Shown: positions 1 to 64,000 of the stretch, piece by piece
Numbering within the stretch: the stretch's first letter is position 1
How the letters are laid out: each line of letters starts with the position of its first letter
Origin: an uncultured delta proteobacterium
GTDB taxonomy: Bacteria > Desulfobacterota > Binatia > UBA9968
DNA: 64,000 bases
Assembly: GCA_963847445.1 (NCBI GenBank)
Contig: CAWJZV010000034.1
Coordinates: 160,001-224,000 of the forward strand
Reading direction: 5' to 3'
The notes under the pieces: model-generated
Seen by the model: only the letters and a program-made list of their open reading frames with translations
Database searches by the model: none
Told to the model about the DNA's origin: nothing
Made by a program: the position numbers and the translations under genes

Positions 1-382
1 CCTGGGTGAAGGGAACCACCACATCGTAGTCTGAGATCTGCGCCACGAGATGAGCGATCAAGCGCAGATTCAGGAATGGAGCGTCGCAGGAAGTGACAAA
101 ACAAATTTCTCGGCGCGCGGCTTTAAGGCCATAATAGATACCGCCGACGGGGCCCTGATACGCGACATCGTCGCGCACGATCGTCGATGGCAGCGCCGGC
201 AGCTCCTGGTCGGCAGCGGCGACCACTACGGTGTCGCTAAACAATCGGCCAAGTCGGCGAACCATGTGAACGATCAACGGCTCGCCGGCAAAGCGCAAAA
301 GCGCTTTCGGTTGACCCATGCGCGAGCTTTTGCCGCCGGCCAGGATGACCGCTGTCGCTTCTTCTGCCCGCGTCTGGTTCAT
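1..382 (-). CDS. mobA: Molybdenum cofactor guanylyltransferase (runs off window edge)
   Basis: Manual translation MNQTRAEEATAVILAGGKSSRMGQPKALLRF...RDDVAYQGPVGGIYYGL...FVTSCDAPFL has the LAGG-SSRMG-K, GP-xG and CDxP motifs; divergent from moeA; absent from the ORF track. Confidence 0.9.
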   Translation of the reverse strand, partial: MNQTRAEEATAVILAGGKSSRMGQPKALLRFAGEPLIVHMVRRLGRLFSDTVVVAAADQELPALPSTIVRDDVAYQGPVGGIYYGLKAARREICFVTSCDAPFLNLRLIAHLVAQISDYDVVVPFTQ

Positions 383-497
383 TAACGACACATCTATCCC
401 AGGCACGGTAAGATTTAAAGATATATTCATTTCACGCAATCAGCGCCGAATCGAAGACACTAGGGTACTATCCCGGCGCAGCCGCAACCAAAGGGGA

Positions 498-595
498 AAG
501 AGTTTTTCACCACGAAGGCACGAAGGACACGAAGGATTCAGATGACCAAGACTCCGAACTTCGTGATCTTCGTGTCCTTCGTGGTGAACACTCTT
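498..595. repeat. Palindromic intergenic element with ~9-nt periodic arms (CACGAAGG(A/C))
   Basis: aagagtttttcaccacgaaggcacgaaggacacgaagg ... cttcgtgatcttcgtgtccttcgtggtgaacactctt; a half copy ccttggtggtgaaaaactctt lies at 63716-63736. Confidence 0.8.
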
Positions 596-643
596 GTGCG
601 CAGGAAGTAGCGAGCAGCAGCGCTTTAACTTGCGTTCACAAAA

Positions 644-1912
644 GTGTTTCTATATAAGCCGCCATGTGGAGGGTATCTGAAAGATTTTTTTAAAGTTGAG
701 ACGCCGCAGGAGGCGCGACGCATTCTTCTCGAGGTGCGTCCAGTGGGGACGGAAACAGTGGCGACCGTTCGCGCCAGGAGTCGGGTTCTGGCCGAAGATC
801 TCTTCTCTCAGGTGGATCTGCCGCATTTCCACCGCGCGGCGATGGACGGTTACGCGGTTAAAGCGAAAGATACTTTTGGCGCGAGTCAAAGCCTACCGGC
901 TTATTTAAAATTGGCCGGCGTCGTCGAGATGGGCAAAGAGGCGACTCAGGCGCTCAACAAAGGCGAAGCGATGCGCATTTCCACTGGTGGCATGATGCCG
1001 CCGGACGCCGACGCCGTGGTGATGGTTGAGTATACCGACGAGACCGACGGCGGCTTGGTGGAAATTCATCGCGCCGTGTCGCCTGGGCAAAACGTCATTC
1101 AAATCGGCGACGATATCAAAAAAGGCGAGCCGGTGTTTTCTCAAGGACGGCGGCTGCGCGGCCATGATTTGGGCGCGCTTACCGGCGTCGGCATTGCATC
1201 GATTGCAGTTTATCGGCGGCCGCGTGTCGCGCTGATCTCCACCGGCGACGAGATTGTCGATGCGGAAATTGACCCGCAGCCGGGGCAGGTGCGTAACATC
1301 AACCAGCATTCGTTGGCCGGTTTGATCGAAGAAGCTGGTGGCGAACTCAAAGATTGGGGCGTGATCCGCGACGATCGCGCGCAGTTGACCGCGGCGATCG
1401 GTGCAGCACTCGATTGGGCGGACGTCGTGCTGCTTTCGGGCGGCAGCTCCATGGGCGCCAAGGACATCGCCTTGGAAACGATCCTGTCGTTTCCCGATTC
1501 GCAATTTATTTTCCATGGCATCTCCATCGCGCCAGGCAAGCCGACGATCTTCGCCAAAGCATGCGGCAAGCCGATCCTCGGATTGCCGGGCTATCCGGTT
1601 TCCGCTCTGGTGATCTTCGATCTGTTCGGCGCACCGATGCTGCGCCGCTTGGGCGGCGAAAGCCTCGACGCGCTGCAGCGTTTTAGCCGAACCGTGCGGG
1701 CAAAATTGACAACCAACATCTCGTCGCAATTAGGGCGCGAAGACTACGTCCGTGTGGTTATGCAAGGCGAAGGTACGGGCTTTGTCGCGACGCCGTTACC
1801 AAGTAAATCCGGCGCGATTTTCACTCTGGTCAAGGCCGACGGCATGGTGCGCATCGGCATGAATCAAGATGGCCTCGAACAGGGCGAAGAAGTGGATGTG
1901 ATCCTGTTCTAA
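644..1912 (+). CDS. moeA: Molybdopterin molybdotransferase MoeA (gephyrin-like)
   Basis: AMDGYAV, ISTGG, ISTGDE, SGGSS, PGKPT and GLPGYPVS motifs; true start may be near 677 (KDFFKV, GGAGGG just upstream). Confidence 0.93.
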   Translation: MFLYKPPCGGYLKDFFKVETPQEARRILLEVRPVGTETVATVRARSRVLAEDLFSQVDLPHFHRAAMDGYAVKAKDTFGASQSLPAYLKLAGVVEMGKEATQALNKGEAMRISTGGMMPPDADAVVMVEYTDETDGGLVEIHRAVSPGQNVIQIGDDIKKGEPVFSQGRRLRGHDLGALTGVGIASIAVYRRPRVALISTGDEIVDAEIDPQPGQVRNINQHSLAGLIEEAGGELKDWGVIRDDRAQLTAAIGAALDWADVVLLSGGSSMGAKDIALETILSFPDSQFIFHGISIAPGKPTIFAKACGKPILGLPGYPVSALVIFDLFGAPMLRRLGGESLDALQRFSRTVRAKLTTNISSQLGREDYVRVVMQGEGTGFVATPLPSKSGAIFTLVKADGMVRIGMNQDGLEQGEEVDVILF

Positions 1913-1962
1913 CGATCGGCGCCAGCACCGAGAATAGAGACTGCGAACTAACAAATGGGCAT

Positions 1963-3898
1963 ATGGCGCGTAAGAGATATTTAAAGAAAACGCCGCTCAG
2001 CGAAGCGCGCGAGCTATTTTTGTCGACGGTCAACCCGGCGGCGTTAGCGATCGAAGAGATTGCCATCGACGACGCTCTCGACCGGATTACCGCCGAGCCA
2101 GTGTTCGCCAAGATCTCCTCGCCGCATTATCATGCCTCGGCGATGGATGGGATCTGCGTGCGCGCGGAAGAGACCTTCGGCGCGACGGAGTTCGTCGGCA
2201 AGAAACTCACACTGACCGATTCCGATTCTCCTCGCGCCGATGCTTTTCGCTACGTCGATACCGGTAACGCGCTGCCGGCCTGGGCCAACGCCGTCATCAT
2301 GATCGAGAAAGTGCACCAGGTCGATGCGACACACCATCGAGATTTTCGAATCGGTGGCGCCGTGGAATCATGTGCGCTTGGTCGGTGAAGATGTCGTCGC
2401 CACCGAGCTGCTGTTGCCCCGTTCCCATCGGCTGCGCCCCTACGATTTGGGCGCGTTGTTGGCGGCTGGTCATACGACGGTGCGGGTCAAGGCGCGGCCT
2501 CGGGTTGGCATCATTCCCACCGGGGATGAACTGATTCAACCTGGCGAGGAAGCCACGCCAGGCGCGGTGATCGATTTCAATTCGACGGTGCTGGCGGCTT
2601 TCGTCCGCGAATGGGGCGGTATGCCGGTCCGGTATTCGCGCGCCCGCGACGATGAGCAGTTGCTGCGGGCGGCGCTCGAGCGCGCCGGTCGCAGAGTGCG
2701 ATCTGGTGACGATCATCGCCGGCTCCTCGGCGGGGGAGCATGATCTCACTGCCGATGTGGTGGCCGCCGCCGGCGAATTGCTCGCCCATGGCATCGACGT
2801 GATGCCGGGCAAGCCGGCCGTGCTCGGTTCTCTCAATGGCAAGCCGGTGCTCGGCGTGCCGGGTTACCCGGTGTCGGCGATCGTCATTGCCCGCGAAATT
2901 CTCCGTCCGGCCTTGGAAAAGTTTCTTAGCAATGTCCCGTCGATGTTGCCGACGGTGCGCGCCATCGTGCCGAAAAAAATCGCCTCTCATTTAGGTTTGG
3001 AAGAGTTCATTCGCGTGACGTTGGGCCGGGTCGGCGAGAAACTGGTCGCCGTGCCTTTGGCGCGCGGCGCCGGGGTGATCACAACCATGGTGCATGCCGA
3101 CGGTTTGATGCGCATCGCCAGTTTGGTCGAAGGGCTCAACGCCGGTGAAAATGCCGAGGTGGAACTGTTGCGGCCGATGGTGGATATCGAAAATACCATA
3201 CTCTGCACCGGCAGCCATGACTTGGCGATTGGCGTGCTCGAAGACCAACTTAAACTGCGCCATGCGGAGTTGAAAATTGCCGCCGACTAACGTTGGCAGC
3301 TTGGGCGGCCTGCTCGCCATGCAGCGCGGTGAGACCCATATCGCCGGCACTCATCTGCTCGATCCCGCCAGTGGCGTCTACAACATTCCGGATATTCAGC
3401 GGGCGATTCCCAATGTTCCGGTCGTCCTGGTTCATCTGGCGCAGCGCGAGCAGGGCATCTCGTCAGCCGCGGCAATCCGAAAGCGCTGCGCGGCCTGGAG
3501 GATCTTGCGCGTCACGATATACGCTTCGTCAATCGCCAGCCGGGCTCGGGCACGCGAGTTTTGTTGGATTACCAGCTCAAGAAACTAGGGCTCGATGGCG
3601 CGGCGATCGCCGGTTACGAGCGCGAAGAGTTCACCCATATGGCGGTCGGCGTGGCGGTGGCGAGCGGCCTAGCCGATGCCGGTCTGGGCGTGCGCGCCGC
3701 GGCCCAGGCGTTGGGCCTCGACTTCATTCCAGTCGCCAACGAACAATATGATTTGCTCATCGAGCGGCGATTTTTCGAATCTGCCGCGCGGTGAGTTGCT
3801 GCTGGCGACGATCTGCTTCTGGCGGCTTCAAGGGCGCGGTCTGCGCTTTGGGCGGCTACGACACCACCAACGCTGGTGCGCTACTCTACCGCCAGTGA
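1963..3898 (+). CDS. moeA: MoeA fused to C-terminal PBP (LysR/molybdate-binding-like) domain, several frameshifts
   Basis: Fragments give SAMDG, VDTGN, IPTGDEL, PGKP, GYPVSA, then GSHDL, VGSLGGL, AGTHLLD, NRQPGSGTR and THMAV; frame switches near 2330, 2690, 3285, 3460 and 3790. Confidence 0.85.
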
Positions 3899-4175
3899 TG
3901 CTTCCTCCATCGCTTTAAAGCTCTTTTCGCGACATCGCCGTTGTCATCGTTGCTCGGGTTTTCCGCTTGACTCATCCGGCGTACATCGCCGATGGGGTGA
4001 CATTGACCTCGTTCTTGGCCGGCAATGTGCTTCGCCGCGGCGCAGATTTGACCGCGCCGCCCGCTATTGGACCTCGCAGTATCGATTTGTTCAAATTTGT
4101 TGCCAAGGGTGCTAAATCGCACCATCGCTGCGCAATAAAATAGCTTAAATTACGACGAGCTTAGCGTTTCGTCGC

Positions 4176-4192
4176 CTGGCATTGCCATTGCG
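4176..4192 (+). promoter_or_regulatory. Putative sigma-54 (-24/-12) promoter
   Basis: cTGGCattgccaTTGCg with canonical 7-nt spacing, 23 nt upstream of the HTH gene start. Confidence 0.55.
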
Positions 4193-4214
4193 TTTATAGA
4201 CCAACGCGAAAGCT

Positions 4215-4412
4215 ATGGAAAGAACTAACGAATCCCTGCAGCTACTGACCCTTACCGAAGCGGCTCAGTTACTCCATGTCTCAACCAAGACTTTGCAACG
4301 CATGATTCGCAGCGGCGATTTGCCGGCACTCAAAGTCGGCGGCCAATGGCGCCTGCGGGAATGCCAGCTAATCAGTTGGATCCAAAGCCGCGAAGGTAAG
4401 TCACAGTCTTGA
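4215..4412 (+). CDS. Excisionase-like HTH_17 DNA-binding protein
   Basis: LLTLTEAAQLLHVSTKTLQRMIRSGDLPALKVGGQWR is a typical HTH_17 signature. Confidence 0.88.
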   Translation: MERTNESLQLLTLTEAAQLLHVSTKTLQRMIRSGDLPALKVGGQWRLRECQLISWIQSREGKSQS

Positions 4413-4495
4413 CCCGCGACACCATCTAACAGTTAGAGCGCCATGGGTGCCGCCAAAGTAGACCACTAGCGACCCGATCGGCAGCAGGACAAAAG

Positions 4496-7111
4496 TTGGC
4501 GAAGCTCCAGATTGAAAAAATCGTACAGTTGGCAACTGGGACGTATTTGCGCCGGCTGCGCCGGCGTTTGTTGCTGATGATCGCCATCGCCGTGGTGCCG
4601 GTTCTTGCGGTTATCTTGTACCAGGCGAAAGTTCACCGCGATGTGCAAATTCTTGAGGTCCATGAGGCGGCCTGGCGGCTTACCAATGTCATTGCGCTGC
4701 GTCAGTCGCAAGTCGTCGATGCGGCTAAGCAGTTACTGATTCTGTTGGCTCAGGTACCGGTGATCGCCAGAGGCGACCAGGGTGCGCTGTGGCGAGGTTG
4801 TGCGCGGATTCTTAGCGCAAAACCGAGCCTACTTGGATATTGGCGTATTTGAGCCAGCGGGAGCGACGCGCTGTCGCGCACGTGACTCCGGTTCCGCGAA
4901 TGACCTTGGCGCGCAGTTCGCTGCTGCGGCGAGTCTTGGCAACTAAAGACTTTGTCATCGGCGATCATCACGTGCTCGGCAACTGGCAGCGCCGGACGCT
5001 CACGTTCGCCTATCCGATTCTAGATGAAAACGAGCGCGGTCAGGGATGTCCTATTCGCGGCGTTAGACATGAAACAGATCGACCAGTTAACCGCCGAGAG
5101 TAACCTGCCGGCGGGCATGGCGCTGACGATCCTCGATAGTAATGGAACGATCCTGACGCGAGTTCCCGATCATGAAGAATGGGCCGGCAGGCAACTGCCC
5201 GATGCGCCGCTCTTGGAGCTGATGCAGCTGCGCCATCAAACCACCAAAGAGATCGCCGGTCTGGATGGGATCACACGGCTCTATGCGTTCAAAACCGTCG
5301 GCGACAGCCGCGAACGCGGCCAGCTCCATGTCATCGTCGGCGTGCCGAAGGCGATCGCCTACCGGGAAGCTGACCAGACGCTGCTGTGGAACCTGATTGG
5401 GATCGCGATGCTCACCGGAATCGCTAGCGGGGTGGCCTGGCTCGTCGGTAGTAGATCGGTCGTTGAATACCTGAAAAACCGCGGCGACATCGAAGACGCC
5501 CGAGCCAGGTTGGGCGCCATCGTCGAGTCTTCTGAAGACGGCATCGTCGGCATGACCCTCGATGGCGAGATCACCACTTGGAACAGCGGCGCCGAACAGA
5601 TGTATGGCTACGATGCCGCGAGCATCATCGGCCAGAATATCGCGGTGCTGACACCGCTGGAGCACCGTGACGAGATCCCTGAACTGATGCAGATCGTGAG
5701 CTTGGGTAAGGGCATCAATCGTTACGAAAGCGAACGCATCTGTAAGGATGGCCGGCGCATTGCCGTGTCCGCTTCCCTATCACCGATACGCGATTCGCAG
5801 GGAAGTATACGCGGCGCCGCGACCATCACCCGCGACATTACGCTGCTGCGCAAAGGTGAAGAACAAATGGCGATACACAACCGCCAGTTGGAAACCCTTC
5901 AGACGGTGGCTCAAGAAATCACCGAATCCCTGTCCTTGGCGGAAACCATGCCGCAGACGCTTGAGACGCTGGTCGCGCTGGTGCCCTGCGATCATGCGAT
6001 AGTTTATTTGATCGGCGCCGATGGCGCGGTTAATTCGTTCTCGGCGAGCCGCGGGGCTGGGGCTAAAGCGCTCCATGGTGGATTGGCCGATGATATGGCA
6101 GCGGCCGCAACCCAATGCACCGGCGAGTGGTTCGTCGAAGATGTGACTACGGTGCCGGAACTCGCAGCCTTGTGGCCGCAATATGGAGTTAGAGCGACGG
6201 CGATTTTACCGATGACGCGCAAAGACGGGGGCCGGACCACCTTGGTTGTGCTCGACAGTTCCGCCCATTCGTTCGGTGTCGACGATACCCAATTTCTCAA
6301 GGCGTTGGCCCGGCAGATCGCCCTCGGCGTCGAGAATGGCCAGCTCTACAAGTCTTCACTCACCCTGATTGACAACTTGGCGGGCGAAATCGAAGAGCGT
6401 AAAAAGGCCGAAAAGCAGCTGGCCGACTTCAATGCCATGGTGGTTCACGATCTCCGTTCGCCGCTTGCCAACATCGTCTCGATGGCGGAGTCGGTGAAGG
6501 AAGGGTTGTTCGGCGACGTCAACGAGTTGCAACGGAATTGGCTAGGTAAGATCGAAAACAACTGCCGCGGCCTGATCGATCAGGTGAGCGATTTTCTGGA
6601 TTTTTCGCGCATCGATGCCGGCAAACTGGTGCTCAAACGCGAACGGGCAAGTATCGGTTCGCAAATTCACGAGATCTTGGCGCAACACTCCATCGAAGCC
6701 AAGAAGCGCGATATTACACTAACCGCGCGGATCGACGAGCGCCTGCCGGTACTCTGGGCGGATTCGCGCCGTGTCGGACAAGTGCTGACGAACTTAATGA
6801 GCAACGCCCTCAAGTTTACTGACAACGGTGGAGCCGTCGAGGTGTCCGCATGGGCGAGCGATACTGCGATCGTCGTCTCGGTGCGCGACACCGGCGTCGG
6901 CATAGCGGCCGATGATCTCGGTGATATATTTCAAATGTATGGCCAGGGGGCGAGCAGTGACAAGAGCCAGCGTCGCAGCACCGGTATCGGGCTGGTGATT
7001 TGCAAGAAGATTATCGAAGCCCATGGCGGGCGCATCTGGGTCGAGAGCGAAGTCGGCAGGGGCAGCAGCTTTTATTTTTCCTTGCCGGCACAGGGCGAAA
7101 AAGATGAGTAG
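4496..7111 (+). CDS. Membrane sensor histidine kinase (TM-Cache-TM-PAS-GAF-HisKA-HATPase), N-terminus frameshifted
   Basis: TM segment and Cache-like region split over frames 4496-5040; PAS (IVESSEDGI...WNSGAEQMYGY), GAF, H-box VVHDLRSPL, N-box NLMSNALKFT, DTGVGI, GIGL. Confidence 0.88.
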
Positions 7112-7112
7112 C

Positions 7113-8666
7113 TTATACCGGCATGAGCCCATGTTTTTTACGTGGCCGCTGTTCTTTTTTATGACGTAAGATTTCCAGCGATTGAATCAGCCGCTTGCGG
7201 GTATCGGCAGGCCTGATCGCGGCCTGGGCGAACTGTTTGGACAGCGCTTCGAAGGGGCCGCTGAAGCGCTCCAGATATTCAGCGAGTTTTTCCGTCCGGG
7301 TTTTTGCCGGATCGGCCGACTGGTCGATTTCTTTCTTGTAGAGCACGTTCACCGCACCGCCGCCGCCCATGACCGCGAGTTCCACGCCGGGCCAAACGAA
7401 TAATTGATCGGCACCCATCTCCCGCGTACACAGCGCCTGTTTGGCGCCGCCGTAGCCTTTGCGCAGCACGATGGTGATTTTCGGCACGGTCGCTTCGGCG
7501 TAGGCGTAAAGCATCTTGGCGCCGTGGCGAATGATGCCTTTTTCTTCCTGCTGTTTGCCGGGAAAGAAACCCGGGACATCCATCAAGGTAATCACCGGGA
7601 TATTGAAGGCATCGCAGAAGCGGATAAAGCGCGCCGCCTTGTCCGAGGCGTCGACATCCAGGCTGCCGGCGAGAAACATCGGTTGATTGGCGACGAAGCC
7701 CGCCGGATAGCCGTCGAGGCGGCCGAAGCCGATGACCAGATTGCGCGCGAACTTGGCTTTCAATTCGAAAAAATCGCCGTCATCGACGATGGCTTTGATC
7801 ACCTGGACGATGTTGTAGGCGCGCTTCATGTCTTCGGGCACGAGCTTTTCTAAGTTATCGAGCATGCGGCCGGGATCGTCGGTGGTTATTTTGCGCGGTG
7901 GTTTTTCCTCGAAACTCGGCGGCAGGAAACCGACCAGCCGGCGAATCATCGCCAAACATTCCTCATCGTTTTTCGCCACCAAGTCGGTGACGCCGGAAAT
8001 CTCCGAGTGAATTTTGGCGCCGCCCAACTCTTCCATGGTGACGGTTTCGCCCAACACCTCCTTGATCACCGCCGGGCCGGTAATGAACATTTGACCGGAG
8101 TTTTGCACTTGCAAAATCACATCGGTGAGCGCCGGCGAATAGGAGCCGACACCGATGCAGGGACCCATGATCGCGGAGATCTGCGGGATGCAGCCGGAGG
8201 CGATGCTGTTCTCAAAAAATATTTTGCCGATGGCGGAGGTGACGCTAAGCCCTTCCTGAATGCGCGCGCCGGCGGAGTCGTTGAGGCCGATCACCGGCAC
8301 GCCGACTTTGCGCGCGGTCTGAATCACGTAAGCGATTTTCTCCGCGTGGGCGGCGCCCACGCTGCCCGCCATTATCGAGCGATCCTGGGAATAAACATAA
8401 ACCGGCCGGCCGTCGATCTTGCCGAAACCGGTGACGACACCGTCGGAGGGTTGCTTGCGCTCGGCCATGCCGAAGTCCAGGCACGGCGTCTCCGCGAGCA
8501 TGAATTCTTCGACGAAGGTGCCGGGGTCCAACAGTTTGTCGATGCGCTCACGGGCGGTGAGATTGCCTTGCTCGTGTAACTTGGCCGTGGTCTTGGGATC
8601 GCCGGCGGCAACCTTTTGTTCCAGACCGGCGAGTTTTTTTTCTAGCTCTGCGCGTGATTTTGCCAT
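7113..8666 (-). CDS. mmdA: Acyl-CoA carboxyltransferase subunit (methylmalonyl-CoA decarboxylase alpha / PccB-like)
   Basis: LTARERIDKLLDPG, DGVVTG, NDSAGARIQEG, FIRFCDAFNIP, DVPGF, KKHG motifs; operonic with a decarboxylase beta subunit. Confidence 0.85.
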   Translation of the reverse strand: MAKSRAELEKKLAGLEQKVAAGDPKTTAKLHEQGNLTARERIDKLLDPGTFVEEFMLAETPCLDFGMAERKQPSDGVVTGFGKIDGRPVYVYSQDRSIMAGSVGAAHAEKIAYVIQTARKVGVPVIGLNDSAGARIQEGLSVTSAIGKIFFENSIASGCIPQISAIMGPCIGVGSYSPALTDVILQVQNSGQMFITGPAVIKEVLGETVTMEELGGAKIHSEISGVTDLVAKNDEECLAMIRRLVGFLPPSFEEKPPRKITTDDPGRMLDNLEKLVPEDMKRAYNIVQVIKAIVDDGDFFELKAKFARNLVIGFGRLDGYPAGFVANQPMFLAGSLDVDASDKAARFIRFCDAFNIPVITLMDVPGFFPGKQQEEKGIIRHGAKMLYAYAEATVPKITIVLRKGYGGAKQALCTREMGADQLFVWPGVELAVMGGGGAVNVLYKKEIDQSADPAKTRTEKLAEYLERFSGPFEALSKQFAQAAIRPADTRKRLIQSLEILRHKKEQRPRKKHGLMPV

Positions 8667-8679
8667 GGGCGCCGCCTAA

Positions 8680-9828
8680 TCATCCACCGACAATTCCCAT
8701 TCCTTGCAATACCGAGAGCATGACCGCCGCGGCGATTACCGAGCCAATCTGGCCGCCGGCGTTGGCACTCATGGCATGCATCAACAGATAACTTTTCTTA
8801 TTATATTTCTGACCTTCGGCTTGGACGACGCGGGCCGCCATCGGAAATGCTGAAATGCCCGCGGCGCCGATCAGCGGGTTAACTTTGCCGCCGGTCATTG
8901 AGCACATCAACTTGCCGAACAGGAGTCCGACAACGGTGTCCAAGCTGATGGCGATAAACCCGAGGCCCAAGATCAACAGCGTTTGTGCTTTCAAAAATTT
9001 ATCCGCTTCCATGGTGGCGCCGATGCACAGCCCGAGGAGCAAGGTAACGATATTGGCGATCTCGTTCTCCGAGGCGCTCTTGAGCCGCTCAACCACACCG
9101 CTTTCGCGCAATAGGTTGCCGAGCATGATCGTACCGATGAGTGGCGCACCTTTGGGCGCCAAGATCGAAGCGAAAATGGTTACGGCGATGGGAAAGACGA
9201 TTTTGGTGGTCTTCGAGATCGGTTCCAATTTGGCCGCGCCCATGACGATCTGCCGTTCCTTCTCAGTGGTGAGGGCGCGCATGATCGGCGGCTGGATCAA
9301 AGGCACCAAAGCCATGTACGAATATGCGGCGACCGATACTGCGCCGAGCATGTGCGGGGCGAACTTTGAGCTAACGTAAATCGCCGTCGGTCCGTCGCAT
9401 GCGCCGATAATGGCAACGGCGACGGCATCGAGTTTGTCGAACCCCAGAGCCAGAGCGAGCAGCAGGGTTAAAAAGATGCCGAACTGGCCGGCAGCACCGA
9501 GCAGAATAATTTTGGGATTCTGCAGCAAAGGCTGAAAATCGGTCATGGAGCCGATTCCGATAAAAATCAGCAACGGAAATACTTCTGTGAGCACGCCGGC
9601 ATCGTAGAAGAAGCGGAGAAAACCATCTTTGCCCATCATGTCGGCGAGCGGGATATTGACCAGGATAGCCCCGAAGCCGATGGGCACGAGTAGAAGCGGT
9701 TCATAGCCTTTTTTAATGCCGAGGTAGAGCAGCACCGAAGCGATGACGAGCATGACGATTTGCCAAATCGTGATGCTCACGACACCGGCAAATAGACCCT
9801 GGATGCCGGAAACTAGCGCAGATTCCAT
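8680..9828 (-). CDS. mmdB: Na+-translocating decarboxylase beta subunit (OadB/MmdB)
   Basis: YEPLLLVPIGFG, GAAGQFGIF, IIGACDGPTAIY, AYSYMALVP, NPLIGAAGISAFPMAAR. Confidence 0.93.
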   Translation of the reverse strand: MESALVSGIQGLFAGVVSITIWQIVMLVIASVLLYLGIKKGYEPLLLVPIGFGAILVNIPLADMMGKDGFLRFFYDAGVLTEVFPLLIFIGIGSMTDFQPLLQNPKIILLGAAGQFGIFLTLLLALALGFDKLDAVAVAIIGACDGPTAIYVSSKFAPHMLGAVSVAAYSYMALVPLIQPPIMRALTTEKERQIVMGAAKLEPISKTTKIVFPIAVTIFASILAPKGAPLIGTIMLGNLLRESGVVERLKSASENEIANIVTLLLGLCIGATMEADKFLKAQTLLILGLGFIAISLDTVVGLLFGKLMCSMTGGKVNPLIGAAGISAFPMAARVVQAEGQKYNKKSYLLMHAMSANAGGQIGSVIAAAVMLSVLQGMGIVGG

Positions 9829-9836
9829 TGACTGTG

Positions 9837-9983
9837 CTAACCTTTCTTCGCTGCCGATGGCTCGGCTTGATACGGGAAAATTTTTCTAATGAGCAGGATC
9901 ATGACGCTGATGAGCCAGAGGACCAACATGGTCCCGCCCATACCGATCAACGCCAGCGTCCAGCCGAACGTCCAGGTATCCAT
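9837..9983 (-). CDS. OadG/MmdD-type small membrane subunit (48 aa)
   Basis: MDTWTFGWTLALIGMGGTMLVLWLISVMILLIRKIFPYQAEPSAAKKG; AAGGAG RBS; lies between BCCP and beta subunit; absent from the ORF track. Confidence 0.8.
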   Translation of the reverse strand: MDTWTFGWTLALIGMGGTMLVLWLISVMILLIRKIFPYQAEPSAAKKG

Positions 9984-10034
9984 GAAATCTCCTTGTGGGA
10001 TTAGATCGCTGAGCTAACGGGATGCAATCTGCGA

Positions 10035-10250
10035 TTATTCGATGACCGCGAGAACTTGCTCGGCTTCGACGGCTTGGCCGGGAGAAACTTTGATTTCTTT
10101 GACGACGCCACCAGCGGGAGCCACGACGGGAATTTCCATCTTCATGGCTTCCATGACGATGACGATATCGTCTTCTTCGACGCGGTCGCCGACTTGCTTT
10201 TCTATCTTAAGGACCTTGCCCACCATCGGGGCTTCAATCGTTGTTGCCAA
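10035..10250 (-). CDS. Biotin carboxyl carrier protein
   Basis: IEAPMVGKV and EAMKME biotinylation motif; TTG start after AAAGGAG. Confidence 0.92.
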   Translation of the reverse strand: MATTIEAPMVGKVLKIEKQVGDRVEEDDIVIVMEAMKMEIPVVAPAGGVVKEIKVSPGQAVEAEQVLAVIE

Positions 10251-10495
10251 GCGAGATCTCCTTTATTGATTCGTAAATTGATTCGTACGCAGTCTCTAGT
10301 CGGCGTAATGGGGCGCCGACCGTAGCCGCCATTTAGTAGAGTTTCACCTTCAAAGTCAATGCTATAAACAGATTCGCCGTAGCGTCTGGCGACGCGCTCT
10401 GGGTGGCACGTCATCGCCGCGACGCGCCGGCCGTCACCTTGCTTTCGCCCGGTCGATACGATATTAACTCTGGCAAGTTTTTGCGGAGGAAATTT

Positions 10496-11588
10496 ATGTC
10501 GAAACCAGCAGATGCAGTCCGATAACGTGATGGATAATATCCCCTTTTACGATAAGTGGCAGTTGGGCGAGGGGATTCCGATCATGAAAACCTTTTTCGT
10601 CCAAGATCTAAAGAAAGTCGAACTCAAACCCTGGGCGCGGATCGGCGGCAGCGGCGCGTTTATCAACATGGAAGGCGCGGAAGGCGCCACCGGCGCCTAT
10701 GTCAGCGAAATTCCCGCCGGCAAAAAATTGAACCCGATGCGCCATCTCTACGAAGATTTGCATTTCGTCCTCAAGGGCCGCGGCGCGACGACGATCTGGA
10801 ACGACAAGGGCGTCAAGACGCAATTCGAATGGCACGATGGCAGCCTGTTCGCGTTGCCGCTCAATTGTACCTATCAGCACTTCAATGGTTCGGGCGACGA
10901 GCCGGCGCGATTTTTCTCGGTCAACAGCGCGCCCATCGTCTTCAACCTGTTTCACCATGAGGACTTTGTCTTCAACACGCCGCGGGATTTCACTGATCGT
11001 TTCGATGGCGACCCGGAATATTTTAGCGGCAAGGGCAAAGCCTATCCGGGCCGGGTCTGGGATACCAACTTCATCGCCGACGCGCGCAGCTTTGCGCTGG
11101 AAGATTGGGTCGAGCGCGGCGGCGGTGGCAAAAACGTCATGTTGGAAATGGCCAACGGTTCCATGGCCGCGCATATCTCGGAATTTCCGGTTGGCACCTA
11201 CAAGAAAGCCCATCGCCATGGTCCTGGCTTCAACGTCATCATCATCAAGGGCAAAGGTTTCTCGATGTTCTGGCGCCAGGGCGAGGAGCCGAAACGTTAC
11301 GATTGGCAGGATGGCAGCGTTTTCACACCGCCGGCGATGATGTGGCACCAGCACTTCAACACCGGCGCCACCGGGGCGCGCTACTTGCCGCCGCGTTTGG
11401 GCGGGATCAAGTACAGCCTGGGTGAGGGCTTTGGCGATATCACTAAAGTTGACAAGGACGTCAAAGCCGGCGGCAATCAAATCGAGTACTTCGACGAGGA
11501 CCCCAACATCCGCAAGATGTTCGAGGAAGAGCTCGCCAAGTCCGGCACGACGACCAAGATGGATCCGAATTTCTACAAGAGGCCTTAA
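10496..11588 (+). CDS. Bicupin protein (gentisate-dioxygenase-like fold); start frameshifted
   Basis: Two cupin repeats (RHLYED...PLNCTYQHFN; KKAHRHGPG...PAMMWHQHFN); ATG at 10496 after GGAGGA is out of frame with the 10512 ORF. Confidence 0.8.
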
Positions 11589-11613
11589 TCGTCATCGTTT
11601 ATTTTGGTTTATC

Positions 11614-11646
11614 AGCCCCGCAGGGTGATGCCCTGCGGGGCTTTTT
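11614..11646 (+). terminator. Rho-independent terminator
   Basis: agccccgcaggg-tgatg-ccctgcggggct followed by a T-tract. Confidence 0.85.
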
Positions 11647-11711
11647 GCATTGGGCGCGCAATTGAAGAAAATTCGTTGAGCCGCAATCGACGGTTGTGTT
11701 AGATTGAGCCA

Positions 11712-12134
11712 ATGACTGGTCGCTGTCGCCATTTTTCCCGCTGCTTGATGGTCATTGGATTCTTGGTGAGCGCCAATCGCGCCAGTGCGGCTGAAGCGGT
11801 TGGACAAAAAGCCACGGTGTCCGGAACGCCGGCGACCCAGGGAAACGGTGCCGCCAAAACCGCCGCACCAGCCGTTGCCAAAAGCGAAAAATCGCCGCCG
11901 GCAACGGCAACCGCCGCGCCGGTGGAAGTGGCCCGAACCACTCCGACGGATGGGAAATCGCCTTCCTTATTACAATTGCTTGAAGCCCATGAAACGGAAG
12001 TCAAGATCGCCTTAGCTGGTTGGCGGTGGTCGCTTTCGTCTTGGGCTGGGTTTGTGGCGGTCTCTACTCCGTCCGGCGCGAGCGCAAGTACCGGCGGCGC
12101 CTGCGTCTCTAGGCTAGCGCGCGGTCGCCTCTGA
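11712..12134 (+). CDS. Hypothetical exported/membrane protein, low-complexity Ala/Pro region, probably frameshifted near C-terminus
   Basis: Signal-peptide-like N-terminus; an alternative frame near 12020 gives a TM helix (LAVVAFVLGWVCGGLYSVRR). Confidence 0.5.
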   Translation: MTGRCRHFSRCLMVIGFLVSANRASAAEAVGQKATVSGTPATQGNGAAKTAAPAVAKSEKSPPATATAAPVEVARTTPTDGKSPSLLQLLEAHETEVKIALAGWRWSLSSWAGFVAVSTPSGASASTGGACVSRLARGRL

Positions 12135-12137
12135 CGC

Positions 12138-12735
12138 ATGGAAATCATCGCGCTAATTGTTTTTGCCTATCTACTCGGTTCGATCCCGACAGGCTATATT
12201 CTGGGCAAGATTGCCGGGGTTGATGTGCGCCAAGTGGGCAGCGGTAATGTCGGCGCGACCAATGTCGCGCGGGCGGTCGGCAAATGGCAGGGCGTTTTAA
12301 CTTTGCTGGCGGATGCAATGAAAGGCATGCTGCCGGCAGCGATCGGTCTTGCGATGATGCTACCATCGGCGGCGATCGCGGCACTCTCCGCCGCGGCCTT
12401 TCTCGGTCATCTCTATCCGATCTTTTTGAACTTTCGCGGCGGCAAAGGGGTGGCGACGGCACTAGGAGCGCTCTTGGTCATTGCGCCGCTGGCCGGTGTT
12501 ACTGTTGGTGGCAATCTTCGCTGCGGTGGTTTTTCCTACCCGCCTGGTGTCGTTGAGCTCGATCGTCGCAGCCGCCTCGGCCCCGTTCGCGCTCTGGCTG
12601 TTTTTACAGCCCCGAGCGATCGTCCTGCTGGGGGCTTTTCTTGCCGCGATGATCGTCTGGCGTCATCGCGGCAATATTCAGCGTTTACGAGCCGGTACCG
12701 AGCCGCGCTTTGACGCGCATTCAAGTTCTGATTAA
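12138..12735 (+). CDS. plsY: Glycerol-3-phosphate acyltransferase PlsY (frameshift ~12495)
   Basis: YLLGSIP, GSGNVGATN, GHLYP, GGKGVAT, then RHRGNIQRL...GTEPRF in a second frame. Confidence 0.93.
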
Positions 12736-13442
12736 TTTTCGATAATCACTTCGACGCGGCGATTCTGCTGCCGTCCGCTTTCGCTGTCGTTGCTCGCCAC
12801 CGGCGCGCGGGTGCCGACCCCCTGGGACGAAATGTTTCTGCCGTTGACACCGCTTCTCTCCAAGCTATCGGCCACGGTGGCGGCGCGCCGTTCCGATAAG
12901 CGCTGGTTGTAGGCTTCGGCGGCGGCGCTCTCCCGGCTGGCGTGGCCTTCGACGGTGATGCGGCGATTGGGCGCATCGCGGCGTATGATGTTGGCGATCT
13001 GATTGACTCGCTCGCGACCGTCGCGCGAGAGATCGGCGCTGTCAAATTCAAAATTGACGCTCGGCAAATTGACCATGACGCCGCGGCTGGTTTCCTTCGC
13101 TTCGATCTTATTTTTTTTCAGTTCTTCGATCAGCACGCGATTTTTCTCGAGTTCGGCTCTTTGCTGGTCAATGGATTTCTGTTGTTCCTTTTGGCGATTT
13201 TCCTGGCCCTGCAGCTGGTCGCCGATCAATGCACCAGTGCCCAAGCCTAACACGCCGCCGACAGCCGCACCGACGCCTGGATGGCCGATTGCAGCGCCAA
13301 TCAAGCCACCTGCGGCGGCACCGCCAAGTGCGCCAATGCCGGCGCCTTTTTCACGGGTGGTGATTTCACCGCCGGCACAGCCCGACAGGACTGCGGCGAC
13401 CAATAGTAGTGCGTTTGTGGATAGTCGATTGGTATTTTTCAT
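12732..13442 (-). CDS. OmpA-family lipoprotein with glycine zipper
   Basis: Lipobox LSGC, glycine zipper, FEFDSADL, VEGH, NQRLSERRA, NRRVEV. Confidence 0.92.
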   Translation of the reverse strand: MKNTNRLSTNALLLVAAVLSGCAGGEITTREKGAGIGALGGAAAGGLIGAAIGHPGVGAAVGGVLGLGTGALIGDQLQGQENRQKEQQKSIDQQRAELEKNRVLIEELKKNKIEAKETSRGVMVNLPSVNFEFDSADLSRDGRERVNQIANIIRRDAPNRRITVEGHASRESAAAEAYNQRLSERRAATVADSLERSGVNGRNISSQGVGTRAPVASNDSESGRQQNRRVEVIIEN

Positions 13443-13569
13443 AATTCCTCCTCGGCCTTCTGCTATGTAGCCTTCGGCCGTCTCTGGTTAGACGTACTGA
13501 AACGATAAATAGATAAGCGGCGGTCGGCAACTTTCTACGATTGTCCTCGATATACGCTTTAGCGCTAAC

Positions 13570-13745
13570 TCAGTATTTGCCCTGGCGGCGGTATTTTTCG
13601 CTCGTCGCGTTTTTGCCGCGCTATTGCCGTGGCGTCGATTGGGCGCTGCGCATCGCGCTTGTTTGGCCTCTGGGCCTTGGAGCTGATTGCCGATCAAGGT
13701 AGCGGCGCCCAGCCCTAAAGCGCCGCCGACCGCCGCGCCGGGAAT
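13570..13745 (-). pseudogene. Degenerate glycine-zipper gene fragment paralogous to the adjacent OmpA N-terminus
   Basis: PGAAVGGALGLGAATLIGNQLQGPEAKQ versus OmpA PGVGAAVGGVLGLGTGALIGDQLQGQENRQ; no signal peptide or clean start. Confidence 0.6.
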
Positions 13746-14000
13746 TGAGCAGCATAGCTGCAATAAACAATATGCCAACCGGTTTATTGAACCTCCTGCC
13801 TGGACGGATCGGGTGTATTGGCAGTAACTACCGGTAAATATTAGCAAACAGCCGCAAATGCAGCAAGCGAACAGTGAGCGATTCACGGGACTTTCAGAGA
13901 ATTCGTCGGCAGTTGACGGCGCGATTGGCTGGATTAAGGTCACGTTATTGACCTCATAGACCTTATAGGTCTATAGTTCCTTCGCGTCGAGAGGAACCTC

Positions 14001-15104
14001 GTGGAAAATATTTCGCAAGAACAAATCATTGAAGCGTTGCGCAACGTCCAAGACCCCGAACTTCACCGCGATATCGTCAGCCTGGGGATGGTCAAAGAAC
14101 TCGCCATCGACAACGGCCGAGTGCGTTTTACCGTGGAATTGACCACGCCGGCCTGTCCGCTGCGCGAAACCATTGAAACCGATTGTAAAAAGGCTTTGAG
14201 CGCGATCCCCGGCATCACCGGCCTGGAGATAAACTTCGGTGCCCAAGTGCGCGGCAGCAAGGCCGGCGCCGGGCAAACCGATTTACTGCCGACGGTTAAA
14301 AATGTCGTCCTGGTGGCGGCGGGAAAGGGCGGTGTCGGCAAATCGACGGTTGCGGCTAATCTGGCTGTGGCGCTACATATGCTCGGCGCCAAGGCCGGGC
14401 TGCTCGACGCCGACATTTACGGGCCATCGGTGCCGATCATCATGGGCGTCAAAGGCGAGCCGAAAAAAATCGAAGTTGGCGGTGTCCAAAAAATCGAACC
14501 GACGATGGCCCATGGCGTCCCGGTGATGTCCATCGGCTTTTTTCTCGATGCCGATCAGGCGGTGATTTGGCGCGGGCCGATGCTCGGCAAGGCGTTGCAC
14601 CAACTGATGGGCGACGTGCATTGGGGCGAGTTGGATTATCTGGTCGTCGATATGCCTCCAGGCACCGGCGATGTGCAAATTACTTTTTCGCAACAGCTCA
14701 AGGTGAGCGGCGCCCTGTTGGTGGCGACGCCGCAACATGTCGCCCTGGCCGATGTCGTGCGGGCGAAATCGATGTTCGACAAGGTGATGATTCCGATCGT
14801 CGGACTGGTCGAGAATATGAGCTATTTCATCTGCGATGGCTGTAACAAGGAACATGATATTTTTTCCCGCGGCGGCGCCAAACAGGCGGCCGAACGCTTT
14901 CATATTCCCTTTCTCGGCGAGATTCCGATCACGCCGGCGCTGCGCCAGGGCGGCGACGAAGGCGTGCCGATCTTGATTCAGGATCCAAACTCGCCGGTGA
15001 GCAAGAGTTTTCTCGATATCGCCGGCAAATTGGCCGGGCAACTGTCGATCGCCGCCGAACGCGGCAACAAGGGTCAGGGACCGACGATCATTACCACGCA
15101 TTGA
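14001..15104 (+). CDS. apbC: Mrp/NBP35 Fe-S carrier ATPase with N-terminal DUF59
   Basis: DPEL...TTPACP, GKGGVGKS, DADIYGPS, WRGPM, DMPPGTGD, ENMSYFICDGC. Confidence 0.95.
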   Translation: MENISQEQIIEALRNVQDPELHRDIVSLGMVKELAIDNGRVRFTVELTTPACPLRETIETDCKKALSAIPGITGLEINFGAQVRGSKAGAGQTDLLPTVKNVVLVAAGKGGVGKSTVAANLAVALHMLGAKAGLLDADIYGPSVPIIMGVKGEPKKIEVGGVQKIEPTMAHGVPVMSIGFFLDADQAVIWRGPMLGKALHQLMGDVHWGELDYLVVDMPPGTGDVQITFSQQLKVSGALLVATPQHVALADVVRAKSMFDKVMIPIVGLVENMSYFICDGCNKEHDIFSRGGAKQAAERFHIPFLGEIPITPALRQGGDEGVPILIQDPNSPVSKSFLDIAGKLAGQLSIAAERGNKGQGPTIITTH

Positions 15105-15152
15105 AGCGTGGTTAGGAGGTATTGGCAACCGCTCGCCAAGAGGAGAACTAGC

Positions 15153-15452
15153 ATGATTACCAAAGAACAGGTTTACGAAGCCTTGCATGAATGTTTCGAC
15201 CCGGAGATTCCCGTCAACATTGTCGATTTCGGATTGGTCTACGATGTCGAGGTGACTGATGACAAGGTCGCCGTCAAGATGACGCTGACCGCGCCGGGTT
15301 GCGGCATGGGCGGGATGATCGCGGCGGACGCCAAGGAGAAAATCATGGCCCTCGAAGGGGTCAGCGATGCCACAGTCGATCTGGTCTGGGAGCCGGCGTG
15401 GAATCCGAGCATGATCGCCGAGGAAGCCAAGCAGCGTCTCGGCATCGTCTGA
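15153..15452 (+). CDS. SufT/DUF59 metal-sulfur cluster assembly factor
   Basis: DPEIPVNIVDFGLVY, MTLTAPGCGMG, LVWEPAW; AGGAGA RBS. Confidence 0.9.
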   Translation: MITKEQVYEALHECFDPEIPVNIVDFGLVYDVEVTDDKVAVKMTLTAPGCGMGGMIAADAKEKIMALEGVSDATVDLVWEPAWNPSMIAEEAKQRLGIV

Positions 15453-15491
15453 ATCATCGGTAGTGACTCGCGTTAGCAGCTGATTTTGTCC

Positions 15492-16779
15492 ATGGACGAC
15501 AAACCACGAGTTCGCGCCATCGAAGCGTTTCCCGTCCAACAAGACGGCAAGACTCTCATCTATCTCAAAGACCCGCTCAATTTTGCCACGCCCCTGGGAA
15601 TATCCCCGGTAGGTTATTTTCTTTTAGCCCATTTCGATGGCCGCCATGCTTATAGCGATCTTTGCGAGGTATTCGAGCAACGATTTCGCGCGCCGCTGGC
15701 GCACGCGGAGTTCGATCAATTCGTCGCCATGCTCGATCAACACTATTATTTAAAAAGCGCGCGCTTTGAGCAATTCCAGCAATCTGTGATCGCCGAGTTT
15801 CGCGCTCGGCCCAGGCGCGCGCCGGCCCATGTCGGCGGTGGTTACAAGAGCGATCCGGTAGGACTGACAGCGCAGCTCGATAGTTATTTTGTCGCGCCCA
15901 GCGGTCCTGGACTGCCGTCGGTATCTAGCGGCGCGTCCATGCGAGACGCCCAAAGCGCCCAAAGCAATTGTCGCGCCGCACATCGATTTTCACCGTGGCG
16001 GCCCGGCCTACGCATGGGCTTACAAGCCGTTGGCTGAAAGTCCCGGCGCCGATCTCTATATTATCCTCGGCACGTCCCATTGTGGCGGCCAGACGCCTTA
16101 CATTCTCACCCGTAAAAGTTTTGAAACGCCGCTCGGCTTGGTCGAAACTGACGGCGAGTTCGTCGAGCAGTTACAGTCGCAGTGCGCCGAGGACTGTTTC
16201 ACCGACGAGTTTCTTCATCGCGGCGAGCATTCCATCGAGTTCCAGGTACTCTTCTTGAAATACATCGCGCAGAAACGCGCGGCGCTCACGGGCGAACCGG
16301 AAAAGCCGTTTAAGATCGTGCCGATCTTGGTTTCGTCATTTCACCCGATGATGGTAAGTCTGACGCCGCCGGAAGAGACCCCGGCGGTGGGCGATTTCTT
16401 GCGCGCGCTGCGCCAGTTAGCCCAACAAGAGGCGCGGCAAGTTTGTTTCGTCGCCGGCGTCGATCTCGCTCATGTCGGCAAACAGTTTGGCGACGAGGAG
16501 CCGGTCACGGATGACTTTCTCAAATGGGTCGAGGCGGAAGATCGCCAGCTGGTCGATCGTTTAAGCGCCTTGGATGCGCCGGGTTTTTTCCACGAGATTG
16601 CCAAAGACGAGGACAAACGCAAGATCTGCGGCTTCTCTCCGCTCTATTCACTGATTCATCTGCTCGACGGCGAGCGCGGTCATCATCTCCACTACGGGCA
16701 GGCGTTCACGCCGGAGACCGGTTCGGCGGTGACGTTTACCAGTCTGATCTTCAAGGGAGCAGACGAGACAGAGAACTGA
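15492..16779 (+). CDS. AmmeMemoRadiSam protein B (MEMO1 family) with N-terminal extension; frameshift ~15935
   Basis: APHIDFHRG, ILGTSH, FETPLG, EHSIEFQ, DLAHVG, KICG motifs. Confidence 0.85.
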
Positions 16780-16836
16780 GATAGAGACAGTGATTTCGCA
16801 TCATGTCTTTTTTGTCTCAACTCTCTGGTCTCTCTT
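16759..16836. repeat. Imperfect purine-rich inverted repeat
   Basis: agacgagacagagaactgagatagagaca ... tgtctcaactctctggtctctct; similar left arm near 54560-54595. Confidence 0.45.
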
Positions 16837-17303
16837 CACCGTAGGATGGGTCGAGGCGTTGCGCCGATTCCCATTCGTCCGGTTGGTGACTCTGAAGTTG
16901 CTGGCGTTGTATTTGGGCGCCGATCTGGTCATCAGGCCGTTGCCGTAGGTGAGGGAGTCTCTGCGGGCATCGAGCGTTGCATGGAACGTCGTTCACGTAG
17001 CCCGGCACGGAGTTCAATCGGCGCAACGTTGGCAAATAAAATCTTTGTGAAGTAGTTAGGATACGGAGTAGATGATCGGCGATCGTCCGTCATGAAGATA
17101 ACTGAACCGTTGGTCCGGGCTAGGGACGGTGAATTCGCTCCGTAACCACAGCAAATCGCTCGTTAGTGAGCAATCTTTTTTGCGTGAAATATGGCTCTGG
17201 GGCGATTGTAAGTTTCGCAGAGATTCCGCCGCACAAATGTTCCTCCGCGGGACCTAGACAATGCCCCCTAAACGGCGATAAGATGCCTTTCGGTTTCAAA
17301 GTT

Positions 17304-20300
17304 ATGGGACAGGAAGAATATCAAGAGCTCTCCTCGTTCCTGAAGCGCTTCAGCCGGCGCTTCAAGCTGCTCCGAGGGATCGAGGGTATCTGCCTCACGG
17401 CGATTTGCGCCGTGCTGCTGTTCGGCGCCGGTCTCGGCATCTACCAACTGCGGCAGCTCTTGCCCTATGCGCCGCTGGCCTACTCCATTTTAACTGGAAT
17501 TGTTCTTCTCGCTGCCATCGGTTGGACCCTCTTTCGCTTTCTCGGCCGCTTATCGCAGGAGCGAGCGGCGCTCTATATCGAACAGCAGCAGCCCAAACTG
17601 CGCAACAATCTAATTAACTCGCTGCAACTCTATCCCCAGGTCGCCGAGGCGAAGAATACTCCCGGCTTCTCGTCGACGATGGTGTTTGCGCTCTTGCGCG
17701 CGACCCGCAAGCAGGTGGCGGCGCTGAAAATCGACGAACTGCTCGATCACCGCCGGATTCGCTCCAGCGCCAGGCTGCTGGTGTTTCTCATTCTGCCGGT
17801 GTTGGCGACGGTATTTCTCAATCCGTCCTGGGTCGGCGGGACATTGAATATGTTGGCGAACCCGCTCGACCATCTGCCACCGAGTCAGACAACTATTGAA
17901 GTTGAACCCAAGGGCATGCGTGTCGTGCGCGGCAGCCCGGTGACGATCCAGGCCGCCACCGGCGGCGCGCTGCCGCAGTCTCTGGAACTGATCACCTGGC
18001 AAGGCAGCAATGCCAAAGGCGAGCTCATCGGCCAGGAAAAGACCGCCATGGAAAATCTTGGCGGCGGCAAGTTCAGCTGGAAAATCGCCCGCCTCGACAA
18101 AACCCTGCGCTACCGCGCGGTGACCGGCGCGTTCACTTCGGCCACCTTCACCGCCGAAGCGGTGGACACGCCGGAGATCGCCAATGTTCAGCTCATGCTC
18201 TATCCGCCGGCCTACACCGGTCTGGCGTCGATCTCGTCGCCGGAAGGCAGCATCGAAGGACTCAAGGGCTCGTCGCTGCGCCTCGATGCGGTCACCACCA
18301 AGGATGTCGTCAAGGCCGAGATCGTCATGGACGACGGCAAGAAGATCCCGCTCAAGATCGATGGCCGGAAGCTGCAAGCGAATCTGGTGCTGTTTCAGTC
18401 CCAGTCCTACCGCATTCAGGTCGAGGACAGTCATGGCTTTAAGAATTCGCCGATCAGCTACGAACTGCGCGTCAAGCCCGATGGTTTTCCTACCGTCGAC
18501 CTGCTCCGGCCGACGGAAGATTTGGAAATCAACGGCGACGAGGTTTTGAATTTAGAATACAGCGCGCGCGACGATTTCGGCATCGGCGAGATCAATCTGA
18601 TCGTCAAGATCGGCGAACGCGAAGATAAGATCCGTCTCGCCAGGGACGATTCCAAGCGGCTGATCCTGCGCGATCAATATAAGATGGATTTGGGCCGACT
18701 CGGCCTGCGCGACCAAGACGACGCGCTGTTTTTCCTGCAAGTTTTCGACAACGACACCATCTCCGGCCCCAAACTGGGCACCTCGAAGTCGATCCGCTTG
18801 AAGCTCAAGAATCTGAAAGGCGAACATCAGCAGATCGCCGAGATGGTCAAAGACTTGAACACGCGCATGATGAATCTCCTGGCCGATCATCTAGAAACGC
18901 CCAATCCGGGTGACAAGCCGACGGCGCAGTCGAAAGAAATGGAACAACGCTTCGAGCAAAACTTGGCCGACGCCGCCAAGCGCACCGAAGAGATCATGCG
19001 CCGCACGGAAAAAGACCGCATGACGGACTTCGCCACCTATTCCGATCTCCAGGCGCTCAAGCGCAATCTCGACTTCACCAAGGACGATCTTTTGCGCAAG
19101 CAAGAGCAAGCCGCCAACGCCGACGACAAGCTCAAGAGCGCGCGACGAGATATCGTCCGAGCTCGAGCGCATGTCGCTGTTGTCCGAGGACATCGGCAAG
19201 CGCATGAAAGCCCAAGAGCTCGCTTCGACGGCGCAGGATCTGGCGCGCAACCAAGAGCGGCTGATGGATTCCCTCGACAAGCTGCAAAGCGGCGACAAGA
19301 ATCTCGACGCGATCATGAAGCAGATCGCCGATCTGGCGAAATCGCTGATGGAGTTGCAGCAGGCGATGGCGCAGCTGGCGCAGCAGATGCCCGACGATTT
19401 CATGAATGCCGAGCAGATGCAGGGGCTCGGCATGGACGAGATGTTCAAGGCCCTCGACGAGATCCGCAAAAAACTCCAGGCCGGCGACATCGAGGGCGCG
19501 CGCCAGTTGGCGCGCGAGCTGTTCAATCAAATGGCGCAAATGGTCGCGGCGATGCAGAACATGCAGCGCTCGCAGATGGCCTCGAGCATGGGGCGCATGC
19601 AGGGCGAAATGCAGCGCCAGACCAACGAGCTCCAAGAGATCGCCCGCGAGCAGCAGGAGATTTTGGTCAAGACCGAGAATCTTAATAGCGCCGGCCTCAC
19701 CGAACGCGACGCCGCGCTAAAATCGAAGCTGGAACAGTTCCTGGCGCGCTCCATCGCCGAGTTGGGCAAACTCACCGAGCTGTTTCCCGACCGCGAGGGG
19801 CCCGACGATCCCAACCTGCTGACCAATTTGGACGACGCCACCATGAACGCGCTGTTGCGCAACTTGATCGCCAAGTTGAGCCAGAAGGATTTCCCCGGCT
19901 TCAACGAAGGCGACGGCTATATCCGCAAGGAGCTGGCGAAAAAGCGCACGCCGGTGCAGGAGCCCAAAGCGCAGCGGGCGGACAAAAGCATCGGCGACAT
20001 CAAGAATGAGCTGGACAAACTGCTCAACGAACCGGCGCAAGCCTTGAGCGACGCCGATAAACGCGCGTTGCGCGAACTGGCCCAACGCGAGGACGTTTTG
20101 AAGGAACGGACCGAGACGCTGCATGAAAAGCTGGAATCGCTGTTTCAGCTCTTCCCCCAACTCGATCCCAAGATCGTCCAGGGCATCGGCGAAGCCGGCA
20201 AGGCGATGGGCAGCGCCCAGGGCCGCTTAGGCCAGCTCGACTCCCGCGGCGCGGTGCCGCCGGAGCGCCGGCATTGGAACGGTTGGCCCAGTCACAGCAG

Positions 20301-20624
20301 CAGATGCAGCAGTCGATGCAGCAAATGGCCCAGCGCGGGCAGATGGGCAATATGCCGATGACCCGCTTGTTCCGCCAGGGTGGGCCGGGCCGCTTCTTGC
20401 CGTTCGGCAGCCTGACGCCGCTGCCGGGCATGCCGCAATTCCCCGAGTTCGACTTTGAACAGGGCTTCACCGGGCTCGACACGGAAAAGTTCCGCCTGCC
20501 CGGCAAAGAAGAATACAAAGCACCGCGCAACTTCCGCGAAGAGATTCTCGACTCTCTCAAGCAGGGCGTGCCTCGGCAGATGAAAGAGCAGATCGAGCGC
20601 TATTTCAAAAATCTTTCCGAGTGA
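17304..20624 (+). CDS. DUF4175-like membrane-anchored coiled-coil protein (frameshifts ~19135, ~20270)
   Basis: N-terminal TMs, YPPAYTG, YSARDDFGI, DNDTISGPK, long Q/M-rich coiled coil, C-terminal FREEILDSLK...YFKNL. Confidence 0.78.
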
Positions 20625-20634
20625 TCGCCGCTTG

Positions 20635-22221
20635 ATGTACCGAATCGCGCCGTTTCTCATCTTCGCCTGTTTATTGGCCGGGCCAGCTCTACGGCGCCGA
20701 AGCCGAACGCGAATTCAAAGCCGGCGAAGAGATCCTTGAAGCCTGGCGCTTCGCCGACGCCGAAGCGATCGCCGCCAAGGCGCTCAAGGACAATCCCAAG
20801 TCCGCCGCCGCCCTGGAGTTCGACGGCCGGATCAAGTTTTACCAAGGCCGCTACCAAGAAGCGCTGACCGTTCTCGACCGCGCCCTGGCGGTTGATTCGA
20901 AGGATCCGCGGCGCCAGGCGATGAAGCTGCTCACCCAGCTGACCCTCGACGTTCATAAGTCGTTCAAACGTCACGAGAGCGCCCATTTCATTCTGTTCGT
21001 CGACGACAAGCGCGACGGCATCCTGGTGCCCCACGCCCTGGACGCCCTGGAAAAAACCTACGAAGCGATCGGCGCCGAACTGGGCTACTTTCCCAAGGAA
21101 AAGGTCCGCGTCGAGGTTGCGCCGGACGCGACCAGTTTCAACGCCATCTCGACGCTGTCGCTTGCGCGACATCGAAGAGACCGGCGCCGTCGGCATCTGC
21201 AAGTTCAACAAACTGATGATCATCTCGCCGCGGGCGCTGAGCTTCGGCTACCGCTGGGTCGATTCGCTGAGCCACGAGTATCTGCACTACGCCATCGTCT
21301 CCTTGTCGAACAACCAAGCGCCGATCTGGCTGCACGAGGGCATGGCGCGCTTTTACGAAACCCGCTGGCGCAAGCCGGCGCCGGCCAAAGAGGCCGCATG
21401 AGGATTATCTGACTCCGGCCAATCAAACCTTGCTGGTGCAGGCGCTGGAGAAAAATCAATTCGTCGGTTTCAAGAAAATGGAGCCGTCGCTGATCCACTT
21501 GGACACGCCGGAACAGGTGCAGCTGGCCTACGCCGAAGCCGCTTCCGCGGTCGACTTTATCAATCAGAGCAAGGGCAAAGCCGGCGTGCGCGAACTGCTC
21601 GCCACGCTCAAAGACAAACCGACGCCCGAAGCGGTGGAAAAAGTCTACGGCATGGCCTTCGACGCCTTCGAAACCAAGTGGAAGGCATTTCTCAAAGCCA
21701 AGGGATTGAAGCCGATCGAAGGCACGCGCGTGCGCAGGCTTAGGGTCAAGAAAGACCAGCGCGAAGATGAAGAAGTCGTCGAGCTGCGCGAGATTCAATC
21801 CGCCATCGCGCGCAACCGCACCCATCTGGCCGACCAGATGCTCGCCAAGGGCCGCCCGGTGGCGGCTGCTCAACGAATACCAGCGCGCCTTGCAAGCGAG
21901 CCCGCAGTCGCCGGTGATCCTGAACAAACTCGGCCGCGTCATGATCGAACAAAATCGCGCCGATGAAGCCGTCGAGCCTGTTGAAGAAAGCCCTCGACAT
22001 CGATCCGGACAGCTCCAGCACCTACGTGCAATTGGGACGCGGCTATCACGCGACGAAAAACTTCACGGAAGCTCGCACCGTCCTCGAAGAAGCGATCCAA
22101 TTGAATCCGTTTCATCCGCTGATCTATCGTTTACTCACCGAAGTCTACGCCGCCCTCGGCGACGCCGAAAAGGCGCGCCAGGCGAAAATCACATTGGAGA
22201 GCCTCGCGGCGCGCCAATTAA
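20635..22221 (+). CDS. Secreted TPR protein with peptidase MA-like (gluzincin) domain, several frameshifts
   Basis: Signal peptide, TPR helices, HEYLH...PIWLHEG, LAYAEA, C-terminal TPRs (AIQLNPFHP). Confidence 0.8.
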
Positions 22222-22248
22222 TTTGCAAAGGAAGCATCGCAGCCCATC

Positions 22249-23281
<1,033 letters not shown>

Positions 23282-23291
23282 CGCGCGCCGC

Positions 23292-23371
23292 CAATTGCAA
23301 ATTACAGATTCAAGATTCCAAATTGGCCGAATTCTTTGAATCTGGAATATGGAATCTGTAATTTGGAATTG
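23292..23371. repeat. AT-rich palindrome built of heptamer units
   Basis: caattgcaaattacagattc versus gaatctgtaatttggaattg (19/20 complementary). Confidence 0.75.
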
Positions 23372-23447
23372 CCGTGGTAGAGAACTCGAGAATTGAAAAT
23401 GGCCGTGGCAATTTGCCATTCACGGTCCTCGACGAGTAATCTGCCAC

Positions 23448-24336
23448 ATGGACAGCGAAAAAACTACTTCGACCCCAAAGTCCTGGCGGGCATTGCCAAT
23501 CTCGCCCTGCGCGCGCGTTGGGTGGTCGAAGGGCTGCTGTCCGGCGTGCATAAGAGCCGCGCCAAAGGCTTCAGCGTCGAGTTCGAAGAGCATCGCGAGT
23601 ATTCGCCGGGGGACGAGATCCGCCGCATCGATTGGAAGGCGCTCGGCAAATTCGACCGCTACATGATCAAGGAGTACGAGGACGAGACCAATCTGCGCGC
23701 CTACTTGCTGGTCGACGGCAGCGCCTCGATGAACTACGCCTCGGACGGCATCAGCAAATTCGACTACGCCTGCACGCTCACCGCGTCGCTGGCGTATCTT
23801 GATTTTGAAGCAGCAGGACGCCGCCGGCGTCGTCACTTTTTCGAACAAGATCGAGTCGTTCGTCCCGCCGCGCTCCAAGCGCGACTATCTCTTGCAAATC
23901 ATCCACGCCCTGGAGAATCGCGGCCCGGCGGGCGAAACCAATGTCGCGAAAATCCTTGACGAGTTGGCCGGGCAGATCCGCCGGCGCGGTTTGATCGTGT
24001 TAATCTCCGATTTGCTCGACGAGCCCGAGCCGATTATCAAAGGACTGCGCCAGTTCCGCTTCAAGGGCAACGATGTCATCGTCTTTCACCTGCTCGACCA
24101 GGCCGAGCTCGATCTGCCCTTCGACGGCAATATCTTGTTTGAAGATCTGGAAGCGGCCAATCTGCAAGTGATCGCCGACCCGCGCGCCATTCGCGCCACC
24201 TACAAAGAAGTCGTCCAAGAGTTCGTCAGCCGACATGCGCAAGCAGTGCCACGACAGCGCCATCGACTATCAATTGATCTCCACCGCCACGCCGCTGGAC
24301 CAGGCGCTGGCGAGCTATCTGAGCTGGCGAGGGTAA
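23448..24336 (+). CDS. DUF58 domain protein (frameshifted)
   Basis: [52 protein letters not shown]. Confidence 0.92.
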
Positions 24337-24344
24337 GCGCTGGC

Positions 24345-26440
24345 ATGTCGGTTTTTTTTCTCTACCCGCTGTTTCTCTTCGGCCTGGCCGCGGCGTCGCT
24401 GCCGATGTTGATTCATCTGCTCAATCGGCGCCGCTTGAAGCGCATCCGCTTCCCCGCCGTCCGCTTCATCCTGCTGTCGCAGAAACGCATCTCGCGCAGC
24501 TACCGCCTGCGCCACTGGCTGCTGTTGGCGCTGCGGACTCTGGCGGTGATCTGTCTGGCGCTCCTGCTCGCCAATCCGATTTTTCAAACCGGCGCCGGCC
24601 TGTTCGCCGGCGGCGGTCCGGTGTCGCTGGTCGTCATACTGGACAATTCGCTGAGCATGACCTGGTCCGGCGACGGCAACGGTTTCAAACAAGCGAAAGA
24701 GGCGGCGAGTCTGCTCATCGGCGAATTTGAGCGACGGCGACCGCGCCGCGGTGATTCCAACCAACATCAACGGCAAGGAAGCCTTTCGCCTGAAAGACCA
24801 AAAAGACGTGCTGCAAAAGGAAATTGCCGGCAGTGAGATCGCCGACGGCACGGCCAATCTCCCGGCCGCGTTGAGCAAAGCCTATGAGCTGCTCAACCAA
24901 CCGGCGGGGCAGAAAGAGATTCGCATCATCACCGACATGGCGCTCACCGGATGGGATCAGTTCTCGGTCGCCGCGCTCAAGCAGGCCGATCCGTCGATCC
25001 CGTTGAAAATCATCCGCATCGGCAGAAAACAGCAGCCGCTCAACGGCGCCGTCAAAGAAATCCGCCTCGGCGGCCAAGGCGTCGGCGTCAACCTGCCGCT
25101 GCAGATCGAAGCGACGGTGGCCAACTTCGGCGGCGATGGAAATCAAGGACCTGCTGGTGCAGCTGTCCATCGACGGCCAAAGCAAAGAGCAGAAGCTCAC
25201 GACACTTCCGCCAAAGGGCGAAACCTCGGTCACGTTTCAAACCCGCATCGGCCAGCCGGGCGCCCATACCGGTCAGATCACGCTCAAGAAAGACGGCTTC
25301 GCCGGCAATCCGGTCGCCAATTTCGCTCTCGACGCCCAGGACAAGCTGCAAAGTACTGCTGGTCGACGGCGATCCGCAGACTTCTCTGGTGCAAAGCGAA
25401 ACGTTTTTCCTCAGCCGCGCGCTTGAACCCATCCGGCGAGCGCGATAGCGTCGCTGTTCCTGCCGACCGTGGTTTTGCCGGACGGTCTCAACGCCGTGAA
25501 TCTCGACAACTATCAGGTCGTGATGCTGTGCCAATCTCGCCGACCTACCCGACGGCTTCGTCGCCAAATTGCAAAACTATCTGCGCCAAGGCGGCGGCCT
25601 GTTGATTTTCGCCGGCGATAAATTCTCAGGCCGACAGTTACAATCAAAAACTTGGCGCGGCGTTGCCGGCGCAGTTGCGCGACAAGAAAACCGGTCCGGA
25701 GTCCGGCGGCGAAAAAATCGACAAGATCGATCTCACTCATCCGGCGCTGCAAAATCTCGCCGACAGCATCTTGCAGGAATCGATCAAAACCGTGCGCGTG
25801 TGGGGTTACCAGCGCGCCGCCGGCAAACCGCTCATCTCGCTCGCCAATGGCGAACCGCTGCTGCTCGAACAGAAGGTCGGCGCCGGCAAAGTGATGTTGA
25901 TGACCACCAGCGCCGACCGCGATTGGAGCGACCTGCCGGTCAAAACGGTCTTTCTGCCGTTGATTCAATCGCTGACCCAATATCTCGCCGGCGGCAAACG
26001 CGGCAACCTGGACGCCGGCATCGCCGTCGGCGCCACCAAAGAGCTGTCCTTTCCGGCCAACTTCGTCGGCCGCAATCTGCGCGTCACCAAACCCGACAAG
26101 CAAAACAGCCGAAGTCGCCATCGTCGGCGCAAAAGACCGCGCCACGGCGACGGTCGAAGACAACGACCAGGCCGGCATCTACCGCCTGTCGCTGCCGGCG
26201 GGCGGCGATAAGGACAGCGGCGCGCCGCAACTCTACGCCGTCAATGCGCCATTCTTGGAATCGCGCCTGGACGAGATCAGCGCCGCCGAGCTCGCCGGCA
26301 AACTGAAACCGATCCGCACCGAGGTGCTCGACATCGACGCGCTCAAGGAAGGCGGCAAACGCGTCGACCTGGCGCTGCCGTTACTGGCATTGCTGATTGT
26401 AACCTTGCTATTCGAGGGATGGCTGGGACAACGATTTTGA
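24345..26440 (+). CDS. BatA-domain / VWA membrane protein (several frameshifts)
   Basis: LPMLIHLLNRRR..IRFPAVRF, LLLALRTL, MIDAS-like ILDNSLSM, ITDM, GGGLLIF, DWSDLP, C-terminal TM. Confidence 0.88.
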
Positions 26441-26442
26441 GA

Positions 26443-26532
26443 AAGATGGAGAATGGAAAATGTAAAATGGCAAAATTCCGGAACCGGTCTTCAATTATCA
26501 ATTATCCATTTTCATTATCCATTTGTAATCTT
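26443..26532. repeat. AT-rich heptamer inverted repeat (AATGGAA / TCCATTT-type units)
   Basis: gatggagaatggaaaatgtaaaatgg ... tcaattatcaattatccattttcattatccattt. Confidence 0.65.
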
Positions 26533-26533
26533 T

Positions 26534-27309
26534 ATGAACCGCCGCAACTTCATCCGACTTCTATCGCAAGGGCTGCTTGGCGTCGGCACTACTGCCAGGG
26601 CTCGGCCATGCCGGAGACCATCCCGTCGACAAGCGCCGGCTGCAGTTCGTCTTCGCCCAGTTCAAATATCGCGGCGGTGATTGGAATCCGCATCCGCTGT
26701 CGGTGACGCCGCTGATGGAAGAACTGATGGCGCGCACCAGCGTCGAGGCGGCGACGGTGCGCCATGAAGTCAGCTTGACCGACCGCGATCTGTTCAACTA
26801 CCCGTTTCTCTATCTCACCGGCAAATATGAATTCGAGCCCTTCACGCCAGGAAGAGATCGATGTCCTGCGCCGCTTTCTCACCTACGGCGGCTTCATGCT
26901 GATCGACGACGCCCTCGGCCAGCAGGGTTACGGTTTCGATAAAGCGGTGCGCCGCGAGATGCTGCGGGTGTTTCCCGGCAACGAGTTCAAACGCATGCCG
27001 GCCGGCCACGCCGCGCTGCGCAGCTACTATCTATTGCGCCGCATCGGCGGCGTGCGCATCGTCAGCCCAGCTCTCGAAGGCATCACCATCGGCAACTCGA
27101 CGCCGGTGGTCTACTGCCAGAACGGCCTGTGCGCCGCCTGGGAGCGCGATCAAGTCGGCAAGTGGACCAACGCCTGCACGCCCGGCGGCGAGCCGCAGCG
27201 GCGCGATGCCTTTCACCTGGGCATCAATCTGATTCTCTACGCCATGACCGAGAACTACAAAGACGATCTCATCCATGTGCCGTTCATCCGCAAACGGCTC
27301 ACCCGGTAA
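26534..27309 (+). CDS. DUF4159 protein with Tat signal peptide (frameshifts)
   Basis: MNRRNFIRLL twin-arginine motif; YRGGDWNP, YPFLYLTG, GGFMLIDD, GINLILYAMT. Confidence 0.85.
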
Positions 27310-27312
27310 ACC

Positions 27313-29577
27313 ATGAAAGATCTTTATCTCATCGGTTCTTTGCCGGGCTGGCTGGTGGCGCTCATCGGCGTCGCTGCCGCGGCGCTGCTGCTGCAACAAT
27401 TTTTCGGCTTGAAGAAGCGGCTGCCCGTCGGTCAGAGCGGTATTTCTCACCGCGCTGCGCGCCCTGGTCTACGCCGTGCTGATCTTTTTTCTCCTCGGCC
27501 CGGCGCTGATCGACAAGCGCGTGACCAAGTTGCGCCGGCCGCTGACGGTGCTGATCGATAGCTCCCAGAGCATGGGCTTTCCGGCCAGCTCCAAGAGCGC
27601 GCCGGGGGACAAGAACGCCAAGAGCCGCCTCGATCTCGTGCGCGAGAAACTCGACTACGGGCGCAACCGATTCGATTCTGCAAAAACTCAATCGCGACTA
27701 CGATCTCAAACTGATTCGCCTCGGCACCAGCCTCGAACCGATCTCGACCGCCAGCCTGGCCGGTTTGCAACCGCAGGATCCCGGCACGCGATTGTTGGAA
27801 CTGCTGCAAACCAGCGCGCGCGATAGCGCCGCGGCCAGCGGCCGGCATCATCGTTTTCACCGACGGCATCACCAACGGCGACAAGAAAAACTTGGACGGC
27901 GGACCGGCGCTGACCGTGCCGGTGTTCGCCGTCGGCGTCGGCGAGGCCGAAGGCTTCACCGACGTGCGCATCGCCAAGGTCGGCGCGCCGGAGTTCGCCT
28001 TTCGCGGCCGCGAGTTCAAGATCGATCTGACGATCCAGGCCTCGGGCCTGAAAGGCAAGTCGGTGCCGCTGTTCTTCAACCGCGGCAAAAATATCGTCAC
28101 CACCCGCACCCTAGCCGTCGATGCCGATCCCTTCGAGCAAAAAATCACCCTCGCCTTTACGCCCAAGGATCTTGGCACCCATGGATTTTCCGTCAACATC
28201 CCGGCCCAGGCCGGCGAACAGATCACCCAGAACAACAGCAAAGAGTTCAAAGTCGATGTCCAGCGCGACAAGATTCGCGTCCTGACGTTGTCCGGCTCGC
28301 CGGCGTGGAATTATCGGTTTCTGCGCATGGCGATGAAGCAAGATCCGTTGATCGAACTGGTCTCCTTCGTGTTTCTGCGCACGCCGACCGACAGCGTCGA
28401 CGTGCCGGAGAGCCAGCTGAGCCTAATTCCGTTTCCCATCGACGATATTTTTCTCGAAGAGCTGAAGAACTTCGATGTGATTTTCTTCGACGACTTCTCC
28501 CATCGCGCTTACTTCAACCCGTCTTATTTGGAACGGGTGCGCGATTTCGTTCGCGACGGCGGCGGCCTGGCGATGTTCGGCGGCCCGCGCTCCTTCGACG
28601 CCGGCGGTTACGGCGAGAGCGCGTTGAAAGAAGCCTTGCCGGTGGAGTTGGACGGCAAAGGCAGTTTTCAAACGCCGGCCGGGGTCAACATCGCGCTTAC
28701 CGCCGCGGGCAAAGCCCATCCGATCACCCGCTTGCTGCCTGATCCCAAAACCAACGAAGAAGCCTGGAGCAAGATGCCGGCGCTTACCGGCATGAACCAG
28801 GTGCGCGCCGCCCGCGGCGAGACTTTAATCGCCAGTAGCGCCGAGAGCGGCGGCGCGCCGCTCCTGACCATCGGCCGCTTCGGCAAGGGGCGCACCCTGG
28901 CGCTCATGAGCGACGACGCGTGGCGCTGGAACTTCATCGCCGTCGGCAATAAAGAAACACCGCAAAATCATTTAAAACTTGTCCGCCAAGCGGTGCGCTG
29001 GCTCGCCCAGGAGCCGTCCTTCGAACAGGTGCAGCTGCGTCCGATCGCGGCGGTGCAACCGGGCGAAAAAAGCCAGATCAAATTGAAAGTGCTGAAAGAT
29101 GACTTCACGCCGACGCGCCAAGCGTCCGTGCAACTGCGCGTCTTCGGCCCCGAAGGCGAACCGACGGTCGTCGCCGCCAGCGCCGACAGCGAGGAAGGCG
29201 AATACACCGGCGAATTCATTCCGACCAAAGAAGGCACCCATCGCGTCGAAGCGGAAGCAAGCTTGGGCGGCAAAGTGCTGGGCAAAGATCGCGGCAGTTT
29301 CACCGCCGCGTTCGCCTACGGCGAAACCGACGACGGCCTGCCGCGCCTCGATCTGCTGAAACAGATCGCCGAGAACAGCAAAGGCGAATACTTTTCGATC
29401 AGCGACTGGAACGACAAAGCGCTGGAAAAGATCGCCGCCAAGCTCGAAACCATCGCGCCGTCGCAGCTGGTCGAGCAGCGCCAAACCCAGCTATGGAGCA
29501 CGCTATGGCCCTTCGCCATCGTGCTGGCGCTGCTCAGCGTCGAATGGTGGATGAGAAGGAAGTGGGGATTAATTTAG
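27313..29577 (+). CDS. Membrane protein with VWA and glutamine-amidotransferase-like domains (N-terminal frameshifts)
   Basis: N-terminal TMs, LIDSSQSM, FTDG, VRDGGGLAMFGG, GKGRTLAL..DDAWRW, C-terminal TM then EWWMRRKWG. Confidence 0.85.
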
Positions 29578-29583
29578 GTACGG

Positions 29584-29636
29584 GTAGGTACGTGCCTATC
29601 CTGGGTTCGGGCAACCGACAGGGGGTCGCCCCTACA
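29584..29636. repeat. GTAG-type REP-like element (degenerate doublet)
   Basis: gggcaacc-gacagg-gggtcgcccctac; the reverse strand begins GTAGGGGCGACC. Confidence 0.6.
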
Positions 29637-29656
29637 ACCGTCGAACGCGCCGTGGA

Positions 29657-30457
29657 ATGCGCACAATGATGCGAATCCTGCGAATAATTACTGTGATGTT
29701 CGCGCTGCTGGTGGCGCCAGCTCGCGTACTCGCATTCTGCCATGAGCTCGAAGTCGTCCAGCAGGGCGGATTCATTCGCGCCGCGCTGGGCAGCGCGCCG
29801 CAGGTCACCATCGAATGGCTGGGCCATTCGACATTTCAAATCACCTCATCGAAAGGCACCCGAGTCCTCACCGATCCGCATGGCGCTTTCGATCTGCCGC
29901 GCCCGACTTTGCCGCAACATATCGTCACCAGCAGCCACCGCCACGGTCCGCATAGCAGCGTCCACATGGCGCCCGGCACGCCGGTAATTTTCCACGGCCT
30001 CACGCCGAGCGGGGAAGACTGGCAAAAGATCTCGACAACCATCCGCGACGTGTCGGTTTACGTCGTTCCCGCCTATCACGACAAAAGCCGCGGCATGCAG
30101 CGCGGCAAGAACGCCATCTTCGTTTTCAAAGTCGACGACATCTGCATCGCCCATTTGGGCGACTTGGGCCATGTGCTGACCCCCGACCAACTCAAGATGA
30201 TGGGCAAGATCGACATCCTGCTGGTGCCCATCGCCGGCGGCTATTACACCGTCACGCCGAGCGAAGCGCGCGAACTCACCAAGCTAGTCAATCCGAAAAT
30301 CGCCATCCCCAAACACTTCTGGTGGGAACAAGCCGTCCAGGAATACACCCAAGGCCTGACGCGGGTGAAAATGCTCAGCACGCCGGTGTTGAAAATATCC
30401 AAGCCGGAGTTGCCGCAGCCGATCGAGACCATCGTCATGCCTTGGGGGCAAAGGTAG
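29657..30457 (+). CDS. Secreted MBL-fold metallohydrolase
   Basis: Signal peptide, WLGHSTF, LTDPH, SHRHGPH, HLGDLGH, LLVPIAG, IPKH. Confidence 0.88.
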   Translation: MRTMMRILRIITVMFALLVAPARVLAFCHELEVVQQGGFIRAALGSAPQVTIEWLGHSTFQITSSKGTRVLTDPHGAFDLPRPTLPQHIVTSSHRHGPHSSVHMAPGTPVIFHGLTPSGEDWQKISTTIRDVSVYVVPAYHDKSRGMQRGKNAIFVFKVDDICIAHLGDLGHVLTPDQLKMMGKIDILLVPIAGGYYTVTPSEARELTKLVNPKIAIPKHFWWEQAVQEYTQGLTRVKMLSTPVLKISKPELPQPIETIVMPWGQR

Positions 30458-30637
30458 GATTTCGGTCGTGAGTTTAGTAACAAGCTCCAAGAGAACAAGA
30501 GGTGCCCGGCAGCATCCGAAACCACGGATGGCGCAAACTCATCCACTTTGAGGGAGATCACTGAGCGCGCACGAATGTCGTGAGACAAAAGCCCAGAGCT
30601 GTTCCGCTCCAACAAAATCGCTCGAAATAAAACCTGT

Positions 30638-31460
30638 TCACCGATAATTCATCACGCCGCGCGGCTGCGAGCACGCGGATCTCCGTCGGCGACGGCAGCG
30701 CGTCTTTGCTCACCGCCAAGGTATCGGTGTTCAACAGCTGCGTCTTCATACCGGCGGTGAATTGCTTGATCAGATACGGATTATCGCGATGGTGCATCGG
30801 GAATGGCGATTTTGGGCTTGAGCTGGGTAAGAACTTCTCTCGCCAAGTCCGGAGCCATGGTACGGCCGCCGCCGATGGGCGTGAGCGCGATATCGACTTT
30901 GCCGAAAGCTTTGATCTGTTGATCGTTCAACTTTTGGCTCAAGTCGCCCAGGTGGGCGATGCACAAGACGCCGAGGTCGAAGACGAATGCGGCGCCGTGA
31001 ATCCCCTGGATAGACTCGGCGTTTTGGTGAATCGGCACGCTGTAAATGAAAGTATCCTTGACACTGGTGCTGACCATGTTCCAGTCGGCGCCGTAGTTTT
31101 TCAGCCCGCGCAGGACCAGCGGATTGCCCAGGACGATCTGCACGGCATTGTGGTTGCGCATTTCCTTGCCGACGGTGACGACATCGGCGGCGACGTTGGG
31201 ATTGGGATACCATCCAGGTCCCAAAGGATCGGCGACGATACGCGTGCCTTTGCTCGTCGTGATCAGAAAGAAATTGTGGCCGAAGTATTGAATCGTCGCG
31301 TCGACATTGGCCGCGTAGGCAAGCGATCCAAACCCGCGCGCGACATCGGGATCACGGCAGGAGGCGTGGGCAGAATGGAATCGAGGACAGCAGTACGCTG
31401 ATAACCAATAGCGGAGCCAAGGATGAACCGTAGAGTTCTACTTTGTCCAAAGCGCTTCAT
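30638..31460 (-). CDS. Secreted MBL-fold paralog with degenerate metal motif (frameshifted)
   Basis: YFGHNFFLITTSKGTRIVADP, TVGKEMRNHN, CIAHLGDL, LKPKIAIP(M)HH. Confidence 0.8.
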
Positions 31461-31651
31461 GAATCTCTCAAATACGACGGGAAATCGTCCGAACTGCGGA
31501 ATTCATTGACGGCAGGCTATTGGATCGACGCAGAAAAAACAAATGCTAACCGAGCCGCGCTGTCCTTTGAAAAATCATTACCCCTTCACCCGAAGTGTCT
31601 CTCAGATTGATCCGTACTGGATTGGGCCCGTCTAGGTCGGCATTGGACGCA

Positions 31652-32410
31652 TTATCGCACCGCCTCAAAGGCCATCGCTTCCCAATTGTTGATGATCGTG
31701 AGATCTGGGTTGGAATGGTGCGTACGAAATTCCACCTCTTGAAATACCGGGTCGGTCTTTTGCGTGATTTCGTATTGGGTGATCTGCTTAAACCCAACCA
31801 ACTCGAGACTCTTCCGAAGAGTTGCCGGATCGTAGACAAATTGATGTCCCCATTCGCGCATTTGACGGTTAAGGATATATGTTGCCGGCACCGCGTTAAT
31901 TGGCACTCCGCCTAGGCGAAACTTCGCGTCGATAAATCTCTGTGCCTCTGCATCGGGAGCGGCACCGAGAAGTTGTACAAATTTTGTAAGATTCGGTGTT
32001 ACGATTCTTATTTTGCCGCCATTCGCAAGTATCCGGTAGGACTCGCGCAACATGACCATCCCCAGTTCCCAGGGCAAATGCTCGATCAAATGCTCGTTAA
32101 AAACATATTGGAATGACTGATCGGGAAGAGGAAATGTAGTAGTGGCATCGATATAGACCTGATTGTTGCTGGGTTCGAGATCGGAGTTTAACCATCCTTG
32201 CGGATTATTACTGCCTGCCCCCAATTGTAACTTGCGCACAGAGTGAGCCTTAAGGTACTGGTCAATGGCTTGTGAATTGCCAAAGCGTAATAAGGGATAA
32301 TGGAGCGTCTTCTTAATATCGTCCGCAATCGTTACGCCGATGATAAATGCGATGAAAGCAAGCAAGGTCAGCCGCAAGTAGGATTGTTTGTTGTTCTCCA
32401 TAGATGCCAT
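31652..32410 (-). CDS. Class I SAM-dependent methyltransferase with N-terminal TM anchor
   Basis: KLQLGAG, WLNSD, FNEHLIEHL, RILANGGKIRIVTP, WGHQFVYD; visibly lower GC than flanks. Confidence 0.82.
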   Translation of the reverse strand: MASMENNKQSYLRLTLLAFIAFIIGVTIADDIKKTLHYPLLRFGNSQAIDQYLKAHSVRKLQLGAGSNNPQGWLNSDLEPSNNQVYIDATTTFPLPDQSFQYVFNEHLIEHLPWELGMVMLRESYRILANGGKIRIVTPNLTKFVQLLGAAPDAEAQRFIDAKFRLGGVPINAVPATYILNRQMREWGHQFVYDPATLRKSLELVGFKQITQYEITQKTDPVFQEVEFRTHHSNPDLTIINNWEAMAFEAVR

Positions 32411-32614
32411 CTAGCCGCTTGCGGGTTTGATTGTAAAGTGGCGGCTTTGTGCCGTATATCTCCAGTGACAGTTGCTAGCGCACCGGTTTCAATGCACTAC
32501 AGACACGACTAGCCTTCGGGTTGGCAGGAGATAGCGTCGTCAATGCTATCGATATGATGAAACTGACTTAACTTCGGTGAGCGCAGGGCTACGCGGAGGT
32601 GTTCGTTGGAGAAC

Positions 32615-33202
32615 TTACCGGGAAGGTTGTCCTCGTTCCGTAGCGGGCGGATTTTGACTCGTCGGCGGCCATCGCAGTGTCAGTGATTGATTCAGCAGCT
32701 CGGTCAATTTTTTCTTTTGTTCGGCGTTGAGCAGCGCCTTGCCCTGCTCGATGGCGCGGATGCGGGCGATGCGCAGGTCGCTGCGGAGCTTTTCTTCCTC
32801 GCGTATTTTCGCTTCAAGCTTGGCCATTTCCACTGGCTCGCTGTCGAGCAAGGTGGCGATATCAAGCTCCAGGATGCGCAAGTCCGCCTCATTGCGGATG
32901 GTCAAGCGCTGGAAATTATCGCGCTGCTGCTCCAACCGGCGCACTTGATCCGCGGACAATCCCAGCGCCTCTTTGTTGTTGAGCATCTGGCTGATCACCG
33001 GGCGGTCTTCGCGCGCGCCGCGCGGCCCGACGCGCTCCCACAGCCGCCCGCCCCACTCGTGCAACGCGCGTTGAAAGCGCTCCCAGGCATCGGACAGTTC
33101 TTCCGGCACCGGCGGCTTCGACCGTTCCGGTTCGGCGCTCAAAGCGGGGATGGTGACGATCAACAGCAAGGCAAACGAACATAAAAAAAACCTACGTTGC
33201 AT
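32615..33202 (-). CDS. Periplasmic Spy/CpxP-like helical protein
   Basis: Signal peptide after GGAGG RBS, LGLSADQ and LNAEQKKKL (LTxxQ-like) motifs. Confidence 0.75.
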   Translation of the reverse strand: MQRRFFLCSFALLLIVTIPALSAEPERSKPPVPEELSDAWERFQRALHEWGGRLWERVGPRGAREDRPVISQMLNNKEALGLSADQVRRLEQQRDNFQRLTIRNEADLRILELDIATLLDSEPVEMAKLEAKIREEEKLRSDLRIARIRAIEQGKALLNAEQKKKLTELLNQSLTLRWPPTSQNPPATERGQPSR

Positions 33203-33333
33203 AACGCCTCCAGTGAGCCAATTCAGCAGGGACTGGCAAAAAGTAAAGCTCCGCCACGTCTCGAAGTCAACGCAGTGGGTCATGGCACGGCGGGCCAACG
33301 ATGAGGCGAGTTGTCATAGCAATAATTTCGCTC

Positions 33334-33362
33334 TTGACATTGGCACCGCGCAGTCGTAGAGC
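33334..33362 (+). promoter_or_regulatory. Putative sigma-70 promoter
   Basis: TTGACA-17 nt-TAGAGC. Confidence 0.6.
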
Positions 33363-33368
33363 GGTAGC

Positions 33369-33770
33369 AGATTCACTGAACGCCGCCAGGCGTAGGGGCG
33401 AGTGAGTCGCATAATGCAGTGAAGCCCCAAGGTGTGAAAGGAGGTCTTTGCTATGCAAGACGGAAATCCACCGAACCACGTATGCCCGCTGTTTGCGGGC
33501 GGCTCCCGACCCGGACATCTACCCGTCTCACGCAGCGGCGTTAACTAACCGGACCTCAACTAAATTGCCTGAAGGCAAATCGTCGCTCTAGCGACATAGT
33601 GAGGAAGGTCGTAGGTAGTATGACACGCGGAGGTCACTCACGTGAGTGCGTTCCGGATCAAGCCCATCGAACCGTTGGCAGCGGGAGTAAGGGCAAATTA
33701 AATAGCGCAGTTAAGCGCGCGAAACGCGCCGCAAGGGCGTCCTTCCGTGAAGGACGCCCTTGTCATTCTT
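33369..33770 (+). ncRNA. Candidate ~400-nt structured RNA, possibly carrying a 31-aa sORF at 33453-33548
   Basis: Bounded by a promoter and a 14-bp hairpin; at least seven internal stems; no family recognised. Confidence 0.45.
33732..33770 (+). terminator. Strong hairpin / probable terminator
   Basis: caagggcgtccttc-cgt-gaaggacgcccttg (14 bp) followed by tcattctt. Confidence 0.7.
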
Positions 33771-33837
33771 AGCGCGCCATTCAGTTTCGGTCCGGCAATG
33801 GAACGGGTTAAACTAGCAAACGTTTGGGGAGAAGATC

Positions 33838-34324
33838 ATGATAGAAGCGGATCATCGTTATCTACGCTATGCCTTGATGGTCGCCGAACGTGCCCGCGAC
33901 CATGGCGACCGCCCGTTTGGCGCGGTGCTGGTGAGCAATCGCGGCAGAATTTTGATCGAGGCGGAAAACGCCAAACACGCCACTCATGATTGCACGAGCC
34001 ACGCCGAAACCAGGCTGCTCGCCCAGGCGTCGCGGCAGTTTCCCCGCCACCTGCTGGTCCATTGCACGCTTTACGTAAATGCCGAGCCCTGCCCAATGTG
34101 CGCCGGGGCGATATTCTGGAGCGGTGTGGGCCGCGTCGTCTTCGGTCTCAGCAACGCCCGCCTGAGACAGCTGGTCGGACAGCGTTCGGAGCAACTATTC
34201 GAACATTGCGCCGAGGTGCTCGCCGAGGCACGCACACGTCGAAGTGGTGGGACCCTTGTTCGAAGAAGAAGCGGCCCAGGCGTTTAGAGAAGGGCTCGTC
34301 TTGCCAACAGTTCTGGCACAGTGA
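33838..34324 (+). CDS. Zn-dependent nucleoside/nucleobase deaminase (CDA superfamily), C-terminal frameshift
   Basis: GDRPFGAVLV, HAE, EPCPMCAGAIFW. Confidence 0.88.
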
Positions 34325-34414
34325 TTTTGTTCACCGGGCAGGGAGCCACGGATCCATAGTCGGCTTAGCGCAACGACAGGCGTTGACGGTTCGCGCAATC
34401 ACAGGGAGGGAACC

Positions 34415-35236
34415 ATGCAAATCATCACGATCTACCAGGGCGCTTCAGGCAGCGGCGAAGAGTTGGCCGAGAGCGTGGCGCAGGCGTTGGGTTACGGCCG
34501 CGTCGACCGCGAAGTGCTGGTTCAGGCAAGTTTGCAGTACGGCATCCCGGAATCCAAACTCAATGAAATCGTCGAGCGCGAACCGAGCTGGTGGGCGACC
34601 TTCACGCGCAATCTCGATCCTTATCGAATCGCGTTACAGGCGGCGTTCTGCGAGATCGCCCGCGATCATGGCATCGTCTATCACGGTCATCTGGGCCATG
34701 AACTCATCCCGAAATTTCAGCATGTTCTCAAAGTTTTGCTCACGGCACCGATGGAAATGCGCGTCGAGCAAGTGCGCGCGCGCCACAAGCTCAATGAAAT
34801 AGCCGCGCGGCGTTACGTCGACGAAGTCGACAAGGCGCGCACGCGCCGGCTGCAAGGCATGTTCGGCACCGATTGGCGCGATGCCAGCCGCTACGATTTG
34901 GTGGTCAATCTTGGCCATATGAGCGTGGCGACGGCAAAGCAGTTGATCGTGGCTGCGGCCCACGCGCCGGACTATCAGATGACCCGAGCATCGAAGCAGG
35001 CGTTTGAAAACTTTGCGCTGGCATCGCGAGTTCGCGCCACCTTAGCGCTCGCTGAAGACCTGTCCCAGGTGCGGGTCGAGGTCGATGCCAATGAGGGCGA
35101 TATTCTCGTCAGCGGCACTGTGCCGGAATGGATTACCGCACGGCAAGTCGTCACCCACATCGAAGCGATTCCTGGCATCAAGCAGGTGCAGGCGGATCTC
35201 ACGACGCTGCCGTCCAGCCTCGGAATGACCAGTTGA
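34415..35236 (+). CDS. Cytidylate-kinase-like protein with C-terminal BON-like domain
   Basis: IITIYQGASGSGEELA, VYHGHLGH, KVLLTAP, DWRDASRYDLVVN, BON-like tail. Confidence 0.8.
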   Translation: MQIITIYQGASGSGEELAESVAQALGYGRVDREVLVQASLQYGIPESKLNEIVEREPSWWATFTRNLDPYRIALQAAFCEIARDHGIVYHGHLGHELIPKFQHVLKVLLTAPMEMRVEQVRARHKLNEIAARRYVDEVDKARTRRLQGMFGTDWRDASRYDLVVNLGHMSVATAKQLIVAAAHAPDYQMTRASKQAFENFALASRVRATLALAEDLSQVRVEVDANEGDILVSGTVPEWITARQVVTHIEAIPGIKQVQADLTTLPSSLGMTS

Positions 35237-35248
35237 CAAGTGCGGTTA

Positions 35249-36527
35249 CTAGAAAATTGCCGACGCCGATATCAAGCAACTGGCTCGGAAAATCCACGAC
35301 GCGCTAGCGGTGCGCGCCGTCTCTTTGAGCAGGGTCGCCATGGCGAGCATGCCGACGGCGATCGCGGCGGCGAGGACTTGCCAGGCGATCGGATAGGAGC
35401 CGGTGCGATCGACGATGTAACCGAAAAGCGGCGTGCCCAACGTCGCCGCGCCGGCGTTGATCGTGATCATCATGCCGAGCCCGGCGCCGGTCTTGGCCTT
35501 GCCGGCGATCTCGCCGATGAGCGCGTAGGAAACGCCTTGGTAGCCGACGATGCAGACACCGGAGAGAAACAAGATCGCCATGAGGAGAAAGTAGGAGGAG
35601 TCCCGTCCCATCAAACTTAACGCCGTGAAGAGAATCACCGACAATACGCCGATCAATATCAGCACGATCTTACGTCGGCCGGCGAAGATCCGGTCGCTGA
35701 CGACGCCCCAACCGACCCGTCCGATCATCGCCCCCGCCTGGGTGAGGGCGAGCGCCTGGCTCGCCCAGTAGGACGAAAACCCCATGGCGTCTTTCAGATA
35801 CAACGGCACGTAAGTGATCAGCGCCATCTGCCCAATCAAGATAAATCGCCGTCGCGCAGCTAATCGGCAACAGCGCCCAAACATTCAGCGGTCCGTCGGT
35901 GGTTGCGGCGCCGCGGTTAGCTTCGGCGACCGCGATGTTTTCAGCCGCCGGTTCGCGCCACAGCCATGAGAAAATGAAACCGAAAAGCAAATTGACCACG
36001 CCCAAGGCGGCTAACGAGCCGCGCCAACCGATCAACAGTACCAGTGACGGTGCGACGATCGCCGCGAGCACGCCGCCGCCCGGCACGCCGGTCTGCTTGG
36101 CGCCCATGGCGGTCGCGCGCTCGTCGCGGTGAAACCAGTACATTACGCCTATGGTCGACGCCGGATTGAGAAAGCTGTAGCCAAACCCGGCCAGGAAAAA
36201 GCTCAGGCAGCCAAACTCGAAGGACTGCGAAAATGCCGCCGCCACGGTGCATAGACCCAAGAGCACATGACCTTGCAGGGTGGTTTTGCGCACACCCAGG
36301 CGATCCGCCAGCCAACCGGTGCCAAACGACGCGCCGGTCATGGCCAGATAAAATGACGAAAAAAACAATCCCACTTGGGCGCGCGATAGTCCGAGCTCGT
36401 CCTTGTAAAACGGCGCCAAAGTGTTGATACCGTACTGCGCCGCGGCGCCGATGATATGCGACACGCTGATCAGCGCGAGGATCTTCCAGCGGACAGGGTC
36501 CCGCTTCACTGTGATGTCAGCAGCCAT
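35249..36527 (-). CDS. MFS transporter (frameshift ~35840)
   Basis: Multi-TM hydrophobic protein, GWLADRLG and GVVSDRIF motifs. Confidence 0.9.
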
Positions 36528-36542
36528 GGCGATAAACGGGGA

Positions 36543-38146
36543 TTAGTCGAAGACGGTTGTGCTATAGCTGTCGGCGTCGACAAAGGCTTCAATGACGCTC
36601 GGTCCATCGAGGGCGAATGCCCAATCGAGGGCGTTGCGAAATTCATCCGGCGTCTTGGCGGCGCGGCAGGGCACGCCGAAATAATGCGCCGGCGATTCCG
36701 GCGGCGCGCCGAGACGCACGCCGGAAAGCGCATAGTTGCGTTTTTCTTGTTTGACTTTCATCAAGCCAAGCCAGCCGTCGTTGAGCACGATCACCGGCAC
36801 GGCGAGATTCAGCCGGCGCGCCAACGCCAATTCGCCGGCGGTCATCTGAAAGCCGCCGTCGCCGACCACGCAGACAACGGCGCGATCGGGGTGAACGAGT
36901 TTCGCCGCGTACGCCGCCGGCATGCCGTAGCCCATCGACGACCAACCGTTGGTCGCGAGCAGAGTCCTGGCCACATCGGTGCGCCACTGCGACGCGATTT
37001 GATGGGTGTGCGCGCCGACGTCGTAGGCCAGGATGCCGTCGGCCGGAAGCCTCTCGCGCAAAATATCCAAAACTTGATAGCGGCGCAAAGTTCGCGCTGG
37101 CTGGACGGAGCGCTTGGTCCAAAGCCTCGCGATGCGCGTGGAAATCCCGTCGATCGACCAGTCGTTCGCCATGGCCGGAGTGGCGCTCATAGCGCCAATC
37201 GCCGCGTCCAAGTTGCACGCCCTGTTCCAAATCAGATTCACACCGTTGCCGCTCTCAGCCGCTTCGGTGCTGATGTGAATGATCGGCGTCCCGGGCTTCA
37301 CCCACTCTTCGTAATTGATCTCGATGGGATCGTAGCCGACGGCAATGATGAGATCGGCCCGGTCGGTGAATTTTTTAATATCGCTGCGTCGCGCCCGGCC
37401 GATGACGCCGGCCGAGTTTGCATGGCTCTCCGGCAAAAACCCTTTGCCATGCAGGGTCGTGACGAATGGAATATTTTGCCGCTCGACGAATGCTAATAAA
37501 TTCTGACTGGCCGCGCAGCGGGTGAACGACAAACCGCTAATGAGCAACGGCCGCTTGGAACTGCTGCAACGCCTGCGCAATCGCCGCGGCAATTTCATTC
37601 GATAAATCCGGCAGCAAGCGCCGGCGCCGTCGGCGCGCCCCGGGTTTCCAGCGCCACCGCCTGGGCGACATCCTCGGGCAAGTCGAGATGCACCGGCCCC
37701 GGCGGTTCTTGCGTCGCGAGGCCAAGCGCTTGAGCGAAGATCTCGCCGACATTGCCATGGCGGCAAGCGAAGGTCGCCTTGGTCAGCGGCTCGAATAGCT
37801 TGTGATGATCGATGCGCATCTGAATACGCCGCTCGAGCCAAGGCGTGGCGACATTGCAAGTGATCGCCAACAGCGGCGCGCGGTCCAGCCAGGCGCAACC
37901 GACGCCGGTGGTTAAATTGGTCGCGCCGGGACCGACCGTCGACGCACATACGCCGGGAACCCCGGTCAGATAACCCACCGCCGAAGCCATGAACGCCGCC
38001 GAAGTTTCGCTGGCGGTGAGCACGAACTCAACCGAACTGCCGCGCAGCGCTTCGATCAACGGCAACACCGGCCCGCTCGGAATGCCGAATACCCAGCGCA
38101 CTCCGGCCTGTTCCAGTGTGCGAACGATTAGATCGCTGTTGTTCAT
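36543..38146 (-). CDS. Thiamine-pyrophosphate-binding enzyme (acetolactate-synthase-like), frameshifted
   Basis: VFGIPSG, SETSAAFMA, GPGATN, PPGPVHLDLP, DVGAH, SSMGYG, GDGGFQM...LND. Confidence 0.9.
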
Positions 38147-38196
38147 GTATTTGATTCAACCTTGCCGTATTAGCGCGGGCCATCGCCGACGCTCTC

Positions 38197-38260
38197 GTCG
38201 AGGATGGAGGCTAGAAGATGGCGCTTTTCAGCCCTCGATCCTCCATCGTCAATCCTCGAC
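38197..38260. repeat. Heptamer-based inverted repeat
   Basis: gtcgaggatggagg...gatgg / cctcgatcctccatcgtcaatcctcgac. Confidence 0.6.
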
Positions 38261-38268
38261 CCAGGCCG

Positions 38269-39076
38269 CTAATTGCCAATCCGCACCGGGTCGACGACGT
38301 CTTGCACGGCGCGAATAATCGACAGCGCGGTCAACTTCCCGGTCTTGGGATTTTCGCTCGGGATATTTTCGATATGCACATGCAGCTTGCCGAACTCGCC
38401 TTCGATATCGATGTCGTGGCAGTTGCGCAACAGGCCGGGCACGGCGAGGATGCGCACGCGGGTCTGGTCCGGACCGATCCCCGCCAAGCTTACCGCGCCG
38501 GTAACGTTAACGTTTGCCGGAAAGCCGCGGCAGGCTTCGCGCGCCGAGCCGGAGAAAACTTCTTGCTCTTCCTGCAAGCCAACCAGGGAGATACCACGCT
38601 CGACCAGGTACGGCGCGCCTTCGAGGCCCAACGGCGGCTTGCGCGTCGTGTGCGTGACATGGGTGATAGCGCCGACGCAGGCCGACTTGATGCCATCCAA
38701 GCCGGCGATGGCGCCCGACGGGACGTACAAGCGGCAACCGGTGCGGCGCGACTCCGCCATGACCTCGGGATGTTCGAGGAGCGCGCCGACGCTGATGACC
38801 ATCAGATCTTTGCCGGCGGCAAAGGCCTTTTGGGCTAACTCCGCCACCACCTGACCGCCCGCCGCTTCGACCATCAGGTCGGACGCCGCGATCAATTCGT
38901 CCAAGGAAAGATACCGCGGCGGGTTTTTAAACGCCGCGAGAAACTCCCGGGCGCTTCTGCGACCTTCGGCTGGTCACGCCGGCGATGCGCACCGACAGTT
39001 TGCCATCTTCCACGGCGCGCACCAGCGCCTTGCCAATCGCCCCGCAACCGACAATGCCAATCGACTTGATCGCCAT
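38269..39076 (-). CDS. nadX: L-aspartate dehydrogenase family protein (frameshift ~38950)
   Basis: MAIKSIGIVGCGAIG, VEAAG, SVGAL, PSGAIAGLD, RKPP, FPANVNV, NPKTG. Confidence 0.88.
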
Positions 39077-39280
39077 AAATCGCCGTCAACCTCATCAGAA
39101 AGTTTTAGCGCTCGTCTATCTAGCTTGAAGCGTTTTGCCCTGTCAATCGACGCCAGCGGGTTAAGACGATCAACGCGATATCTGGCGGAAACGGCAAACC
39201 AAGCGATATCCAGCTCATAGCCACGCCAAGCGAGTCAAAAGTCAAATGACGCGACCGAATTAAAATTCACATGGAAAAGA

Positions 39281-39297
39281 TTGGCAAATCCTTCGCA
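39281..39297 (+). promoter_or_regulatory. Possible sigma-54 promoter
   Basis: tTGGCaaatcctTCGCa with canonical spacing, ~20 nt before the 39316 start. Confidence 0.4.
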
Positions 39298-39315
39298 TGG
39301 TGGTAGATGAGATCT

Positions 39316-39588
39316 ATGCCGGCGTACGAAATTTACTTCCGTTGCGACGACTGCAAACGCGAACATACGATCCACATGAAGATCCACTTCACCGAAGGAC
39401 CGGATCGCAAGCAAAGTCTTGCCGAATTCTTCGTCGGCCGTTCGATGCCGCCACAGGTCTCGTCGTTGCAAGGCCATAACGCGTTCTGTCTAAAAACCGG
39501 CCGGCGCTTCAAACTCGACAAAGACGAGCAAATCCTGCTGGTGCCGCCATCGGCGCGATCAGCTCGCCGCCGCGCCAACCACAGTTGA
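39316..39588 (+). CDS. Small putative zinc-binding protein
   Basis: MPAYEIYFRCDDCKREH...FCLKTG; CxxCxxxH plus a distal Cys. Confidence 0.65.
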   Translation: MPAYEIYFRCDDCKREHTIHMKIHFTEGPDRKQSLAEFFVGRSMPPQVSSLQGHNAFCLKTGRRFKLDKDEQILLVPPSARSARRRANHS

Positions 39589-39662
39589 TCCCGAAAACCG
39601 ATTGACGCCGTAGGTATGGCGCGCGCCAAGGCAGGCAGCGCGGCGCGTTAGCTCTCAGGGTC

Positions 39663-40077
39663 TCAGATGCCGTACAGCATCAGATAAATCACCACGCCGG
39701 TCACCGAAACGTACAGCCAGATAGGAAACGTCCAGCGGGCGATGCGCCGGTGCGCGTCGAAGCGCTCGCGCAGTGCGCGGATCAGGGTTATCAGCACCAG
39801 CGGCACCACCGCCGCCGCGAGAATGGTGTGGGTGATCAGGATCGTGAAGTAGACCGGACGAATCCAGCCTTGGCCCTTGAACCCCACCGAGCCGACTTGA
39901 AAGTGGTACACCAGGTAGGAGATCAGAAACAGCATCGAGCACGCGAGCGCCGCCAGCATGCAGCGCCGGTGGGCATCGCGGTTCTTGCTGCGAATGAAGA
40001 AATAGCCGGCGCAAAGAAAAACGGCGCTGAGGGTATTCAGCGCCGCGTTCAGAGTCGGAAGTTGCGACAGCGGTCAT
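39663..40077 (-). CDS. DUF420 membrane protein (cox-operon associated)
   Basis: LPTLNAALN, HRRCM, FLISYL, YFTILITH, HRRIARW, WLYVSVTG. Confidence 0.9.
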
Positions 40078-40358
40078 CACCGCGGGTAAGATATCCGGCA
40101 GCAACATTAAGACTCAGGAAAATGCACAGAATAAACGGCACAAGCGCGACGATCGTCAGCGTCTTCTTCTCGATCTTGAGGTGCATGAAGTGGAGCGCCA
40201 CCAGCGCGGCTTTCCACACCGCCAGACCGACCAGCAAGCGCGACCAGCAGCGTTCTCGGCAGACCCAGAAACGTCATGCCGATCTCGACGGCGGTCAGCA
40301 CCGAGAGAATGATGAAAATCTTGATGTAGTTGTGATGCGAGTGAGCGGTCGATGACAT
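40077..40358 (-). CDS. Cytochrome c oxidase subunit IV (frameshifted)
   Basis: YIKIFIILSVLTAVE, KAALVALHFMHLK. Confidence 0.85.
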
Positions 40359-40379
40359 GATGACTCCTCTAATGTTTGA

Positions 40380-40989
40380 CTATAACAGATAGACGAACGT
40401 AAAGATCAAGATCCAGACGAGATCGACGAAGTGCCAATAGAGGCCGGCGATCTCGACATGCTTGGCCTGGTACCGGCCGCGATTGACCGCCGCCAGCACG
40501 CAGATATTGTAGATCACGCCGCCGGTAACATGCATGCCGTGAAAGCCGGTCAGCACAAAGAAGGTCGTCGCGAATAAATCGTTGCTAAAGGCCAATTTGT
40601 ACTGCGGCAGGGTGTGGCCGATCAGATGCGTCCACTCATAGGCTTGCAGGCCGAGAAAGATCGCGCCGCCAAGGATGGTCAGGCTCATGAACTTTTTGAA
40701 GCGCGGCTTATCGCCGTCCTGCAACGCCGGCCAAGCCCAATACCATGGTCACGCTGCTGACGATCAGCAAGAATGTCATCAACGCCGTCAGGTTGATGCC
40801 CAGCACCTCGGCGGGAACCGGCCAGCTCTTGCTGTGGTAACGCAAGGCGCCATAGGCGACAATCAGGCCGCCGAACGACATCGCGTCGCCGGCGAGAAAC
40901 AACCACATGCCGAGCTTGCCCCAGCTCTCCGGGGTCAAGGGGGTTTCGGCGGGCTCCACCGCACCATGCACCGCTACCGCTTCACTCAT
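40380..40989 (-). CDS. Cytochrome c oxidase subunit III, copy 2 (frameshift ~40725)
   Basis: KLGMWLFLAGD, TGFHGMHV, GLYWHFVDLVW. Confidence 0.9.
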
Positions 40990-41282
40990 TTCGCGCTTTC
41001 CTCCTGGGTCCAAATCAACGGATTAATCGCTTCCTGCACTTCCAGCTCTGCCGACCTTGCTTGCCTCGCCGCCGCTCTGCGGTACGCAATCACTAAACAT
41101 CCGGCAATGGTTCCGGCGATGGCGTAGGGCGCGGCGAGCAGGAAACCGACGCTCCAGTTGAAGGCGTGGGTCACAGCGTCATCGTCGCCGGAAAAACACA
41201 CAGAACAGGCCTTGGCCAGCGTCGGCAAGATTAAAAAAGTACCGATCAGAAACGCAACCAAAATTCTCGCTTTAACACACAT
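40986..41282 (-). CDS. Small membrane protein with CxxC after a signal-like segment
   Basis: AKACSVCFSGDDD followed by a TM helix; embedded in the cox operon. Confidence 0.7.
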   Translation of the reverse strand: MCVKARILVAFLIGTFLILPTLAKACSVCFSGDDDAVTHAFNWSVGFLLAAPYAIAGTIAGCLVIAYRRAAARQARSAELEVQEAINPLIWTQEESAK

Positions 41283-41332
41283 AAACAGGCAAAAAAATAA
41301 CTTAACGGCTCTGCCCTGTCAACCAAACTGCG

Positions 41333-41987
41333 CTAGTAAAGATAAACCAAGCCGTACAGCACCGGCCAAAGCGCCACGACAAAGGTCCAATACATGCGCG
41401 CGGTTTGCACGCCGACAAAATCTTTCTTGGTAAAGCGCCCGCGCGTGGCCTGCCAGCAGACGATCGTCAGCCAAATCAGTCCGCCGATGACATGGACGCC
41501 ATGGGCGCCGATGAGGGTGTAAAACAATCCGCCATAGACGCTGCTCGACGTGGTCAGGCCGAAATGGATCATGCGCAGCCACTCATAGCCCTGGATCAGC
41601 AAGAACAGCGCACCTAAAAGTGCGGTCCAGGCCAAATAGCGCGCGATACGCGGCGCCGGCGCGCGCCGCGCCAACCGCCCAATGCACGGTCAGGGCGCTG
41701 ACGAGCAAGATGACCGTATTCACGCCGGTCACACCGATGGGCAAGCGCGGTTGAAACGGCGGCGGCCAGACTGTGGCGCTCAGACGAAAAACCAAGAACG
41801 CGCCGATCAGACCGGCGAAGAACATCAATTCGGCGCCAAGCAGCATGATCACGCCGAGCCGGCATTGTTAAGGATCGGCACATTGGGCCGCACCGGCGGA
41901 CCGCCGCCGCCGGCGAATTCTCGACGCGGTGCAGCGTGCCACCGGTGCCGCGTCATCGAGCTTGCGTGCCGCCGAACTGGTTGTCAT
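41333..41987 (-). CDS. Cytochrome c oxidase subunit III, copy 1 (frameshifted)
   Basis: LGAELMFFAGL, NTVILLVS, QGYEW, IGAHGVHV, YWTFVVALW. Confidence 0.88.
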
Positions 41988-42009
41988 GATTTTCGCCGTA
42001 GTCAATGGT

Positions 42010-42123
42010 TCAGTAGACGACGATGAACACCATGATCGCCGCGATATAGAGAATCACGGCAGCCGCCAAGAGCGCGCCGAAGCGCCCGCGCTTCGCAGCT
42101 TTTGCTCGGCCCGGTTCTGTCAT
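42010..42123 (-). CDS. 37-aa single-TM protein in the cox operon
   Basis: MTEPGRAKAAKRGRFGALLAAAVILYIAAIMVFIVVY fills the gap between ctaB and subunit III. Confidence 0.6.
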   Translation of the reverse strand: MTEPGRAKAAKRGRFGALLAAAVILYIAAIMVFIVVY

Positions 42124-42131
42124 GGTTTGAT

Positions 42132-43038
42132 TCATAACGGGACTCGATCTAAAGCCATTACCAGCAAGAGCACCGGTAGATAAACCAAGGAAACAAACAG
42201 CAGCCGCCGCGCGTTGGCCAAGGTCGAGTTCAGCGCCAAGGCGATGCCAGCGGCGATGAAACCGACGCCCAACACAAACGCCGCGGCGAAATAAATCCCG
42301 CCAGCGAGTCCGAGCAGGGTCGGCAATAGACTCACGGCCAACAGCGCGGCGCTATGACTGATGATCTGGCGATTGGTGCTGCCGCCTTCCGGCTCGATCA
42401 CCGGCAGAAACATGATGCCGGCCTTGGCGTAGTCGTCGCGGTAAAGCCGGGCGATCGCCAGGGTATGCGGCACCTGCCAGAGAAACATGATCGCGAACAG
42501 CACCCAGGCATCGACTTCCAACGATGCCGCGCGTCGCCACCCAGCCGATGACCGGCGGCAAGGCTCCGGGCACGGCGCCGACCAGCATGCACAGCGAGCT
42601 ACGCCGTTTCAGCGGCGTGTAAAAGAGCAAATAGCTGATCGTGATGAACGCGGTGACGCAAGCGCTCAACAGATTCACCGTCAGCGCTAGATAGACGAGC
42701 CCCAAAATGGTGACGGCGATACCGAACCATACCGCTTCACGCGGTTGCAACCGGCCATCCGGCAGCGGCCGGCGTTGGGTACGCTGCATGACCGCGTCGG
42801 TATCCCGCTCCATATATTGATTGAGCGCCAGGGTGCCGCCCGCCGCCAGCGCGGTGCCGATCAAGGTTTGCACCAGCACCAGATAGTCGGGCACTTGCTC
42901 CGAGCCGAGGTAGAAACCGACGAAGGTCGTGATCAGCACCATGAGCACGACGCGCGGTTTGGCCAACTCGACAAAATCGGCGGCCCGGCGCAGTGCGCTG
43001 GTGCCGGTCAGAGTCGCGGTGTCGGTGTTCGAGTTCAT
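42132..43038 (-). CDS. ctaB: Heme o synthase (frameshift ~42520)
   Basis: LAKPRV, NQYMERDTDAVMQRTQRRPLP, YTPLKR, GALPP, WQVPH, DYAKAG. Confidence 0.93.
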
Positions 43039-43990
43039 ACGTGAATACTGTTCCGTCAATACCGGCCGGCCCGTGGCGCTGACTGCCGCGGGTTGCGACA
43101 AGCGAATAGGCCCGCAACGCGATCGTCAGGCTCGTGACCAGCATCAATGCACCGATTATCAAATGGGTCGTCGTGGTCAAGACCAAGACCACGGCCGGCA
43201 GTGGCAACACCGTGGTAAACTTCGCCAGATAGGATAGCCGTGCCGAGCAACAACTGCACGAGCAAGAGCCCGCCAAGCAAGTAGGCCGGTCGCAACCAGC
43301 GCCGATTCCGTGCCATGATGCCTGGTGATCCGGAGCAGGAACAAGATCACATGCACTGCCACCAGCGCGGCGAACAACAGATGGCCATCGAGACGCTCGC
43401 CGGTGTGGCGCAGCAAAGCGCCAAAGACGATTTGCACATAGATCAGCACCGTGGTGATCAGCGCCAGCCGGCGCAGTCGCCCGCCGTCCGTTAGCGGCGT
43501 CGACTGGGGTGAGTTACGCCACTCTGTTGCTGTGAACAGCGCCAGACTCACGGTCAAGGCAAAAAATGCCTGGGCAAAGCAAGCGTGAATAATCGCCAGG
43601 GTGTGTTGCAGCAACACCACCCGCAGGCCGCCGAGGATGCCTTGAAAGATGACCAAAGCCGAGCGCCGCGACGCCGAGCCAGCGCAGCCAGCGGCGCTGC
43701 TCTTTTAGCCATAACGTCAGCGTGAGCGCGATGGTCAGTAGTCCGACGCAGGAAGCGACCAGCCGATGGCTATGTTCGTAAAAGATCCCACCGATCATCT
43801 TCGACCAGGGGTAGAGAAACATGTTGTAGCCGAAGGTCGTCGGCCAGTCGGGGACGGCCAGTCCGGCGCCTAAACTGGTGACCAAACCGCCGATAAATAG
43901 CAACGGAAACGTCGCGCAGGCCAGGATCACCGCAAGGCGATGCGGCCAGGGTGAAAATGACGAAGGATGGCGGGCAGTCTCTGCCGCCAT
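43035..43990 (-). CDS. ctaA: Heme a synthase COX15/CtaA family (frameshifted)
   Basis: GGLVTSLGAGLAVPDWP, YEHSHRL, QGILGG, IHACFAQ, GALLRH. Confidence 0.88.
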
Positions 43991-44027
43991 CCTTCGTGGA
44001 TTCCAGGTTCATCGTTCCGACTTTCGC

Positions 44028-45798
44028 TTAGTGCGCCCGCGCCGCGGCTCTGCTGCCGATGTTCTTGTCCTGCGGCAGCCAGTCTTCCTTCACTTCCGGC
44101 GAGCTGTATTCGTAGGCACCGCGATAGACCGTCGGGATGACTTCGAAGTTGCCATGGGGCGGCGGCGTCGGCGCCGACCACTCCAGGGTGTTGGCCTGCC
44201 AGGGATTGCGTTCGGCCTTCTTGCCGGCGAACAGACTCCAGAAGAAATTAAACAAGAAAGAATATCTGCGACGCGCCGAGAATCAAGCGCGCTCCAGGTG
44301 ATGAAAACGTTCCAGTCCTGCATCGGCGGTCAGGAATTCATACTGCAGTCGGGTTGTAGATGCGCCGCATATGGCCGCCGACGCCCAAGAAAGTGCATCG
44401 GAAAAAACGCGCCGTTGAAGAAAATATAGGTGAGGACAAAATGAATCTTGCCCAACGGTCTGGTTCATTTGCCGGTCAAACATTTTCGGGAACCAGTAAT
44501 AAACCGCCGGCGAACAGCGCGAAGATGATGCCGGCGACGACGTAGTGAAAGTGGGCGACGATGAAGTAGGTATCGTGGATGAAGATATCGACCGGCGTCG
44601 ACGCCATGAAGATGCCGCTCAAACCGCCGATCAAGAAGTTCGAGACGAATCCCAAAGCGAACAGCATCGGCACGGTCAGGCGAATCGAACCGCCCCACAG
44701 CGTGCCGAGCCAGTTAAATACTTTGATCGCCGAGGGCACCGCGATGACCATCGTCGTCATCATGAAGGCGGTGCCGAGCAGCGGATTCATGCCGCTGACG
44801 AACATATGATGGCCCCAGACGATCCACGACAGAAACGCGATGGCGATCATCGAAAAGGCCATGGCGTGGTAGCCGAAGATCGGTTTGCGCGAGAAAGTCG
44901 ACAGTAAATCGGAGGTGATGCCCATGGCCGGCAGCACCAGAATGTAAACCTCCGGATGGCCGAAGAACCAGAACATATGCTGCCAGAGCAGCGGCTCGCC
45001 GCCGCCTTCCGGCAGGAAAAAACTCGTGCCCGCCATGCGGTCGAAGAGCAACATCGCCAAGCGCCGCGGTCAACACCGGCAGCGCCAGCAGCAACAAGAA
45101 TCGCGGTGATGAACAGCGACCAGACCGTCAGCGGCATGCGGAAATAGCCCATGCCCGGCGCGCGCATGTTGACGATCGTGGTGATGTAGTTGATCGAGCC
45201 CATCAACGACGAAACGCCGATGACCATCAAGGCGATGATCCACAGATGCTGGCCCCACTCGACGCCGGTGTACTGCGCCTTGGCGGAGAGCGTCGCGTAA
45301 CCGGTCCAACCGCCCGCCGCCGGGCCGCCGGGGACGAAGAAACTTGACAGCATGATCACACCGGAAACCGCACCGACCCAAAACGACAGCATGTTGAGCT
45401 TCGGGAAAGCCATGTCGCCGGCGCCGATCATCAGCGGAATGAGAAAATTGCCGAAGGTGCCGACCATGATCGGCATGACCACGAAGAAGATCATGATCGT
45501 CGCGTGCATGGTGAACAGCGCGTTATAGGTCTGCGGCGGAATGATGCCGCCGCCGTTGGGACCGGGATAAATATAAGGTTCGGAGATGAAGCCTAAGCCC
45601 CGGCACCGGGGTTTCCGGCCAGGCCAGCTGCCAGCGCACCAGCATGGCGAGAATGCCGCCGATCATGAGCATCAGCAGGCCCACGAACAGGAATTGCCGG
45701 CCGATCATCTTGTGATCGAGCGAGAAAATATAATGGCTGATAAAACTCGGCTTTGGGTGGTGTCCATGCGCTCCATGCGCCACTGCTGACTCGCTCAT
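44028..45798 (-). CDS. ctaD: Cytochrome c oxidase subunit I, A1 type (several frameshifts)
   Basis: [47 protein letters not shown]. Confidence 0.95.
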
Positions 45799-45848
45799 CG
45801 GTTAAAAACCTCCGTAGTGATGCTCGGTTAAATCGGAACTAAGACTGG

Positions 45849-46516
45849 CTACTGCGGCTTGGGCGCTAACTTTTCCGCCGCCCATTTTTGATAGTCTTCC
45901 GGGGTGTAAACGTTGAGCCACCCCTTCATGCCGGAATGGCCAAAGCCGCAGAGCTCGGCGCAAGGCAGCTCGTATCTTGCCGGGCTTCTTGGCTTCGAAC
46001 CAGGTCAGAATCGTGCGGCCGGGCACGGCGTCTTGTTTGAAACGCAGGTTAGGAATGAAAAAACTGTGGATGACATCGCTCGACGTCAGATGAACGCGAA
46101 CGACTTTGTTCACCGGCACATGCAGGTCGTTGTCGAACTTGACGTCGTCGTCGGTGCCGAATTTGCCGTCGGCGCCGGGATAAACCACGTCCCAGTTGAA
46201 CTGCTTGGCGGTGACCTGAATTTCAAAATCGCTGGCCGGAATATTGCGTTTGATCTTGGCCCAGGTGTTGACGCTCATGAACGACAAGCACGATCAATAT
46301 CGCCGCGGGAATCATCGTCCAGATTATCTCCAGCGTAGTATTGCCGTGATTATAGACCGCCCGCCGTCCCGGCTGCTCGCGGTACTTGATCAAGAACCAA
46401 ATCATCAAGACAGTGACGAGCACGAATGTCGCCGCCGTGATGTAATAAATCAGATAAAATAACGAATCGATCTCATGACCATAGGTAGAGACATCTTCCG
46501 GCAACCAACGCAACAT
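45849..46516 (-). CDS. ctaC: Cytochrome c oxidase subunit II, no cytochrome c domain (frameshifted)
   Basis: HGNTTLEIIWT, KQFNW, DVIHSF, KQDAVPG, CuA motif CAELCGFGHSGM. Confidence 0.93.
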
Positions 46517-46671
46517 TTATCCAACCATCCTTATATTTTGTGGAAGTTGTAAGAAAAAAACTAGGTTCTTGCTAACATAGCGATACTGCCATTTCAAGAA
46601 GAAACGCCCGAGATTTGCAATGGTTTGGCGCCGATGATACTGACAATGCAGCGCTTCTCGACACTTCCAGC

Positions 46672-47166
46672 ATGACTACTTGGCATACCGTGAGTTTGCT
46701 TTTGCATCTGGTCGCCTTCGCGATGTGGATCGGCGCCATGGTGTTTTTTCTCATCGTCATGGGACCGGCGGTGCAGGAACTCGAACCGAGTATCGCGATT
46801 CGCACCATGAACCGTGGCCGTATCGGTCTGGAATCGATCTCCTGGATCGCCATTGGGTTGCTCTTCGCCACCGGTGTCGCCAACCTGGCGCTGCGTCAAC
46901 CTACCAGCGCCGCGCCGGGCACGGCGTACATGATCATGCTCAGCGCCAAGCTTTTCATCTTCGTCGCCATGACGGTGCACCATTGTCTCCAGGTCTTCAA
47001 ATACGCCCCGCGCATCGCTCAACAAACCGCGGCGATAAATCTCGCTGCGACGGTCTGGCCCGAAACATTGCTCGGCGACTGGCGCCGCTGGTTCATGCTG
47101 CTCAAACTCAACGCCGGCCTCGGCCCGGTGGCGGTGCTGCTCGGCTTGGCCTTAGTTAAAGCCTAA
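46672..47166 (+). CDS. CopD/DUF4149-like membrane protein
   Basis: LHLVAFAMWIGAMVF, TG..N, KL...H pattern; divergent from the cox operon. Confidence 0.72.
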   Translation: MTTWHTVSLLLHLVAFAMWIGAMVFFLIVMGPAVQELEPSIAIRTMNRGRIGLESISWIAIGLLFATGVANLALRQPTSAAPGTAYMIMLSAKLFIFVAMTVHHCLQVFKYAPRIAQQTAAINLAATVWPETLLGDWRRWFMLLKLNAGLGPVAVLLGLALVKA

Positions 47167-47213
47167 AGGCCGTCATGCTAATCCTCTTTTAAAAGTCCGG
47201 CAAAATTGGACCA

Positions 47214-48416
47214 GTGCTGATGGCGAGCTCTAGCTGGACAAACCGCATCAAGGCAACCCTGGTGGGTGTCGGGATCGGGCTAGCCGTTCTGATGAGCGGC
47301 AACTGGTGGAATATTTACACTCATCATGTGCCCAAATGCCCCAGCGAGAAAAACTGTGTGGCGGATTTCGTCACCTTCTACGCTGCCGCGCAAATGATCT
47401 GGGACGATCGTCAAGCGCTTTACGATCTCGATCACCAGCAAACTTATCAAAACCGCATCGCCCCGGTGGAAAAGGTTTTACCCTTCGTTTACCCGCCGAT
47501 TACCGCGGCGTTCCTCGCGCCGTTGGCTTGGTTCCGTTTCTCGACCGCGTTTTTGCTCCTGACGATAGTCAACTTACTGCTGATTGGCCAGAGTTTACGG
47601 CTGCTCATGCGTTATTTGCATTTGTCCACCGACCAAGCGCATTGGTTAATGTTATTCACACTGTGCAATTTTGCCGTGCACGGCGTGGTATTTTACGGCC
47701 AAACCTCGGCGATTGTGCTGTTTTTCCTGACCCTTCATGTACTCGCCCAGAGACAAGCGGAGCGCGCCGTGGCGGGAGTTTGGGCTGGTCTGCTGTGCGT
47801 CAAACCGCAATATTTAGCGGTGCCTCATTTGATTCTGCTGGTGCGCCGCCGCTGGCGCGAGTTTGTCGTCGGCGCCGCCATCGGCAGCCTGCTGATTATC
47901 GGCATGTTTCTGTGGATCGGCTCCGATGCCTCGGCGCAGTATTTTCAACTCGCACGCCGGATGGTGAGCGCCGACAGCGACTGGTGGAATCAATGGCGTG
48001 GCATGCACAACCTGCGGGTGTTGGTGATTTATGGCTTGCCGAAGGTTGGCACGCCGTGCGCTTGGTGGCTCTTGAGCGCCGTCGTCGTCGCCATTTTAGC
48101 TTGGGTCAATTGGCCGGCGGCAAAGCATACCGAGAATCACGCGAGCCGCTGGATCGTCAATTGTCTTGGCCTGCTGATTGTGCTGCCGCATCTGTTCACT
48201 CACGATCTCACCCTGCTGATCGTTCCCTGTGCGCTGCTGCTCAGCAAGGTCAAAGCGCAAGTGCCGCTCGCCATCGGAATCGGTTTGGTGATCCTGGCGA
48301 TTCTCCCCGCGCTGAACTCCCTGGTGCCAGCGATCATGGCCATCGCTCTGGTGATGCTATTCGCCGGCAGCCTGTTTTTCTGCTTACGAGAGCGATCGGC
48401 TCGTTGGCAACGTTAA
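47214..48416 (+). CDS. GT87 (DUF2029) membrane glycosyltransferase
   Basis: DFVTFYAA, PFVYPP, GQTS, VKPQ, HDL motifs with many TMs. Confidence 0.85.
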   Translation: MLMASSSWTNRIKATLVGVGIGLAVLMSGNWWNIYTHHVPKCPSEKNCVADFVTFYAAAQMIWDDRQALYDLDHQQTYQNRIAPVEKVLPFVYPPITAAFLAPLAWFRFSTAFLLLTIVNLLLIGQSLRLLMRYLHLSTDQAHWLMLFTLCNFAVHGVVFYGQTSAIVLFFLTLHVLAQRQAERAVAGVWAGLLCVKPQYLAVPHLILLVRRRWREFVVGAAIGSLLIIGMFLWIGSDASAQYFQLARRMVSADSDWWNQWRGMHNLRVLVIYGLPKVGTPCAWWLLSAVVVAILAWVNWPAAKHTENHASRWIVNCLGLLIVLPHLFTHDLTLLIVPCALLLSKVKAQVPLAIGIGLVILAILPALNSLVPAIMAIALVMLFAGSLFFCLRERSARWQR

Positions 48417-48425
48417 GTAGCGCCC

Positions 48426-49407
48426 CTAACCCTTCGGATAAAGCGACTTGATAAAGCCGCTATCGTCTAACTGCTTGACGAAGCGCATGTCCATGAACGT
48501 CTCCGGCGCGAAGTTTTTCGCTTTCGGTTCGCGTATGGCGACTTGGTCGAGAACGAAACGCAGACCGCCCACCGTCGGATAAGGCACGCGTTGCAGCTTC
48601 GGCGCGTAGAAATCGACGGTGGACGCCAGAATCGCCGGATCTTTGATGCCGGTGTATTTGCTCGTCACCTTCATCGCCAGCTCGCGGTTGTTTTTGTAAA
48701 TCGCGATCGCCTCCGTGTAAGCGCGCACAAAGCGCTGCACCGTGTCCAGGTTGTCTTTAATGTAGGACTTCTTGGCGACGATGCCGACGAAGGGAAATTC
48801 CAGGCCGAGCGCCGCGAGATCGGCGAGCTCTTTGAATCCGATGCGCTTGCCGTGATCGGTGAACGGATCGGCGAGAGCGCCGGCGGCGATACGGCCCGAT
48901 TGAATGCTGTTAAAAATTCCTGGGTAATCTTCCAACTGGACCAGCGCGACATCCTTTTCCGGTTGCAGTCCGGCTTTGCGGATCGCGAAGCGCGCCGAGA
49001 TATCGGTATTCGAACCGTAGCGGGTGACGCCGACCGCCTTGCCTTTGAGATCTTCCATTTTCGCAACCGTGCCCATGATCACGATCGGTGTGGTATTGAG
49101 CGCGACGGCGACGAAGGTGACGTCCATCCCGGCAACGCCGGCCGCAAGCATCGCCGGCCCGCCCATCTGCGCGAGTTGAATTTCCCCCGACACCAGAGTC
49201 TGCGCCATCGTCGAGCCGCTGCGGATGTAAGCGACTTCGGCTTTGATGCCGTTCTTATCGAACAGTCCCGCCTCGCGCGCGATCCACAGCACCGCATGGG
49301 GACCGGAAGTAGCGGCATAGCCCGTCATCACCCGCACCGGCGTCTGCGCCGACGCCATTTCGCTGGCGCCGAGCAATAGCCAACAACGCAACAATCGTTC
49401 GAATCAT
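48426..49407 (-). CDS. NMT1/THI5(SsuA)-like ABC substrate-binding protein
   Basis: WIAREAGLFDKNG, LVSGEIQ, DLKGKAVGVTRYGS, FVRAYTEA, DDSGFI. Confidence 0.88.
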
Positions 49408-49506
49408 TTGTCCTCCACTAACTTGATTCCAAGGTCGGTTCGGAAGTATAGGGATAAGCGGAATGCAAGGTCAACTATCGGCATATTCATTTCTAAGGAG
49501 CAGTCC

Positions 49507-50490
49507 ATGGCCATTGTTCGTCAAATTATTCGGCTAAGTGTTTTCGCACTTATGTTCAGTCAAACAACGACGGTTGGCGCCGCCAACATCAACGTCGTCT
49601 GGACCAGTGAGGTCGGCCAATTCGCACCGCTCTGGGTGACCAAGGAAGCGAAGTTTTTTGAAAAATACGGCAACAACGTTGAGTTGATTTTTATCCAAGG
49701 CGCAACTTTGGCCGCCGCGGCTTTGACATCGGGCGACGCTCAAGTCGGCATGTTCTCACCCCAGGTGGTGATTTCAAACGCTGGGATTGGAGCTGGTCAT
49801 GTTCGGCCGCCTGGGCAATACCATGGACAATCGCATTTATGCCAGGAAAGGCATCAAAAGTATCAAGGAAGTAAAGCGCATCGCCATCAGCCGCTTTGGC
49901 AGCAACGCCGATTTCGCCGCCCGCTTCCTGCTCCAGCGTGAGGGACTCCGGCCGGACATCGATGTCGCGCTCCTGCAGGTCGGCAATCAAGTGAACCGCA
50001 TCGCCGCAGTCGAGACCAATAACGCGGACGCCGCCATGCTCACGCCGCCGATGACGCTGCAAGCACGCAAACTTGGAATGACATTGCTGCTCGATGCGTC
50101 AAAATTGAATATTCCCTATTCCAGCTTGATGTTCGTGTCGCGCAGACCGTACCTGTCAAAAATGCGGGCGGAACTGGTCAACTTCACCAAGGCGATGATC
50201 GAAGGTGTGGCGCTGTACAAGTCAAATAAAGAATTCGCCATGAAAGTCTTGTCAAAATATATGAAAGTGCAAGACCGCGAGATCCTCGAAGAGAACTTCC
50301 GCGAATACGATTTTCCTCTTAAGCCCTACCCGTCGAAAGAATATTTCGACCTGCCGCTCCAGGAAGTCGGCAAGAAAGACCCCAAGGTACTCAAAGAAAA
50401 TCCCGAGCGTTTCACCGATTTGTCCCTGGTGAAGGAATCGAGAGCAGCGGCTTCATCGATAAAATTTCCCAAGAATACCGCGTGAAGTGA
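49507..50490 (+). CDS. NMT1/THI5-like ABC substrate-binding protein (frameshifted)
   Basis: APLWVTKEAKFFEKYG, ISRFGSNAD, FTKAMIEG; AAGGAG RBS. Confidence 0.85.
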
Positions 50491-50524
50491 CACGACCTCT
50501 GATTTAAGATCAGAGGTCGTGTCA
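50488..50524. terminator. Perfect 16-bp hairpin abutting a REP half-site
   Basis: tgacacgacctctgat-ttaag-atcagaggtcgtgtca, then gtcatcccgagcgaaagcgagggatctc (50521-50548). Confidence 0.6.
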
Positions 50525-50591
50525 TCCCGAGCGAAAGCGAGGGATCTCGTCCAAAAAGATCTGAATGATCAACATTTAAGGAGGACAATCC

Positions 50592-51687
50592 ATGGCAAGC
50601 GTAAGAGGCGCAACACTACTAGGGCCGGATAAATTGGAACTGCGCGAATATCCCATGCCGGATATTCCCGCGGACGGCGGCTTGACTTAAAATTGAAATG
50701 GGCGGCGTATGCGGCACCGATGTTAAATATCTCCACGGCAAGCTCAAGGTCGACTATCCGATCATTCTCGGCCATGAAATTCTTGGCCGGGTCGAGAAGC
50801 TCGGCAAGAACGCCGCGGCGATTCACCATGTCAAAGAAGGCGACCGGGTTATTCTCAAAGGCGCGCTCGGCTGCGGCCGCTGCGCCGACTGCCGGCGCAA
50901 TAATCAACGATTCTGCCGCCAACGCACCAACTACGGCGGCCGCACCAAATGCGACCTGCCGCCGCATCTGTTCGGCGGCTTTGCCGATTATCTCTACTTG
51001 GCACCCGATGTTCTTTGCACCAAAGTGAGCGAGTCGCTGTCTGCTGAAGCGGCGGCGCTGGTCGGCTCGGTGATGGCCAACGGTTTTCAATGGGCGATCC
51101 GCCGCGGCGGCGTCAAGATGGGTGACTTTGTGCTCATCCAGGGACCGGGACAGCAAGGATTGTCGTGCACCTTCGCCTCCAAGCATGCCGGCGCGGCGAA
51201 AATCTTCGTCACCGGCATCGGCCGCGACAAGCCGAGGTTGGAATTGGCGAAAAAATTCGGCGCCACCCGCACGATCAATGTCGAGGAAGAAGATGTCGTC
51301 GAAGTGATCCGCAAGGAAACCAACGGTGAGTTGTGCGACGTCGTCATCGACGTGTCAGGCAATCCCAACGCGATCTTGAAATCGGTGGACTGTCTGCACC
51401 GCCAATCGACCATGGTGCTGGGCGGCTTGACCGGCGACACCACGGTGACGCCGATGTTGATGGACAAGCTGGTGTGGAACGAGATCAAACTGCAAGGCTG
51501 CTTCACCGCCGACAACGACGCCACCGAAGCCGCGTTGCGCATCATTGAGGAAACCAAGTTTCCGGTCGAACAGATGGTCAGCCATGTCTTTCCCTTGAAA
51601 GACATCGAACACTGCATCCGCTCCATCGGCGGCGAGGTGCCGGGCACCTTCCCGACCAAGGCGTTGATCAATCCGGCGATCGGGTAG
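50592..51687 (+). CDS. Zn-dependent alcohol dehydrogenase (MDR), frameshift ~50685
   Basis: GVCGTD, GHE, CGRCADC...C, GPGQQG; AAGGAGG RBS. Confidence 0.92.
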
Positions 51688-51712
51688 GCGATAGGCGACG
51701 GCGCGGTCCGTG

Positions 51713-51740
51713 GTAGGGGCGATTCATGAATCGCCCTTGC
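51713..51740 (+). repeat. GTAG-type REP
   Basis: GTAGGGGCGATTCATGAATCGCCCT palindrome. Confidence 0.75.
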
Positions 51741-51755
51741 ATTAAATCAATCGGA

Positions 51756-52514
51756 ATGATCGAAGGCCTCACAGATAAAGTCGTCATCGTTACCGGCGGC
51801 GCCCATGGCATCGGCAAAGCTTACTGCAAAGGCTTCGCCGGTGCCGGCGCCTGCGTCGTCATCGCTGACATAGACCTGCCAAGCGCGGCAGCGGCAGCCA
51901 ATGAAATCGGCGGACAGGCGTTGCCAATTCAGGTCGACGTGTCGAACGAAGACGCCACCAAGAAAATGGCGGCGCAGGCCCTCGATAGCTTCGGCCGCAT
52001 CGACGTTCTCATCAACAACGCCGCGGTATTTTCCGTGGTGCCGATGAACCGGGGCCGGATTGAAACCATCGATCCGGCGGAATGGGATAAGCTGATGGCG
52101 GTGAATCTGCGCGGGCTGTTTTTCTGCTGCCGCGCCGTGCTGCCGGCCATGCGCGCGCAGAAGTCCGGCAAGATTATCAACATCGCATCGGGCACCGTCT
52201 TCGCCGGCAGCCCAGGGCGGATTCATTACGTTACGTCGAAGACCGCCACCATCGGTTTTACCCGCACGCTGGCGCGCGAAGTCGGCGGCGACAATATCAA
52301 CGTCAACTGTCTGGCCCCCGGCAACACGCTGTCGGAAGAGAATCCCAGCGCGGAAACCATTCGCCTGCGCGAGTCCTCCGCCGGTCTGCGCGCGCTCAAG
52401 CGTGTCCAAGTGCCGCAAGACGTGGTTGGCGCCATGCTGTTCCTGGCATCGCCGCTGAGCGATTTCATGACCGGCCAGACGGTGAATGTGGATGGCGGTA
52501 TTTCGTTTCTATGA
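51756..52514 (+). CDS. Short-chain dehydrogenase/reductase
   Basis: TGGAHGIG, NNAA, YVTSK, VDGG. Confidence 0.93.
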   Translation: MIEGLTDKVVIVTGGAHGIGKAYCKGFAGAGACVVIADIDLPSAAAAANEIGGQALPIQVDVSNEDATKKMAAQALDSFGRIDVLINNAAVFSVVPMNRGRIETIDPAEWDKLMAVNLRGLFFCCRAVLPAMRAQKSGKIINIASGTVFAGSPGRIHYVTSKTATIGFTRTLAREVGGDNINVNCLAPGNTLSEENPSAETIRLRESSAGLRALKRVQVPQDVVGAMLFLASPLSDFMTGQTVNVDGGISFL

Positions 52515-52525
52515 TGTCACCACGA

Positions 52526-52563
52526 TTGGAACCACGTTGGAACGACTGGAACGATTTGGAACG
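52526..52563 (+). repeat. Short tandem repeat, four TGGAAC units
   Basis: ttggaaccacg ttggaacga ctggaacgat ttggaacg. Confidence 0.6.
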
Positions 52564-52572
52564 GAGAGTTTT

Positions 52573-53613
52573 ATGAGCACTAGTTATCCGATCATCGACG
52601 CCGACGGTCACGTGTTGGAAAAAGACCGCGAGCTGCACGATTACCTCGGCGGCCGTTACAGCAGCGCGCCGCGCTTTGAAACCTACGCTTACTTTCCATC
52701 CCTCGACGGTTGGAACCGCGGCACCGGAGTGCCCGGCAAGGATCCGGAAACTCCCGCGCCGCGCTGGTTGCAATTTCTCGACGAGCTGGGCGTTCATACG
52801 ACCGTGCTCTATCCGACCGGCGGACTCGGTTTGGGGTTGGTGCAGAATCCCGAATGGGCCTGTGTGCTGGCGCGCGCCTACAATTCCTGGCTCGCCGATC
52901 GCTTCGTCAAGCAAAGTCCCCGTCTCAAAGGCGTGGCGCTCCTGCCGGTGCATGAACCGCTCGAAGCGGCGAAAGAACTGGAGCGCGCCAAATCCTTGGG
53001 CCATGTCGCCGGATTACTGCCGGCGGTGACCTGGCTGCATAAAGGCTACGGTCACAGCGACTTCGATCCGATTTATCAAGCGGCCGAGCGGCTCGACATG
53101 CCGCTGACCATCCACGGCGCGCCGAGCCGCGGCATGGGTTTCGATTTTTTCAATAAATTTTTGCACGTCCATACCCTCGAACATCCGTTCGCGATCTTGA
53201 CCCAGTTCACCCACATGGTTTTCGAGGGCGTGTTCGTGCGCTATCCCAAATTGCGCGTGGCCTTTCTCGAAGCCGGCTGCGGCTGGCTGCCGTACATGAT
53301 GGATCGCATGGACGAGGAAATGGAAAAGCCCTACCGCGTGCAAGCGCCGCTGTTGAAGCAAAAGCCCAGCGAGCTGATCCGCAACGGCCAGATCTGGACC
53401 ACCTGCGAAGTGGAAGAAAAGGCGTTGCCCTTCGTGATCCAGCAATTCAATGCGAAATGCCTGATGTGGCCGTCGGACTATCCGCACGAGCGGCTGCCCG
53501 ATATGTTCAAACGCGACATCCCGGAATTTCTCGAGCGCGACGACATCAGCGACGAGAGCAAGAAAGCGATCCTGCACGACAACCCGGTAGATTTTTACCG
53601 GCTAAAGATTTGA
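52573..53613 (+). CDS. Amidohydrolase_2 family metalloenzyme (decarboxylase/hydratase-like)
   Basis: IIDADGHV, YPT, AYNSW, LTIHG, LEAGCGW, SDYPH. Confidence 0.9.
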   Translation: MSTSYPIIDADGHVLEKDRELHDYLGGRYSSAPRFETYAYFPSLDGWNRGTGVPGKDPETPAPRWLQFLDELGVHTTVLYPTGGLGLGLVQNPEWACVLARAYNSWLADRFVKQSPRLKGVALLPVHEPLEAAKELERAKSLGHVAGLLPAVTWLHKGYGHSDFDPIYQAAERLDMPLTIHGAPSRGMGFDFFNKFLHVHTLEHPFAILTQFTHMVFEGVFVRYPKLRVAFLEAGCGWLPYMMDRMDEEMEKPYRVQAPLLKQKPSELIRNGQIWTTCEVEEKALPFVIQQFNAKCLMWPSDYPHERLPDMFKRDIPEFLERDDISDESKKAILHDNPVDFYRLKI

Positions 53614-53622
53614 AGAGGGAAG

Positions 53623-53769
53623 ATTATCTCCCGCAAAGGCGCAAAGACGCAAAGAATCACGGCATGTCATTTCGACCGAAGGGACAAATCTTTCTTAGAT
53701 CCCTCACCTGCGTTCGGGATGTCGGGCCACTGCCCGTCACTTGGCGTCTTTGCGCCTTTGCGGGAAAAT
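53623..53769. repeat. Composite palindromic element, copy A
   Basis: Outer arms cccgcaaaggcgcaaagacgcaaag / cttggcgtctttgcgcctttgcggg enclose gtcatttcgaccgaagggacaaatct...agatccctc...gttcgggatg. Confidence 0.8.
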
Positions 53770-53798
53770 GTTCTTATTGAATTCTAAGGAGGCACACC

Positions 53799-54557
53799 AT
53801 GCGTTTGAAAGATAAAGTAGCCATCGTCACCGGCGGCGGGGTGGGAATTGGCAAAGCTTACGCCCACGGTTTGGCAAAAGAAGGCGCGAAAGTTGTCGTC
53901 GCCGATATTCAAGACGTCGAAGCGCAAAAGGTTGCCGCCGACATCACAGCAGCGGGTGGCGAAGCCATCGCCGTGGCCGTCGACGTGACCTCGGCGGAGA
54001 AAACCCAGGCGATGGCCGCGGCAGCGTTGAAAACCTACGGCCGCATCGACATCCTGGTCAACAACGCCGGTCTCTACTCGGCGTTAAAGAAAAAAGCGTT
54101 CATGGAAATCGACACCGACGAATGGGACCGGGTCATGGCGGTCAACGTCAAGGGACTTTTTCTCTGTGTGAAAGCCGTCTACCCGGCGATGAAGCAGCAG
54201 CAAAAAGGCAAGATCATCAATATCTCATCGGGCACGACCCAGACCGGCACGCCGTTTTTCCTGCATTATGTGTCCTCGAAAGCCGGCGTCCTCGGCTTCA
54301 CCCGAGCGCTGGCGCGGGAAGTCGGCGGCGACAATATCTGCGTCAACTCGATCATGCCCGGCCTGACCATCTCCAGCCCAAACCAGGAAGGCGTCACCAG
54401 CCCCGAGCAACTGGCTGACCGCAGAAAACGCCGCGCCCTCCAGCGCGATCAATATCCGGCGGATCTGGTCGGCACGGTGATCTTTCTCGCCTCCGACGAC
54501 AGCGACTTCATGACCGGCCAGTCCATCGGCGTCGACGGCGGCATGAATATGCACTGA
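53799..54557 (+). CDS. Short-chain dehydrogenase/reductase
   Basis: TGGGVGIG, NNAG, YVSSK, VDGG; paralog of the 51756 SDR. Confidence 0.94.
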   Translation: MRLKDKVAIVTGGGVGIGKAYAHGLAKEGAKVVVADIQDVEAQKVAADITAAGGEAIAVAVDVTSAEKTQAMAAAALKTYGRIDILVNNAGLYSALKKKAFMEIDTDEWDRVMAVNVKGLFLCVKAVYPAMKQQQKGKIINISSGTTQTGTPFFLHYVSSKAGVLGFTRALAREVGGDNICVNSIMPGLTISSPNQEGVTSPEQLADRRKRRALQRDQYPADLVGTVIFLASDDSDFMTGQSIGVDGGMNMH

Positions 54558-54618
54558 GGCGACAGAGAGAAGAGACAGAAATTTGAGATGGAGATTGCGA
54601 AAGCCCATAAGATGAGAC

Positions 54619-54646
54619 GTAGGGGCAATTCATAAGTTACCCCTAT
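54619..54646 (+). repeat. GTAG-type REP (degenerate)
   Basis: GTAGGGGCAATTCATAAGTTACCCCTAT. Confidence 0.6.
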
Positions 54647-54851
54647 ATTCGGATCAAAGGGATAAAGGTCGTGTTACCGCATTGGCGGCCCCAACAGGTT
54701 CACGCATGGGAAGCGGCGCAGCGGGCGACGCAGGATCGGACCGGAGTCGCGCTCGATCACGCGTGCAAAATAGAAGTCTCACTTCTAACTTGCAAATTAA
54801 TCGGAAGGGGCTTTAGCAACGCAGAATCGCTGATGCCGTCGACGGTCGCGT

Positions 54852-55913
54852 CTAGCGCTGCGGCAGCGGCTCGTTGCCGGCGATCTTGTTGAACAGCGCG
54901 ATGACATCGGCGTCGCGCGGAATGTCCTTGATCGCTTTCTCCTGAGCTTCCGGCAACAGCGGCGTGGCGTCGTCGGCGGAGAGCCGTTTGAACTCCTTCA
55001 AGAACGCCGGATCGCGGAAAGTCTTGCGCATCGCCTCGCGCCAGTGCGCCACCGCTTCAGGCGGGCGTCCCTGGCGGCAGAATGTAGGGCGAGCCGACCA
55101 GGCGGAAGGTGCGGAACATGGTCATGATCTTCCGCTCGCGCTCGCTTTTGGCGAAGCTTTCCAACTCAGGCAGTTTGTTGAACAGGGCGTGGGGATGGCG
55201 GTCGTCCTTGGGAATCTGAATGATCGCATGAAAATTGAGGTAACGTTTCTCGATCTGCTCGGCGTTGCGTTGCAAAATCGTGTCAGGGATGTTGGCGCGG
55301 GCATCGAGTTCGCCGCGGTCCATGGCGAGGTCGAGCTCGGGTCCCGAATAGCCGGTGATAAATTTCGGATCTTTGAGTCCGAGGATCCAGGAGAACAGCC
55401 GGCCGTTTATATAAATGTCGTGGCCGACGGTTTGCGCGCCGACGCGGAGACCGGGATGGGCGCGGAGTTTATCCAAGCTATCGAGCCCCAGCCGCGCCAC
55501 CGAGCCGAAAACATATTGCGCCGTGCTGTTGGCGGCGCCGAGATAAATCAGTTTATCGATATCGTACTCGACACCGGTTGAGCCGAGCACGGCGTTGGCG
55601 ACCAGGCCCGGAACCGACGTTGCCCAGGGTCAGCCCGTCGGGTTTGGCGTTGCGCGCGACAAAGTTCGACGCCTTACGGCCGCCGCCGCCCGGCATGAAC
55701 TGGGTGACGATGACCGGCTCGCCGGGAAGGTATTTCTTCAGAAAGGGCAGCGCCGCCTGCGCGCGCAGGGCGCCGGTGCCGCCGGGTTCGCGCCCTTGCA
55801 CCAGCAAGATGGTCTTGCCTTGGAAGTAGGGCGTCGGATTGGCCGAAAAGTGGCGCGCTGCCGAGCGCGACAAACAGCATGACGACTGCCGTTAACCAGA
55901 TCATTTGTTTCAT
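54852..55913 (-). CDS. Bug/TctC-like tripartite tricarboxylate transporter substrate-binding protein (frameshifted)
   Basis: YFQGKTI, PGGTG, MPGGGG, KPDGLT, TGYSG, RGELD, PPGTP. Confidence 0.85.
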
Positions 55914-56067
55914 GATGCCCTCTGGGAAATTGACGTTGTAGTTGTCTACCATGCAGATCGGTTAATTCAAGTAGATTTGTCGTGACGACCCAGCTACCCG
56001 CGGCGTTTGCTGAATCGTGAAATCGCCAGTCGATCGCGCTTCGTCCGCCGCCATGGCGCGGCTCAAT

Positions 56068-56817
56068 TCAGGGCCAGGTAAACTGCGCCACCGGCGTGTC
56101 GTTGAGCAGCCGGTGGTCGGTCATATCGCATTGCAGCGGCGTGACCGAGACATAGCCTTCGTGCACGGCGACACAATCGGTGCCGTCGTCATTGGCGAAA
56201 CCCATGTCGTCGCCGCCGATCCAATAATACTTGCCGCCGCGCGGGTCGACCCGCTCGACGATGGTTTCGCTGTAATGGCGCTTGCCCATGCGGGTGAATT
56301 TCCAGCCCTTGAGTTGTTCTCTCGGTAAATTGGGCACGTTGACGTTGAGCAGGGTGCCCGCCGGAATGCCCGGCTTTTGGATGCTCTCGATCAACCTCGC
56401 GGTGAACTCCGCCGCGGCGCGAAAATCAAAATTCACGAAAGTGACAAGCGATACGGCGATGGCGGGAATGCCCAGGAGCGTGCCCTCGATGGCTGCGGAC
56501 ACCGTGCCTGAATAAATAATATCGTCGCCGAGATTGGGCCCTTTGTTGATGCCGGAGACGACCAGGTCGGGTTTTGCCGGCAGCAGACCGGTGAGCGCGA
56601 GTTTGACGCAATCCACCGGCGTGCCATTGACCGCCATGCGCCGCGGCCCGAGCTCGTGGACGCGTAGCGGCCGGTGCAGTGTCAACGAGTGGCTCGTGGA
56701 ACTCTGCGCCCGGTCCGGCGCCACGGTGTAGAGTTCGCCGAGGTGAGCGAGGCTCTGTTCCAGAGCGGTGAGTCCTTCGGATTGGATGCCGTCATCGTTG
56801 GAAAGCAAGATGATCAT
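56068..56817 (-). CDS. surE: 5'/3'-nucleotidase SurE
   Basis: LSNDDG, APDRAQS, GTPVDCV, SGINKGPNLG, YSGTVSAA, DPRG..YYW, SVTPL. Confidence 0.96.
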   Translation of the reverse strand: MIILLSNDDGIQSEGLTALEQSLAHLGELYTVAPDRAQSSTSHSLTLHRPLRVHELGPRRMAVNGTPVDCVKLALTGLLPAKPDLVVSGINKGPNLGDDIIYSGTVSAAIEGTLLGIPAIAVSLVTFVNFDFRAAAEFTARLIESIQKPGIPAGTLLNVNVPNLPREQLKGWKFTRMGKRHYSETIVERVDPRGGKYYWIGGDDMGFANDDGTDCVAVHEGYVSVTPLQCDMTDHRLLNDTPVAQFTWP

Positions 56818-57001
56818 GCAGCCATACTGGCAAAGAAGTCATGAACGGACAAGCGCAAGGGGCAGCCGGCGATGATCCCTATAGGATCGCTCCCATGCCT
56901 TGAACCTGATGGGTGACAGGTGCGGAGGTCCAGTGGACCGCTTTTAGGTTTTTTTTCTCGCAAGGTCTTCACTTCCGCTTTTCCAGCGCTATGCTGAAAT
57001 C

Positions 57002-57140
57002 AGAAGTTGGCGACTCGATCGAGATACTCTGCTTCTTGGCATTGCCTCCCTAAGCAGAGCAGTGGGTGCGATTACAGCTTACGTGCTACTGCAACCTACC
57101 GCCGACTCAGGCGCCCTGTCACCCCGGGGCGCCTTTTTTA
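57002..57140 (+). ncRNA. Candidate ~135-nt small RNA
   Basis: TTCACT-16-TATGCT promoter, closing stem 57005-12/57100-07, internal 8-bp stem, terminator. Confidence 0.5.
57109..57140 (+). terminator. Rho-independent terminator
   Basis: aggcgccc-tgtcaccccg-gggcgcct followed by a T-tract. Confidence 0.8.
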
Positions 57141-57170
57141 TTTCACGCTCGGGTTCCGCTTATATTTTGG

Positions 57171-57345
57171 CAAAGGGGATGTCAAAGGAACGTTGTTGAC
57201 TGGCTGGACAAACTCTTTTCACTATCTTCATCTTCGACAACATCCCTTAATTCTGCGCAGACTCCCACTGCTCAGCAGCATGTGCGCGTGATTGTCCATC
57301 AACGCCCAGACGTAAAACCGGCGTCCCCGTATTGTTGCCACGACG
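57171..57345 (-). mobile_element. Remnant of RAYT-like Y1 (HUH) transposase, copy 1
   Basis: Minus-strand TGTPV/YVWALMDNHAHMLLSSG (HUH motif) joined to an end motif gtccagccagtcaacaacgttcctttgac shared with copy 2. Confidence 0.75.
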
Positions 57346-57552
57346 GCAGGCAAATTATTTTCTCACTATCAAAGTGACATCACGGATTTACTCAATGGAG
57401 TTGATATCTACAAATAAACATTACTTTATGGATGAGGGGGGGCTGGGATCAGTGGCGAGATGTACAACCAGTTTGGTAGGCATTCATGTCACTGACCTAC
57501 GCTGAATGCTCCTAATAAACTTCTTAGGCAAAAAATCGGAGAAGCGAATGTG

Positions 57553-58082
57553 CTAGGACTGACGGTCTGACACCAAACTGGATTCGATCGCGAATCCTGG
57601 ACGCATCTCGTATCGGATGAAGTAGTTATTGAAGCTGGTGTGCAACTCGAAATAAATCCGACCGTATTGGATGCGCTCGGATCTATTTGGCATGACGAGA
57701 TATTCAATCCGACGCTGATCCGCACCCGCCTCGATTAATTGATTAACCGCCTGTTGGAACACACCGCGCTTTGCGTTGTGTGCCGCTTCATAGAAATCTT
57801 TTAGGAAACTATCTTTTATAGCGGTCACCTGCTGCGCGGTTATCCAGAAATCTTGCACGTCGACCTTAATCTATTATTGAGATCGCAGGGAATTCCAAGA
57901 CAAATTGATGCCATTGCAATTTCGCGAAGCGTCGTGAGCCTTTCTTGGAAAAAAGTTGATCAAGAAACAGCTCTGAAATAACAAAGGGGGGAAAATAATT
58001 GTCAGTGTACACGATCAGGTCGAAGAGGGCACTGGTTTTTTTCGGTTTCGTGTACCTGGCTAAAGCCGAGTGCAGCTTTCAT
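57553..58082 (-). CDS. Hypothetical low-GC protein, probably frameshifted
   Basis: 101-aa ORF 57553-57858 plus upstream open segments to an ATG at 58082; no motif recognised. Confidence 0.4.
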
Positions 58083-58279
58083 TGAGAACTAAGCGCAGTC
58101 TACGATACGCCTGAGTTCTCCTATTCTAGTCCGAGCTTTTTTCCTTGCGCGCTTGGGAACGCTATCGGCAACACAAACTAGCGTAAGCGCTGCTAACCGA
58201 TTAAGATACGCAGAACAATCTCCAATGCCTTCTCTCCGACAGATGCCGCGAAAGATCGATCGAGCGAGGAAATACCGCC

Positions 58280-58562
58280 ATGCGTATGAAGAACCCGCCC
58301 CATCCTGGGCGCATTGTTCGCCAAGAGTGTATCGAGCCTCTGGGACTGACCGTAACTGAAGCCGCCAAGCGTCTCGGAGTAATCGCGGCAGACCTTGAAC
58401 AATCTGGTCAACGGCAAGGGCTGTGTCTCGGCCGAGATGGCGGTGCGCCTTTCTAAAGCCTTTGGATCAAGCCCCGAGGTGTGGCTCGGCATGCAGATGG
58501 AATACGACCTCGCGCGAGTCGAGAAGGAAGTGGGCAACATCAAGGTTAAACGAGTTGCATGA
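58280..58562 (+). CDS. higA: HigA-family antitoxin (one frameshift ~58381)
   Basis: [75 protein letters not shown]; absent from the ORF track. Confidence 0.9.
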
Positions 58563-58722
58563 GCGCGGAGCGGTGCTCCTAGCCGGGTCCGAAATCGGGT
58601 GGCGGGAATAACCTTAGACGGCACAGGAGATCAGCACAGATGTCGTCACGGGGTGGGGGTTGACTTCTCCGGCGATGACTTATTCCTTGACCTGTAAATG
58701 GTGAAGCGAGCTGTCTTACAAA

Positions 58723-59370
58723 ATGAAAAAACTAACTCTTGCACCGGAACAAGTCCTGGCCACGGATACTTCGTTTCCAGAAGACGATCTGGCGTTTCAG
58801 ATTTACTATCGGGTGTTTGCCAAAGGCGGTGGCGTATCATTGCCGCCCATTATCGTCGGCTCGATTAAATCACCGAGCGACTGGATTGCTCGGCTGGAGA
58901 GTGGATATTCGCACCGCGAGCATAGGGACCCGGATCTAGTTCGACAGCGGCGTCGAGAATATAGGATTTTGTTTGCGAAATTGCGGGAGATTCCGTATTA
59001 CATCCTCGATGGCAATCACCGGGCCTTAGCGTCAGCTTTAAGTCGACAGCCGCTCAATGCTCTTTACCTAGAGTCCGATGCAGACCTGCTGGAAGTCGAG
59101 CGAATGGTTTCAACCGGGGATCTGCTATCTTTCCCGCATGAAGCTGGGAGTGTGGAAGAGTTAGAAGGGCAATCGATTCAACACTTTCTGAAACTCAATG
59201 ATCTTCCGCCCAATCACGCTCTCAATGCTTCAAATAAGATCGATCTCACTCCTTTGGTGTCCGTCGCGACTCGTGCATACGATTTATGTTCGAGCAACAG
59301 ATTACCGCGCTACATGGTTAAGAACTACACGGCGCGGAAGGAAGGCCGTCCAAGGATACTGCCGAGTTAA
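58723..59370 (+). CDS. Hypothetical protein with ParB/Srx-like motif
   Basis: LPPIIV ... YYILDGNHRALA resembles the ParB N-terminal DG-H-R box. Confidence 0.6.
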   Translation: MKKLTLAPEQVLATDTSFPEDDLAFQIYYRVFAKGGGVSLPPIIVGSIKSPSDWIARLESGYSHREHRDPDLVRQRRREYRILFAKLREIPYYILDGNHRALASALSRQPLNALYLESDADLLEVERMVSTGDLLSFPHEAGSVEELEGQSIQHFLKLNDLPPNHALNASNKIDLTPLVSVATRAYDLCSSNRLPRYMVKNYTARKEGRPRILPS

Positions 59371-59414
59371 CCCACTCTGAGCCGATAGCGCGAGCAACAT
59401 TTGGCGGCGTGAAG

Positions 59415-59709
59415 GTCAAAGGGGACGTTGTCAACTAGCTGGACAAACTTCTTTTCAATATCTTGGACAACTTCGCTTAATGTGGGTCAACGCCCAGGCG
59501 TAAACCGGTGTCCCGGTTTCTCCGGTCAATCGCCCGAGCTGCCGCATGATCTCGTCGATCCTGTTGGTCAGCGAAGTTTCGCCGCCGCCCGATCCCGCGG
59601 ACCGTTGTGCAATGTCCCGGGACTATCCAGTCGTGCTTGCCTCGGCATAGATTGTAACTTTTGTTTTCCGAATTTCTCCACGTTCGAGTTCGTCCAGCTA
59701 GTCAATAAT
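59415..59709 (-). mobile_element. Internally deleted RAYT-like transposase element with imperfect terminal inverted motifs, copy 2
   Basis: ATG 59648: MPRQARLDSPGTLH / VRGIGRRRNFADQQDR / LGRLTGETGTPVYAWAL, then C-terminal LSKILKRSLSS-stop; ends gttgtcaactagctggac and gtccagctagtcaataat. Confidence 0.82.
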
Positions 59710-59739
59710 TTCCACTTTGTGACAACGATTCAGGCGTTG

Positions 59740-61929
59740 CTAAATTAAGCCGGGTCTAAAAATTGCCGATGGCCTTCGATCATGGCGGCAAACTGTGCTT
59801 GCTCCGTTTACTGAAATGGTTGCGGGAAATTTAGCGCTGCTGCGGCGCCAGCGCGCTAGCCACTTGTGGTCGAGCAGTGGCGGCGCCAACGGATGCTGGG
59901 CGGCGCTTTCAGCTCGGTTGAACGCGATCGTGGTCTCGCTCTTCGGGCCGGTGCCGACCCCTTGGGCGACCCAGAAGCCGGCGCTCAGCAATGCCACGCG
60001 CACGGCGGTGGCTGCGGAGTAAGTATAGAGTTCAGCCGGTTTGGCCAGGCAGCGGGCAAATATTCTCGCGAAGATTTCCCCGGTCCACAGTGCAGCGTCG
60101 GTTTTAAATGAGAAAGGATCGTAAAAAATCAGGTCGGGGATCGCTGCGGTTTCGATTAAGTCACGAAAGTCTCCTTGGAGAAGTTGCCAATGCAGCATTT
60201 CCGATGGGTGTTGCCAGCTCCCCTGGGAGAGAATCTTCGACGGCGCGCTGTGGTGCAGGTGCGGGAAGTAGCCGGAATGTTTGGCGGCGAGGGTGAGCGC
60301 ATCGAGATCCTGCTCAAAACTGAGCAGACGCAGGGGGCGCAGGCCGGCGCGGTTATTTCCCCCGTGGCAGCGCTCGAAGCAGTGAATCGCCGCCATGGCA
60401 TTGCTGGCGGCGCCCAGGCCGACATCCCAGATGACCAATTCGTCGGAGTTGCCGTGACTTGTTTTTGACCACGCTGATTCCAGCGTGGAACCACTAAATG
60501 GGGTTTCCAAAGGGGGTTGAACATCCCCTTTGCGATATTTAATTAGCGCCGGGGTCAATACCCCGGCCGCGAAGTGACTTCGTTTATTGACTAAGCGCGC
60601 GGCGAGAGCCGACTGCTCGATGTAAAGCTGGTTGGCTTCTTCGCTCGGCGCGCTCACCGAGTGCATGATTTCGCCGGAGCTGATTTGACGAATGCTGTAA
60701 AAACCATGAACCGAGCGGTGCAGCTCATAATCGCCCAGGCGGGCCGGCTGGACGACTTTGGTTTTCTTCGGCGGCCGGATCGGATTGTCTTCATCGGCGC
60801 GCATCAGCTCGGCGCGTTTCTCGCGGTAGTACGCGGCAAAGTTGCCGGCTAAAATTCGCTCGCGCATTTCCTTCATCAGGCGATGGTAGAACGCCAGGTT
60901 GTGCATGCCCAAGAGATGCCAGCCGAGCGCTTCAGCCGATTTGATCAGGTGGTGCAGGTAGGCGCGCGAGTAATCTCGGCAGCATTGGCAATCGCAAAGG
61001 GCGTCGACAGGGTCGTCGGCGAGTTTATGAACCGTGCGGCGCAACTGCAGTTTGCCGTGGGAGGTAAAGGCGACGCCGCGTTGCGCCAGTTGGGTCGGGA
61101 TAATGCAGTCGAACATGTCGACGCCGCGATGCACCGCCTCGAGAAGATCGCTGGGCGTGCCCACGCCCATGAGATAGCGCGGCAGCTGCGCCGGCAGCTG
61201 CTCGGTGACCAGCGCGGTGAGATCGTAACGCTCGGCGTGAGTTTCGCCGACCGCGAGACCGCCGATGGCGAAACCGTCGAAGGGCAGTTCGCGCAGGAAT
61301 GCGGCGCTGATTTTTCGCAGCTGCGCATGACAGGCGCCCTGAACGATAGCGAAGAGTGCGGCCGGGGCATCGCCGCGCGCCTGCAGCGAACGTTGCGCCC
61401 AACGATGGGTCAGCTCCATGGCTGCCTGCGCTTGAGGATACGCCGCGGTGGCGGGGATGCATTGATCGAGCACCATCATGATATCGCTGCCGATGGCTTG
61501 CTGCATTTCAATGCTCGACTCTGGCGACAGCAAGTAGCTCTTGCCATCGACGTAGCTTTTGAAGTTTGCGCCGGCTTCATTCATGGCTCGCGAATGGGGC
61601 AGCGAGAAAATCTGAAAGCCGCCGGAGTCCGTCAGCACCGGGCCAGGCCAATTCATGAAGCGGTGAATGCCGCCGAATTTCTTGAAGACTGCGGCGCCGG
61701 GACGAAGCAGGAGATGATAGGTATTCGCCAATAACAAGCGCGCGCCGGTTGCTTGCAAACTTTCCACGGTCTGCGCTTTGACCGTCGCCTGGGTGCCCAC
61801 CGGCATGAAGATCGGCGTTTCGACGGCGCCGTGCAGCGTTTGAAAGGTTGCCGCGCGGGCCCGGGAGCCAGGCGAACCGGCTTCCAGAGTGAACTGCAAT
61901 CGGGGGTTGTCGCGCGGTGAATTTACCAT
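59740..61929 (-). CDS. tgt: tRNA-guanine transglycosylase fused to a MnmC-like SAM methyltransferase domain
   Basis: TPIFMPVGT, LANTYHL, DSGGFQ, LDQC, GGLAVGE, RYLMGVG, DMFDC, CDCQC..HN; then GEIMHS, WDVGLGAASN, SFE, GDF, FYDPFS, TYS, GPKSETT. Confidence 0.93.
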   Translation of the reverse strand: MVNSPRDNPRLQFTLEAGSPGSRARAATFQTLHGAVETPIFMPVGTQATVKAQTVESLQATGARLLLANTYHLLLRPGAAVFKKFGGIHRFMNWPGPVLTDSGGFQIFSLPHSRAMNEAGANFKSYVDGKSYLLSPESSIEMQQAIGSDIMMVLDQCIPATAAYPQAQAAMELTHRWAQRSLQARGDAPAALFAIVQGACHAQLRKISAAFLRELPFDGFAIGGLAVGETHAERYDLTALVTEQLPAQLPRYLMGVGTPSDLLEAVHRGVDMFDCIIPTQLAQRGVAFTSHGKLQLRRTVHKLADDPVDALCDCQCCRDYSRAYLHHLIKSAEALGWHLLGMHNLAFYHRLMKEMRERILAGNFAAYYREKRAELMRADEDNPIRPPKKTKVVQPARLGDYELHRSVHGFYSIRQISSGEIMHSVSAPSEEANQLYIEQSALAARLVNKRSHFAAGVLTPALIKYRKGDVQPPLETPFSGSTLESAWSKTSHGNSDELVIWDVGLGAASNAMAAIHCFERCHGGNNRAGLRPLRLLSFEQDLDALTLAAKHSGYFPHLHHSAPSKILSQGSWQHPSEMLHWQLLQGDFRDLIETAAIPDLIFYDPFSFKTDAALWTGEIFARIFARCLAKPAELYTYSAATAVRVALLSAGFWVAQGVGTGPKSETTIAFNRAESAAQHPLAPPLLDHKWLARWRRSSAKFPATISVNGASTVCRHDRRPSAIFRPGLI
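60454..60580. mobile_element. In-frame 120-bp palindromic insertion flanked by GTGACTT direct repeats
   Basis: gtgactt at 60454-60 and 60574-80; three 8-bp hairpins at 60469-88, 60508-32 and 60548-67. Confidence 0.7.
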
Positions 61930-61932
61930 GGG

Positions 61933-62120
61933 TCGGATTATCTCTCGCAAAGGCGCCAAGGCGCGAAGTTGACGGGCGGATGCCCGTCATCCGGAGCGAA
62001 CGCGAGGGATCTAAGAGAGATTTCTCCCTTCGGTCGCAATGACATCCCTTCCGACCTTGGCGTCTTTGCGCCTTGGCGAGAGGAACATCCGAATCTCGAT
62101 CCTGTCTGAAAATTCGCGCA
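61933..62120. repeat. Composite palindromic element, copy B
   Basis: ctcgcaaaggcgccaaggcgcgaag...gtcatccggagcgaacgcgagggatct...agatttctcccttcggtcgcaatgac...cttggcgtctttgcgccttggcgag. Confidence 0.8.
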
Positions 62121-62224
62121 TATCGCATCGTATCACTGGTTGGCGCACTGGCGCGAGGGGCGTTCTTGTGTCGGCCACGGCGCCTAAGGTATAAATTTTA
62201 CTCGATTGAAGGAGAATGCTTGCC

Positions 62225-63482
62225 ATGGCAAACGCGGAAATCGTCGCGATCGGTTCGGAATTGCTGCTCGGTCAGATCGTCGATACCAATTCGGCCTGGA
62301 TGGCCCAGCGGCTCACTGCGCTGGGGGTGAATTTATATTTCAAATCGGTGGTCGGGCGATAATCCTGAGCGCATGAAGGAAGTGATCGCGCGGGCGGTGG
62401 AGCGCGCCGACATCGTTATCACCAGCGGCGGCATCGGGCCGACCCAGGACGATTTGACTCGCGACATCGTCGCCGAAGTCACCGGTCGCAAACTGGTTCA
62501 AGACGCCGGCATGCTGGAGCAGGTCGAAGGCCACTTTCGCCGGCGCGGCCGGCCGATGACGCCCAACAATCTGCGCCAATCCTATATGCCGGAGGGAGCG
62601 ATCCCGGTGAAAAACCCCAACGGCACGGCACCGTCCTTTGTCGTCGAAGATCCGCGCGCCGTGGTTTTCTCGTTGCCCGGCGTGCCGGTGGAGATGAAAT
62701 GGTTGTTCGAAAACGAAGTCGAGCCCTATCTCAGAAAGAAGTTCAATCTCGCCGAGGTGATTCACTACCGCGTGCTCAAGATCGTCGGCATCGGCGAGAG
62801 CGCGGTGGACGATAAGGTCGGCCACTTGATCGCCAACTCAAGCAATCCAACCGTCGGCGTGCTGGCGTTACCCGGCCAAGTCGACGTGCGCATCGCCGCC
62901 AAGGCGGCCAATCGCGCCGAGGCGATGAAGATGATCGCACCGGTGGAAGCCGAGGTGCGCGAGCTGTTGGGCACGGCGATCTTCGCCGCCGACGAAGAAA
63001 CCATGGAGGTTGTCACCGGCCAATTGCTGCGCGAAAAAAACCACACCGTGGCGGCGTGCGAGGATCTCACCTGCGGTCAATTGGCGGAGCGCCTGCAGAC
63101 CGCCGGCAATGAGAACTTCGGCGCCGGCTTTATTTGCAATAACGAAAATGCCCTGCGCTCATTACTGAAAAACGCGCGCAGCGGCATAAATCTCGACGCG
63201 ACTTTAAAAGATCCAACCGCGCTTACCGACGAAATGGCTTGGGCGGCGCGCCAACAGTCCGGCTGCGATTTCGGCTTGGCGCTGCACGCCATCGCCGATC
63301 CCGACAGCAAGATTCAAAATCTCGCGCGCGGGCAGACCTATGTTTCGCTTACCGACGGCAAGACTTTTCTCAGGCGTGAAAGCACCAGCGCCGGCCGCGG
63401 CGCCTACGACCGCTCGCGCATGACGCTCAGCGCCATCGATTTGCTCAGAACGGCGTTGTTGGAAGGGATGAATCAGAAATAG
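62225..63482 (+). CDS. cinA: CinA-family protein (frameshift ~62355); C-terminal PncC domain degenerate
   Basis: [46 protein letters not shown]. Confidence 0.9.
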
Positions 63483-63486
63483 TTGC

Positions 63487-63684
63487 GTGCGCAAATTTTC
63501 TTAGCCCCGAACATCTCGGAGTCGGGTATTCCTCGCGCCAAGGACGCCAAGGTCGCAATGTTCGGAATCGTTGTCATTTCGACCCTTGGGAGGAATCTAT
63601 CTTCGATCCCTCGTGCTCCCTCGGGGTGACGGGCATAGGCCGTCACCTTTGCGAGCTTTGCGTCTTTGCGGGAGATAATTCCGA
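63487..63684. repeat. Composite palindromic element, copy C (inverted relative to B)
   Basis: cgccaaggacgccaagg...gtcatttcgacccttgggaggaatct...gatccctcg...ctcggggtgacgggca...ctttgcgtctttgcgggagataattccga. Confidence 0.8.
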
Positions 63685-63741
63685 GTTTTCGGTTTTCGGC
63701 TGTGTCGCTCTCGGTCCTTGGTGGTGAAAAACTCTTGTCCA

Positions 63742-64000
63742 CTAGTTTTGCATAGTCAGTTTCGGTAACAGCGCTTGCAGTCGGCTGAGTGGCTCTTCCA
63801 AGCTCTGGATCGCTTCGCTCCAGAATTCAGTTTTCTCGATATCTCTGCCGACGGTTTGTCGCACGACATTCTCCGCCGTGTCGCTGCCGGCGCGGCGCAG
63901 GAATTCTTCGTATTTAGGCAGAAAACATCGCCTTCGTTTTTGAACATGGCGTAGAGGCCGCGGCTGAGCAGATAGCCGAAGGTGTAGGGGAAATTGTAGA
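63742..64000 (-). CDS. Oligoendopeptidase F (M3B) C-terminal part, one frameshift
   Basis: YNFPYTFGYLLSRGLY.../LPKYEEFLRRAGSDTAE...EFWSEAI...MQN-stop. Confidence 0.85.
   Translation of the reverse strand, partial: LQFPLHLRLSAQPRPLRHVQKRRRCFLPKYEEFLRRAGSDTAENVVRQTVGRDIEKTEFWSEAIQSLEEPLSRLQALLPKLTMQN

Follow-up and report, generated by a model that had tools for sequence, protein, structure and literature searches.

The window, the whole 64,000-nucleotide stretch of DNA that was analysed, contains a minus-strand gene in which a complete bacterial tRNA-guanine transglycosylase (Tgt) at the N-terminus and a divergent methyltransferase of the MnmC2 fold at the C-terminus are encoded in a single frame (Table 1). 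We refer to the two halves as Tgt2 and MT-T. The longest open frame at this site (59740..61959) would encode 739 aa from a TTG codon; we prefer the ATG at 61929 as the start because it agrees with the N-termini of aligned relatives (MVNSPRDN). When the frames were compared with those of relatives, the final ~23 residues of the window protein turned out to be a frameshift product, and the true stop of the gene likely lies at about 59745-59747.

Table 1. Features of the fusion gene in the window
Feature	Position	Strand	Remarks
Whole fusion gene	59740..61929	-	729 aa from ATG at 61929; 3' end disturbed by a one-base indel
Tgt2 domain, residues 23-373	60811..61863	-	Pfam TGT, E 1.2e-141; preQ1-type tRNA-guanine transglycosylase paralog
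Asp101 (DSGGFQ), Z. mobilis Asp102	61627..61629	-	1enu/1ozm alignment; invariant in 20 fusions
Asp274 (DMFDC), Z. mobilis Asp280	61108..61110	-	Alignment; invariant in 20 fusions
QLAQRG, Tgt2 signature	61075..61092	-	Stands for canonical R(N/V)(A/G)RNG; 46 fused vs 20 canonical sequences
Basic linker ..DNPxRPPKKxK.. between domains	60739..60810	-	Alignment of fusions
MT-T, MnmC2-fold SAM-dependent putative N-methyltransferase	59830..60738	-	Includes N-terminal beta module and C-terminal WLxRWxRS extension
Insert of ~45 aa, N-terminal module to motif I	60454..60591	-	Window and closest relatives only
Motif I, DVGLGAASN (GxGxGxxxN SAM loop)	60400..60426	-	Translation, alignment
Motif IV, DPFS (DxF)	60109..60120	-	Aligned to Aquifex D193-A-F and E. 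coli D178-G-F
Frameshift zone	59745..59812	-	Conserved C-terminus ..EQAQFAAMIEGHRQFLDPA* lies in another frame, as in relatives

The same assembly also has indels in mnmG (four stops), in queC (two TGA codons) and in the canonical tgt. The canonical tgt, on contig C14, had been considered a pseudogene. This reading was withdrawn because mnmG, queC and the fusion gene (at its 3' end) are also broken in the assembly, and these interruptions are probably indel errors.

The fusion is found well beyond this assembly

An earlier note on this DNA had allowed that the fusion might be an assembly artefact, with homologs always encoded separately. In other assemblies we examined 50 loci that matched the methyltransferase in full. 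A Tgt domain lay directly upstream in 47; 44 of these were one uninterrupted frame, one was cut by the contig start and two were broken by stops or a frameshift. The remaining three loci were cut by the contig end. An artefact was ruled out because the same-frame fusion recurs in these 44 independent loci, as well as in 57 loci found by motif. Dozens of assemblies of independent origin have Tgt2 and MT-T genes fused or adjacent, among them the complete genomes of cultured strains (by record title, Anaeromyxobacter oryzae Red232, Corallococcus coralloides, Myxococcus dinghuensis and Horticoccus sp.).

Tgt2 retains the catalytic site and preQ1 pocket of Tgt

The earlier note described a complete bacterial-type Tgt, and its anatomy was borne out: DSGGFQ, LDQC, GGLAVGE, DMFDC and the zinc ligands are all in the translation, and LDQC, VQG, GGLAVGE and LMGVG make up the motifs of a preQ1-type base pocket. 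The window protein scored 472 bits with PF01702 (TGT), and a whole-genome search placed the domain at the same site. TIGR00430 (Q_tRNA_tgt) matched over the full-length domain with 436.4 bits, above its equivalog cut-off of 306.75. Aligned with the Z. mobilis Tgt chains (1enu/1ozm; 364 bits), Tgt2 is identical at D102, D156, C158, Q203, G229-G230-L231-A232-V233, E235, M260 and D280, and the zinc-ligand positions C318/C320/C323/H349 correspond to C312, C314, C317 and H343.

All of these positions are invariant across 20 aligned fusions. By the roles of their Z. mobilis counterparts, we take them to serve catalysis, the preQ1 pocket and zinc binding, with Asp274, the equivalent of Asp280, presumably the catalytic nucleophile. 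Judged by these residues, the base-exchange site and the preQ1 pocket are predicted to be intact, and the Cys and Val of the pocket agree with the earlier assignment of the enzyme to the preQ1-inserting type. The equivalent Cys145 of E. coli Tgt is described as tuned to preQ1 (PMC3074131).

Tgt2 departs from canonical Tgt in its signature segment, for which the fused-clade consensus is P(S/T)(Q/E/A)LAQRG. Arg286 (Z. mobilis numbering) is absent from all 46 fused Tgt sequences and present in 20/20 canonical ones; position 289 is Gln in 45/46 fused sequences vs Arg in 20/20 canonical sequences, and an Arg has been gained at position 290. Asp267, which presumably belongs with the U33 pocket, is retained in 46/46 fused sequences. 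We assume that Arg286 and Arg289 have a role in binding tRNA, probably its backbone. On that role, the literature returned only the location of Arg286, which lines the cavity that joins the ribose-34 and phosphate-35 pockets (PMC5395182).

MT-T is a divergent relative of MnmC2

The methyltransferase motifs listed in the earlier note (DVGLGAASN, GDF, YDPFS, TYS and GPK) are likewise present in the same frame. Methyltransf_30 (PF05430) matched residues 557-669 with an E-value of 7e-16 (58.7 bits against a cut-off of 22). The tRNA_MNMC2 model (NF033855) gave 66.9 bits for the whole protein and 69.7 bits for the domain, below its cut-off of 136. With phmmer, the best PDB match was Aquifex MnmC2 (3vyw). 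An AlphaFold2 model of MT-T reached a pLDDT of 87.9, and the top nine Foldseek matches to it were all MnmC2/MnmC (E 1.8e-13 to 3e-10; next family 2e-7), with 17-23% identity in the structure alignments. The predicted fold is that of MnmC2, a class I methyltransferase with an extra N-terminal beta module. The insert ahead of motif I is modelled as disordered (pLDDT <50 at residues 60-86 of the modelled protein, P0122). An AlphaFold2 model of the full-length fusion with a 20-row alignment was poor (pLDDT 58.3, pTM 0.50), and a complex prediction for the unfused Corallococcus Tgt2 and MT-T with 39-row alignments (score 0.00, mark 0.32) is not evidence either way.

MnmC2 is described as having a motif I of the form (GX)GXGXN and a motif IV of the form DXF, with the Asp of DXF essential; its narrow pocket at this motif is thought to accept the aminomethyl side chain, and the substrate of these relatives is tRNA (PMC3527978). 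In the methyltransferase tree, MT-T sits in a clade apart from Leptospira MnmC, on a long stem. Stand-alone MT-T members are present in 12 genomes with a single tgt (eight Bdellovibrionales and four Verrucomicrobia) and interleave with the Tgt2-linked members; the Bdellovibrionales having them also possess a second, shorter MnmD-like paralog. A cluster look-up found stand-alone relatives named MnmC, queuine tRNA-ribosyltransferase, or not at all.

Tgt2 is a separate lineage linked to MT-T across phyla

All 56 methyltransferase-linked Tgt sequences form one clade (SH-aLRT 100, stem 0.61) apart from 31 canonical Tgt sequences, to which their mean identity is 45%. Between phyla, Tgt2 sequences outside the Myxococcota are 65-71% identical vs 44-53% for the canonical Tgt of the same phyla, a difference that suggests transfer-driven spread and a special role. 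A scan for a Tgt2 motif alone retrieved 77 Tgt loci, of which 62 had MT-T directly downstream, nine left no room to judge and six lacked it; linkage thus holds in 62 of the 68 loci with room to judge. Two of the six exceptions are canonical-like Tgt (42-43% identity). The two genes are fused, adjacent or co-resident across phyla, and within the Myxococcota they may be fused, adjacent but separate, or ~12 kb apart (Corallococcus).

Going by record titles, carriers span at least six phyla. In the class of the source organism, 10 of 81 sampled genomes carry the fusion, as does one of two others in its genus; the distribution is patchy and accessory. The non-carriers of this class have no MnmC and no clear PF05430 gene that the fusion could have displaced. 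Among 8000 candidates scored, 2054 proteins matched at E <= 0.001. Both domains were present in 120/120 of the matches listed, which their source names only 'Tgt' or 'queuine tRNA-ribosyltransferase'. From these comparisons, Tgt2 and MT-T appear to constitute a family of their own that is widespread and as yet has no name, with the fusion as a candidate bifunctional enzyme.

Carriers keep the queuosine pathway

A stand-alone second tgt was found in 25/25 carriers searched (23 complete, two cut by contig ends), along with queA in 25/26, queG in 24/26 and mnmG in 26/26. The canonical tgt adjoins queA in the source genome, on contig C14, and in five carriers (G001, G004, G005, G006 and G020). The earlier note had cast the fusion as an alternative to the QueA/QueG route. 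As a replacement this does not hold: the fusion adds to the queuosine route, because carriers retain canonical tgt, queA and queG. Since queF and queC were found in 5/5 representative carriers, preQ1 is expected to be available to them.

The methyltransferase half was compared with other candidates for mnm5U synthesis. All seven Leptospiraceae carriers have a canonical MnmC/MnmC2 besides the fusion (122-132 bits). MT-T is the sole clear PF05430 gene in 13/26 carriers, and two more have only a marginal second match; such matches (21-27 bits) were seen in these two carriers and in seven other genomes. No clear MnmC2-like or MnmM-like gene other than MT-T occurs in the carriers from the Binatia-like, Verrucomicrobia and Myxococcota groups, and MnmM (PF06962) was present in 0/29 genomes searched. 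By gene content, both halves are extra paralogs, surplus to housekeeping.

The neighbourhood gave few clues. Across 51 loci there was no conserved neighbour, the next most shared ORF cluster occurring in seven. No riboswitch or other Rfam element was found between 57000 and 64000 of the window at E <= 0.1, and a set of 11 loci yielded only tRNA genes at gathering score, two apiece in two of the loci. Genes for tRNA-Lys(UUU) and tRNA-Glu(UUC) lie 4.3 kb upstream in two Leptospira loci, possibly by coincidence.

Tgt2 and MT-T may act in sequence on preQ1

The earlier note had suggested that the fusion inserts preQ1 and methylates it. This is the best reading of Tgt2 and MT-T that we can offer, and we hold it tentatively. 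Tgt2 would place preQ1 in RNA at the site of a guanine, most likely G34 in a tRNA anticodon loop. MT-T would then transfer a methyl group from SAM to the free aminomethyl nitrogen of preQ1, yielding 7-(methylaminomethyl)-7-deazaguanosine, the same chemistry that MnmC2 performs on nm5U. Alternatively, methylation of the free base may come before its insertion. The genes of the Tgt/QueA/QueG pathway coexist with the fusion, and the two routes would operate side by side. The co-occurrence survey proposed in the earlier note makes it more plausible that the halves function together: both are extra paralogs, the Tgt half forms its own clade, and the linkage extends across phyla.

There is a precedent for N-methyl-preQ1 in phage DNA, where it is reported to be made by an unrelated enzyme (PMC10516641), and the Tgt of E. 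coli is reported to be highly promiscuous and to serve for attaching modifications to RNA (PMC13416341). Our literature search of openly accessible article text returned no Tgt-MnmC fusion and no N-methyl-preQ1 in RNA; for N-methyl-preQ1 it retrieved only the phage DNA paper and chemistry papers. It is possible, though we would not yet bet on it, that at least six phyla carry a dedicated Tgt2 and MT-T that write N-methyl-preQ1, an unreported RNA nucleoside, onto their own target set, as a second, queuosine-independent and horizontally mobile 7-deazaguanine branch. What such a base would be for is speculation; it might tune decoding or shield the anticodon loop from nucleases that read Q/G34.

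Some observations speak against preQ1 insertion followed by methylation. Stand-alone MT-T in the 12 single-tgt genomes indicates that it can work without Tgt2. Should mnm5U be made in the carriers from the Binatia-like, Verrucomicrobia and Myxococcota groups, no candidate for that step other than MT-T was found. Unless its targets differ, Tgt2 would face competition for G34 tRNAs from the canonical Tgt in the cell. No conserved neighbour in the 51 loci and no riboswitch ties the gene to preQ1 metabolism.

Other readings of the fusion

The main rival, which we consider doubtful, is that the two activities are uncoupled, as the earlier note had offered as its fallback. MT-T would be an MnmD-type enzyme converting nm5(s2)U34 to mnm5(s2)U34 in tRNAs for Lys, Glu and Gln, and Tgt2 a second preQ1-inserting Tgt for GUN tRNAs, the two being fused for co-expression or for common handling of U33-N34-U35 anticodon loops. 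Tgt recognises U33-G34-U35. For its part, MnmM is described as reading U33-nm5s2U34-U35 (PMC9976899), which fits common handling. MT-T has all the MnmC2 motifs and the predicted fold, and its standing as the only clear PF05430 gene in half of the 26 carriers (and likewise in Myxococcota), the lack of MnmM from all 29 genomes searched while mnmG is universal among the 26 carriers, and its occurrence in single-tgt genomes all favour an mnm5U role; the tRNA genes near the two Leptospira loci would too, but may well be coincidence. Uncoupled activities leave unexplained, however, that the fused Tgt is in every case an additional paralog, evolving on its own and with altered R286/R289, and that Tgt2 and MT-T have stayed linked across phyla. 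The Leptospiraceae carriers already possess canonical MnmC, and Bdellovibrionales with stand-alone MT-T own another MnmD-like paralog. Because non-carriers in the source organism's class lack MnmC, MT-T does not appear to meet a lineage-wide need. The survey leaves this reading weakened.

The two halves might instead act jointly on another substrate, such as a guanine elsewhere in tRNA, in rRNA or in mRNA, or with another product, through preQ0, another 7-deazaguanine or a different amine. We find this improbable. The loss of R286/R289 with a gain of Arg at 290, the patchy, accessory distribution and the higher cross-phylum identity of Tgt2 would suit it, but the base pocket is the same as that of preQ1-type Tgt, Asp267 is retained throughout, and the pocket motifs of MT-T are of the aminomethyl N-methyltransferase type.

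It is very unlikely that the pair modifies DNA, inserting preQ1 and methylating it to mdPreQ1 as in some phages, for epigenetic or anti-restriction purposes. That mdPreQ1 is a natural DNA base (PMC10516641) and that the distribution is patchy and transfer-like are consistent with such a role, but Tgt2 matches the tRNA Tgt equivalog (436 bits) and has a zinc site, partner genes beside the fusion are not conserved, MnmC2 relatives are reported to act on tRNA (PMC3527978), and the dPreQ1 methylase DpdM is described as a metal protein of the DUF3109 family rather than a class I methyltransferase (PMC10516641). Least likely of all, Tgt2 could be a non-exchanging RNA-binding module that hands the anticodon loop to the methyltransferase, as the fusion and the changed backbone-binding arginines might suggest, but catalytic, base-pocket and zinc-site residues invariant across phyla are unexpected in a mere binding module.

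Significance and comparison with known systems

The pathway to queuosine is considered well mapped, each bacterium having one Tgt. The fusion gene is part of a second, conserved Tgt lineage with a physical link to an aminomethyl-type N-methyltransferase. If preQ1 is inserted and then N-methylated, the system would add one more nucleoside to those known in natural RNA, open a new branch at preQ1-tRNA and exemplify the recombination of two wobble-modification families. If the activities are uncoupled, the missing mnm5U methylase of several phyla would have been found, and a catalytically intact second Tgt would be left to explain. The question is open to direct testing, since the gene is present in cultured strains whose genomes are complete.

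Like the canonical Tgt of Z. mobilis and E. coli, Tgt2 keeps the catalytic Asp pair, the Cys/Val of the preQ1 pocket and the zinc site. Unlike it, Tgt2 forms a separate clade, shares ~45% identity with the canonical Tgt in the genomes where both occur, is always a second copy located away from queA, lacks Arg286/Arg289, and is fused to or accompanied by a methyltransferase. Tgt2 is not an ortholog of the queuosine-pathway Tgt, given its separate clade and the canonical tgt in every carrier searched.

MT-T shares with MnmC2/MnmD (the N-terminal domain of E. coli MnmC and Aquifex DUF752) the predicted fold, the N-terminal beta module, motif I, DxF, and the TYS..R and G.G.K motifs. It differs in its low identity, its subthreshold score with the family model and its separate long-stem clade, in the WLxRWxRS extension, in having Tgt2 rather than an FAD oxidase domain as partner, and in its putative substrate. 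MnmM (YtqB) is an nm5s2U methyltransferase that reads U33-N34-U35 (PMC9976899), the job that MT-T would do if the activities were uncoupled; unlike MT-T, it belongs to an unrelated family (PF06962), non-orthologous to MnmC.

The phage DpdA/DpdM system, which converts dPreQ1 to mdPreQ1, also pairs a transglycosylase with a methylase that acts after it, and the proposed base, N-methyl-preQ1, is the same (PMC10516641). However, DpdM is described as a DUF3109 protein of a different fold with a DNA target (PMC10516641), whereas the window protein comprises only TGT and PF05430 domains, with no DUF3109 methylase, accessory dpd genes nearby or neighbours conserved in the 51 loci. Bifunctional MnmC (oxidase and methyltransferase) likewise fuses two wobble enzymes, with the methyltransferase completing the product of its partner. 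In the window protein the partner is instead a paralog of a transglycosylase, and we propose that the two domains may act consecutively in the same manner.

Structure of the fusion gene

All motifs named in the earlier note were located in the translation of the fusion gene, and its claim that a Tgt and an MnmC-type methyltransferase share one frame was borne out by a single open frame encoding both Pfam domains. From the ATG at 61929, a start (MVNSPRDN) shared by relatives, the frame encodes a 729-aa protein (P0001) with a TGT domain at residues 23-373 (E 1.2e-141) and Methyltransf_30 (PF05430) at residues 557-669 (E 7e-16). Against NCBIfam models, P0001 scored 436 bits with the Tgt equivalog (cut-off 307) and only 66.9 bits with the MnmC2 equivalog-domain model (cut-off 136).

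After ..KFPATIS the window protein diverges from all relatives, whose conserved end (..EQAQFAAMIEGHRQFLDPA followed by the stop) is encoded in another frame. This argues that one base has been gained or lost near 59807-59812 and that the true stop probably lies at 59745-59747. Because the assembly is indel-prone, as seen in mnmG, canonical tgt, queC and the 3' end of the fusion gene, apparent pseudogenes of this genome are untrustworthy without reads.

Just downstream of the 3' end, the G+C content falls to 0.45-0.52 from about 0.60 around it; this stretch may be a small foreign insert, and its two ORFs had no Pfam match. A CinA-like gene in the window carries MoCF_biosynth, CinA_KH and CinA domains, the first of which matches only from profile position 47, so another indel may have cut its N-terminus. 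No conserved gene neighbor emerged from comparison of 51 loci, and no Rfam element was found near the fusion gene.

Coordinates of features in the window, its own genome (G000) and other assemblies
Feature	Location	Strand	Basis or remark
Single open frame of the fusion	window 59740..61959	-	ORF reading
Frameshifted 3' end of the fusion gene	window 59745-59812	-	comparison with relatives
Low-G+C stretch	window 57000-59500		
ORF in low-G+C stretch	window 58723-59370	+	215 aa
ORF in low-G+C stretch	window 57553-57858	-	101 aa
CinA-like gene	window 62373-63482	+	
mnmG	G000 C7:218219-220066		4 in-frame stops
Canonical tgt	G000 C14:24338-25380		split across three frames
queC	G000 C45:150724-151371		2 TGA
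Corallococcus coralloides Tgt2	G026 C1:3892541-3893599		same layout in G027-G029
Corallococcus coralloides MT-T	G026 C1:3905744-3906034		same layout in G027-G029
Leptospira tRNA-Lys(UUU) and tRNA-Glu(UUC)	L061:418-585; L042:422-588		two related species

Distribution of the fusion

With the last 330 residues as query, a word-based protein search returned at least 2054 proteins at E <= 0.001 among 8000 candidates scored. Among the matches listed, PF05430 and PF01702 were both present in 120 of 120, and named relatives were annotated only as Tgt or queuine tRNA-ribosyltransferase. With the window methyltransferase domain alone as query, we recovered 53 loci in one-genome-per-species contigs, 50 of them matched at full length. 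A Tgt domain lay directly upstream in 47 of these 50, and the remaining three end at a contig edge; 44 of the 47 form one uninterrupted frame, one is cut by the contig start, and stops or a frameshift interrupt the other two. The fusion is genuine and occurs commonly.

Named after record titles, carriers include 'delta proteobacterium'/Binatia, Nitrospirota and Acidobacteriota MAGs, Verrucomicrobia (including cultured Horticoccus), Bdellovibrionota and several Leptospira species (one with a complete genome). Myxococcota, with complete genomes of Anaeromyxobacter oryzae and Corallococcus among them, came from a further search. Four MAG records (L023, L162, L247 and L262) bear the odd labels Klebsiella pneumoniae, Klebsiella sp., Akkermansia muciniphila and Polynucleobacter; each contains either a fusion of Verrucomicrobia or Binatia type or the methyltransferase by itself, and they are probably mislabelled bins.

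Among 201 genomes sampled from its phylum, only the window's own genome matched at E <= 1e-20. In its class, 10 of 81 genomes carry the fusion, own included and all in frames of 683-770 aa (8 of 70 when restricted to high-quality genomes), as does one of the two other genomes of its genus. PF05430 was found in 13 of these 81 genomes, namely the 10 carriers and three marginal matches at 22-24 bits, so the non-carriers held no MnmC for the fusion to have displaced. Across non-Myxococcota phyla the fused or methyltransferase-linked Tgt (Tgt2) retains 65-71% identity, and canonical Tgt of the same phyla 44-53%. Such patchiness, combined with the high conservation, suggests an accessory gene that has spread horizontally under strong constraint.

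The Tgt half

Fused Tgt domains share 43-50% identity with the canonical Tgt encoded in the same genomes (mean over all pairs, 45%). A quick maximum-likelihood tree built from 87 sequences (SH-aLRT support only, midpoint root) grouped all 56 methyltransferase-linked Tgt, unfused Myxococcota copies included, in a single clade (SH-aLRT 100, stem 0.61) that excludes the 31 canonical Tgt. In Z. mobilis numbering, the window protein matches the Z. mobilis residue at D102, D156, C158, Q203, G229-V233, E235, M260, the nucleophile D280 (window Asp274) and four zinc ligands, and none of these positions varies among 20 fusions. In Z. mobilis Tgt these residues serve catalysis, the preQ1 pocket and zinc binding. 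The pocket Cys is described as favoring preQ1 over queuine (PMC3074131).

The systematic difference of Tgt2 lies in the helix following the nucleophile, which reads P(S/T)(Q/E/A)LAQRG in place of canonical PTR(N/V)(A/G)RNG. R286 and R289 are present in 20 of 20 canonical Tgt and presumably hold the tRNA backbone. Of 46 fused-clade sequences, all lack R286, 45 have Gln for R289, 45 have Ile or Thr for V282, and 40 have Arg at position 290. Arg286 has been placed on the cavity joining the ribose-34 and phosphate-35 pockets (PMC5395182).

The methyltransferase half

The best PDB sequence matches were Aquifex MnmC2 (3vyw, E 3.6e-5) and E. coli YfcK/MnmC. An AlphaFold2 domain model from a 60-row alignment was confident (pLDDT 87.9, pTM 0.87), a lineage-specific insert excepted, and its top nine Foldseek matches in the PDB were MnmC2/MnmC (E 1.8e-13 to 3e-10; next family 2e-7). 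Motif I (DVGLGAASN) and DPF align to MnmC2 motifs; in MnmC2 the DxF Asp is reported as essential, and the aminomethyl side chain is proposed to enter a narrow pocket (PMC3527978). A quick tree of 83 sequences placed the 73 rows of relatives, whether fused, linked or stand-alone, in a single clade (SH-aLRT 96, stem 2.0) well removed from Leptospira MnmC. Within it, the fused domains from outside Myxococcota make up a subclade (SH-aLRT 99), and Myxococcota-linked domains group weakly (SH-aLRT 90) with stand-alone Bdellovibrionales and Verrucomicrobia proteins. As modelled, this half has the MnmC2 fold and belongs to a separate subfamily, here MT-T.

Linkage of Tgt2 and MT-T

Within Myxococcota, Anaeromyxobacter, Myxococcus dinghuensis and several MAGs have the two fused; Hyalangium, Pyxidicoccus, Archangium gephyra and a Polyangiaceae MAG have them as separate genes side by side, and in Corallococcus about 12 kb lies between the two genes. 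All of these genomes also have a canonical tgt, as a second copy at another site. The long open frames that precede the Corallococcus methyltransferase gene are not Tgt and were rejected as chance frames in high-G+C DNA.

In the reverse direction, we scanned the genome collection with a DNA pattern for the Tgt2 motif FDC..P...AQ(R/Q/H)G alone. It matched 119 stretches, 80 of which were returned as loci and then classified (77 Tgt, three not). MT-T lay directly downstream in 62 of the 77 (57 in the same frame), nine lacked room to judge, and six had room yet no MT-T: two canonical-like Bacillota Tgt (42-43% identity), three Myxococcota and one Oligoflexia (1068 nt of room). Linkage is one-way, as stand-alone MT-T occurs in eight Bdellovibrionales and four Verrucomicrobia genomes with a single tgt. 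Each of these Bdellovibrionales has two divergent stand-alone PF05430 paralogs, one of MT-T type (about 285 aa, WLxRWxRS tail) and a shorter MnmD-like one, read in seven of eight (239-262 aa, DGSPTL..MHS..GA-like motif). Five shorter paralogs scored 74-94 bits to the MnmC2 model; these and three MT-T proteins all fell under the equivalog cut-off.

Queuosine and mnm5U genes in carriers

The earlier note proposed the fusion as an alternative to the QueA/QueG route; such a replacement was not borne out. All 25 carrier genomes have two tgt genes, one fused and one standing alone. The stand-alone copy is complete in 23 genomes, in frames of 370-417 aa with a single exception of 582 aa, and a contig end truncates it in the other two. 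Across 26 genomes (own plus 25 carriers), queA was found in 25, queG above cut-off in 23 and split in one, and mnmG in all; the two genomes lacking a queG match above cut-off include the own genome. There, queA is followed by canonical tgt on one contig. In five of five representative carriers queF and queC were present. The queuosine pathway thus appears intact beside the fusion. The suggested co-occurrence survey found queA, queG, a second tgt and mnmG; a search of the own genome, which is 91.8% complete, gave no queH.

All seven Leptospiraceae carriers have a canonical MnmC or MnmC2 (122-132 bits) besides the fusion, and four Bdellovibrionota carriers have further stand-alone PF05430 genes. 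The fusion is the sole PF05430 match in 13 of 26 carriers, and two others add only a marginal second match. MnmM (PF06962) was found in none of 29 genomes, and the positive control found it in B. subtilis and L. lactis.

Possible functions

Any account must cover a preQ1-type Tgt that keeps its catalytic residues, is in every case an additional copy, forms its own clade and is changed where its active site faces phosphate 35. Whether fused, adjacent or merely in the same genome, it is tied to an N-methyltransferase predicted to be built for a wobble-base aminomethyl group. Given these features, the simplest account, which we favor tentatively, is that Tgt2 would insert preQ1 and MT-T would then N-methylate it, both acting in sequence on one nucleotide.

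Tgt reads U33-N34-U35 loops. MnmM is described as reading the same loops (PMC9976899), and this shared preference is one point in favor of the main rival, a somewhat less likely one, in which MT-T is simply the MnmD of carrier lineages. Stand-alone MT-T in single-tgt genomes also favors it, as does the finding of no other clear MnmC2/MnmM-like gene in most carriers, but it leaves Tgt2 unexplained and makes MT-T redundant in Leptospiraceae. In two related Leptospira species a tRNA-Lys(UUU) and tRNA-Glu(UUC) pair lies about 4.3 kb upstream of the fusion, and it is absent from two other Leptospira loci; as these tRNAs carry xm5s2U, the position may be a hint of an MnmD role or a coincidence. Action of both enzymes on another RNA target, or with another product, is improbable, and action on DNA still more so. 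A non-catalytic Tgt2, with its active-site residues kept, is the least credible.

Sequential preQ1 insertion and N-methylation, if the product is confirmed, would be a new modification pathway. The component families are known, and the literature searched yielded no description of their pairing, of the Tgt2 clade or of its signature. No report of N-methyl-preQ1 in RNA was found in that literature, and the base itself is described from phage DNA, as the product of an unrelated enzyme (PMC10516641).
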